Positions 1 to 32,068 of a DNA stretch of 32,068 nt are shown here, one piece after another; position 1 is the first letter of the stretch, and every line of letters begins with the position of its first letter. This DNA is from Thermodesulfovibrionales bacterium. Lineage in GTDB: Bacteria > Nitrospirota > Thermodesulfovibrionia > Thermodesulfovibrionales > Dissulfurispiraceae. The position numbers were made by a program, and so were the translations under genes. The notes under the pieces were generated by a model. The model was not told the DNA's origin. It saw nothing but the letters and a program-made list of their open reading frames with translations, and made no database searches. The DNA lies in the NCBI GenBank assembly GCA_021129835.1, contig JAJOKM010000043.1, forward strand, positions 1 to 32,068, written 5' to 3'.

Positions 1-54
1 GCCTAAAGTATTTAAAGTGCCTAAAGTATTTAAAGTGCCTAAAGTATTTAAAAT
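1..54. repeat. Tandem direct repeat, 3 x 18 nt (GCCTAAAGTATTTAAAGT), cut by the window edge
   Basis: Read directly: nt 1-18 equal 19-36, and 37-54 differs at one base (..AAAAT). There are no spacers between units. Confidence 0.9.
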
Positions 55-58
55 ATTA

Positions 59-250
59 GGTTCTTCTCCAAAAAGTGTAGTTGCCCGCATGGTAGTGTAG
101 CCCTTTATGGGCGTAATTAAATATTAAATTCATCTGTGGGTTGCAGTACAAAGCCCGCTCAAGACGAATTTTCTTGGGTATTTTGGGTTCATATGTTTAC
201 GGGCATAAAGCCCTACACTACCTGATCTCTACTAAATTTGGAGAAGAGCC
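59..250. repeat. 192-bp palindromic ORF-less element. Arms are 59-115 and 198-250, and the arm module recurs at 32016-32068
   Basis: The left arm GGTTCTTCTCCAAA...GGTAGTGTAG-CCCTTTATGGG-CGTA is mirrored by the right arm TACGGGCATAAAGCCCTACACTACC...TTTGGAGAAGAGCC. The reverse complement of 198-250 matches 32016-32068 at 51 of 53 positions. Confidence 0.85.
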
Positions 251-284
251 AACATTATTAAGAGGCTCTTGCAAAAGTCTCTGT

Positions 285-350
285 TTGTCATTTCCGTGAT
301 CCCGCACACTGTCATTCCCGCAGTTTTTTTGAGCGGGAATGACAGTATCC
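285..350. repeat. GTCATTCCCGC-family hairpin repeat (copy C1)
   Basis: There is a perfect 13-bp stem, CTGTCATTCCCGC (309-321) with GCGGGAATGACAG (333-345). The flanking TTGTCATTTCCGTGATCCCGCAC recurs inverted at 13472-13493, and GGATACTGTCATTCCCGCTCAAA recurs at 13310-13332. Confidence 0.85.
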
Positions 351-523
351 TTTAAAAATAGTTCCCTGCTTACTGTCTGCAGGGACAAGCTTTGCGGGTA
401 TGACGACAAAGCCCTTTCGGCCCGCTCGAGAAGCGGGTACTACATATTAAAGAATAAAGAGCGGGTACTACATATTCGAGATCCTTTTTCGATCTCTTCT
501 TTTCATGCAGTATCCATCAGCGC

Positions 524-1345
524 CTACATAGACCTAAGTCTTGCTATTCTCTTTTCGACTGGCGGATGGGTGCTGAAAAGCTTTAAAATACCGCCACCAG
601 AGAGGGGATTCACTATAAACATATGAGAAGTTGCAGGGTTAGCATCAAAGGGCACTTCTTTAGATGATGTGTGGAGTTTTCTAAGGGCACTAGATAGATG
701 CAGAGGAGTGCCGGCTATCTTTGCCCCACCTTCATCTGCATCGTACTCCCTTGAGCGCGATATTGCCGTTTGCACCAACAAGGCAGCTATTGGCCCAACT
801 ATCATTAAAGCAATAGCGACAATTGGATTGTTCCCCCCGCCTCTTCCAGATATCATCGACCATTTTGCCATCTGTGCGATATAACTTATGGATCCTGCAA
901 TTGCGGCCGCAATTGTGCCTACAAGTATATCTCTATGTTTGATATGTGACAGTTCGTGCCCTATAACCCCCTCAAGTTCTTCCTTCGACAGGAGTTTTAT
1001 AATGCCCGTCGTTACAGCAATAGCGCCATTTTCTGGATTTCTTCCTGTCGCAAAGGCATTAGGCTGATCTTGATTGATAATATAAACCCTCGGGACAGGG
1101 ATTTCTGCCTTGTAAGCAAGTCTCTTTACCATGTTGAATAAGCCAGGGGCTTCCGTCTCTATGACTTGCCTAGCGCCATACATCTTCAGAACTATCTTGT
1201 CGCTGAACCAATAGGCAATAAAATTTATGCCAAATGCCATAAGAAGAGCAAATGTCATTCCTCCTCTGCCAGCGAGGATGCCTCCTATTGCTATAAGCAT
1301 TAATGTCAGAGTTATCATCAAGACCGCTGTCTTTAGTCCGTTCAT
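524..1345 (-). CDS. htpX: HtpX-type M48 zinc metalloprotease (membrane protein quality control)
   Basis: It has the HExxH motif in GVIGHELSHIKHRD, N-terminal TM helices, and a C-terminal STHPPVEKRIARL typical of HtpX. The full-length ORF is 273 aa. Confidence 0.92.
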   Translation of the reverse strand: MNGLKTAVLMITLTLMLIAIGGILAGRGGMTFALLMAFGINFIAYWFSDKIVLKMYGARQVIETEAPGLFNMVKRLAYKAEIPVPRVYIINQDQPNAFATGRNPENGAIAVTTGIIKLLSKEELEGVIGHELSHIKHRDILVGTIAAAIAGSISYIAQMAKWSMISGRGGGNNPIVAIALMIVGPIAALLVQTAISRSREYDADEGGAKIAGTPLHLSSALRKLHTSSKEVPFDANPATSHMFIVNPLSGGGILKLFSTHPPVEKRIARLRSM

Positions 1346-1476
1346 TTTTTTATGCCTCCTATTGCTAAATTTCGTTATGAGCCAAATTAGTTATACTATA
1401 AGGCAGTGTATCATATTTTTATTAATTATGCAATAAAAAAGTTAAACCCACTTTACCGAAAGGACAATATAGGGAT

Positions 1477-3099
1477 TTGAGCGCTAAAGGCAGGATAACA
1501 AAGGCAGCAGGGAAGGTGTCCATCGCGGTCTTTACAAGTCGGATACTCGGCTATGTAAAAGACATGATGCTCGCCAGTCTCTTTGGTGCAACCGGAGTTG
1601 CAGATGTCTTCTTCGTTGCCTTCAGAATCCCCAATCTCTTAAGAGAACTCTTTGCTGAAGGCGCAATGTCAGCAGCCTTTATCCCTGTTTTGACAGAATA
1701 CCAGACAAAACATGGACATGACGAGGCAAACAGGATCGTCAGGGCAACATTTATATTTATTATTATATTTGTTGGTTTAATCTGTGTTCTTGGAATTGTT
1801 TTTGCTCCATTGATAGTCTCGGTAATTGCCCCCGGTTTTTTGAACGAACCCGAAAAATTCTCAAAGACTGTCTTCCTCACCAGAATAATGTTTCCTTTTC
1901 TTTTATTCATAAGCCTTACTGCCCTCACAATGGGAGCTCTCAACACAAGGAGAGTCTTTTTTATTTCGGCGCTGTCACCTGCTATGCTTAACATTACAAT
2001 TATAGTCTGTATGTTAACCTTGGCAATACATTTTGTAGAACCAATTATAGCAGTAGCAATCGGCGTAACGGTAGGCGGTCTTGCGCAATTTCTGTTTCAG
2101 GTGCCTTCTTTCTTTAGGCAGGGATATACCTTCATATGGCCGAAGTCAAAAACAAGAGACCAGAAGATCGCCTCAGAAAGAGATAGAAATATCTCATCGC
2201 CGCTTCTTTGGCATCCTGGATTGAAAAAGATAGGGCTTCTTATAGTCCCTGCAACCGTAGGCATGGCAGCAACACAGATTAATGTGCTAATAAGCACGAT
2301 CTTAGCCTCGTATCTTCCGGAAGGGAGCATAACATTCCTCTACTTTTCGATGCGGTTAATACAATTCCCTATAGGTATGTTCGGTGTTGCCATGGGCATG
2401 GCGATCCTGCCCACGCTGTCAGAGCATTCAACGAGGAGAGAAATGGACAAGCTGAGGGATGACTTTTCTTTTGCCCTTCGACTGTTGTTTTTCATTGCAG
2501 TGCCAGCGATGGCAGGACTTGTTGTATTGAATATTCCTATTGTAAGCACCCTGTTTTACAGAGGAGCGTTTGATTATGCTGCAACCATAGCTACATCCGA
2601 CGCCCTGATGTTTTATGCCCTGGGGATATGGGCTATCGTGGGTGTTAAGGTTATAACGGCAACCTTTTACTCCATGCAGGATGTAAAGACGCCTATAAAG
2701 ATCGTTGTAATTGCAGTGATAATTAATATACTGTTTAGTCTCTTGCTGATTGGACCAATGAAGCACAACGGGCTTGCCCTTGCCAATACTATTTCGGCAG
2801 GATGTAGTTTTATGCTCCTCTTTTATTTCCTGCGAAATAGGCTGGGCAGTATCGAAACAAAAAAAATAGCTACTTCTCTTATAAAGGCGCTCTTTGCGGT
2901 TACAGTTATGGGAGGGGCAGGTTGGCTTATCGCGGACAACGAAATCTGGGCACTGAGTGGATATGGTCTCCAGAAAGCCATATATCTTGGTGCGACAATA
3001 GCGGCCTGTGTCGGAATATATTTATTCATATCTTATTTGCTAAAAAGTGAGGAGATGAGTTATATTTTGAGAAAGATGAAAGAGCGAGGGCGTAAATAA
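1477..3099 (+). CDS. murJ: Lipid II flippase MurJ/MviN
   Basis: The N-terminal signature SRILGYVKDMMLASLFGATGVADVFFVAFRIPNLLRELFAEGAMSAAFIPV is present. The protein is a polytopic 540-aa membrane protein. The start codon at 1477 is TTG. Confidence 0.92.
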   Translation: MSAKGRITKAAGKVSIAVFTSRILGYVKDMMLASLFGATGVADVFFVAFRIPNLLRELFAEGAMSAAFIPVLTEYQTKHGHDEANRIVRATFIFIIIFVGLICVLGIVFAPLIVSVIAPGFLNEPEKFSKTVFLTRIMFPFLLFISLTALTMGALNTRRVFFISALSPAMLNITIIVCMLTLAIHFVEPIIAVAIGVTVGGLAQFLFQVPSFFRQGYTFIWPKSKTRDQKIASERDRNISSPLLWHPGLKKIGLLIVPATVGMAATQINVLISTILASYLPEGSITFLYFSMRLIQFPIGMFGVAMGMAILPTLSEHSTRREMDKLRDDFSFALRLLFFIAVPAMAGLVVLNIPIVSTLFYRGAFDYAATIATSDALMFYALGIWAIVGVKVITATFYSMQDVKTPIKIVVIAVIINILFSLLLIGPMKHNGLALANTISAGCSFMLLFYFLRNRLGSIETKKIATSLIKALFAVTVMGGAGWLIADNEIWALSGYGLQKAIYLGATIAACVGIYLFISYLLKSEEMSYILRKMKERGRK

Positions 3100-3109
3100 G
3101 TAAACGGGG

Positions 3110-3260
3110 GTAGTAGTTCACCCCACCCTATCCCTCCCCCTTTGGAAAAGGGGGATTCAGGGGGATTAAGGGGGATTTTCAGATAAATATTCATTATAAA
3201 ATCTCCCCTCACCCCTCTTTGCCAAAGAGGGGAAGAAAGAAAATATAGGTGAACTATTAC
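3110..3260. repeat. MITE-like element B1 (GTAGTAGTTCACC ... GGTGAACTATTAC termini)
   Basis: The 13-nt termini are inverted and match at 12 of 13 positions. Internal hairpins are TCCCCC..GGGGGA and CCCCTCTTT-GCC-AAAGAGGGG. A C-run motif CCCC-A-CCC-TAT-CCC-T-CCCCC lies at 3121-3140, which is a G4 motif on the minus strand. The element fills the murJ to MBL-hydrolase spacer. Confidence 0.8.
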
Positions 3261-3272
3261 AACGGAGGAGAT

Positions 3273-3917
3273 ATGTTGATTATAGGCATAACAGTCGGCC
3301 CACTCCAGGTTAATTGTCTCATTATTGCGAGCGATGAATCTAAAAAGGCCATAGTAATCGACCCTGGAGATGAAACCGAAAGAATTATGGATGCTATCAA
3401 TGAAAATAGTCTTATTGTAGAGCATATTATCTGTACCCATGGTCACTTTGACCATGTTGGAGTGGTGGGCGACTTAAAGAAAGAGACAGGGGCAAAGGCC
3501 ACAATCCACAAAGACGAAATTGAGATATATGCCAGTGCAAAAAAGATGGCCTCGCTATTTGGATATGATCTCGACCCGCTACCAGAGCCTGATATATTGG
3601 TTAAAGATGGAGATGTTGTCAGTGTCGGAACTCTAAACTTCGAGGTCTTTCATACACCAGGTCATACACCAGGCGGAATATGCCTTTATTTCTCATCACT
3701 AGGAAAAAGCGATGGCACTGTTATCACAGGCGACACCCTTTTTGCAGGCGCTGTTGGAAGAACAGATCTTTATGGCGGCGACATGAATAAACTCAGTGAA
3801 TCTTTCAAAAGGCTAATGGCCTTGCCTGACAATACAAAGGTTCTACCAGGCCACGGACCTGCAACAACAATTGGCCGTGAAAAAAGGGAAAATATGTTTT
3901 CAGGGCAATATCTCTGA
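3273..3917 (+). CDS. MBL-fold metallo-hydrolase (glyoxalase II-like)
   Basis: It has an HxHxDH motif (CTHGHFDHVG), a downstream HTPGHTPG, and a C-terminal LPGHGP. I place the start at ATG 3273, preceded by GGAGGAG (3265-3271), rather than at the track's GTG 3249, which lies inside repeat B1. Confidence 0.88.
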   Translation: MLIIGITVGPLQVNCLIIASDESKKAIVIDPGDETERIMDAINENSLIVEHIICTHGHFDHVGVVGDLKKETGAKATIHKDEIEIYASAKKMASLFGYDLDPLPEPDILVKDGDVVSVGTLNFEVFHTPGHTPGGICLYFSSLGKSDGTVITGDTLFAGAVGRTDLYGGDMNKLSESFKRLMALPDNTKVLPGHGPATTIGREKRENMFSGQYL

Positions 3918-4020
3918 TCGGCGTTTATTCCCTTTTTCATTGCCTCATAGTTTTTGTCTAACGAAACAGCTATAAGTTATCCTATTTCGAATAGATTTTT
4001 AGATGAGGCAACTCGGTTAT

Positions 4021-4048
4021 TTGCCTTTCGGCATCTGTTTGTTATACT
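4021..4048 (+). promoter_or_regulatory. Possible sigma70-type promoter for the tRNA gene
   Basis: TTGCCT (4021-4026), a 16-nt spacer, then TATACT (4043-4048), lying 29 nt upstream of the mature tRNA 5' end. This is a pattern match only. Confidence 0.35.
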
Positions 4049-4076
4049 ATTATTATATATTATTGCTTGCTCTAGA

Positions 4077-4150
4077 GGCGGTGTAGCTCAGCTGGTAAGA
4101 GCATGCGGCTCATATCCGCAGTGTCCGGGGTTCAAATCCCTGCACCGCCA
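4077..4150 (+). tRNA. tRNA with CAT anticodon (elongator Met type; a lysidine-modified Ile2 is not excluded)
   Basis: A cloverleaf was folded by hand. The acceptor stem is GGCGGTG/CACCGCC, the D arm GCTC..GAGC, the anticodon stem TGCGG/CCGCA with loop CTCATAT, and the T arm CGGGG-TTCAAAT-CCCTG. The discriminator is A and no CCA is encoded. The G1-C72 pair argues against an initiator tRNA. Confidence 0.9.
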
Positions 4151-4189
4151 TCAACTGAAAAGCGCGAGTAACTACTCCGGTTATCAAGC

Positions 4190-4296
4190 TCAAAATTCAC
4201 GATTCACAATCTTTATCAGGGTATCAGGTTCAAGGTTCACTGTTCGATAGTTAACAACCTTTCAGAACCCTTGAACCGTAAACCTGAGACCTGAAA
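4190..4296. repeat. Heptad-periodic palindromic intergenic element (copy a)
   Basis: It reads AATTCAC GATTCAC ... AGGTTCA AGGTTCA CTGTTCG ... TTGAACC GTAAACC TGAGACC. Its core at 4225-4288 is homologous to 31934-32001. It lies between the convergent tRNA and slt genes. Confidence 0.85.
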
Positions 4297-4304
4297 TAGA
4301 TACC

Positions 4305-6458
4305 TTAGAAATGTCCCTTATATCTCTTGATGGCGGCTACATCAATGTCTCCACTTGCCCGCATATATTCAAAATGATTAGTCAGCACCCTTATAACATA
4401 ATTTCGCGTTTCTCGGAATGGTATGTTTTCTATGAATTCATCAATCGCGGTGTAGTTTCCCCTTTCCACCCATATCTTTACATTGCTCGCTCCTGCATTA
4501 TATGCTGCAAGAGCTATGGGGATATAGTTAAAAATGTCTAAACGATTTCTTAGATAATAGGTGCCCAGAAGGATATTGGTCCTTACATCATAGAGGTCGT
4601 CAATACTTGCGATTTCTTTGCCGATATATCCAGAAACTCTTTGTGCGGTTTTAGGCATCAACTGCATTAATCCTCTTGCTCCGGCGACTGACCTTGCATT
4701 AGGGTCAAATTTCGATTCCTGTCTAATTACTGCAAGAATTAAGAGTGGGTCTATCTCTTTTTTCTTTGAGGCCTCTTCAATCTCTGGCAGAAATGCCATA
4801 GGAAAAAGTATTTCGTGCGGCCTTTCACCACGCGGAACTCGCGAAATAAGTCTGATGGCCATTCTATAATTTCCAAGCTTTCTCAGACGAGAGCTTAGAT
4901 ATATAAGTTCACTGCGAGATGGATCTTTCCCCGATAGGTGTATTAATTCTGAAATTGCTTCTCTCTTGAATCCAAGCGCTGATAGAATGTCAACCCTCTC
5001 CACTGATGGTAAAGAGGAGGGCAGAAGTGCAACTGGTTGATATGCTATTTCTTCGATGCCAGGTATCTTCTGATTATTCCTCAGCATCGACATGAATACA
5101 TAAAAATCATGGTCTGGACTGCCTGTTAACCGATATGTCATTGGCAATTCTTGTCTGCCTAATATCTCAGCGCACCTGTTCTTCCAATAAAGGTACCTGG
5201 TGCTACCATACCTCTTATAGAGTTTCGAGAATATCTCATAGGCGTCTTTGTGGTTTCTCGATAAAAAGTATGTCCAGCCCTTTGCCCATAAGGCGCCCCT
5301 TTTTTTAGACGGAAACTCTGATATCACCATGTTGAAGATTTTTATTGCGCCTTCAATGTCTCCCCCTGCCCTTTTTTTCCTCAGCCCATGAGCAATTAAT
5401 ACAGGTACAACGCCTTCATCGCCTGCCTTTATCAATGCCGGCAATTCTGCCTCGAATATCTCCATATCACCTGCCCTAATGGCCAATCTAAATAAAGATC
5501 GTGCCCACCAAGAGTAGTTATTGAGTTCCCGATACAGCTCCGCAGCATCTCTGTAATATCTCTGCCTGAATAAAGAGAGGGCAAGTCCTCCTATTATTTC
5601 ATTCCTGAACTCCCCGCCATCATCTCTTTTCAGGGCCTCCTCGAAGGCTTTTTTTGATTCTCTGAACATCCTTGCCCTATTATGATTGTTGCCCCTCTTA
5701 ATAAGGTCTTCGATCGCTATGTCAGATGGCAATAATTTATTTAGTGCATCTTTTGACAGCGGTGATGTGGATCTAAATATCTCTCTAAAGACATCTGTTG
5801 CCTTTTTTGTCTCATCGTTTCTCTTAAGAAAAAGGGCATACGCATATTTTATCTCAAATTCACTTGGATAATCCCTGACAAAAGCTTCGAATAATTCAAC
5901 TGCATCCATACTGTTTTTCTCTATAAGGAGCTCTATTTCGAGCCTTTTTGCATCTCTGACTAGGGGGAAATCTCCATATTTATCCCTGATACTTCTCAGG
6001 TCAGATATGGCTCTGTTTATTTCTCCTTTATTTTTAAATGCCATTGCCCTCCACAAAAGGACGTAGTCGCCCAAAACAGGCAGTCTATTATAAGCTACCG
6101 TCAGGTAAGCTATCGCACCTTTATAGTCGCCCGCAGCAAGGCTGCTTTTTCCTGCTAAAAGGTAGTATGCCGCCTCATCTGATGGAATATTTCTGGTTTT
6201 ATCAGAAGCAGACGAGATTGCGGGTGAGATTAAAAACAATACCAAAGCGGTCAAGAGTAAGGAATTTTTGATGAAATGTAATAGTTCAGCTCCCCCTAAC
6301 CCCCTCCCGCCAGGGGTGGGGGAATGTTTATTGATAATATTCCATACTACATCCCCAAAAGGGCTGGTGACCTTTTGGGGACCCCTTAATTCCCTCCCTC
6401 TTGACGGGGGAGGGTTAGGGTGGGGGCGAACTATTGCCATAAAATGCATATTCAGCAT
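4305..6458 (-). CDS. slt: Soluble lytic murein transglycosylase (Slt70-like); start codon uncertain
   Basis: The C-terminal SLT domain carries the catalytic Glu motif AVIRQESKFDPNARSVAGARGLMQLMP and AAYNAG. The N-domain is long and alpha-superhelical. A signal-like segment KNSLLLTALVLFLISPAISSASD follows about 60 codons that are encoded by repeat B2. Confidence 0.88.
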   Translation of the reverse strand: MLNMHFMAIVRPHPNPPPSRGRELRGPQKVTSPFGDVVWNIINKHSPTPGGRGLGGAELLHFIKNSLLLTALVLFLISPAISSASDKTRNIPSDEAAYYLLAGKSSLAAGDYKGAIAYLTVAYNRLPVLGDYVLLWRAMAFKNKGEINRAISDLRSIRDKYGDFPLVRDAKRLEIELLIEKNSMDAVELFEAFVRDYPSEFEIKYAYALFLKRNDETKKATDVFREIFRSTSPLSKDALNKLLPSDIAIEDLIKRGNNHNRARMFRESKKAFEEALKRDDGGEFRNEIIGGLALSLFRQRYYRDAAELYRELNNYSWWARSLFRLAIRAGDMEIFEAELPALIKAGDEGVVPVLIAHGLRKKRAGGDIEGAIKIFNMVISEFPSKKRGALWAKGWTYFLSRNHKDAYEIFSKLYKRYGSTRYLYWKNRCAEILGRQELPMTYRLTGSPDHDFYVFMSMLRNNQKIPGIEEIAYQPVALLPSSLPSVERVDILSALGFKREAISELIHLSGKDPSRSELIYLSSRLRKLGNYRMAIRLISRVPRGERPHEILFPMAFLPEIEEASKKKEIDPLLILAVIRQESKFDPNARSVAGARGLMQLMPKTAQRVSGYIGKEIASIDDLYDVRTNILLGTYYLRNRLDIFNYIPIALAAYNAGASNVKIWVERGNYTAIDEFIENIPFRETRNYVIRVLTNHFEYMRASGDIDVAAIKRYKGHF
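6278..6437. repeat. MITE-like element B2 (GTAATAGTTCAGC ... GGCGAACTATTGC)
   Basis: The termini are inverted and match at 11 of 13 positions. A perfect central 10-bp hairpin pairs CCCCAAAAGG (6353-6362) with CCTTTTGGGG (6371-6380). A G4 motif GGGGG-A-GGG-TTA-GGG-T-GGGGG lies at 6406-6426. The element sits inside the annotated 5' end of slt. Confidence 0.8.
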
Positions 6459-6514
6459 AGATACCTCTGTGGTGTATTTTAAAAATGGTTTCGTTCTGCT
6501 AAGTTTGTGTTGTT

Positions 6515-7723
6515 TTAAAATTGCCTCAGATACTCCATGAAGGAATCAAAATTCCTCTTTGTCTCGACCATGCTGTCTCCGCCAAATTTTTCTAAAAAGG
6601 CATCAGCAATCACGATGGCCGTCATCGCCTCTCCAATAATCGAGGCCGAGGGAACTGCGCATGTATCTGAGCGTTCATATGCCGCCTCAAAAGGTCTTTT
6701 TGTAATTATATCCACAGAACTCAGTGGTCTTTTTAAGGTGGGTATTGGTTTCATTGATGCCCTCATGACTACAGGCATGCCATTTGTCATTCCTCCCTCG
6801 ATTCCTCCAGCATTATTTGTTTTTCTGTAAAATCCCATACCCGTCCCCTGCCCTCCGATTCTTGAGTCCTCAAAAAATACCTCATCCATAACCTCTGAAC
6901 CAAATCTTTCTGCCATCTTTAAGCCTGCTCCGACCTCAACAGCTTTTATTGCCTGAATAGAAAAGAGTGCCTGCGAAAGGCGAGCATCGAGTCTCTTGTC
7001 CCATTGTATATGGCTGCCGAGACCGGGGGGAACTCCTGCCGCAACTACTTCAAATACACCTCCAATAGTATCTCCATTGTCTGTTGCCCTGTCAATCAAT
7101 TTCATCATTTTCTGGCCTGCTTCTTCGATCGGACACCTTACAGGGGATGCGTCGACATTTTCGAGAAATTCATCTGAAATATAATCTGTAGTCCATGACA
7201 TTATATTTTCAGCCCTGATACTACCTATCTGGATAACATAGCTGCCGAGATTTATTCCAAACTCTGAAATAAATCTCTTTGCTACTGCACCGATGGCAAC
7301 CCGCATCGCTGTCTCTCTTGCACTGGCACGTTCAAGGATATTTCGTATATCTGTGTGTGAATATTTTAGGGCGCCTGCAAGGTCAGCATGGCCAGGCCTT
7401 GGACGGGTTACTGCAGGGATGGAGTCTTCATGTCTGCCTTCTGAAGACATACCCTCCTGCCAGTTTTTCCAATCCCTGTTTTCGATGAAGATAGATATCG
7501 GTGAGCCTGTGGTCTTCCCCCATCTTACGCCGGATGTTACCTCGGCGCAGTCATGCTCAATCTTCATTCTATCACCACGCCCATATCCCTTCTGTCTCCT
7601 TTTGAGCTCCCTGTCGATATCGTCTGGTGGTAGAGAAAGACCTGATGGAATTCCCTCGAGTATTCCTATTAACCCTTTCCCGTGGGATTCGCCTGAAGTA
7701 AGAAATCTGAGCCTACCCATCAT
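6515..7723 (-). CDS. aroC: Chorismate synthase
   Basis: The N-terminus MGRLRFLTSGESHGKGLIGILEGIP and the internal RPGHADLAG and GGIEGGMTNG motifs are present. The ORF is 402 aa. Confidence 0.95.
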   Translation of the reverse strand: MMGRLRFLTSGESHGKGLIGILEGIPSGLSLPPDDIDRELKRRQKGYGRGDRMKIEHDCAEVTSGVRWGKTTGSPISIFIENRDWKNWQEGMSSEGRHEDSIPAVTRPRPGHADLAGALKYSHTDIRNILERASARETAMRVAIGAVAKRFISEFGINLGSYVIQIGSIRAENIMSWTTDYISDEFLENVDASPVRCPIEEAGQKMMKLIDRATDNGDTIGGVFEVVAAGVPPGLGSHIQWDKRLDARLSQALFSIQAIKAVEVGAGLKMAERFGSEVMDEVFFEDSRIGGQGTGMGFYRKTNNAGGIEGGMTNGMPVVMRASMKPIPTLKRPLSSVDIITKRPFEAAYERSDTCAVPSASIIGEAMTAIVIADAFLEKFGGDSMVETKRNFDSFMEYLRQF

Positions 7724-7755
7724 GGCACTAAAATACCCCGAATCCCTCCTTTATT

Positions 7756-7863
7756 AGGTTCACGGTTAACAGTTTACAGTCCGCGGTTTACGGTTAACAG
7801 TTTACGTTAACTGATAACTGGCAACTGATAACTATCCTTTATAACCGTGAACTGTGAACCTGG
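7756..7863. repeat. Heptad-periodic palindromic intergenic element (copy c)
   Basis: It reads GGTTCAC GGTTAAC AGTTTAC AGTCCGC GGTTTAC GGTTAAC AGTTTAC GTTAAC TGATAAC TGGCAAC TGATAAC ... CGTGAAC TGTGAAC. Positions 7798-7846 are identical to 23650-23698. Confidence 0.9.
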
Positions 7864-7945
7864 AATCTTTTTAACAACATTCTTTCTGTTTCAACTCTTA
7901 GTTGCACCATGCATTATCTATCCTTCATCCTCACCGGCGCACTGG

Positions 7946-9121
7946 CTATGGTCTTGTCATAACGGGTGTCTTCCTCTCTGCTTGTGCGGAGTGCGCAGAT
8001 AGGTCTTTTTTCTGTTCGTTCATTACCTGTGTCTGAAACATTATCCTGAGGTCGTTAGGATTGGAGCTCGCATCAAGGGCGTCTTCTTTTGAGAGGACAT
8101 TATCTTCGACTAATTTAAACAGGTGCTGGTTAATAGTCTGCATCTTGTAGAGCTCCGTTGACGATGCAATTGCCTTATCGATAGCGTCGAGCTTTCCATC
8201 GATAATCAATCTCTTTATTGTTGGAGTATTCATCATTATCTCCATTACAGCCACTCTGCCTAATCCATCTGATCGTTTCACTAATCTTTGCGTTATAACT
8301 GCTATTAATGACATTGCTATTTTTACCCTTATGTAGTTATGCATATCAGGCGGAAAGGAATCGATTATCCTGCTTATCGATTGCTTCGCATAATTTGTAT
8401 GGAGTGTGCTCAAGGCCAGATGTCCGGTATCGGCTGCTGATAGAACTGCGTGTATTGTCTCTGGGTCTCTCATTTCACCAACAAGTATTATGTCGGGGTC
8501 TTGCCTCATTGCCCTCTTAGTAGCTTCCGAAAATGAGCGCGTATCAATGCCTACTTCTCGCTGATTTATAGTGCACTTTTGATCTTCAATGATGTACTCC
8601 ACCGGGTCTTCGATGGTAACTATGTGTTTCTGAACATTTCGATTCAGATAGTCTATTATCGCTGCAAGGGTCGTTGTTTTACCGCTCCCTGTCGGGCCTG
8701 TAATGAGAATTAGCCCCTGTCTGCTGAGTGCTATCTCTTTTAAAACCTCCGGCAACCCGAGGTCATCCATACCCCTGGCTTTTGAAGGAATAATTCTCAT
8801 AACTGCGCCAATAGTGCCTAACTGGTAAAACATATTAACTCTGAATCTTGTCATGTTTTCTGCTACATATGAAAAGTCCAGTTCCAGCTCTTCCTCCAGT
8901 CTTTTTCTCTGAATGCCTGTAAGCATTGAGGATAAGATCTCCTCCATCTCCTTTTTTCTTACAAGAGGATATCCTGTGAGGTGCAGATCACCCTCTATCC
9001 TCATCAAGGGAGATCTCCCAACCTTTAGATGGAGATCTGACCCACCTCTTTCGACTAATGCCCTTAAATATCCTTCTATCTTCATATCTTTTTCAATAGC
9101 AGTTATCGGTTTACGGTTCAC
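7946..9121 (-). CDS. PilT-family type IV pilus retraction ATPase paralog (PilU-like)
   Basis: It has Walker A GPTGSGKTTT, Walker B/Asp box DPDIILVGEMRD and His box GHLALSTLHT. It lacks the PilT-specific AIxNLIREGK motif, having TIKRLIIDGK instead. The GTG start at 9121 lies inside a repeat, and ATG at 9085 (MKIEGYLRAL..) is an equally plausible start. Confidence 0.85.
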   Translation of the reverse strand: MNRKPITAIEKDMKIEGYLRALVERGGSDLHLKVGRSPLMRIEGDLHLTGYPLVRKKEMEEILSSMLTGIQRKRLEEELELDFSYVAENMTRFRVNMFYQLGTIGAVMRIIPSKARGMDDLGLPEVLKEIALSRQGLILITGPTGSGKTTTLAAIIDYLNRNVQKHIVTIEDPVEYIIEDQKCTINQREVGIDTRSFSEATKRAMRQDPDIILVGEMRDPETIHAVLSAADTGHLALSTLHTNYAKQSISRIIDSFPPDMHNYIRVKIAMSLIAVITQRLVKRSDGLGRVAVMEIMMNTPTIKRLIIDGKLDAIDKAIASSTELYKMQTINQHLFKLVEDNVLSKEDALDASSNPNDLRIMFQTQVMNEQKKDLSAHSAQAERKTPVMTRP

Positions 9122-9166
9122 GGTTCACGGTTAAAGAAACTGTAAACTGTAAACTGTAAACTGTCA
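9107..9166. repeat. Heptad-periodic hairpin (copy e) between pilT and the pilU-like gene
   Basis: The sequence is CGGTTTA CGGTTCA CGGTTCA CGGTT-AAAGA-AACTGTA AACTGTA AACTGTA AACTGTCA. Hand pairing on the plus strand gives 26 positions: 20 Watson-Crick, 4 G:T and 2 C/A mismatches. Confidence 0.85.
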
Positions 9167-10225
9167 TTTTGCTGATAATTTGAGTTTTAATGTATCAGGA
9201 TTATTGGTCTTGCCAAAGGCATCCTCAACTGTTATTAATTCACTCCTAACAAGCTCTGACAAGGATGTCTCGAAGGTGCACATCCCATATCTTGCACCAG
9301 TTTCTATAGAGCTATATATTTGATGGGTCTTCCCTTCCCTAATAAGGTTTGAAATGGCATTTGTGATTAGCATTACTTCTCTTGCTGCAACTCTGCCATT
9401 GCCGTCCATACGAGGCAACAGTTGCTGGCATATAACCGCCTGAAGTGTGGAAGCCAGTTGAACCCTTATCTGTCGTTGCTGGTGGGAGGGAAAGACATCG
9501 ATTATTCTGTCTATTGTCTGTGGCGCATTCTGGGTATGGAGTGTTGCAAATACCAGGTGTCCGGTCTCTGCTGCCGTGATAGCCAAAGAGATGGTCTCCA
9601 GATCCCTCATCTCACCTACCAGTATTACATCGGGGTCCTGTCTGAGTGCGTGTTTCAGGGCAATACTAAAAGAGACGGTATCTGCGCCAACTTCACGCTG
9701 TCTTATTATGCATTTTTTATGACTATAAACAAATTCTATCGGGTCTTCAATGGTTAATATGTGGTCATGCCGTTCTGAATTTATAATATTTAGCAGAGAT
9801 GCCAGAGTGGTAGTCTTTCCAGACCCCGTAGGCCCTGTGACCAGTACGAGCCCCCTTGGAAGTTTAGTCAGTGAGATTATTGCAGCAGATAGTCTTAAAT
9901 CCTTTGGTGATGGAATTTGACTTGGGATCAATCTCATTGCCGACTCAATGCTGTTCCTCTGGGAAAATACATTGATACGAAATCTTCCAATGCCTGGGAC
10001 GCCGTACGAAAAATCTATCTCGCGGTTTTCTTCAAACCTCGCAATCTGATCCTGATACATTATACTGTAGATCAACGCCTTTGCATCTTCTACTGATAGT
10101 TCAGGAAAATCCGGCAGTGGCAGTATCTGCCCGTTAACCCTGATCATCGGGGGTTTTTTGACAACAATATGTATGTCAGATGCCTTTGCATCTACAGCAG
10201 CATGAAGGATGTTAATTATATCCAT
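9164..10225 (-). CDS. pilT: Type IV pilus twitching-motility ATPase PilT
   Basis: It has Walker A GPTGSGKTTT, DPDVILVGEMRD, GHLVFATLHT and the PilT signature AISNLIREGKTHQI. I place the start at ATG 10225 (MDIINILHAAVDAKASDIHI), preceded by GGGGG. The track's upstream 27 codons are encoded by a repeat. Confidence 0.92.
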   Translation of the reverse strand: MDIINILHAAVDAKASDIHIVVKKPPMIRVNGQILPLPDFPELSVEDAKALIYSIMYQDQIARFEENREIDFSYGVPGIGRFRINVFSQRNSIESAMRLIPSQIPSPKDLRLSAAIISLTKLPRGLVLVTGPTGSGKTTTLASLLNIINSERHDHILTIEDPIEFVYSHKKCIIRQREVGADTVSFSIALKHALRQDPDVILVGEMRDLETISLAITAAETGHLVFATLHTQNAPQTIDRIIDVFPSHQQRQIRVQLASTLQAVICQQLLPRMDGNGRVAAREVMLITNAISNLIREGKTHQIYSSIETGARYGMCTFETSLSELVRSELITVEDAFGKTNNPDTLKLKLSAK

Positions 10226-10243
10226 ATCGCCCCCTTGGTATGA

Positions 10244-10331
10244 GATGTGAGGACGAGAAGGTGTGAAGATGAGAAGGTGTGAAGGTGTGAATTCACAACT
10301 TCTCATCTTCTCGTCTTCTCATCTTCACAAC
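10244..10331. repeat. Imperfect palindrome of short tandem units centred on GTGAATTCAC, in the divergent pilT/secA spacer
   Basis: GAAGATGAGAAG (10265-10276) is the exact reverse complement of 10299-10310. GACGAGAA (10252-10259) pairs with TTCTCGTC (10308-10315). The central 10-bp palindrome lies at 10287-10296. Confidence 0.85.
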
Positions 10332-10403
10332 TGTACTCATATTACCCATGTGCCCTTTGATTACCTGCTTGCATAATGCACCAAAAGTGATTTATTATAA
10401 AGT

Positions 10404-13082
10404 ATGCTCAGTTTTTTAAGCAAGATATTCGGCACAAAAAACGAAAGGGAATTAAAAAGATTATTAGAGATAGTAGATGGTATAAACAAGCTTGAATCAC
10501 AGGTCGCATCCCTTAGCACCGAGCAACTCGCCGCAAAGACAGAAGAATTTAAGAACAGACTAAGCTCAGGCAAAACAATTGATTCTATTTTAAAGGAATC
10601 CTTTGCCGTTGTGAGAGAGACATCAAGGCGTCTCTTAAACATGCGACACTTCGATGTTCAGTTAATTGGCGGCATTGTGCTTCATGAAGGCAAGATAGCC
10701 GAGATGAAGACAGGCGAAGGTAAAACCCTTGTTGCCACCCTGCCTATTTATTTAAACGCCCTTGAGGGCAGAGGGGTACACCTGGTAACAGTAAATGATT
10801 ACCTCGCAAAAAGGGATATCCTCTGGATGGGACCTATATATCACTTTCTGGGACTTTCTGTAGGCTTAATACAGCATGGCAACTCATTTATTTTTGATCC
10901 CGCCTATGTTTCTGATGATAAAAGATTTAATCATTTGAAGCCATGCACCCGGAGCGAGGCATATCTGGCAGATGTAACATATGCTACCAATAATGAACTT
11001 GGCTTTGACTATCTTAGAGATGGAATGAAATATGATCTGTCTGATTATTGCCTCAGGGAGTTAAATTATGCGATTGTGGATGAAGTCGACTGCATCCTTA
11101 TAGATGAGGCGAGGACACCACTCATAATATCAGGACCGGCAGAAGAGTCGACCGATAAATATTACAAGATAGACAGAATAATCCCAAACCTAAAAGCGGA
11201 TGAGGATTTCAAGATAGATGAAAAACTCAAAACCGTCATTCTTACAGAATCTGGTAGCTCTAAGGCAGAAAAGCTCCTCGATGTCAGCAATCTGTATGAT
11301 CCAGGCAATATAGGGCTTGTGCATCATGTACTCCAAGCAACAAAAGCTCATCACCTGTTTGCAAAAGATGTGGATTATGTGGTGAAGGACGGAGAGGTGC
11401 TAATTGTAGATGAGTTTACAGGAAGGCTTATGCAAGGAAGGAGATGGAGCGATGGCCTGCATCAAGCTGTCGAGGCCAAAGAAGGAGTTAAAATAGCAAG
11501 TGAAAATCAGACTCTTGCTACCATTACCTTTCAGAACTATTTCAGGATGTACAACAAGCTCGCAGGTATGACAGGTACTGCGGATACCGAGGCGGCAGAA
11601 TTTGCGCAGATATATAATCTTGATGTTATTGCTGTGCCTACAAATAAACCAATGCTGAGAACAGAAAATCCTGATAGGATATATAAAAATCATAATGCAA
11701 AGTTCGGCGCCTTGATAAATGAAATTAAAGATCGCCATGAGAAAGGGCAACCTATTCTTATAGGAACTACATCAATCGAGAAATCAGAGGTAGTGAGTCA
11801 CTTATTAAAAAAGAATAAGATAAACCATTCAGTCTTGAATGCCAAACATCATGAAAAAGAGGCCGATATTATTGCCCAAGCCGGAAGGTTAGCTGCAGTA
11901 ACAGTTGCTACAAACATGGCGGGCAGAGGTACAGATATTGTTCTGGGCGGTAATCCAGAAAGGCTCAAGATGGAATTCTTGAAAGACAAAAAAAGGTATT
12001 CAGAGGAAGACCTTGAGTCAGCATATAAGAAGGCAAAAGAGATATGCGACAGAGAAAGAGAGCAGGTTTTGGCCGCCGGAGGGCTGCACATAATCGGCAC
12101 CGAACGTCACGAGTCACGGAGAATAGACAATCAGCTTCGAGGCAGGGCAGGTAGGCAGGGTGATCCGGGGTCGTCAACCTTTTATCTCTCTTTGGAAGAT
12201 GACCTTATGAGAATCTTCGGTTCTGACAAGATAAACAGCTTGATGAACATGCTGCAGATAGATGAAGAGACGCCCATCGAGAATAAAATGGTCACAAAGG
12301 CTATAGGAAATGCGCAAAAAAAGGTCGAGGCGCACCACTTTGATATGAGAAAGCATCTACTGGATTATGACGATGTAATGGACAACCAGCGGAAGGAGAT
12401 ATACTCATTCAGACGAGATATATTGCAAGGTAAATCTTTACAGGACAAGATACTGGAAATGATAGATGGCGAAGTGGATGAAATTCTCTCTGTTTATTGT
12501 CCGGAAGATGCAGATATCGATGAATTGGACTTAGATGGCCTTGTTGACGCTATATATGGGTTGTTTTCGATTAGATTGCAGATAGATGATTTTGAAGCCA
12601 TTGATGACATAAGGGAATTGATTATATCAAATGTAAAAGAGGTATATAAGAATAAGGAAAAGGAAGCGGATCCTAAGTTTATGCGCTATATCGAAAAGAT
12701 GATATTCCTACAGGTGATCGATACCCGCTGGAAAGATCATCTCCTCAGTATAGACCATCTAAAGGAGGGTATAGGGCTGAGAGGGTACGCCCAGAGAAAT
12801 CCCCTTGTCGAGTATAGAAAAGAGGCCTTTGGTCTTTTTGCAGACATGTCTCGAAGGATTACCACTGAGGTCCTAACAAGGCTGTTCAAGATCCAGATAA
12901 GACGTGAAGATGAAAATGCTATAAAGATGGAATCTCATCAGAATCTTGTTTATTCTAAGAAAGCAGAAAGCAGCGAGGATTCAAAGCAGCAACCTATACA
13001 GAAAGGGAAAAAGATCGGAAGAAATGACCCCTGCCCTTGTGGAAGTGGTAAGAAGCATAAGAAGTGTTGCGAAACAAGATAG
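10404..13082 (+). CDS. secA: Preprotein translocase ATPase SecA
   Basis: The N-terminus is [10 protein letters not shown]. Motor motifs are [14 protein letters not shown] and [19 protein letters not shown]. The C-terminal zinc-binding tail is [13 protein letters not shown]. The ORF is 892 aa. Confidence 0.97.
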
Positions 13083-13099
13083 CCTGACTATGCTTTATC

Positions 13100-13224
13100 G
13101 TAATAGTTCACCTGTATTTTTCCCCCTCTTTGGCAAAAAGGACTTGCTATGTCTAATTCCCCTCTTGAGAGGGGTGGACGCGGAGCGGACGGGGTGTGTA
13201 ACAGTGGTGAGAAATACACACCCC
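13100..13224. repeat. Degenerate B-family element (B3) downstream of secA
   Basis: The left terminus GTAATAGTTCACC (13100-13112) is identical to the family consensus. Internal features are the hairpin CCCCTC-TTGA-GAGGGG and the 9-bp stem GGGGTGTGT..ACACACCCC (13191-13224). The right terminus is only weakly recognisable (GGTGAGAAATACAC). Confidence 0.6.
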
Positions 13225-13309
13225 TAAATCCCCTCTTGATAAGCTCATCATGTTTCGCATTTTTGACTTAACACAGGGAGGGCATAACAGGCCGAAATAA
13301 ATATTTAAA

Positions 13310-13493
13310 GGATACTGTCATTCCCGCTCAAAGGACTGCGGGGTAGGCAATTTAAATATCAAATATCAAAATGCAAAATGTTTTCAAGAAAATAATAATG
13401 ATGTTTTTTAAAAACTTTTTACGACTTCATCAATTTTGATATTTAAATTTTGATTTTTGATATTATTTAAGGTGCGGGACCGTGGAAATGACA
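13310..13493. repeat. GTCATTCCCGC-family copy C2 interrupted by a nested ~125-bp AT-rich element
   Basis: Positions 13310-13343 and 13472-13493 together match the reverse complement of 285-350. The intervening DNA is bounded by perfect 15-bp inverted repeats, AATTTAAATATCAAA (13349-13363) and TTTGATATTTAAATT (13435-13449). Confidence 0.8.
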
Positions 13494-14507
13494 ATCAGAG
13501 ACTTTTACAAGAGAAGCTCTTATCATGAAAAGTTATTAATATCAGTTATTTACAAAATACCCTCCTGTGTCAAGTGTGCGCTAAGGTCAGCCCCTGGCGG
13601 GAGAGGGTTAGGGGGAGGGGGAGTTAAACTATTACTTGTAACCTTATTCTTGATATTTTTAATCTCAGCGTCTTCGTCAGTTTATGCCGGGGCATTCTCT
13701 TTTTGTGAGGACAATACAGTAATTGGATTTGCCAGAACCTATAAAAACATCGACGATAGATCTTTGATCGAGATAGCGAGAGAGTTTGGAATTGGTTACA
13801 ATGAGATAGTCGATGCAAATCCAGATCTTTGTTCCTTCGTACCAGGAAAGGGCGTATCTGTCAAGATACCTACATTATGGATATTGCCTGATGTATATTT
13901 AGCGGAAGGTATTGTTATAAACCTTTCCGAAAAGAGGCTTTATCTCTTTTTTGAACAAGGTGGTGTATGGATGGTAAGGACATTTCCTGTTGCAGTAGGC
14001 CGTAAAGGATGGGAAACACCGCTTGGAGACTTCAGGATAATAGAGATACTGGTGGGTCCACCCTGGCATGTGCCTAAATCTATCAGGAAAATAAGACCTT
14101 GGTTGCCGGCGGTAGTGCCGCCAGGGCCGGATAACCCCCTCAGCTCACATGCATTAAGGCTTTGTCTGTGGGTTTATTCAATACATGGAACAAACAGGCC
14201 GTGGAGTATCGGCAGGAGCGTTACTGCTGGATGCGTGAGATTATATCCCGAGGATATCCCGGTGCTCTTTCGACAGGTATCGATCGACACCAGCGTAATA
14301 ATTGTTAGACAACCTATAAAAGTAGGGACAAGAAATGAGAGGGTATATATAGAAGTGCACAGGGATCCATGGAAAAAAGATATAGATTTTTTCAGCAAGG
14401 CAGTAGAGTTGCTGAAAGAGAGGAATCTGCTTGAAAATATAGATACGAAAAAACTCTATAATGCCGTTAAAAGAAAAAGCGGGGTTCCTGTTGTGATCTC
14501 AAAGTGA
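13482..14507 (+). CDS. L,D-transpeptidase (YkuD domain) with LysM domain; start uncertain
   Basis: The YkuD catalytic motif is SIHGTNRPWSIGRSVTAGCVRL. A LysM-like segment is SLIEIAREFGIGYNEIVDANP. The signal or anchor segment is KLLLVTLFLIFLISASSSVYA. The first ~47 codons overlap repeats C2 and B4. Confidence 0.88.
   Translation: MEMTIRDFYKRSSYHEKLLISVIYKIPSCVKCALRSAPGGRGLGGGGVKLLLVTLFLIFLISASSSVYAGAFSFCEDNTVIGFARTYKNIDDRSLIEIAREFGIGYNEIVDANPDLCSFVPGKGVSVKIPTLWILPDVYLAEGIVINLSEKRLYLFFEQGGVWMVRTFPVAVGRKGWETPLGDFRIIEILVGPPWHVPKSIRKIRPWLPAVVPPGPDNPLSSHALRLCLWVYSIHGTNRPWSIGRSVTAGCVRLYPEDIPVLFRQVSIDTSVIIVRQPIKVGTRNERVYIEVHRDPWKKDIDFFSKAVELLKERNLLENIDTKKLYNAVKRKSGVPVVISK
13591..13635 (+). repeat. 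Solo half copy of the B-family element (B4) inside the ldt 5' region
   Basis: CCCCTGGCGGGAGAGGGTTAGGGGGAGGGGGAGTTAAACTATTAC is near-identical to the minus-strand reading of 6283-6325. A G4 motif GGG-AGA-GGG-TTA-GGGGG-A-GGGGG lies at 13599-13621. Confidence 0.8.
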
Positions 14508-14508
14508 G

Positions 14509-14548
14509 ACATCCCGCAAAATCTTTATATAAAAACTTTGCGGGATGT
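14509..14548. terminator. Hairpin between convergent ldt and lpp-like genes (putative bidirectional terminator)
   Basis: A perfect 12-bp stem pairs ACATCCCGCAAA (14509-14520) with TTTGCGGGATGT (14537-14548) around a 16-nt AT-rich loop. No clear U-tract follows on either side. Confidence 0.5.
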
Positions 14549-14561
14549 AAAACAGTCTAAA

Positions 14562-14912
14562 CTATTTTATCAACATCAATTCAAATGCCTTCCTGGCTTT
14601 TTCAAAGGCGGCTGCGGCCTTCTTTGCAGCAATCTCTGCGCTCTCTGCAGCAGCTCCTGCCTCCCCTTCAGCCTCTCTTGCGACGTTCATCGCCTCCTGA
14701 GCCATATTCAGGGCATTCCGTGCCTCTTCTCTGGCTGCCACTACCTCGGCTGAGAGTCCATCAACCTTACCTTCGAGATCGGTTATCTGGATTTCGAGGG
14801 CCGCAATCTTGGCTTCCAACGGCTCTGTCTGCTCCAATACAAACGTTTGTGTAGCGCATCCAAAGGAAAAAAGAAACGGGACCATCATTGCTACTAGCAA
14901 TACCTTCTTCAT
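14562..14912 (-). CDS. Lpp-like alanine-zipper lipoprotein ending in Lys
   Basis: The signal peptide has a lipobox-like FSFGC. The mature part is Ala/Glu-rich with heptad character (LEAKIAALEIQITDLEGKVDGLSAEVVAAREEA...). The C-terminal residue is K (..ELMLIK). A strong RBS GGAGGTG precedes the ATG. Confidence 0.75.
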   Translation of the reverse strand: MKKVLLVAMMVPFLFSFGCATQTFVLEQTEPLEAKIAALEIQITDLEGKVDGLSAEVVAAREEARNALNMAQEAMNVAREAEGEAGAAAESAEIAAKKAAAAFEKARKAFELMLIK

Positions 14913-15193
14913 CGGTTTTCACCTCCTCATCTTTAAAAAATAGAGCTGCCAAGCAGTCTCTTCTTCAAAAAAACAAGTGTTAACATATTGATTATTCATA
15001 TCTTTATTTAGTTTCATAAGAATTTAGATTTACAAGGAATAATACAATTAAACAAATAAAAATTCAAGTGCTCAGATGTTGAAACAAGTTCAGCACATAA
15101 CCTCCAGGGGCAATATGCAGACTTTTGTAAGGGGCCTTCATTTAAGCTATATCGAGAAATTAGATTGCCATATCTAAAAAGAAATGTTACCAT

Positions 15194-15323
15194 AATTGAT
15201 GAAGTCGTAAAAAGTCTTAAAAAGCATTTTTCCGTCATTCCGACTTGCTCGGAATCGTTCCCTGTCTTTAAGAAGGATTCCCGACAAGCGGGAATGACGA
15301 CTTTTTGCGAGTTTATCATAATT
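15194..15323. repeat. Palindromic GTCATTCC-family element C3
   Basis: The termini AATTGATGAAGTCGTAAAAAGTC (15194-15216) and GACTTTTTGCGAGTTTATCATAATT (15299-15323) are imperfect inverted repeats. The central long hairpin pairs CGTCATTCCGACTTGCTCGGAATC (15233-15256) with GATTCCCGACAAGCGGGAATGACG (15276-15299). Confidence 0.8.
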
Positions 15324-15372
15324 TACAATGGGTTTTTAGGAGAAACCGCACAGAAGGGTTTAGAGAGGTTAA

Positions 15373-16119
15373 ATGACACCGCTTATTCTTGTTACAAATG
15401 ATGATGGAGTTCACTCACCTGGGATAATTGCCCTTTTTGAAGATATGAAAAAGGTTGGGAACGCTTATATTGTTGCGCCGGACAGAGAGAGAAGTGCAGT
15501 GAGCCATGCCCTCACATTACATAGACCGCTAAAGGCAGATGAATTGCGTGAAAATGTCTTCAGTGTAAATGGTACCCCAACAGATTGTGTCGTCCTCGCC
15601 ATACATAGAATACTATCTAAAAAACCCGATATTGTCGTATCAGGAATAAATATGGGCGCAAATCTTGGTGATGATATTACCTATTCTGGCACTGTTTCGG
15701 CAGCAATAGAGGGGACCATCCTAAATGTTCCATCCTTTGCCATCTCATTGGCAGGAGACAAGCCATTTCATTATGAAACTGCGGCTGCATTTGCCACTGA
15801 GATTGCAAAATACATACTGAGCAGATCTCTACCATATGATACCTTGCTTAATGTAAATGTCCCTGATATGGCCAAAAACGAAATAAAAGGCATAAAGATT
15901 ACAAAACAGGGCAAAAGGATATACGACAACGCCATACGAGATATTTATTCCCCAAGAGGAGATAAGTATTACTGGATAGGCGGAGGAGAGCTATACTGGG
16001 AACGCGGAGAAGATATGGACAGTCATGCTGTGCAGAATAGTTATGTCTCTGTAACACCTATCCACCTCGATATGACAAACTACGAGGCACTGAGTGATCT
16101 AATCAAACATCCTATATAA
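15373..16119 (+). CDS. surE: 5'/3'-nucleotidase SurE
   Basis: The N-terminus is LILVTNDDGVHSPGI, with GINMGANLGDDITYSGTVSAA internally. The ORF is 248 aa. Confidence 0.95.
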   Translation: MTPLILVTNDDGVHSPGIIALFEDMKKVGNAYIVAPDRERSAVSHALTLHRPLKADELRENVFSVNGTPTDCVVLAIHRILSKKPDIVVSGINMGANLGDDITYSGTVSAAIEGTILNVPSFAISLAGDKPFHYETAAAFATEIAKYILSRSLPYDTLLNVNVPDMAKNEIKGIKITKQGKRIYDNAIRDIYSPRGDKYYWIGGGELYWERGEDMDSHAVQNSYVSVTPIHLDMTNYEALSDLIKHPI

Positions 16120-16205
16120 GGGCAGGATGCTTGGTTAGATCACGGATTATAACTTTTTCCTCCTTAAATACCTAATTCCTTCTTACATATGGAACGCCAG
16201 GCACG

Positions 16206-17594
16206 ATGAATAAATACGATATTATCATAGTTGGCGCCGGACCAGCCGGGATCTTCTCTGCGATGGAGCTTATTGCGAATGCTCCCGAGCTGAGGATTTT
16301 ACTTATCGAAAAAGGAAAAGACATCGGCACTCGCCAGTGTCCTATGGATTCAGATGGCAGAGTCTGTAGATTATGTCCTGAATGTGCTATTGTGAGTGGA
16401 TGGGGCGGAGCCGGAGCCTTTAGTGATGGGAAGCTTAATCTCTCTTCTGAGATAGGGGGATTTCTTTTAAAGTATGTAGATACGGTAACACTCCACTCTT
16501 TAATAGACTATGTGGATAGTATGTATGTAAAGTATGGCGCCCCCCATAACCTGTATGGCGGTGACGAAAGAGAAGCTGCAAGGATAAAGGATATTGCATC
16601 AAAGAATGATATCATGTTCATACCCTCAAGAATAAGACATATTGGCACGGGCAGGTGCAAAGATGTGCTCGAAAAAATGAGGGAGGCTACTGCCGAAATG
16701 GTCTCGATAATGTTTGAAACAGGTGTTCAGAGAATCATCGTAGAAAAGAAAAAGGCCATGGGCGTAAAACTAAAGAATGGGCAGGAGATATATGCTAACT
16801 ATGTAATCCTTGCCTCAGGGCGGGCAGCATCAAAGTGGCTCGAAACGGAATTTAAAAGACTCAAACTCACCATTTTAAAAAACCCTGTGGATATAGGCGT
16901 GAGGGTAGAGTTGCCTGCATCTATCCTTGAATCCCTGACGAGCGTTGTCTATGAACCAAAGATGATATTTTATTCGAAGAGATTTGACGACAAGGTCAGG
17001 ACATTTTGTGTTAACCCTTATGGGAAAGTGGTGAAAGAGTATCTGAAAGGCATGTGGACCGTAAACGGCCATAGCTATGCAGAAAAAAAGACAGACAATA
17101 CCAATTTTGCAATCCTCGTAAGCACCTTCTTTACAGAGCCTTTCAGTGAACCAATATCATACGGCACTTATATATCAAGACTTGCCAATCTTATCGGAAA
17201 TGGTGTAATTGTCCAGAGACTTGGAGATATTATGAACGGGAGACGCTCTACGGCTGAACGAATATCGAAGGGGATTGTAGAGCCAACCCTGAAAGATGCC
17301 ACACCGGGCGACCTCAGCTTTGTTCTTCCATATCGCTACCTTTTTAATATTTTAGAAATGCTTGCCGCACTGGATAAGATCGCACCAGGTGTGAATTCAA
17401 GGCATACACTCATTTATGGTGTGGAGGTAAAATTTTATTCTATACGGGTTAATCTGACAGATAGTTTCGAAACAGAGATAAAAGACCTCTTCACAATCGG
17501 CGATGGAGCTGGTGTCAGCCGGGGACTTATACAGGCCTCTGTCTCTGGGGTAATAACAGCAAGGGAGATATTAAGGAGATATGGAAGACTTTAA
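16206..17594 (+). CDS. FAD-dependent oxidoreductase (COG2509-like, function unknown)
   Basis: It has the dinucleotide-binding motif DIIIVGAGPAGIFSA, a Cys cluster CPMDSDGRVCRLCPEC, and a C-terminal GDGAGVSRG. The family assignment is from memory of similar proteins. Confidence 0.7.
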   Translation: MNKYDIIIVGAGPAGIFSAMELIANAPELRILLIEKGKDIGTRQCPMDSDGRVCRLCPECAIVSGWGGAGAFSDGKLNLSSEIGGFLLKYVDTVTLHSLIDYVDSMYVKYGAPHNLYGGDEREAARIKDIASKNDIMFIPSRIRHIGTGRCKDVLEKMREATAEMVSIMFETGVQRIIVEKKKAMGVKLKNGQEIYANYVILASGRAASKWLETEFKRLKLTILKNPVDIGVRVELPASILESLTSVVYEPKMIFYSKRFDDKVRTFCVNPYGKVVKEYLKGMWTVNGHSYAEKKTDNTNFAILVSTFFTEPFSEPISYGTYISRLANLIGNGVIVQRLGDIMNGRRSTAERISKGIVEPTLKDATPGDLSFVLPYRYLFNILEMLAALDKIAPGVNSRHTLIYGVEVKFYSIRVNLTDSFETEIKDLFTIGDGAGVSRGLIQASVSGVITAREILRRYGRL

Positions 17595-18225
17595 AGTAAT
17601 CAGAGACTCAATGGTTAAAACACAGCTTATTCCAAGGGGAATAAAAGACGAGGGCGTCCTCGATGCTATGAAAAAGGTTCCACGCCACCTCTTTGTGCCA
17701 GAATCCAGCCGGCATAATGCTTACGAAGATATGGCATTATCTATAGGTGAAGGGCAGACCATATCCCAGCCGTATATGGCTGCAGTAATGACAGAGCTTT
17801 TGGAATTAAAAGGTGATGAGAGGATTCTGGAGATTGGAGCGGGTTCCGGTTATCAAGCAGCAATATTGGCTGAACTGGCAAAAAAGGTTTATACCATAGA
17901 GAGGATAACATCCCTTGCAGATGGAGCCTTGAAGCTACTGGCAAGCCTTGGATATGAGAATATTCAGGTAGTAGTTTGTGACGGGACAAAAGGTCTGAGT
18001 GACAAAGCACCATTTGATAGAATTTTAGTTACGGCTGCTGCACCTGAAATCCCTGAACCCCTTGTAAGTCAGTTGAACGAAGGCGGAATTATAGTTGCAC
18101 CAGTTGGAGAAAGGTTTTCGCAGGTATTGATTAAAGGGAAAAAAGAAAAAGGTCTCCTTGTTAAAGAGCAACACACTTCATGCGTCTTTGTCCCTCTTAT
18201 TGGCGAATACGGTTTGAAAGGATAA
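17581..18225 (+). CDS. pcm: Protein-L-isoaspartate O-methyltransferase
   Basis: It has GEGQTISQPYMAAVMTELL, the SAM-binding motif ILEIGAGSGYQAA, and DRILVTAAAPEIP. It overlaps the upstream gene by 14 nt, and the RBS is AAGGAG. Confidence 0.95.
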   Translation: MEDFKVIRDSMVKTQLIPRGIKDEGVLDAMKKVPRHLFVPESSRHNAYEDMALSIGEGQTISQPYMAAVMTELLELKGDERILEIGAGSGYQAAILAELAKKVYTIERITSLADGALKLLASLGYENIQVVVCDGTKGLSDKAPFDRILVTAAAPEIPEPLVSQLNEGGIIVAPVGERFSQVLIKGKKEKGLLVKEQHTSCVFVPLIGEYGLKG

Positions 18226-18282
18226 CTGCAAGACAATGGACCCCAAAATTTGGACAGCATGCTAAATTACAGTTGAGGTTCA

Positions 18283-19248
18283 ATGACAGTATCTGTTGTA
18301 ATTCCGTTATATAACGAGGAAGAAAATATTGAGATGCTACATGAGAGGCTGAAAGATGTCCTCAATAGTCTCGATACAGGGCATGAAATAATTTATGTGG
18401 ATGATGGCAGTACAGACAGGACATTAGAGTTTCTCGAGGGCATACAAAAAAGAGAGAAAGATGTCATGGTTCTCAGCTTGAGGAGAAATTTCGGACAGCC
18501 CGCCGCCTTTGCAGCGGGCTTTGATTTTGCAAGGGGAGATGTTATTGTAACAATGGATGGGGATCTCCAGAATGATCCTGCAGATATTCCTCGACTCCTT
18601 GAGATGGCAAAGGAGTACGATCTTGTTAGCGGATGGAGGAAAAAGCGGAAAGACAATCTTTTCACAAGAAGGATCCCTTCATCGATAGCCAATTGGCTTA
18701 TAAGTACAGTTACCGGTGTCAGGCTTCGTGACTATGGGTGTTCTTTGAAGGCTTACAGGAGAGATGTGATTAAAAATCTGAGACTCTACGGCGAAATGCA
18801 TAGATTTGTTCCAGCGATAGCCAGCTGGTACGGAGTGAGTATTGCAGAGGTAGAAACCACGTACCATCCAAGGCTCAGAGGCAAATCCAAACATAGTATC
18901 TCAAAGACTATAAGGATATTGCTTGACCTTATGACCGTTAAATTCCTGCAGAGTTTTTCTCTAAGACCGATGCGATTTTTTGCCACTATAGGAATGCTCT
19001 CGGGCCTTTCTGGTATAGGCATATTTATTTATCTTATTGCTGAAAACATACTGAGAGGCACCAATATTGGCGACAATCCTCTTTTCCTTTTGGGTATATT
19101 GTTGCCAATAGCAGGCGTTCAGTTTATTGGCATGGGACTTCTTGGGGAGATGATCGTAAGGGCACATCAGGAGGGGCAGAAAAGGCCTATATACGCGATA
19201 AAGAAGATTCTTGGCCCTGGTGGCAAGAGAAGCAGAGATGAAAAATAA
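18283..19248 (+). CDS. Family 2 glycosyltransferase, polyprenyl-phosphate sugar synthase type (GtrB/ArnC/DPM-like)
   Basis: It has VVIPLYNEEENI, YVDDGSTDRT and the DxD motif DGDLQNDP, plus two C-terminal TM helices. The sugar specificity cannot be read from the sequence. Confidence 0.85.
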   Translation: MTVSVVIPLYNEEENIEMLHERLKDVLNSLDTGHEIIYVDDGSTDRTLEFLEGIQKREKDVMVLSLRRNFGQPAAFAAGFDFARGDVIVTMDGDLQNDPADIPRLLEMAKEYDLVSGWRKKRKDNLFTRRIPSSIANWLISTVTGVRLRDYGCSLKAYRRDVIKNLRLYGEMHRFVPAIASWYGVSIAEVETTYHPRLRGKSKHSISKTIRILLDLMTVKFLQSFSLRPMRFFATIGMLSGLSGIGIFIYLIAENILRGTNIGDNPLFLLGILLPIAGVQFIGMGLLGEMIVRAHQEGQKRPIYAIKKILGPGGKRSRDEK

Positions 19249-19326
19249 AAGTCTTTTTTGACAGGGTTCGAGGATCCAATCAAACTCTTAAACATTTCAC
19301 TCGAATCCTTGACCCCTTACAGATTA

Positions 19327-21216
19327 ATGCATAAAGAGCAAGACTGCTATGACGTGATTGTTATCGGTGCGGGGCATGCCGGGTGTGAGGCAGCCCTCTG
19401 CACTGCCCGATCAGGATTGAATACCTGCATCTTTACGACCAACCTCGATACTATTGCTCAGCTTTCGTGTAATCCCGCCATCGGAGGGCTCGCCAAGGGT
19501 CATATTGTCCGTGAGATAGACGCCCTTGGCGGCGAGATGGCGAAGATTACGGACCGCTCAGGCATTCAGTTTAGGATGTTGAACCTTTCAAGGGGACCGG
19601 CCGTCTGGTCCTTAAGGGCACAGGTTGACAGGGTTTTATACAGGCTAAATATGGCGCAATGCCTTGAAAGGCAGAAAAATCTGACAATAAGGCAGGATAT
19701 AGTCGAAGAGATAGTGGTCGAAGGTGGAAAGGTCAAGGGTGTTGTCACATCGTTGGGGACTTTTAGTGCATCAAAGGCGATAATAGTCACTACCGGCACA
19801 TTTCTGAAAGGGTTGATACATATAGGCCTTGCCAATTTTCAGGCTGGCAGGGCGGGTGAGTTTCCTTCAATAGGGCTATCTGATTCCTTAAGGAAACTGG
19901 GGCTTAAGTTGGGGAGACTAAAGACAGGCACGCCACCGAGACTTGACGCGAAAACTATTGATTTTTCAAAGACTACGCCCCAGCATGGCGACGACCCACC
20001 TCCGCCGTTTTCTTACTCCACAGAAGAGATAACAAATCCGCAGATACCTTGTTATATTACATATACAAACAAAAAGACGCACAACATAATCATGGAAGGT
20101 CTTGACAGGTCGCCACTTTACGGTGGAAGAATAAAAGGAATTGGTCCGCGATATTGCCCTTCCATAGAAGATAAAGTCGTCAGGTTTAGCGATAAGGAGA
20201 GACATCAGATTTCTTTAGAGCCCGAAGGACTCGAAACGATAGAGTATTATGCCAATGGGATATCTACAAGCCTGCCATACGATGTCCAGATAAGGCTTGT
20301 CCGGAGCATTGAAGGACTTGAGGACGCCAATATTATGCGACCTGCATATGCTATCGAATATGACTTCGTATATCCAACACAACTAAGACATAGTCTCGAA
20401 ATTAAGGGTATAGATGGTCTGTTCCTTGCTGGGCAAATTAATGGGACATCAGGCTACGAAGAGGCCTCCGCACAAGGACTAATGGCGGGCATAAATGTCG
20501 TCTTAAAGTTACGTGACAAGGACCCCCTCGTCATCAGACGGGATGAGGCATATATTGGTGTCTTAATAGATGACCTTGTCACAAAAGGGACAGCTGAACC
20601 ATACAGGATGTTTACTTCGAGGGCAGAATACAGATTACTTCTGAGGCATGACAATGCAGATTTCAGGCTAATGGAGAAGGGACATAAAATCGGCCTTGTA
20701 TCTGATGCCGCCTATGAAAAGGTTAAAGAGAAAAAAAGGATGATGAACGAGGAGATCAAAAGGCTTAAGGGTGTGCGAGTTAAGCCATCTGATAAAATCA
20801 ATGAGGCCCTTTCTACTATCGGGACATCGCCCATAAGAGAAGAGGCATCTCTGGAGAACCTTTTAAGGAGACCAGAGATTAAATATGGTTTTATAAGGCG
20901 ATTTTCCCCGTCTCCATATGGTTTAACATCTGAAGTAGAGGGCATTGTCGAAATTAATGTTAAGTACAACGGCTATATCGAGAGGCAGGTTAAGATGGCA
21001 GACAGATTGAAGAAGCTGGAATCTAAAAAGATACCGCTCGATTTTGATTATAGATCAATCCAGGGGTTGTCTAAAGAGGTCGTTGAGAAACTATTAGAAA
21101 TACAGCCAGAGACTATTGGTCAGGCAGGCAGGATGCCAGGCATTACTCCTGCGGCAATATCCATAATATTGGTTGCGGTCGAAAGATATTGGAGACAGAT
21201 AAAAAGCCCCTGTTAA
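19327..21216 (+). CDS. mnmG: tRNA uridine 5-carboxymethylaminomethyl modification enzyme MnmG (GidA)
   Basis: It has the FAD motif YDVIVIGAGHAGCEAA, NPAIGGLAKGHIVREIDALGG, and C-terminal GQAGRMPGITPAAI. I place the start at ATG 19327. The track's TTG at 19258 would add 23 non-conserved codons. Confidence 0.95.
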   Translation: MHKEQDCYDVIVIGAGHAGCEAALCTARSGLNTCIFTTNLDTIAQLSCNPAIGGLAKGHIVREIDALGGEMAKITDRSGIQFRMLNLSRGPAVWSLRAQVDRVLYRLNMAQCLERQKNLTIRQDIVEEIVVEGGKVKGVVTSLGTFSASKAIIVTTGTFLKGLIHIGLANFQAGRAGEFPSIGLSDSLRKLGLKLGRLKTGTPPRLDAKTIDFSKTTPQHGDDPPPPFSYSTEEITNPQIPCYITYTNKKTHNIIMEGLDRSPLYGGRIKGIGPRYCPSIEDKVVRFSDKERHQISLEPEGLETIEYYANGISTSLPYDVQIRLVRSIEGLEDANIMRPAYAIEYDFVYPTQLRHSLEIKGIDGLFLAGQINGTSGYEEASAQGLMAGINVVLKLRDKDPLVIRRDEAYIGVLIDDLVTKGTAEPYRMFTSRAEYRLLLRHDNADFRLMEKGHKIGLVSDAAYEKVKEKKRMMNEEIKRLKGVRVKPSDKINEALSTIGTSPIREEASLENLLRRPEIKYGFIRRFSPSPYGLTSEVEGIVEINVKYNGYIERQVKMADRLKKLESKKIPLDFDYRSIQGLSKEVVEKLLEIQPETIGQAGRMPGITPAAISIILVAVERYWRQIKSPC

Positions 21217-21276
21217 GCAAGCAAGGTATGAGTTAATGGGTTAAAGGCAGTTTCCAGTTACCCGTTGACAGTCTCC

Positions 21277-21325
21277 AATTTCTAATTTCTAATTTCTAAG
21301 GTATATGCGAACCTTGAACCTTGAG
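21277..21325. repeat. Two short heptamer tandem arrays in the mnmG / HMA-like convergent spacer
   Basis: AATTTCT x3 lies at 21277-21297, and GAACCTT x2 plus GAG lies at 21309-21325. Confidence 0.85.
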
Positions 21326-21327
21326 TT

Positions 21328-21702
21328 TTATATCAGAAGTGTTAGTATCGCTAAAGGAGAGCCCTTCAACGCATTTTCTACAAAGGATCCTAAAACAGCC
21401 CTGCCAACTATCTGCCCTGCCTCTAAGGCAGCCTTCTGCAGATACTCATCTTGTGTCATAGCTCGAGATGCATCAAAATAGCCTCTTCTCTCTAAAACAG
21501 CGACAATGTCATTCTGTTTTACTGCCTTGGGGTTGTAGTTCACAAGAAGGCTACCAGTAATAAGATTTATATCTGTAGTAGCAATCCCTTCTATCGTGCT
21601 CAACGCCATCTTTAGCTCATCGACGGCGATTGCATTATTTTTTATAGCAGGGCTCTTTACTCTCAGCCTTCCTGGGACATTATGAATATAATAGCTCATC
21701 AT
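21328..21702 (-). CDS. HMA-like (ferredoxin-fold) domain protein without a CxxC metal site
   Basis: YYIHNVPGRLRVKSPAIKNN...IEGIATTDINLITGSLLVNYNP resembles HMA2-type domains (PGRLRV motif). The sequence contains no Cys, and the tail is hydrophobic. I place the start at ATG 21702. The track's TTG at 21747 lies in a hairpin loop. Confidence 0.6.
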   Translation of the reverse strand: MMSYYIHNVPGRLRVKSPAIKNNAIAVDELKMALSTIEGIATTDINLITGSLLVNYNPKAVKQNDIVAVLERRGYFDASRAMTQDEYLQKAALEAGQIVGRAVLGSFVENALKGSPLAILTLLI

Positions 21703-21720
21703 CTTAAGTTTTGAGTTATA

Positions 21721-21758
21721 AGTGTTGAGTTTTGAGTTAACATCCAAAACTCAACACT
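21721..21758. repeat. Perfect 14-bp hairpin within heptad-like units (GTTTTGA GTTATAA GTGTTGA GTTTTGA GTTAAC)
   Basis: AGTGTTGAGTTTTG (21721-21734) pairs with CAAAACTCAACACT (21745-21758) around the loop AGTTAACATC. It lies immediately upstream of the HMA-like gene. Confidence 0.85.
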
Positions 21759-21787
21759 CAACTATGCCTAATTAGACATCCTGAATT

Positions 21788-22081
21788 TTATAGGATGTCT
21801 CTCTTTGCTTTCCTGTATGTTTTACATTTTGGATAGTCAGAACATCTGAACCTCAAAGCTATATCTTCTCTTTTATAAAGGTTCATTGACTTTCCACATT
21901 CAGGACAAGTAGGTCTGTCCTTAATGCCAAGTCTCTTAGCGCCGACGGCAAATTGTCTCCCACACAAAAGGCATAGAAAGCGTTGTCTTCCTGTCTTTGA
22001 CTTCCCGTATTTGTAAAAAACATCTAAACCGCAAGTTGGACATTTAATTGCAGCATCGTTTAATACTCGCAACACTGTCAT
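21788..22081 (-). CDS. Small double zinc-ribbon protein (transposase IS1/IS1595-type N-terminal ribbon plus topoisomerase-type C4 finger)
   Basis: CPTCG..x19..CLLCGRQF with YGKSKTGRQRFLC resembles the InsA/IS1595 zinc ribbon. CPECG..x17..CSDYPKC resembles zf-C4_Topoisom. The ORF is 97 aa and no transposase catalytic domain lies nearby. Confidence 0.6.
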   Translation of the reverse strand: MTVLRVLNDAAIKCPTCGLDVFYKYGKSKTGRQRFLCLLCGRQFAVGAKRLGIKDRPTCPECGKSMNLYKREDIALRFRCSDYPKCKTYRKAKRDIL

Positions 22082-22168
22082 ATAGTAATTATAACTCTTT
22101 AATTGTTACACCTTTATGACAGTTGTGTTAAATTTCTGTTGCAATTTTCTGTAGGCGTGGAATTCCGG

Positions 22169-22195
22169 TGTCCACAGGCTTCCAGCCTGTGGACA
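22169..22195. other. Perfect 12-bp stem with a 3-nt loop, downstream of the M23 gene
   Basis: TGTCCACAGGCT-TCC-AGCCTGTGGACA. No U-tract follows on the minus strand, so it may be a terminator or stabiliser, or a member of a dispersed repeat. Confidence 0.5.
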
Positions 22196-22210
22196 ATATG
22201 GTTTGGCGGA

Positions 22211-23563
22211 TCATTGATTATCGGGAAGATGTGCCACTTTATCAGCTCTCAAAGGTAAATATACTAATTTGCTGCTGGTAAGCCCCTCAAGGGCATTAAT
22301 ATAAGTCAACTGCCTCTCTTTGACGCGATTGAAGTCTGACATGTAATCTGGCCTTACTGATTCGGCTGCCGGAAAATCTAGGGTCAAAAAGTTTACCGGC
22401 CTTCCCCATTGGCGGACCCCAAAACTCAGATGAGGCCCAGTAGAAAGACCTGTAGAACCAACATATCCTATTATCTGTCCCTGCTCTACCCTGACGCCCT
22501 TCCGTATACCCTTCCCATAGCGAGATAGATGCCCATAAGTGGTAGTAAATTCACGGCTATGGCGTATTTCGACAAAGTGTCCATAGTCTCCTCTCCAACC
22601 AGCATGAGTGACTACTCCATCGCCTACTGCCATTATAGGTGTGCCTGTAGGGGCAGCAAAATCGGTGGCGGGGTGTGGACGATAAATCCCCAAAACAGGA
22701 TGAAACCTCCGAGGAGAAAAGTGGGAGCTAATGCGGTAATAATTTAATGGGGAGCGCAAAAACTTTTTCTTTAAAGACTCACCCTGCGGAGTGTAATAAC
22801 CCTTACTTCCCGCTGGGCATTCAAAGAAGATAGCCGTGTAAGTCCTTTCGCCTCTCTGATATTGGGCAGATAATATTCGCCCTTGCCTAATTGGTATATC
22901 ATCTTTATAGTATCGCTCCCAGACTATCGTGAAGATATCTCCAGGGCGAGTCTCACTAAAAAAGTCTATCTGCCATGCAAAGATATTAGCAAATCGCACA
23001 ACCATTTCAGGAGCTAAATTCTCTCTCTTCATAGCTTTATATAAGGAACTCTCGATTTCACCTCTTATCCCAACCATATGTTTATCTAAGGAGACCTCTT
23101 GCTTTGAGGCTACTAATTCTCCGTCTTCTGATTTCTCGACCAGATAAATCTGCGTGAGAGAAACCTGGTATTTGAAACTCTTGAAATCGCCGCATCCATA
23201 AAAGGTGATTTCATACTTATCTCCTGGGCGACCCCTTTTAAGATTAAACACAGACCGCATCGATTCTTCTAAGGCAAGAATTTTGCTCGACGGTATGCCG
23301 TTTCTTCTTAGAGAAACATAGAGAGGTTCGCCCGCCCTTATCTCCCCTTTTATTACCCTTGTGGGAAGAGAGAGTTTTGGTAGTTGTTGCTCCACCTCAT
23401 CACTCGATAGCTTTTCTGCCAATACTTCCTTTACAGATGCCGTCTCTGCCGGCAGATGGGCAGGAGGTACCGTTTCTGATCTGAAGGCAAAAAGTCCTAC
23501 AATAATTAGTAAACTCATGACACAAGCTAGAAGAAACCACTTCTGATATTTTTTACTTTTCAT
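22211..23563 (-). CDS. M23 family peptidoglycan endopeptidase-like protein with a degenerate HxH motif
   Basis: It has an N-terminal TM or signal segment, HxxxD (HPATD), YGHLS, and GSTGLSTGPHLSFGV where GPHLHFE is expected. A strong RBS GGAGGAG is present. Confidence 0.85.
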   Translation of the reverse strand: MKSKKYQKWFLLACVMSLLIIVGLFAFRSETVPPAHLPAETASVKEVLAEKLSSDEVEQQLPKLSLPTRVIKGEIRAGEPLYVSLRRNGIPSSKILALEESMRSVFNLKRGRPGDKYEITFYGCGDFKSFKYQVSLTQIYLVEKSEDGELVASKQEVSLDKHMVGIRGEIESSLYKAMKRENLAPEMVVRFANIFAWQIDFFSETRPGDIFTIVWERYYKDDIPIRQGRILSAQYQRGERTYTAIFFECPAGSKGYYTPQGESLKKKFLRSPLNYYRISSHFSPRRFHPVLGIYRPHPATDFAAPTGTPIMAVGDGVVTHAGWRGDYGHFVEIRHSREFTTTYGHLSRYGKGIRKGVRVEQGQIIGYVGSTGLSTGPHLSFGVRQWGRPVNFLTLDFPAAESVRPDYMSDFNRVKERQLTYINALEGLTSSKLVYLPLRADKVAHLPDNQ

Positions 23564-23588
23564 CCATCTCCTCCTGGTATAATCCTCT

Positions 23589-23737
23589 GTAACTACTCAG
23601 GTTCAAGGTTCAAGGTTCACGACAAAAAAGGTTCCACGTTCACAGTTCACAGTTTACGTTAACTGATAACTGGCAACTGATAACTATCCTTTATAACCTC
23701 GAACCTCGAACCTCGAACCTTGAACCTGAGTAGTTAC
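23589..23737. repeat. Heptad-periodic palindromic element (copy d) with perfect 20-bp terminal inverted repeats
   Basis: GTAACTACTCAGGTTCAAGG (23589-23608) is the exact reverse complement of 23718-23737. The arms are GTTCAAG x2, GTTCACA x2 and CTCGAAC x3. The core at 23650-23698 is identical to 7798-7846. Confidence 0.92.
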
Positions 23738-23743
23738 CTCTAT

Positions 23744-25282
23744 TCAATTAGCAGCCCACTTGATTATATCATCAACCATTGCCTTTATGGTGGCTTCTTG
23801 TGGCATTATGGTGACTTTAAGCCCGGCAACTTCTATTGCCTTTGTCGTAACAGGGCCTATGGAGGCTATAGCTGTGCCTCTCAAGAAATCTATTGCCTCT
23901 TCTCCTACTATATCGATAAAGTTATTGAACGTTGCAGCGCTTGTAAATGTTGCTATCGAAATCCTGCCCTCCTTTAAAAATTGCTTGAGCCTTTTGCCGT
24001 GCTTTTCGAGTTTGATAGCACGATATGTGGCCGGTGTATCTATCTTTCCTCCTAATTCCCTTACTTTTTGGGGAAATATTTCCCTCGCAATATCAGCCCT
24101 CGGAAGTAATATCTTTAATCCCTCAAGATTTTTATCTCCTCCTGCCTCCTGAACACTATGCCCTTTAACAAACGCCATTATTAAGCCCTCTGCGTTGAAC
24201 TCTTTTGGAACAAGATCTATTTTAATACCATAATTTCTGATTGCCTCAGCAGTCTTTGTGCCTATAGCGCATATCTTAATCCCCTTTAAGTCTCTAATAT
24301 CCTTGTCTCGATCAACAAACCTCTTTATGAAATACCTAAACCCGTTTGCACTTGTAAACATGAGCCAGTTGTAATCTTCTATCCTGTCTATTGTGCTGTC
24401 TATTTCAGAATAACTCGCTGGCGGAACTATTTTTGTTGTCTGAACCTCAAATATCTCGGCACCTAAATCCTCAAGTGGTCCATAATCCGGCGTATATTTC
24501 CTTGTTATTAAAATCCTGCTGCCGAAAAGAGGTCTATTTTCATACCACTTTATGGTATCTCTTAGCCTGACAACATCTCCGACTATCATTACCGCAGGTG
24601 ACCTCATCTTGCTCTCTTTTACAACTCCCGCAATATCTCTCAGGCTGCTCACAATAGTCTTCTGGTTAGGCCTTGTTCCCCACCTTACTACTGCCACTGG
24701 TGTATCTGGAGATTTTCCATGACTTAGAAGTCTTGAGGTAATGCCGCCCATATTTTTGATGCCCATCAAAAAGACAAGGGTATCGACACTGCTTGATAGC
24801 TTTGGCCAGTCTATGGAGCTTTCAGGCTTTGTTGCATCTTCATTGCCCGTGATTACTGCAAAAGATGAAGAATACCTTCTGTGGGTTAGTGGAATACCTG
24901 CATATGCAGGCACTGCTATCGAGGAACTAACACCAGGAACTATCTCAAACTCTATGCCCTCTTGTGCAAGGATCTCTGCCTCTTCACCGCCACGGCCAAA
25001 TACAAATGGATCACCGCCTTTTAACCTGCAGATAATTTTACCCTTTTTTGCCCTGTCCACGAGTGCCTGATTGATCTCACTCTGGGTCATTGCGTGGTGT
25101 CCTCCGCGTTTTCCGGCATAGATAAACTCTGCATCATGGTCGATATAATTCAGTATCTGGGCATTTAGATGGAAGTCGTATACCACAACCTCAGTCTTTT
25201 GAAGACATCGCATGCCTTTAACTGTCAGCAGCCCTATATCGCCAGGCCCTGCGCCTATGAAATAAATCTTGCCTTTTCTCAT
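23744..25282 (-). CDS. cobA-hemD: Bifunctional uroporphyrinogen-III C-methyltransferase / uroporphyrinogen-III synthase
   Basis: The N-terminal SUMT motifs are KIYFIGAGPGDIGLLTVKG and GGDPFVFGRGGEE. The C-terminal ~250 aa is HemD-like. The gene overlaps hemC by 4 nt. Confidence 0.9.
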   Translation of the reverse strand: MRKGKIYFIGAGPGDIGLLTVKGMRCLQKTEVVVYDFHLNAQILNYIDHDAEFIYAGKRGGHHAMTQSEINQALVDRAKKGKIICRLKGGDPFVFGRGGEEAEILAQEGIEFEIVPGVSSSIAVPAYAGIPLTHRRYSSSFAVITGNEDATKPESSIDWPKLSSSVDTLVFLMGIKNMGGITSRLLSHGKSPDTPVAVVRWGTRPNQKTIVSSLRDIAGVVKESKMRSPAVMIVGDVVRLRDTIKWYENRPLFGSRILITRKYTPDYGPLEDLGAEIFEVQTTKIVPPASYSEIDSTIDRIEDYNWLMFTSANGFRYFIKRFVDRDKDIRDLKGIKICAIGTKTAEAIRNYGIKIDLVPKEFNAEGLIMAFVKGHSVQEAGGDKNLEGLKILLPRADIAREIFPQKVRELGGKIDTPATYRAIKLEKHGKRLKQFLKEGRISIATFTSAATFNNFIDIVGEEAIDFLRGTAIASIGPVTTKAIEVAGLKVTIMPQEATIKAMVDDIIKWAAN

Positions 25283-26247
25283 CTTAATGTCGTTATCTTT
25301 TTGGCCTCATTCAGTATCTTCTCTGCACCCCTCGAAAGGAGTTCCTCAGCGAGTTTAACACCCAAGGATTCTGCATCATCAAGATTACCCTCGATATGCA
25401 CTTTCACAATAACATCTCCTGCCACACTCCCTGCGAGTCCATCCATAATTAGTAATGACTTAAGCCCTCGGTTAATTATTCTTGCATAAGCGGCTATGGG
25501 CGCCTGACAGCCTCCCTGAAGCCTTTTTAAGAATGCCCTTTCGGCCTTTACGCAAATAGAAGTTTCCGGATGATTCAATAAGGCAACTAGTTTATTTGCA
25601 AATATATCGTCTGCCCTGCATTCAACCCCTATTGCCCCCTGACTTATTGCGGGGAGACTTACCCCGATCGGAAGGATTTCTGCTATCATCTCTGTCAATC
25701 TAAGTCTTTTGACACCTGCAGCAGCCAATATTATGGCATCAAACTGCCCTTCATCGAGTCTCCTCAGTCTTGTATCGAGGTTGCCTCTTAGTTGCTTAAT
25801 CTTCAGGTCGGGTCGTATATTCAGCAGTTGGCACGAACGTCTGAGACTACTTGTCCCTACTATGGCGCCACTCGGCAGATCCATAAATTTTTCTACTCTC
25901 TGCCTACCATTTTCCACCTTTGTTATAAAGGCATCCCTTGGGTCTTCCCTTTCACATACTGCTGCAATGCGTAAACCCTCCTGCAGATCAGCAGGCACAT
26001 CCTTCATGCTATGAACCGCGATATCTATTCTGCCGCTCAGCAGTGCCTCTTCGATCTCTTTTACAAAAAGACCCTTGCCTCCAACCTTTGACAGCGGGAC
26101 ATCTAAAATTTTATCCCCGGTAGTCTTTATCTTGTCCAATCCAATATCTATGCCTGGATGAGTCCTTTTCAACTCAGATCTTACCCACTCAGCCTGCCAT
26201 AGCGCAAGTCTGCTGCCTCGAGCGCCAATTATGAGTTTACTCTTCAT
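25279..26247 (-). CDS. hemC: Porphobilinogen deaminase (hydroxymethylbilane synthase)
   Basis: It has LIIGARGSRLALWQAEWV, HSMKDVP, and the cofactor-Cys region LQGGCQAPIAAYA. Confidence 0.95.
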   Translation of the reverse strand: MKSKLIIGARGSRLALWQAEWVRSELKRTHPGIDIGLDKIKTTGDKILDVPLSKVGGKGLFVKEIEEALLSGRIDIAVHSMKDVPADLQEGLRIAAVCEREDPRDAFITKVENGRQRVEKFMDLPSGAIVGTSSLRRSCQLLNIRPDLKIKQLRGNLDTRLRRLDEGQFDAIILAAAGVKRLRLTEMIAEILPIGVSLPAISQGAIGVECRADDIFANKLVALLNHPETSICVKAERAFLKRLQGGCQAPIAAYARIINRGLKSLLIMDGLAGSVAGDVIVKVHIEGNLDDAESLGVKLAEELLSRGAEKILNEAKKITTLR

Positions 26248-26271
26248 AAGCCTTTATTACCTCTAAAGAAC

Positions 26272-27126
26272 TCAATAAGCAGTTGCTGCCTGTATTCCTG
26301 CTGCTGCTCTTGCCCATAAAGAACCTGCCTCATGACGAGATGCTGTCTTTAGTATTGGTGATTTTTCTTTTTTTGCCCTTGATATCTTCGCGTCATTTTT
26401 AAGGATAGGTTCAATCCCTTCCATATCAATCCCAAAAAGCGATGACAGATCAGAGTCGTCGATAACCCTTGAACTTTTCTGTTCGACCTTTTTGAGCAGG
26501 CTGGCGGTTTTGTCTCCAACTACCATGGTTATCAGGTCATTCATCTCAACCTTTCTCGGTCTGAAAAATAGCGCCGGTTCATTATCCAGTCTTGCCCCGA
26601 CTCCATAGAGGGTTGCGGCAACATGCTTGCACATACTTGCCCAGTCAGGACAGCTGCGACTAAAAGAGATTTTTGAGGGAGATGGGAAGAGTCCTGACTT
26701 TTTATCAGTAAATACTTCTGTCAGGGCCTTTGGGAATTTGCCTTCAAGGAGCTCTTGCAGGGAGTCGAACTCTCCCTTGCAGATATTTTTTATGTTATTC
26801 CAGATTTTTTCGTCTAACGGTTTTATCCCTATTTCTACTCTGTATGGAGAAGAGTTAGAGCCCTGGACCAAGGATTTTATCAGTCCTGCATTTATCTGCA
26901 GATCCAGCACAGCGCCGTTACGAACATAGCTTCTTCCCCTGCTTATGCGGTTATGATAACCGGCATAGTTTTCTAAATTAGAATTCTATGCCTTCCCCCA
27001 CCAAGTTCTGGCCAAAGTTCTGCCCTCAATAAGAACCGGCGTTATATCGAGATTCTTCTTCTTAAGGGCGGTCACCTTTTGTTCTGCCTTTGATATGTAA
27101 GGTCTGTAAAATCCCCTGTATGCCAT
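26272..27126 (-). pseudogene. SWIM zinc-finger protein (SNF2-associated type), disrupted
   Basis: The reading frame from ATG 27126 gives ..EGRTLARTWWGKA-TAG-NSNLENY..RISRGRSYVRNGAVLDLQI.., a conserved SWIM-partner N-terminus interrupted by TAG at 26986-26988. The SWIM motif reads SRSCPDWASMCKH, with Arg (CGC) where the first Cys of CxC is expected. Confidence 0.75.
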
Positions 27127-27143
27127 TCATATACCTCTATCGA

Positions 27144-29820
27144 TTACAGACTGAGTTTGAACATATCTAATATCTCCTTATTGTCCATTTCAGTTATCCA
27201 GTTTTCATTTGAACTCTGGATTATATTACGGCACAAGGTCGATTTTTCTTCCAGCATTGAGTCGATCTTCTCCTCTACTGTCCCCTTTGTTATAAATTTG
27301 TGCACAACTACCTTTTTCCTTTGACCTATCCTGAACGCCCTGTCAGTTGCCTGATTTTCGACGGCAGGGTTCCACCATCTATCAAAATAGATAACATGAT
27401 TTACATTTGTCAAATTGAGTCCCACACCCCCAGCCTTAATCGACAGGACAAAAAATGGGACATACTCTTCACTCTGAAAACGTTCGATGATCTTTTTTCT
27501 CTGCATCACCGGGATGCTTCCGTGCAGAATCAAACCTTCTCTTTTAAAGACGGTCGTTAAAAAATTACAGAGTGGTCCTGCTATTTCTTTAAACTGCGTA
27601 AAGATTAATACCTTTTCTCTCTTTTCGAAGATAGTTTCGCAAATCTCCCGTAACCGTTGAAATTTACCGCTATCGTTTTCTATATAATCTCCGCTGCCAA
27701 GGTACTGATCTGGATGATTGCATATCTGTTTAAATTTCATGAGGGAGGCAATTATAATCCCTCTTCTCTGAATACCTGTCAGCTCCTCTAAACCCCGCTT
27801 AATATCATCTACGAGTTTTTTTATATGAAACGATCTGTCTCTTGGTCAGTCCAGAATAGGTCTTCATCTCTATTTTGTCAGGCAGGTCTGATATGACCGA
27901 TTTATCTGTCTTTAATCGTCTTAATATATATGGACTGATCACCTTTTTTAGCCTTCCATATCCGTAAGAGTCATTTTTTATCTTCTGGGCATACTCTGCA
28001 AATTCCTTTGAAGTCCCTAATAACCCTGGATTGATAAAATCATAGAGGGACCACAGGTCTGAGAGGCTGTTTTCTATGAGGGTGCCGGTCAGAACTATCC
28101 TATTGCGCGATTTCAGCCTTTTTACTGCCCTTGCCTGTTTTGTCCCTGGATTCTTGATTGCCTGTGCTTCATCTAAGATGACATAGTTCCATGAATAGGA
28201 CTTTATTGCCTCATATTTTTGGATTAAGGAGTATGTTGTAATGATAAGGTCATATCTATCTATAAATGAGTCGTCTTTCATGATGGTCTTACCCTTAGAG
28301 TTCACTCCAGTATGGGCGATAAAGAATTTCAGAGAGGGCGCAAAACGGATTATTTCATTCTGCCAATTTGAGAGTAGAGAAGCAGGTATGATTAGCAGGT
28401 TGGCGCCTTCGGTCTTTTTTGTCTTTAAGTCGTCTAAAAAGGCAAGAATTTGAACAGTTTTACCTAATCCCATATCATCTGCCAGGCATGCCCCGAATTG
28501 CAGCGAATGCAAAAAATGCAACCAGTTTAATCCATTCTGCTGATAAAGACGTAGTTTGGCCTTGAACCCTTTCCCCGGAAGTGTTGGCTTAATCATGGCC
28601 GGATTTCTTAATTTAGCGATAACCGATTCAAGCCACTCCCCGTTTGAGACTTCCAGTATGCCGTCACCATGGATATCCCCAAAGATCGATTTAGCGCCTA
28701 ACTGCATTTTCATGGCCTCCTTGAGGCTCAAACCGCCATTTTCTATCACTCCTTCAGTCTTTTCGAGCAGATCGAGCACCTGATTCAGTTTTTCAGAGTT
28801 CACCTCGACCCATTTCCCTTTGATATAGGCAAGTCCTTCCGATTCTTCTAATATCCTTCTTGCCTCTTTTTCTGTAATAACGGTATCTCCTAAAAGGATT
28901 TGTGCGTCGAAATTTAGGATAGAGTCCATGCCAAGATAGTTTGGAGAGGTATTCCCGATGGCGACAACAAGTTTAAACGAAGAGGCCCCACCCTTCCACC
29001 AGTCGGGTATCCTGCACAAGATTCCCGAGTCTTCATAGATCGCAATCTCTTTCAGGAATTTAAAGGCATCTTTTGGAGTCCATGCCAGAGGATGAAAGAC
29101 TTCTCCAGAGTCTAAAAGGTCTGCTACCAAATCACTCTTTTTAGCAGCTAAATGAATAGTTGCAAGGATATCTAACAGCTCCTGGCTGTGATGCCTATAT
29201 TCCTCAAGTGCAAATTTCAGAGGGATATGCCTTGATCTCCCCTGCTTGCTTAAACTCGTTGAATAGGTTGCCAGAAAGGCAAATGGATATTCCTCTGTTT
29301 TTCTGTTTTCGACAAGGTGGAAATAGACCCTGCCTATAAGGTGAACATCGGGGCTATAGGTCTTTAAGAAACCCTCTACAGTGCCGTCATACCCTTTTAT
29401 CATCTGCCGGAATTTGGTCTCTACCCGTGACCATAGAAATTTCAAGAGGGCCTCATCTAGATATTCAGCGCCTGTCATAAAAGGGGCTTTTTCTAATACT
29501 TCTTTAATCTTTTTGCCCTCCAGGGAAATATGGATTTTCTCCCTTATCTGTTCAATATCCTGGACTTGGCGTAATTTTGCTGCGAAAATACCTGTAAAAT
29601 TCCTCCAGAACTCCAAAGAGACAGACAGGGGTATCTCTCTATCAGAAAGGCCTAAAAATAATAAGGCAGAGTAAATATCTTCCTGGAATCGTCTGTATAT
29701 CTCTTTCTCTAAAACCTGTCTGCCCTTGTCTGCTTTCGCATCTGGCTTCGTATCTGAATCTATCCATTCCAACTGCATAATGCCATTCGGCATTAGAGCT
29801 GCTGTTAATTCCCGATTCAT
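27144..29820 (-). pseudogene. SNF2-family helicase, split by a 1-nt frameshift in a 7-nt homopolymer
   Basis: The ORF at 27805-29820 carries the N-terminal region plus LRLYQQNGLNWL, DDMGLGKT and ILDEAQAIKN. The ORF at 27144-27740 carries helicase-C motifs (GGVGLNLTNVNHVIYFDRWWNPAVENQATDRAFRIGQ). Deleting one T from the run at 27816-27822 joins them through ..YKKLVDDIKRGLEELTGIQRRGIIIASLMKFKQICNHP. Confidence 0.8.
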
Positions 29821-29835
29821 AGCTATTCCCCGGCC

Positions 29836-31113
29836 TTATTTCCCATTTTCATGCCCATTAAGTCCATACAATCTTTGTATCACTGATACTAATTCGTCTC
29901 TGTCTACTACCTCTTCTTTTAGGGCAACTGTTGGTGGGTGTAAGAGTTCATTGATTATTGATGTCGCCATCTGCTGAACTGACCGCATCTTTTCGCCGTC
30001 GAGGTCGGGGAATTTATTTCTAAACTTCCTGATCTCTTTTTCCTTTATCCTTTCTGCTTTTTGTCGCATCTCTACAATGACAGGAACTGAATTCAGGGAC
30101 GGCACCCACTTAATGAATTTTTCCACCTCTTCATCCACTATCCTTTCCGCCTTTTCTACCTCCTTTTTCCTCTCAAAGAGATTTGAGTCTGCAACTCCCT
30201 GAAGGTCATCGATGTCATAAAGATAAACATTGCCTATCCTGTTTATTTTTGGATCTATGTTTCTGGGCACTGATATATCTATTATAAAGACAGGCTTGTG
30301 TCTTCTTTTTTTCATAACCGCCTTCATCTCTTCTTTATTGAGGACATAATCTGGGGCGCCTGTCGAGCAGATTATTATATCCATATGCACTATCTCTTGC
30401 AAGAAGTCTTCGAATCTTGCTGGTCTGCCACCGAATTTTTCAGCAAGCTCACAACATCGCTCATATGTCCTGTTTACAACCACAACATCCTTTGCGCCAC
30501 TCCTCACAATACATCGTGCCGTAAGTTCGGCCATTTCTCCTGCACCAAGGAGCATGCAAGATTTTCCTGAAAGGCCTCCAAATATCTTTTTTGCGAGCTC
30601 TACCGCTGCAAAACCTACGGAGACCGCATTTTCAGCAATTCTCGTCTCTGTCCTGACCCTTTTGGCCGTGGATATTGCCTTTCTCATCAATCTATTCAAT
30701 AAAACACCCGTCGTTTTTTTGGTGAGCGCAAAGTCAAAGGCCTCTTTGAATTGACCGAGTATCTGAGGTTCACCAACCACCATAGAATCAAGGCTTGAGG
30801 CGACCATTAAGATATGTCTTATGGCATCAGATCCAGCGCGAATGTATAGTGACTTTTCGAAGACATCCCTCTGTATGCCGTGAAAAGCAGAGATGAAATT
30901 TTTTATACCCTCTACTGCTGAAGCAGTAGCAGTATCTACATGTGAATATATTTCTACCCTGTTGCATGTCGAAAGCAGGGCTACTTCTTTCACTTCTGAT
31001 AATTTTTTTAGGCCAAATATCCCCTCTTCGACCATTGACCCGTTAAATGCGAGCCTCTCCCTGATTTCTACATCAGCGGTTCTGTGATTTAATCCTATAG
31101 CAAGAATTTTCAT
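29836..31113 (-). CDS. hemA: Glutamyl-tRNA reductase
   Basis: It has ILAIGLNHRTADVEIRE, the catalytic-Cys motif STCNRVEIY and the NADPH motif LLGAGEMAEL. It overlaps the upstream gene by 4 nt. Confidence 0.95.
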   Translation of the reverse strand: MKILAIGLNHRTADVEIRERLAFNGSMVEEGIFGLKKLSEVKEVALLSTCNRVEIYSHVDTATASAVEGIKNFISAFHGIQRDVFEKSLYIRAGSDAIRHILMVASSLDSMVVGEPQILGQFKEAFDFALTKKTTGVLLNRLMRKAISTAKRVRTETRIAENAVSVGFAAVELAKKIFGGLSGKSCMLLGAGEMAELTARCIVRSGAKDVVVVNRTYERCCELAEKFGGRPARFEDFLQEIVHMDIIICSTGAPDYVLNKEEMKAVMKKRRHKPVFIIDISVPRNIDPKINRIGNVYLYDIDDLQGVADSNLFERKKEVEKAERIVDEEVEKFIKWVPSLNSVPVIVEMRQKAERIKEKEIRKFRNKFPDLDGEKMRSVQQMATSIINELLHPPTVALKEEVVDRDELVSVIQRLYGLNGHENGK

Positions 31114-31925
31114 GAGAATGTATGTATGCTCTTTAAAAATAGATCAGCGCCAAAAAATGCAAATAATACCGTCGAAAAACCGGCAATAGATAGTGCGGCA
31201 ATCTTTCTCCCTTTCCACCCAATAGCTAACCTCACAAAAAGAGCGAGGGCATAAACTCCCCATATTATAAGCGCCAAAATCTCCTTGGGATCCCATCTCC
31301 AATAAGCTCCCCATGCGGCTTCGGCCCCTATCGCACCTGCTATTATAGCAAGGGTAAAGAGTGGAAACCCTATAACAATAAGTCTGTAATTTATCTCATC
31401 GAGTACCTGAAGGCTCGGCAACCTTTGAAAAAGCTCGCGCGGATGTCTTGATTTTAGATAATACTCCTGAATTAGATACATTATCCCAATTCCGAATGCC
31501 ACGGCAAAGGCCGCATAACTAAGAAACGCCAGCAGGGTATGCACTTCAAGCCAGTAGTCTTGAAGTATCGGGCTCAGTGGGCGCATCTCTCCTGGAGAAA
31601 TAAGCGCAATAAGCATCAGAATAGAGACAATGGGCAAGATAAAAGAACCCATTATACCAATTTGATATCTGTATTTAAGAAAGAAAAATAGCAAGACAAT
31701 GCACCATGCAAAAAAAGAAGAGGCTTCATGCATGCCGACTGCGGGAAGGTGCCCCATTGCTATATATCTATAGACAATATTGGCCGTGTGCATCAGAAAT
31801 CCAGAGCCAACAAAGAGGTGTATTATTTTCGATGACCCCTTGCCTCCCTTAAGTATTCCGCAAATGCCCATGATTGCTGCAATGAAGTAAAGTACGAAGG
31901 CTAATTTAAAGAGGATATCTTCCAT
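31110..31925 (-). CDS. CcsA/ResC-like cytochrome c assembly (heme-handling) membrane protein, HemX-like position
   Basis: It is a polytopic membrane protein with the Trp-rich motif WGAYWRWDPKE, and it is translationally coupled to hemA. Confidence 0.8.
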   Translation of the reverse strand: MEDILFKLAFVLYFIAAIMGICGILKGGKGSSKIIHLFVGSGFLMHTANIVYRYIAMGHLPAVGMHEASSFFAWCIVLLFFFLKYRYQIGIMGSFILPIVSILMLIALISPGEMRPLSPILQDYWLEVHTLLAFLSYAAFAVAFGIGIMYLIQEYYLKSRHPRELFQRLPSLQVLDEINYRLIVIGFPLFTLAIIAGAIGAEAAWGAYWRWDPKEILALIIWGVYALALFVRLAIGWKGRKIAALSIAGFSTVLFAFFGADLFLKSIHTFS

Positions 31926-31933
31926 CTTTTAAC

Positions 31934-32001
31934 AAGGTTCCAGGTTCAAAGTTCACGGTTCACGGTTAACAACCCTTCAGAACTTGAACCGTGAACCTGA
32001 G
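31934..32001. repeat. Heptad-periodic palindromic element (copy i), homolog of 4225-4288
   Basis: The sequence AAGGTTCCAGGTTCAAAGTTCACGGTTCACGGTTAACAACCCTTCAGAACTTGAACCGTGAACCTGAG aligns with copy a along its whole length. It lies immediately upstream of the hem operon. Confidence 0.85.
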
Positions 32002-32015
32002 CAGTTATCTTTATT

Positions 32016-32068
32016 GGTTCTTCTCCAAATTTAGTAGAGATTAGGTAGTGTAGGGCTTTATGCCCGTA
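32016..32068 (+). repeat. Third copy of the edge module seen at 59-115 and 198-250, cut by the window end
   Basis: GGTTCTTCTCCAAATTTAGTAGAGATTAGGTAGTGTAGGGCTTTATGCCCGTA matches the reverse complement of 198-250 at 51 of 53 positions. Confidence 0.9.

Follow-up and report, generated by a model that had tools for sequence, protein, structure and literature searches.

A probable ISL3-type MITE carrying two REP-like hairpins in a Thermodesulfovibrionales genome

The stretch of DNA analysed here (the window: the whole of contig C4, 32,068 nucleotides) carries close to its start a 192-bp element that very likely represents one copy of a non-coding MITE of the ISL3 type, holding two GTAG-tagged, REP-like hairpins, and thereby a known kind of element. 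Its assignment to the DDE-type ISL3 MITEs, and not to elements moved by Y1/HUH enzymes, is based on ends that match those of an ISL3 IS and on 8-bp target duplications. The hairpins of the left and right arms differ by a swap of base pairs in the stem, and this swap was inherited as one fixed distinction between left and right, not produced by recurrent covariation. The host genome is a MAG of 1.35 Mb (181 contigs, 43% G+C, 90% complete), which is fragmented at repeats. The features of the window are collected in Table 1.

Table 1. Parts of the element in the window and adjoining repeats.
Feature	Position	Strand	Remarks
18-nt tandem array (GCCTAAAGTATTTAAAGT) and linker AAAATATTA	1-58	.	About 3 units, cut by the contig start
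Complete copy of the probable non-coding MITE	59-250	+	192 bp, running from the IRL-side A arm to the IRR-side B arm
A arm	59-115	+	Stem GCCC/GGGC
A-arm terminal repeat GGTTCTTCTCCAAAAAGTGTAGTTGCCCGCAT	59-90	+	Corresponds to the left end (32 nt) of a widespread IS group of the ISL3 family
Hairpin module type 1, GGTAGTGTAG-CCC-TTTAT-GGG-CGTA	91-115	+	Stem GCCC/GGGC, GTAG-tagged, REP-like
Variable spacer between both modules	116-197	.	About 29-31% minority base calls across copies
B arm, inverted	198-250	-	Stem GGGC/GCCC
Hairpin module type 2, GGTAGTGTAG-GGC-TTTAT-GCC-CGTA	198-222	-	Stem GGGC/GCCC, inverted relative to module 1
B-arm terminal repeat GGCTCTTCTCCAAATTTAGTAGAGATCA	223-250	-	Agrees over its first 22 nt with the IRR of that ISL3 IS group
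Second B arm, from another family copy	32016-32068	+	IRR-type tip 32016-32029, type-2 module 32044-32068, stem GGGC/GCCC

The first-pass annotation had described three copies of a short module in the window, and these are found where it placed them. The module pattern GGTAGTGTAGSSSTTTATSSSCGTA matches three times, at 91-115(+), 198-222(-) and 32044-32068(+), against none expected from 100 shuffles, and the tip GGTTCTTCTCCAAA is matched at 59-72(+), 237-250(-) and 32016-32029(+), against 0.08 expected. Not all three copies share the exact 14-mer tip, however, since the tip of the middle copy (GGCTCTTCTCCAAA) has one mismatch to the other two. Each module consists of GGTAGTGTAG, a 4-bp stem, a 5-nt loop and CGTA, and lies directly inside the IS-derived ends, beginning behind nt 32 in A arms and behind nt 28 in B arms. 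The loop and flanks are identical in all three copies, while the stem reads GCCC-TTTAT-GGGC at 59-115 and GGGC-TTTAT-GCCC in the other two; the two flipped and compensated base pairs reported before are thus real. The GTAG tags of modules 1 and 2 face outwards, forming a head-to-head heterodimer. As for the third arm, the family structure identifies 32016-32068 as the IRR-side arm of another copy: its interior points off the contig, which cuts it exactly after CGTA and ends where the copies diverge.

It had also been claimed that, due to the swap, the two arms of the element cannot pair with each other at the swapped positions. This holds for the four positions concerned, which leave 2+2 mismatches in the arm-to-arm duplex, but not for the arms as a whole, as the minimum-energy fold with DNA parameters favours a long arm-to-arm hairpin (-31.7 kcal/mol, z = -4.5) despite these mismatches. 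The fold with RNA parameters retains both local hairpins, so that the folding of the element is ambiguous between the two parameter sets.

The element is small, non-coding and present in many copies. About 50 arms occur in the 1.35-Mb MAG, with around 30 A-type and 24 B-type termini, together with 65-70 hairpin modules, many of them located exactly at contig ends. Eleven elements that are complete or almost so (163-363 bp, typically 192 bp) can be aligned over their full length; they vary in the interior or hold insertions there, with entire blocks of the spacer replaced in sub-families. The copies are located in intergenic DNA. In the window, the only ORFs that overlap the element are spurious ones of 52-63 aa, and positions 1-600 gave no Rfam match at E <= 1. 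The element was not found in 60 genomes of the same family and order, and the module was missing from 400 further genomes of the phylum, in which control searches with the reversed pattern yielded close to zero hits.

Complete copies bear target duplications of 8 bp in their flanks, which match in at least seven positions in five of nine copies. These are perfect (8/8) in the copies on C76 (GAATTGTT), C5 (AGTTTGTG) and C27 (AAAATTAC), and match in 7/8 positions on C22 and C1, with a probability of 0.0006 per copy for a match of at least 7/8 at random genome positions.

The identity of the ends was established by scanning public genome and metagenome collections with the tip plus the adjacent GTAG, which recovered the same ends from several phyla, in 25 contigs of genomes and 41 of metagenomes. 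Nucleotides 1-32 of the A arm and 1-22 of the B arm match the IRL and IRR of a full element (L082:1755-3290) and of four more copies of 1.5-1.7 kb, which encode proteins of 346-402 aa. In L082, a metagenome contig, two inverted matches 1.5 kb apart enclose a 401-aa ORF, whose product contains DDE_Tnp_ISL3 (PF01610, E = 1e-74), HTH_Tnp_ISL3 and Zn_ribbon_ISL3, and matches the NCBIfam model transpos_ISL3 (NF033550, E = 2e-98). The left end (IRL) of this IS group is the side upstream of the transposase gene: in L082, the upstream end (GGTTCTTCTCCAAAAAGTGTAGTTATGCACAG) resembles arm A, and the downstream end (GGTTCTTCTCCAAATTTAGTAG...) resembles arm B. The IRL GGTTCTTCTCCAAAAAGTGTAGTTATCCACAG heads most of the other loci found with these ends. 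Some of these loci are non-coding elements of only 176-296 bp, whose interiors are unrelated and which are mostly flanked by duplications of 7-8/8. The full-length IS copies, however, show flank matches of just 2-6/8, and this counts against the ISL3 reading.

Outside the IS tips, L082:1735-3310 bears an extra 18-nt inverted repeat (GTAGTTGCCTGATTTATC, adjoining GGTTC...), and this IS copy either sits in a palindromic target or possesses longer ends. Unrelated MITE families in other phyla also begin with the ISL3 left end described above, in L022, L025, L027, L039 and L041 (a MAG of candidate division NPL-UPA2) as well as in L047-L059 (Ga0180009 contigs). One of these families, 296 bp in length, has a long GC-rich hairpin directly behind the IRL, and another has an interior made of tandem ATTGCAAATTTAGC.

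An origin from the IS6/IS26 family is extremely improbable. That family also has GG... tips and 8-bp duplications, and the tip GGTTCTTCTCCAAA presumably resembles IS6-family ends. Nevertheless, DDE_Tnp_IS240 (PF13610) has no match in the host genome, all the full-length elements with these ends measure 1.5-1.7 kb, and the only protein among them that was classified, that of L082, is an ISL3 transposase. The IS6/IS26 origin was ruled out on these grounds, namely the absence of PF13610 and the ISL3 transposases encoded by elements with these ends.

A close parallel to the ISL3-type MITE is known from Microcystis aeruginosa, where a MITE of 187 nt with GGCTCTTCG ends has ISL3 partners and 8-nt direct repeats (PMC11448079). 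Both elements are short and non-coding (187-192 bp), have many copies and 8-nt direct repeats, and hold an interior able to form stem-loops; in both, imperfect terminal inverted repeats begin with GG(C/T)TCTTC and match the ends of ISL3 transposase genes (PMC11448079). Unlike the Microcystis element, the one described here has an interior consisting of a head-to-head pair of GTAG-tagged hairpins, belongs to a host from the Thermodesulfovibrionales, and has no intact partner IS assembled in its genome (PMC11448079).

By the most plausible scheme, an ISL3 DDE transposase supplied in trans would bind the duplex tips, cut the target with a stagger of 8 bp and insert the element there, chiefly at intergenic sites rich in AT. 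An intact ISL3 transposase gene with matching ends (GGTTCTTCTCCAAAAAGTGTAG / GGYTCTTCTCCAAATTTAGTAG) was not found in the assembled, 90%-complete genome, which holds only remnants. Decayed ISL3 transposase genes are present on C31, C79 and C95, that of C31 (843-1838) being N-terminally truncated and frameshifted. Since the assembled genome contains only such decayed genes, the MITE family may have lost its mobility. Another ISL3 lineage, likewise decayed and with the end GGTTCTTCTCYCATTTTCTACRGTA, is represented at C31:843-1838, C95:4646 and C22:14282.

The hairpin modules inside the ISL3 ends have the features of REP sequences: a palindrome preceded by a conserved GTAG, high copy number, extragenic location and inverted dimers. 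A genome-wide census of GTAG-hairpins yielded three abundant types—GCCC-TTTAT-GGGC (type 1, 36 copies), GGGC-TTTAT-GCCC (type 2, 23 copies) and GGGG-CTTGT-CCCC (type 3, at least 6 copies)—all of which pair and are preceded by the invariant GGTAGTGTAG tag, all other GTAG-hairpins of the genome being singletons. Types 1 and 2 form the head-to-head dimers inside the MITE, with a spacer of about 80 nt, and types 1 and 3 form tight inverted dimers on C3, C60, C106, C22, C69 and C2. Those on C3, C106 and C60 stand alone, with no ISL3 tip within 110 nt. In the MITE and in the tight dimers alike, the tags point outwards and the partner stems are unlike (1 with 2, 1 with 3).

GTAG-tagged REPs have been described as head-to-head dimers with conserved spacers of 20-100 bp, some of them set inside longer palindromes, and their sub-families differ by complementary stem residues and form heterodimers with different stems (PMC3733652). 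The head-to-head arrangement of unlike stems is, therefore, already described for REP dimers. The likeness to these dimers, BIMEs and REPINs extends to the conserved unpaired GTAG located 5' of a G+C-rich palindrome, to the complementary stem sub-families and unlike-stem heterodimers in head-to-head orientation, and to the embedding of some dimers in longer palindromes (PMC3733652; PMC8266576). The modules differ from described GTAG REPs in their stems, of 4 bp (6 with a bulge) compared to 6-13 bp, and in that no module-flanked RAYT gene was found; moreover, most copies are enclosed by ISL3 terminal repeats and also have 8-bp target duplications, which REPs lack (PMC3733652; PMC8266576).

The first-pass annotation had suggested recognition of the hairpin by a Y1 or HUH transposase and a search for the corresponding genes. 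Such genes were found, but they are not cognate to the modules, and recognition by these enzymes is not supported: the terminal inverted repeats are identical to the ends of an ISL3 DDE IS, and the target duplications measure 8 bp. The only sizeable Y1_Tnp fragment of the genome lies at C174:46-361(-), is frameshifted and is cut by the contig start; short N-terminal Y1 fragments occur also on C117 and C22. Upstream of the C174 gene lies GGTGTCAAGTCTCAA, related to the repeats GGGGTCAAACCTAA and AGGGTCAGGTCTA (see below), with no modules beside the gene, and no solved structure in the PDB matches the fragment by sequence. Members of this Y1 family in relatives from the same family and order have around 290-340 aa, and inverted repeats similar to GGGGTCAAACCTAA or AGGGTCAGGTCTA lie on both sides of each gene (L098-L102).

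It is accordingly very unlikely that the modules are true REPs or REPINs, spread through single-stranded DNA by a Y1/HUH transposase of the RAYT (TnpAREP) type, with the ISL3-like tips being incidental. The hallmarks of such sequences are present, from the 5' GTAG and the short G+C-rich palindrome to the high copy number, the extragenic location and the head-to-head heterodimers (PMC3733652; PMC8266576), and stand-alone type-1/type-3 dimers exist away from any ISL3 tip. The genome also has a Y1_Tnp fragment whose sole NCBIfam hit is REP_Tyr_transpos, yet this hit scores 21.8 bits against a cut-off of 80, and the gene is both frameshifted and truncated. The 8-bp duplications and the DDE-type inverted repeats of complete elements are not produced by HUH transposition, and the stems are shorter than those of described GTAG REPs. 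Furthermore, the same Y1 family occurs in 22 of 41 relatives, often in multiple copies, but none of those genomes has a module, and the intact Y1 copies are flanked by inverted repeats of their own instead of GTAG hairpins. Among the Y1 genes of the host genome, no RAYT gene flanked by cognate modules was found.

A RAYT/REPtron was rejected because the Y1 genes carry their own inverted repeats and occur in relatives without any modules. The pattern of this Y1 family is that of the 'TIRYT' (PMC3733652), not of the REPtron: as in TIRYT genes, short inverted repeats of the GGGGWSAS type (GGGGTCAAACCTAA) lie on both sides of the lineage's Y1 genes, but these repeats are unrelated to the modules or the tips and belong to a different element in the same genomes (PMC3733652). 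An IS200/IS605-type element was also considered. The ends of these elements, moved by a Y1 HUH TnpA, likewise have small subterminal hairpins near each end that could be read as single-stranded DNA, but IS200/IS605 elements have no terminal inverted repeats and no target duplication, and both their hairpins lie on the same strand. An IS200/IS605 type was rejected because the element described here differs in three features: its tips are inverted repeats of 22-32 nt, its target duplications measure 8 bp, and its modules are inverted relative to each other. For the stand-alone dimers, movement by a Y1 enzyme is conceivable.

The same census shows how the stem swap has to be understood. All 27 A arms hold the type-1 stem, and the B arms hold the type-2 stem (n = 23), apart from one B arm with type 3; as one stem is found in the A arms and the other in the B arms, the swap is one inherited difference. 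Across 19 distinct module variants, 97.4% of the cells are paired, which is reached by 0 of 500 shuffles, and three of the four stem pairs carry changes on both sides. This signal, nonetheless, traces to three sequence types, that is, to at most about three pair-flip events. Within the types, stem changes amount to two uncompensated breaks (C45 and C141) and one change from G-C to G-T (C148), with no compensated doubles. The claim of covariation among copies, which was to fail if uncompensated changes proved as frequent as compensated ones, is not borne out, as the changes within types are only uncompensated. When the two arms of a transposon family differ by a compensated change, this amounts to a single event, whatever the copy number. 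The broader proposal of selection on the small hairpin retains part of its basis, in that the three types all pair and the variation of the module is low, but it loses the swap as an instance of recurrent covariation.

Template switching in hairpins is an established mutational mechanism, and the complementary stem difference might have arisen without selection, through intrastrand template switching that transferred two changes from one side of a quasi-palindrome to the opposite side, and then have spread with the element. This origin agrees with the existence of only three stem types, with their few pair-flip events, and with the uncompensated nature of all the changes within types. It is still quite unlikely, as it leaves unexplained both the low variation of the whole 25-nt module, tag and loop included (about 20-30 times below that of the spacer), and the constant pairing of unlike stems in inverted partners, 1/2 in the MITE and 1/3 in the tight dimers.

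The 25-nt module varies by 0.9% in A arms and 1.5% in B arms, compared to 3.3% and 2.7% for the tips, 9.8% and 4.0% for the inner repeat, and 28.8% and 31.3% for the spacer (module versus spacer, p < 1e-30). The hairpin is likely to be under some constraint, given that the third stem type (GGGG/CCCC) also pairs and that the module is as conserved as the tips. The most likely reading is that the hairpin would act in cis within the element, being recognised by its structure in single-stranded DNA or RNA, and that copies without the module would have failed to propagate. This high conservation could also result from gene conversion or from selection at the host level; the cis role is favoured over the latter because the tips, which have no host function, are equally conserved.

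Specifically, the modules could be passengers under host selection, maintained intact at every site once inserted and acting in host RNA or DNA, for example in 3'-end protection, termination or protein binding, with no part in transposition. Their conservation far above that of the spacer, even within a sub-family, would suit such a role, as would the intergenic location of the copies and the persistence of both local hairpins in the RNA fold; the REP literature proposes functions of this kind and notes frequent G-T pairs in REP stems (PMC3733652). Against it, the equal conservation of the transposon tips fits selection for transposition competence better, no T-run follows the hairpins, there is no Rfam match, and the same module is found behind the same IRL in a different MITE of another organism. 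A host role of the modules is, in consequence, considered unlikely.

The latter MITE, on the marine-sediment contig L054, carries an identical 32-nt segment (module 1 plus ATTAAAT) behind the same IRL and is otherwise unrelated. At L054:1049-1226, the IRL is followed by 20 more nucleotides of IS-internal sequence, then by the identical type-1 module and a different interior. As this junction differs from that of the family described here, the module was joined to the IS end at two different junctions. The full-length IS copies recovered lack the hairpin module, and it is therefore no general requirement of the IS group. In a variant of the MITE, at C126:3167-3449 and C112:4011-4297, a heptad-repeat hairpin element has a copy of the 24-nt type-2 module on either side, and it looks as if this insertion had duplicated the module.

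Alternatively, the element might be a chimera, in which a REP-type head-to-head hairpin dimer was captured between ISL3 ends and the module now serves as a structure-specific cis requirement or booster for DDE transposition, or else a repeat moved by two unrelated enzyme classes. Such a history appears quite improbable. If it were true, the obligatory unlike stems (1/2, 1/3) would be a design rule favouring two local hairpins over one long palindrome.

The surroundings of the window copy were reconstructed from eight sister assemblies, found via the HtpX gene (window 524-1345, minus strand; identical in all eight) and two other flanking genes. At this locus, each sister assembly of sufficient length contains the element, with 0-2 SNPs; empty sites were not found, as all eight carry the copy, and two other loci are occupied as well. 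The contig extension that had been proposed did not succeed on the right side but did so on the left, where four of the eight assemblies read past the window start into an array of 3-5 18-mer units and then into an outer A arm with a type-1 module. The 192-bp element is hence the inner part of a composite: IRL, module 1, 18-mer array, IRL, module 1, spacer, module 2, IRR. This composite structure explains why the copy in the window, with a flank match of only 3/8, lacks a clean 8-bp duplication. The same 18-mer array adjoins the A tip in the copies on C2, C12 and C33.

The outer A arm of the sister assemblies is identical to the end of contig C9 (21248-21305). Since the end of C9 equals the sequence preceding the window start in these assemblies, C9 adjoins C4. 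On C9 itself, the outer A arm runs into 18-mers at 21248-21341. The 18-nt array (AAAGTGCCTAAAGTATTT), located downstream of htpX, varies from about 3 to 5 units between near-identical sister assemblies (L103-L106), and it also forms the interior of other elements, on C141, C149, C24 and C9. Two inverted repeat families are found beside the MITE: window 266-307 pairs with 13472-13513 (88%), about 13 kb apart, and 328-359 pairs with 13301-13332 (97%). Both (266-359; 13301-13513) are built on GTCATTCCCGC...GCGGGAATGAC hairpins.

For this genome, the MITE family accounts for the repeat that breaks the assembly at dozens of contig ends, and its analysis links contig C9 to the start of the contig of the window. 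It also corrects an attractive but misleading covariation argument. The wider interest is modest and lies in one ISL3 end that has seeded unrelated MITE families in several phyla, and in REP-like GTAG hairpins located directly inside ISL3 ends, with a conservation as strong as that of the transposase-binding tips. Should ISL3-mediated movement turn out to need the hairpin, this would represent a new cis requirement for a poorly studied IS family.

Follow-up and report, generated by a model that had tools for sequence, protein, structure and literature searches.

Two short intergenic elements lying 16 kb apart share an identical 49-nt core, while the heptanucleotide repeats that flank the core on either side differ between them. 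This arrangement raises the question of what kind of element is involved and of why its centre should stay constant as its arms change. An earlier note on the same DNA offered two answers, namely recent transposition followed by slippage in the arms, or selection on the core as a protein- or RNA-binding site. To our knowledge, there is no consensus on how the tandem heptamer repeats of bacterial spacers arise or spread, although they were first described decades ago.

The window analysed here, 32,068 nucleotides in length, is contig C4 of a 1.35-Mb metagenome-assembled genome (G000; 181 contigs, 43% G+C, estimated completeness 90%). Its source and Ca. Magnetocorallium paracelense (genome G139) are members of one GTDB order, in the phylum Nitrospirota. 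In our reading, to which we assign a probability of roughly 0.8, the window elements are non-coding MITE copies carrying the ends of IS66-family insertion sequences (ISs), with heptad arms that change by slippage and a core that changes more slowly.

The window copies and their genomic family

The 49-mer, CAGTTTACGTTAACTGATAACTGGCAACTGATAACTATCCTTTATAACC, is present without mismatch at both 7798-7846 and 23650-23698, and the identity of the two copies reaches one more base leftwards, to 50 nt. No further match with up to three mismatches was found in the window, and none of 100 shuffles gave any. The base-for-base identity reported in the earlier note was therefore reproduced at its exact positions, the heptads named there for the arms of both copies are all present, and so is the internal direct repeat CTGATAACT at 7811-7819 and 7825-7833. 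The core itself has a period of seven, reading TGATAAC TGGCAAC TGATAAC, with a unit number that differs among copies; in both window copies, adjacent TGATAAC-type units each differ by one base. The same stretch can also be read as TAACTGA TAACTGG CAACTGA. The features of the window, including terminal inverted repeats (TIRs), are as follows.

4168..4303, + strand: superfamily member with a different core; left TIR GTAACTACTCCGGT, degenerate right end
7756..7863, + strand: copy 1, core-A subfamily; trimmed, without either TIR (none within 3 mismatches)
7757..7805, + strand: copy 1 left arm; GGTTCAC GGTTAAC AGTTTAC AGTCCGC GGTTTAC GGTTAAC AGTTTAC
7798..7846, + strand: copy 1 core; last left-arm heptad, GTTAAC, 2.7-unit interrupted TGATAAC array, TATCCTTTATAACC
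7843..7861, + strand: copy 1 right arm; AACCGTGAACTGTGAACCT, complementary to the outer left arm
9107..9164, + strand: heptad hairpin without TIRs; (CGGTTCA)n, then (AAACTGT)4
23589..23737, + strand: copy 2, core-A subfamily; complete 149-bp element
23589..23602, + strand: copy 2 left TIR, GTAACTACTCAGGT; identical to the ends of autonomous IS66-family elements
23603..23657, + strand: copy 2 left arm; GGTTCAA/GGTTCAC heptads, the shared module CACGACAAAAAAGGTTCCACG, then AGTTCAC, AGTTTAC
23650..23698, + strand: copy 2 core; identical to 7798-7846
23695..23723, + strand: copy 2 right arm; (CTCGAAC)x3, then CTTGAAC
23724..23737, - strand: copy 2 right TIR; ACCTGAGTAGTTAC on the + strand
31934..32008, + strand: superfamily member; right TIR ACCTGAGCAGTTAT, without a left TIR

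From the outer left, a full copy consists of a 14-nt TIR, GTAACTACTCAGGT(T), and a sub-terminal array of GGTTCAA/GGTTCAC/RGTTTAC heptads, followed by an internal module, complementary GTGAACC/TTGAACC heptads and the inverted repeat again. As a single strand, such a copy is predicted to fold into a long hairpin. Copy 2 nearly fills the spacer between a methylase/HEM4 gene (23744-25282, - strand) and an M23 peptidase gene (22211-23563, - strand), and is antisense to both. Its predicted folding energy as DNA is -36 to -42 kcal/mol (z = -9 to -11). Because the TGATAAC units of the core pair imperfectly with the inner RGTTTAC units in the predicted folds, with the apex at ACGTTAAC, the modelled "core" is the 3' half of the inner stem together with an unpaired tail, and not a loop.

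Copy 1 lies between the stop of a T2SSE-family ATPase gene (7946-9121, - strand) and the start of a chorismate synthase gene (6515-7723, - strand), and is likewise antisense to both neighbours. Its right arm agrees with that of C1:36286-type elements as far as CCTGGAA and diverges beyond. The copy has two clean breaks, the left one immediately ahead of ATTAGGTTCAC and the right one directly after CCTGGAA, and its core is still perfect. Because both TIRs are cleanly gone beside a 100% identical core, neutral, uniform decay fails to explain this copy. Its origin may possibly lie in two deletions, or in recombination between heptad arrays that copied the interior; with both terminal repeats lost, it would no longer be mobilisable.

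A genome-wide search by blastn-short and an anchored motif found about 24 copies of the core-A family on 22 contigs, several of them at contig ends. The pair described in the earlier note thus stands for the window, but it is no mere pair. The exact 49-mer is present in only three of the core-A copies, and an exact 41-mer (from GTTAAC to TATAACC) in five. The genome contains 186 TIR sites with at most two mismatches, which form 46 left-right pairs less than 450 bp apart, mostly 90-165 bp, with GTAACTACTCAGGT and ACCTGAGTAGTTAC bounding copy 2 and 45 other elements. These elements are small, non-coding, multi-copy and AT-leaning, and nearly all are intergenic (43 of 46). The spacers holding them are co-directional, divergent or convergent about as such spacer types occur. 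Besides core A, at least four other internal modules are enclosed by these ends and arms in this genome.

Seven of the 24 core-A copies end near CTATCCTTTA and lack the right half, all stopping within a few bases (C9:17679, C45:7230, C92:2243, C109:44, C109:4290, C166:1606 and C51:4802). They retain the left TIR or, failing that, the left arm, and the break, which falls in the unpaired tail of the predicted hairpin, is followed by unrelated sequence, often with a gene boundary 5-12 nt off. Transposition with an alternative end was considered for these seven copies; on inspection, the eight bases past the break do not repeat the left flank, and the idea was rejected.

Other repeats are also abundant in this assembly, which contains 413 period-7 arrays of at least three units (10.8 kb in total); their unit types are numerous and not limited to GGTTCAC. 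Of the 362 contig ends, 74 lie within 150 nt of a TIR or a period-7 array, and that roughly a fifth of the contig ends fall in elements of this kind explains a practical assembly problem. Another repeat family, GGTTCTTCTCCAAATTTAGTAG...GGGCTTTATGCCCGTA (55 nt, 96% complementary), occupies positions 198-252 and 32014-32068 of the window, that is, both contig ends, and is also nested in a TIR-bounded element on C1 (C1:9812-10233). Positions 10243-10332 form a hairpin of 8-nt, not 7-nt, units (AGATGTGA / GAAGGTGT versus CTTCTCAT) that overlaps the 5' end of the open reading frame called at 9164-10306 and the spacer before secA.

Terminal repeats, target duplications and a probable IS66-family partner

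In 12 of the 46 TIR pairs, at least seven of the eight flanking bases are identical, compared with 0.04 expected when the flanks of different elements are paired. The signal is found at offset 0, exactly at the TIR boundary, and shifted offsets give counts of 0 to 3. A clean duplication is kept by only about a quarter of the elements. Seven core-A copies keep both TIRs, and three of these (C96, C5 and C55) match at six or more of the eight flanking bases; at copy 2, an 8-bp target duplication is absent (AATCCTCT versus CTCTATTC).

Elements of the IS66 family are known for ends beginning with GTAA. Because GTAA ends combined with 8-bp repeats suggested this family, IS66 was tested as the partner. 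A gene for an IS66 DDE transposase adjoins the TIR in genomes G139, G091 and G132, and in Ca. Magnetocorallium paracelense (G139:C100) the DDE reading frame stops 14 nt from it. A search of species genomes with the G139 transposase revealed full-length relatives in many phyla. In one Nitrospirales chromosome, a 2,413-bp IS with at least 14 copies is bounded on either side by the unaltered 14-nt TIR and flanked by 8-bp duplications (ACGCTTTT, TACAATTG, GGGTCGAG); its 510-aa product (L034:3491-5020) comprises DDE_Tnp_IS66 (E = 1.8e-46), DUF6444 and zf-IS66. The ends GTAACTRYTCAGGT and 8-bp duplications recur in about 30 distinct full-length relatives from different phyla, and the IS66-family ISs with 14-mer ends range roughly from 1.6 to 3.2 kb, typically about 2.4 kb. 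These autonomous ISs carry no heptads beside their TIRs; thus, the arms belong to the small elements and are not derived from the IS. For ISDge4 of Deinococcus geothermalis, a member of the ISBst12 group with TIRs GTGACTACTCAGCA/GTAACTGCTCAGCA and the 8-bp direct repeat CCTCGATG, transposition has been observed (PMC12898284).

The 2,413-bp IS (L034:2615-5027, Nitrospirales MAG OY820905.2; copies in L034-L045, L056 and L066) contains, upstream of the transposase, a 295-aa ORF matching PF14236 (DruA, formerly DUF4338; E = 2.6e-32), and has no tnpA/tnpB-like genes. A 42%-identical IS66-family transposase relative was found in a Thiomargarita sp. MAG (L102, DYNP01000071.1), from a lineage with described TAACTGA repeats.

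Judging from the matching ends and the target duplications, the elements were probably moved by an ISBst12-group IS66 transposase, which would act in trans by recognising the 14-nt ends and inserting the element with an 8-bp duplication. A Pfam search found no IS66 DDE domain (PF03050) in G000, and tblastn with both IS proteins likewise detected no transposase there; given an assembly that is 90% complete and in 181 contigs, its absence from the genome is uncertain. All TIR pairs 0.6-4 kb apart, examined for an autonomous copy, enclose housekeeping genes between two separate small elements. Across the order, the TIR is patchy: a pattern count gave 74 sites in G000, 44 in G139, 44 in G259 and few in others, with zero sites in every other genus of the same family and 0-1 matches per genome for a reversed control pattern. 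Because the assembly holds no such transposase, the copies in this genome are probably stranded relics of a lineage-specific burst, and any recent mobility here is hypothetical. Nor was an empty site or a presence/absence polymorphism found, as all eight strain assemblies for copy 1 and all four for copy 2 carry the element; for this reason, mobility in this lineage is something we can only infer.

A different origin would make the elements host-built heptamer hairpins of the STRR or TAACTGA kind, spread by recombination or gene conversion, with an incidental likeness to IS66 ends. The 413 period-7 arrays of many unit types fit such an origin, as do the TIR-less copies with intact interiors (copy 1, C51 and C82), the TIR-less relatives that still carry short GGTTCAA/GGTTCGA hairpins, and modules such as CACGACAAAAAAGGTTCCACG that are common to subfamilies in either orientation. 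A merely incidental likeness is nonetheless unlikely when the TIR matches IS66-family IS ends in many phyla at 14 of 14 positions, when 8-bp duplications directly abut the TIRs (in 12 of 46 elements of this genome and in 12 of 42 among the metagenome matches listed), and when the reversed control gives next to no matches. Recombination between copies may well act in addition to transposition, and could explain copy 1. Two of the TIR-less GGTTCAA/GGTTCGA hairpins were located at L004 (G033:C1:781996) and L006 (G036:C81:11524), one of them directly after a stop codon. Because such relatives carry heptad hairpins without TIRs, the heptad motif appears to be older or more widespread than the TIR-bounded family.

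Relative constancy of the core and change in the arms

Independent assemblies of near-identical strains (99-99.7% identity), obtained by exact-protein look-ups, were used to compare arms and core. The look-up with the M23 peptidase returned nothing, and that with the methylase returned one contig, which ends 36 nt past the gene, before a usable stretch of the element. For copy 1, eight assemblies that are 99.0-99.7% identical over 6.2 kb show no length variation; among 76 variable columns in the 6.2 kb overall, one single-nucleotide polymorphism (SNP) falls in the left arm (7791) and one in the core (7826, T/C, in four of the eight strains). For copy 2, three of the four assemblies span the whole spacer, which measures 173, 180 or 187 nt, and in the fourth a contig end interrupts it. 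The length changes comprise a gain of one AGTTCAC and a gain of two units in the left arm, as well as the loss of one CTTGAAC in the right arm, the two-unit gain being the allele of the assembly whose contig ends inside the spacer. The 49-mer is unchanged in all four other assemblies, and one strain has one SNP in the right TIR. Furthermore, one AAACTGT unit (9137-9143) of the hairpin at 9107-9164 is missing in two strains.

On the time scale of strains, whole-heptad changes are thus found in the arms and none in the core, while point substitutions affect both alike. We attribute the former to replication slippage, by which arms with runs of identical heptads would gain or lose whole 7-nt units after insertion. 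The first of the two answers in the earlier note, transposition followed by slippage in the arms, is supported by the TIRs, the 8-bp duplications, the matching autonomous IS66-family element and the heptad alleles of copy 2 around a fixed 49-mer. One strain assembly, L112, has 24 nt inserted at 6417, within the 5' portion of an SLT-domain gene, and shows a gap of 18 nt (4021-4038) on the margin of the alignment.

Among paralogues, the core is more variable than the two window copies suggest. The modal array of 2.7 TGATAAC units is found in 10 of about 21 copies, and the other copies have 1.7 (one), 3.7 (seven), 4.7 (two), 5.7 (one) or 10.7 (one) units, so that the shortest array measures 12 nt and the longest 75 nt; the left arms measure 27-91 nt and the right arms 9-31 nt. 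The earlier note had held that its contrast would be an artefact of two samples if the core diverged as fast as the arms. Because the array runs from 1.7 to 10.7 units genome-wide, the "invariant core" is indeed partly a two-sample effect, although the core is still slower than the arms between strains. Its non-repetitive anchors (TTTACGTTAACTGATAAC, AACTGATAACTATCCTTTA) show conservation above 90% at almost all positions in 19-22 paralogues.

The modal core has no two identical adjacent units, and the arrays that changed between strains have two to three identical units in a row; the core-A copies with adjacent identical TGATAAC units are the expanded ones. Because it lacks identical neighbours, the 2.7-unit core would slip only rarely, and adjacent identical units, where they occur, could lead to expansion, up to 10.7 units. 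These few alleles suggest that the stability of the core is an effect of repeat purity on slippage.

The alignment of both window copies with the sister elements C1:36286 and C68:6392 reveals a common scaffold, including the module CACGACAAAAAAGGTTCCACG, and the right arm of copy 1 is identical to that of the sister subfamily. Core A differs from core B2 by an additional 21 nt, three heptads in all, situated after GTTAAC and ahead of the TTTATAACC tail. Because this 21-nt block is the one large difference in the alignment, the 49-mer can be read as the older apical loop of the sister subfamily (GTTAAC...TTTATAACC) with a heptad array that presumably grew inside it. Growth of the array from the neighbouring GTTAAC is a conjecture, one that fits the core variants reading TGTTAAC in C5, C9 and C166.

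The second answer in the earlier note, that the core is a functional small RNA or a protein- or RNA-binding site kept by selection while the arms drift freely, draws on the conserved anchors, on the 49-mer that is fixed in five strain alleles of copy 2, three of which differ in their arms, and on copy 1, in which a perfect core is retained with both TIRs gone. A young burst, however, would equally give high identity among paralogues. With Rfam covariance models, no match at E <= 1 was found for either copy on either strand, and at gathering score the sole match in the window was a tRNA. The orientation of the copies relative to flanking genes is mixed, with about 13 same-sense and about 10 antisense. 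Among 317 species genomes of the order, the core pattern is confined to this genome; it was not found in same-family relatives, and it is absent from the 42 complete arm-sharing elements among the metagenome matches listed. Within the species, the T/C SNP at 7826 in four of eight strains, the range of the array from 12 to 75 nt and the 7 of 24 copies broken at the 3' edge of the core all argue against constraint, and we consider selection on the core improbable. A more specific function, that of a translational operator, has been proposed for TAACTGA-type arrays in marine Beggiatoaceae, where they are placed upstream of start codons (MacGregor, 2015; PMC4679880). The core does contain TAACTGA TAACTGG CAACTGA, and on C92 a truncated copy in forward orientation is followed after about 11 nt by the Shine-Dalgarno sequence and start codon (ATG) of an NAD-kinase-like gene. 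Yet the forward placement a few nucleotides upstream of start codons seen in Beggiatoaceae is not the pattern found here: both window copies and about 10 of 23 copies genome-wide are antisense, the distance from the core to the next gene start varies from about 10 to more than 300 nt, and the array lies inside a hairpin that is predicted to sequester it. An operator role therefore seems very improbable.

When other organisms are included, the contrast between core and arms is reversed. A scan of JGI metagenomes for the TIR followed by GGTTCAMGGTTC gave at least 120 contigs. Among the matches listed, 42 are complete elements, 12 of which have target duplications at seven or more of eight bases, and in all 42 the core is unrelated to the five modules of G000. 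Elements in genomes G139, G259, G262 and G232 have the TIR and the 8-bp duplication in common with those of the window and are built of other units (GGCTGTA, GGCTGAA). Thus, across organisms, the ends and arms are common and the cores differ, whereas within the species one core has been inherited in common and slippage has made the arms diverge. A tentative and rather doubtful generalisation is that the TIR and the GGTTCAx heptad arms form a reusable frame that propagates, with arms needed for mobilisation, cores that are swapped and arrays that are born in the loop. The arms might then help mobilisation, for instance if they paired the two 14-nt ends or bound a host factor, and new heptad arrays, including those of the TAACTGA type, might arise inside the loop and then be carried around. 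If this were true, heptamer-repeat hairpins would owe part of their patchy spread, for which no mechanism was evident to MacGregor (2015; PMC4679880), to carriage by IS66-type MITEs. A scan of the JGI metagenomes for TAACTGA arrays beside this TIR gave 0 matches; hence, there is no evidence that the elements explain the TAACTGA repeats of other phyla.

Comparison with known systems

As a family, the elements show the marks of MITEs, being small, non-coding and multi-copy, with TIRs, target duplications and TIRs in common with an autonomous IS. Their ends begin with GTAA and the TIR is close to GTRACTRCTCAG, as in the IS66/ISBst12 group, with 8-bp direct repeats; a cognate transposase was not found in the same genome assembly. 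Compared with ISBst12-group ISs, the 14-nt ends are identical to those of the ISs in L033-L088 and agree with ISDge4 at 12 of 14 positions, and the duplications are likewise of 8 bp (PMC12898284). Unlike those ISs, the window elements measure 90-165 bp and encode nothing, and only the 14-nt ends are common to both.

Nezha of Anabaena/Nostoc, Correia, RUP and ERIC elements are similarly short, non-coding, multi-copy and intergenic (PMC3184786, PMC10969869), with TIRs that match an IS in other species, direct repeats on their flanks and a predicted hairpin of high stability (PMC3184786). In contrast to these, the elements described here have heptad arms that vary in length between strains and one TIR-arm frame that holds many unrelated cores; and while filled and empty sites served as evidence for Nezha, none were found for the window elements. 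REP/BIME sequences mobilised by RAYT were rejected as a class, as they require GC-rich palindromes of 20-40 bp with a GTAG/CGTC tag, and the elements here are 90-165 bp long with 14-nt TIRs and 8-bp duplications. A MITE of Porphyromonas gingivalis containing a minisatellite is reported to have an internal tandem repeat with variable copy number (PMC4596501). The present elements differ from it in the 7-nt unit and in arrays that form complementary hairpin arms as well as lying in the core. In a non-exhaustive literature search, we found no IS66-derived or heptad-armed MITEs. The elements are a subfamily of IS66/ISBst12-type MITEs, a known kind, with a heptad-armed frame and changeable cores that we did not find described.

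Tandem direct repeats of the STRR type are represented by the 1.7-10.7 TGATAAC-type units per copy. With the TAACTGA repeats, the elements have in common the same heptamer and its one-mismatch variants, an intergenic position, a mixture of heptamers and 7-nt steps between strains (PMC4679880). They differ in that the heptamers here lie inside a TIR-bounded hairpin, in either orientation to genes, and in a phylum, Nitrospirota, that is unlisted there (PMC4679880). A set of heptamer repeats thereby gains a concrete anatomy, inside elements with IS66-family transposon ends and target duplications. None of this demonstrates a benefit or role in the host. Two processes become separable, insertion by a transposase that would act in trans and length change in 7-nt steps between strains, and the comparison offers a testable model in which repeat purity, and not selection, would determine which parts of such an element are frozen and which are fluid.

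Follow-up and report, generated by a model that had tools for sequence, protein, structure and literature searches.

Tandem heptamer repeats have reportedly been known in cyanobacteria since 1990, when Mazel et al. are said to have described the STRR heptamers of heterocystous species. The units of STRR1-3 are CCCCAGT, TTGGTCA and CAACAGT. In 2008 Elhai et al. reportedly described SDR small dispersed repeats embedded in the heptamer arrays of Nostoc.

In Beggiatoaceae and Bacteroidetes tandem heptamer repeats have been known since 2015 (PMC4679880). The TAACTGA direct repeats of Beggiatoaceae, Cyanobacteria and five Bacteroidetes (MacGregor 2015, Front Microbiol 6:1397; PMC4679880) are for the most part found immediately upstream of start codons, and their function and origin were left unexplained. 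They are defined by TAACTGA units in tandem, at least two of them, between which a related heptamer may stand; the forward orientation a few nucleotides upstream of a start codon is the majority pattern in BOGUAY and is not strictly defining (PMC4679880). Strains of Cyanothece differ by 7-nt indels in these repeats (PMC4679880).

We analysed a 32,068-nt stretch of DNA (contig JAJOKM010000043.1, assembly GCA_021129835.1; hereafter the window) from an uncultured Thermodesulfovibrionales (Nitrospirota) bacterium. A sequence-only reading had drawn attention to a 149-bp element, here called E, in one intergenic spacer. In this bacterium E belongs to a dispersed, mosaic family that is specific to the species. 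We lean towards reading it as a mosaic heptad palindrome of the STRR/TAACTGA type that evolves by slippage and module exchange, and whose hairpin, as RNA or DNA, is probably passive.

Each of the described systems matches the locus in part. As with STRR, the window has tandem 7-nt units belonging to several unit families and dispersed in intergenic DNA; it differs in phylum, and E adds inverted arms, conserved termini and a non-heptad core common to copies. No STRR1-3 doublet, in any rotation, occurs in the window. The sequence-only reading had likened E to STRR, an apt comparison, and the TAACTGA repeats (PMC4679880) are a closer published match for its inner units. With SDR there is a likeness of architecture: variable heptamer arrays contain a short, conserved and unique module, in the E family the 50-nt core and 15-nt terminus, which recurs and forms hairpins with the sequence around it. 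The modules of the E family are longer than SDR (21-27 nt).

MITEs of the Correia/CREE, ERIC and Nezha type resemble E in its size of about 150 bp, its lack of an ORF, its inverted termini of 20-30 bp and its intergenic hairpin, and a co-transcribed hairpin would be a further likeness if E is transcribed as we suppose. Unlike MITEs, the copies of the E family are not uniform two-ended units, and the variation seen in them is by slippage rather than by presence or absence. REP/BIME/REPIN sequences (Bertels and Rainey 2011, PMC3116915) are likewise dense, mosaic, intergenic palindromes in which paired inverted units form a long hairpin, with a 3′ barrier as the likely effect on the mRNA. The arms of E differ from these in being tandem heptads that vary between copies, not a single REP.

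Element E and its spacer

The features of E and its flanks are as follows (strand is given where one was assigned).

23589-23737: element E, 149 bp, a composite heptad palindrome without an ORF
23589-23618: left outer arm of E, with the terminus GTAACTACTCAGG and then GTTCAAG heptads
23625-23654: inner left arm of E, 90% complementary to the right arm of element B (7843-7872)
23649-23698: 50-nt core of E, identical to B 7797-7846, containing GTTAAC and the non-heptad spacer TATCCTTTATAACC
23658-23663: GTTAAC at the centre of E, where GTTnnnn heptads (left) meet nnnnAAC heptads (right)
23660-23687, plus strand: TAACTGA-type array (TAACTGA, TAACTGG, CAACTGA, TAACTAT), antisense to both neighbours
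23708-23737: right outer arm of E, 97% complementary to the left arm
23715-23721: heptad GAACCTT in the right arm of E, missing from the sister strain L119 (GCA_023271075.1)
23744-23746, minus strand: cobA-hemD stop codon TGA, 6 nt from E
25282 to 23744, minus strand: cobA-hemD fusion, one neighbour of E
23561-23576, minus strand: M23 start and RBS (ATG 23563-23561, AGGAGG 23576-23571), 13-25 nt beyond E
23563 to 22211, minus strand: M23/Csd3 peptidase, the other neighbour

Much of what had been noticed from the letters stood up. Both flanking genes, an M23/Csd3 peptidase and a cobA-hemD fusion on the minus strand, had been named correctly; an exact look-up of the M23 protein returned no record. 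The left end of E (23589-23608, GTAACTACTCAGGTTCAAGG) is the exact reverse complement of 23718-23737 as claimed, and the match runs on from these perfect outermost 20 nt to a 30-nt pairing with one mismatch (23589-23618 with 23708-23737, 97% complementary). Such an inverted-terminus match appeared in none of 100 shuffles of the window. The termini contain GTAG and CTAC (GAGTAGTTAC / GTAACTACTC). The heptad parse was also correct, its sole omission being a 6-nt GTTTAC unit that precedes GTTAAC. TRF reports four period-7 arrays within E, the inner one with consensus TAACTGA, 3.7 copies and 78% matches; the outer-arm unit, GGTTCRA, is unlike the inner units. Inside E there is no ORF of 40 aa or more, in agreement with the earlier description. 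We discounted an 85-aa ORF that begins with TTG within the right terminus and runs antisense to cobA-hemD.

The spacer between cobA-hemD and M23 spans 23564-23743 (180 nt). The statement that E exactly fills it is nearly right: 6 nt remain at the cobA-hemD stop codon, and at the other side E ends 25 nt before the M23 ATG, with the AGGAGG in between.

The inner array invites direct comparison with the TAACTGA repeats. Like them, E is intergenic and shows 7-nt indels between close strains, its forward-orientation units carry stops in all three frames, and its inner units combine TAACTGA with the one-base variants TAACTGG and CAACTGA in the manner of the 'split' sets. Unlike them, E has no exact TAACTGA doublet in any rotation; in a rotated register the array reads CTGATAA-CTGGCAA-CTGATAA, which is a split set. 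The array of E further differs in being one arm of a larger palindrome, where the published survey has a single indirect repeat in 170 sets (PMC4679880), and in being antisense to both neighbours and pointing at the cobA-hemD stop codon, where the majority of TAACTGA repeats lie ahead of a start. The outer arms use GGTTCRA, and the host, a member of the Nitrospirota, is outside the published range.

The whole 180-nt spacer folds as one long hairpin. As RNA, it reaches -79.5 kcal/mol (z = -10.9) on the minus, gene-sense strand and -65.1 kcal/mol (z = -8.8) on the plus strand, and as DNA -36.7 (z = -9.4), so that the single long imperfect hairpin previously proposed is borne out by strong folding of both strands. 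Six of the seven window elements that were folded did so significantly, with z from -3 to -11. The better-folding strand varies among them: it is the antisense strand for B and C, and the sense strand for E and D2, while F folds equally on both. A rule that the sense strand always folds better was tested on the window elements and does not hold. In Rfam searches of the whole window at gathering score tRNA-Met was the sole match, and at E-value thresholds E gave one weak chance match, 24 bits to a model of a plant miRNA hairpin whose gathering score is 130.

Because cobA-hemD and M23 are co-directional and 180 nt apart, E is probably transcribed between them, and the transcript would form a hairpin of about -80 kcal/mol. 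Its role would most likely be a passive one, as a barrier to 3′ exonucleases or a site of RNase processing, so that the hem mRNA and the M23 mRNA would follow separate courses. The lack of a consistent better-folding strand in the window elements fits a DNA-level palindrome without selection at the RNA level, and a single specific RNA role is hard to square with elements that sit in spacers of every type.

Related copies in the window and changes between strains

The window holds eight period-7 elements (E and seven others) and one period-8 palindrome, all of them within the 9.7% of the DNA that is intergenic. Copy G lies just past the left end of the window and was read from sister strains.

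4168-4295: copy A, just 3′ of tRNA-Met, with the left terminus GTAACTACTCCGG and the core GTTAACAACCTTTCAGAAC in common with F
7757-7872: copy B, in the pilT2-aroC spacer, with the 50-nt core of E and other heptad arms
9100-9163: hairpin C, in the pilT1-pilT2 spacer, GGTTyAC x4 against AAACTGT x4
10243-10332: period-8 palindrome
13349-13456: AT-rich inverted heptad arrays, AAATATC / GATATTT, upstream of the YkuD gene
21248-21324: arrays D, AATTTCT x3.3 and GAACCTT x2, forming no hairpin
21704-21762: hairpin D2, AGTTTTG / CAAAACT units with centre GTTAAC, ending at the HMA gene start
31933-32008: copy F, in the 5′ leader of ccsA/hemX, with the right terminus CCTGAGCAGTTAT and an A-type core
14900-15000 of the sister-strain contig L120: copy G, with an E-type terminus, GTTyACG heptads and a diverged core

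Tandem arrays in the window are confined to two periods (lag 7 with five regions, lag 8 with one); lags 4-6 and 9-12 gave none across the window, nor did 100 Markov resamples. The elements occupy convergent, divergent and co-directional spacers and a 5′ leader, and D2 and F end 1-9 nt ahead of start codons. Several further families of dispersed palindromic repeats are also present in the window.

What ties the copies together is a set of unique modules. The core of E (23649-23698) and B 7797-7846 are identical at 50 of 50 positions. The terminus GTAACTACTCMGGTT is common to E and related copies; in the form RTAACTRCTCMGG it occurs four times in the window, where 0.16 occurrences are expected: E carries it at either end, A at its left end and F at its right end. 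Outside E the terminus motif is found at 4168, at 31996 and at L120 14900. Copies A and F have a second core, GTTAACAACCYTTCAGAAC, in common, together with the right-end sequence of E. The TCAGTTA-type reverse-orientation arm of copy G, when read, forms the last residues of ClpB, a C-terminal tail that recalls the ORFs described with the TAACTGA repeats (PMC4679880). Since these non-heptad modules (15-nt terminus, 50-nt core, complementary arms) are unique and recur in different combinations among copies, the copies derive from one another; at the level of sequence they are thus shown to be related by descent, not of independent origin. The suggestion of a repeated, structured family is upheld by the modules common to E, A, B, F and G, and further copies are found both in the window and beyond its left end.

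The related copies differ in length and content and, E apart, are partial mosaics. Only one of the five, E, is two-ended in the roughly 39.5 kb of this species that was covered; A, F and G have one terminus each and B has none. Extrapolated from five copies in about 39.5 kb, the genome would hold a few hundred. No transposase or RAYT gene is present in the window, as had been noted, nor in the 7.4-kb extension that brings the total to about 39.5 kb. Modules of the E family are absent from about 150 kb of relatives at 75-77% identity, which suggests that the family is specific to the species or genus. A metagenome scan with GATAACTATCCTTTATAACC gave six matches, all chance and with no heptads nearby; in viral scans the terminus 17-mer gave 11 matches, all in unrelated coding sequence, and the 22-mer discussed below gave none.

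Sister MAGs were recovered through exact look-ups of window proteins and compared by whole-locus alignment (99.1-99.6% identical). The sister MAGs of this bacterium include GCA_023271705.1, GCA_023271075.1, GCA_023270995.1, GCA_023272055.1 and GCA_023271365.1. The arrays gain and lose whole heptads between strains, as replication slippage predicts. In E the heptad GAACCTT at 23715-23721 is missing from L119, as is AATTTCT at 21277 in arrays D, and AAACTGT at 9137 in hairpin C is missing from L122. These three arrays are the top three period-7 arrays of the window (TRF scores 59, 56 and 46). The remaining indels are changes of 1 nt, one change of 10 nt within an array of 18-mers, and an insertion of 24 nt that keeps a gene in frame. 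The sequence-only reading had called the heptads slippage-prone, and exact 7-nt indels between sister strains, one of them within E, agree with it; heptad number does vary at this locus, L119 being one unit short. Its perfect 20-bp termini are true of the window but strain-specific: in L119, where the spacer is 173 nt against 180, the perfect terminal match is 16 bp, and the hairpin still reaches -76.2 kcal/mol. Density of SNPs inside the elements is about that of the background in the strain alignments. In element B no compensatory SNPs separate the strains, and the SNPs at 7791 and 7826 do not pair together.

Under the reading of E as a mosaic palindrome of slipping heptads, the family may spread as arrays in heptad register are copied or recombine with each other, or some trans-acting enzyme may spread it, and the elements may persist because intergenic spacers tolerate them.

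Alternative explanations

Comparison with relatives bears on several of the alternatives. The best match of the cobA-hemD protein is 99% identical, and the next are Dissulfurispira and relatives at 77%. In these 77% (aa) relatives CobN follows cobA-hemD, and the M23 junction, where an empty site for E would lie, is absent. At other loci related genera do have compact 'empty' spacers where the window species has such hairpins. The synteny of secA, pilT1 and pilT2 is conserved, and the pilT1-pilT2 spacer is 14-15 nt with an RBS in L124 and L125, against 78 nt occupied by hairpin C in the window. The DUF2149-CobN junction is variable: in L003 a 95-nt heptad hairpin occupies precisely the interval from stop to start codon, in L007 a direct array fills part of it, and in L002 and L005 the junction is empty. 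Heptad units vary by species, and in relatives heptad arrays also run in-frame through variable surface loops of hemC and cobA-hemD.

This patchiness among relatives would suit the possibility, doubtful in our view although the best placed of the alternatives, that E has no function: some mutational process would produce heptads throughout the genome, and E would be one of its by-products, neutral or slightly harmful and kept where harmless. Arrays are found only in tolerant places (the intergenic 9.7% and, in relatives, the surface loops just mentioned), no strand folds consistently better, and the SNP density near background is in keeping with such a by-product. It leaves unexplained the complementary pairing of the hairpins, the modules common to copies and the start-codon bias that similar arrays show in other phyla.

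The filled spacers of the window species, set beside the compact ones of related genera, also fit an unlikely but serious alternative, namely a MITE inserted between cobA-hemD and M23 by a transposase that has its gene elsewhere and binds the 20-30-bp termini, the heptads being incidental. Its size of 149 bp, its lack of an ORF and its perfect 20-bp or near-perfect 30-bp inverted termini are those of a MITE, and 13-15 nt of the terminus recur at three other loci. CTCT stands at both flanks of E, but a 4-nt repeat arises by chance with a probability of about 1/256, and there is no second two-ended copy for comparison. The terminus of E is itself a TAACTnn-type heptad plus arm heptads, two termini occur in E alone, and copies differ in length and content. 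Moreover E is present in all three of the strains that cover the site, all the variation seen is 7-nt slippage, and no transposase lies within 39.5 kb. Without a second two-ended copy, presence/absence polymorphism or a transposase to be seen, the MITE reading is weakened, and we found no evidence of classical cut-and-paste transposition of E. Of the earlier description of E as MITE/REP-like, the size, the inverted termini and the lack of an ORF therefore stand, while mobility is not borne out, with one copy in five two-ended and E carried by all three strains.

Other genomes bear on the next alternative. We searched 185,579 representative genomes for the 22-mer CTGATAACTGGCAACTGATAAC, which comes from the inner array of E, and found it in 93 genome stretches, against about 0.07 expected. 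The hosts include Acidobacteriota, Chloroflexota, Desulfobacterota, Bacteroidota, Cyanobacteria and Poribacteria, and also Parabeggiatoa, Calditrichia, Verrucomicrobiota, Planctomycetota, Firmicutes and one Asgard MAG; the window's own species is not among the matches in that scan. Horizontal transfer of the E core was considered as the source of this identity and rejected: the flanks are unrelated, and with a vocabulary of four units (T/C-AACTG-A/G) about 1/64 of three-unit windows would have this 22-mer. Unrelated flanks and so small a vocabulary mean that the matches reflect a common vocabulary, not a common element. In many of the 93 stretches a hairpin arises by pairing with a complementary CAGTTnn array further upstream. 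In 36 of the 93 the YAACTGR array ends 0-40 nt before the start of a same-strand ORF, and in one of the 93 the opposite orientation is found there. Strong hairpins beside starts fold better on the sense strand in 18 of 25 cases (Wilcoxon p = 0.006, post hoc).

These biases speak for heptads as sites of a single-strand nucleic-acid-binding protein that covers about 7 nt (cold-shock or S1 type), with E as a regulated switch of the translation or stability of M23, the downstream gene. Proposals of this kind have been published (PMC4679880; bioRxiv 10.1101/2022.06.06.494920), and in the window D2 and F do end 1-9 nt before start codons. For E itself we consider it improbable. The TAACTGA strand is antisense to both neighbours, an ordinary AGGAGG stands between E and the M23 ATG, and no binding protein is known; heptads differ so widely between elements and species that a single sequence-specific binder is unlikely.

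Still less credence goes to a REPIN- or BIME-like origin, in which inverted REP-like arms are recognised as a hairpin and spread by a RAYT (an IS200/IS605-type Y1 transposase). An intergenic mosaic palindrome of two inverted arms and a spacer, at high density, is what such an origin would give, and the window's other dispersed palindromic families and the GTAG/CTAC in the termini of E are compatible with it. A REP is an imperfect palindrome of 20-40 nt, conserved and present in hundreds of repeats; a REPIN joins two of them, inverted, by a spacer, and the repeat flanks the associated RAYT gene. Against such an origin, the arms are tandem heptads, not one conserved 20-40-nt REP, and RAYT is absent from the window and its extension.

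That E is a Rho-independent terminator or attenuator ending the hem operon transcript ahead of M23 is very improbable, for despite the very stable hairpin 6 nt past the cobA-hemD stop codon neither strand has a T/U run behind the stem, which makes E no intrinsic terminator, the stem is far longer than the short GC-rich stems of terminators, and the same element type occurs in 5′ leaders and divergent spacers. Promoter and terminator scans gave no site in E, which is unlikely to have either function or to be a gene.

Meaning for heptad repeats

A much broader reading would place E in one widespread class of heptad-array hairpins, found in more than 10 phyla, with a dedicated mechanism working in 7-nt steps. 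The arrays would be sited preferentially just before start codons as RNA switches that a protein could titrate, with one OB-fold or cold-shock-type domain covering each heptad, and in some Thermodesulfovibrionales the same process would rewrite surface loops of housekeeping proteins in frame. We think this a long shot; if it were true, E would be a Nitrospirota example of a general post-transcriptional system and not slippage-prone filler.

As a mosaic palindrome of heptads, E adds a clean example from the Nitrospirota, a phylum for which we found no published description. New here are the palindromic architecture, with conserved termini and a common core, which joins the 'simple repeat' and 'dispersed element' views, and the direct strain-level evidence that arrays change by single heptads. 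The set of near-identical MAGs makes copy number, insertion sites and population slippage rates measurable. The TAACTGA-type vocabulary reaches far beyond its published range and its start-codon bias recurs in many lineages, so a functional explanation must be general.

Heptad arrays across phyla

A scan of 185,579 representative genomes with the inner 22-mer of E, the main heptad (tandem 7-nt unit) element of the window (23589-23737), yielded 93 matching genome stretches, and these place heptad arrays of the Y-AACTG-R vocabulary (TAACTGA-type units, as inside E) in more than 10 phyla, well past the published range. The arrays are frequently paired with a complementary array upstream, forming a hairpin. 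They are strongly biased towards same-strand start codons: the array ends 0-40 nt ahead of such a codon in 36 of the 93 stretches, and the opposite orientation was found once (1/93). The 22-mer had no match among IMG/VR viral contigs.

Arrays inside genes of relatives, and neighbours of heptad elements

Relatives at 75-77% amino acid identity carry heptad arrays within their hemC and cobA-hemD genes, in frame and located in variable surface loops.

In-frame heptad arrays in the hemC and cobA-hemD loops of four relatives
L002: 9342-9395 and 11100-11145
L003: 9746-9787 and 11101-11147
L005: 9231-9283
L007: 5893-5946 and 7661-7713

The loop sequence has there been swapped for a heptad array with its length approximately unchanged, and the units at a given loop differ between species (AATTTCA x4 vs CAGAAGT x4; GCCTTCA x4 vs GGGTCAA x4). 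The species of the window has ordinary sequence at those loops. Placement of the arrays is mostly intragenic in L002 and L003 and entirely intergenic in the window.

Two copies of the heptad family, A in the window and G in the sister strain L120, adjoin tRNA genes.

tRNA genes beside heptad copies
Window 4077-4150: tRNA gene, with copy A starting at 4168
L120 14726-14800: tRNA gene, with copy G starting at 14900

The arm heptads GGTTCAA and GGTTCGA equal the tRNA T-arm consensus, and the tRNA-Met in the window carries GGTTCAAATCC; this match may be a coincidence. Another heptad hairpin, D2 (21704-21762), is adjoined by a minus-strand gene for a 97-aa protein (21788-22081), whose sole matches are to zinc-ribbon domains of the transposase and topoisomerase types (IS1595, InsA N-terminal) and which lacks a catalytic domain.

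The pilT locus and strain differences in genes

At 10243-10332 the window has a palindrome of 8-nt units, of the types GATGAGAA and CTTCTCAT, lying in the 5′ leader of pilT1 with a conserved promoter-like region on one side and the ribosome-binding site on the other. The orthologous spacer in L124 and L125, from related genera with the pilT1-pilT2 locus, has no such palindrome. PilT2 is 379 aa in the window (7946-9085) vs 493 aa in L124 and L125 (5001-6482), where a second copy of the N-terminal domain seems to account for the added length.

An SNF2-family helicase gene (27144-29820), which compared with other genera is an insertion between hemA and hemC, is broken into two ORFs, 27805-29820 and 27144-27740. 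In this region, 1-nt indels at positions 27816/27822 and 27942 distinguish the strains; a frameshift, a pseudogene or an assembly error is possible. In L120, 24 nt (GAGCCTGCCCCGCACTTGATGCGG) are inserted in frame into the SLT/TPR transglycosylase gene at window position 6417, so that its product is 725 aa long vs 717 aa in the window.

Other dispersed repeats and the assembly ends

The genome of the window contains several short repeat families. A second dispersed family, unrelated to the heptads, has the motif GGTAGTGTAGSSCTTTATGSSCGTA with a small GC hairpin, and one of its copies directly adjoins heptad element F (31933-32008).

Other repeats in the window
57-115, 198-252 and 32014-32068: second-family copies, the last two 96% complementary over 55 nt; also L120 11090-11420
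328-359 and 13301-13332: inverted intergenic pair, 32 nt, 97%
3214-3260 and 13100-13141: inverted intergenic pair, about 45 nt, 88-95%
13406-13441 and 15188-15223: inverted intergenic pair, 36 nt, 89%
1-57: 18-nt tandem repeat GCCTAAAGTATTTAAAGT x2.9 at the very start, 10 nt longer in L120

Both ends of the window fall within repeats, and a contig of the sister strain L119 (GCA_023271075.1) starts at window position 31952, within heptad element F, which suggests that the assemblies break at these elements because of their multi-copy nature.
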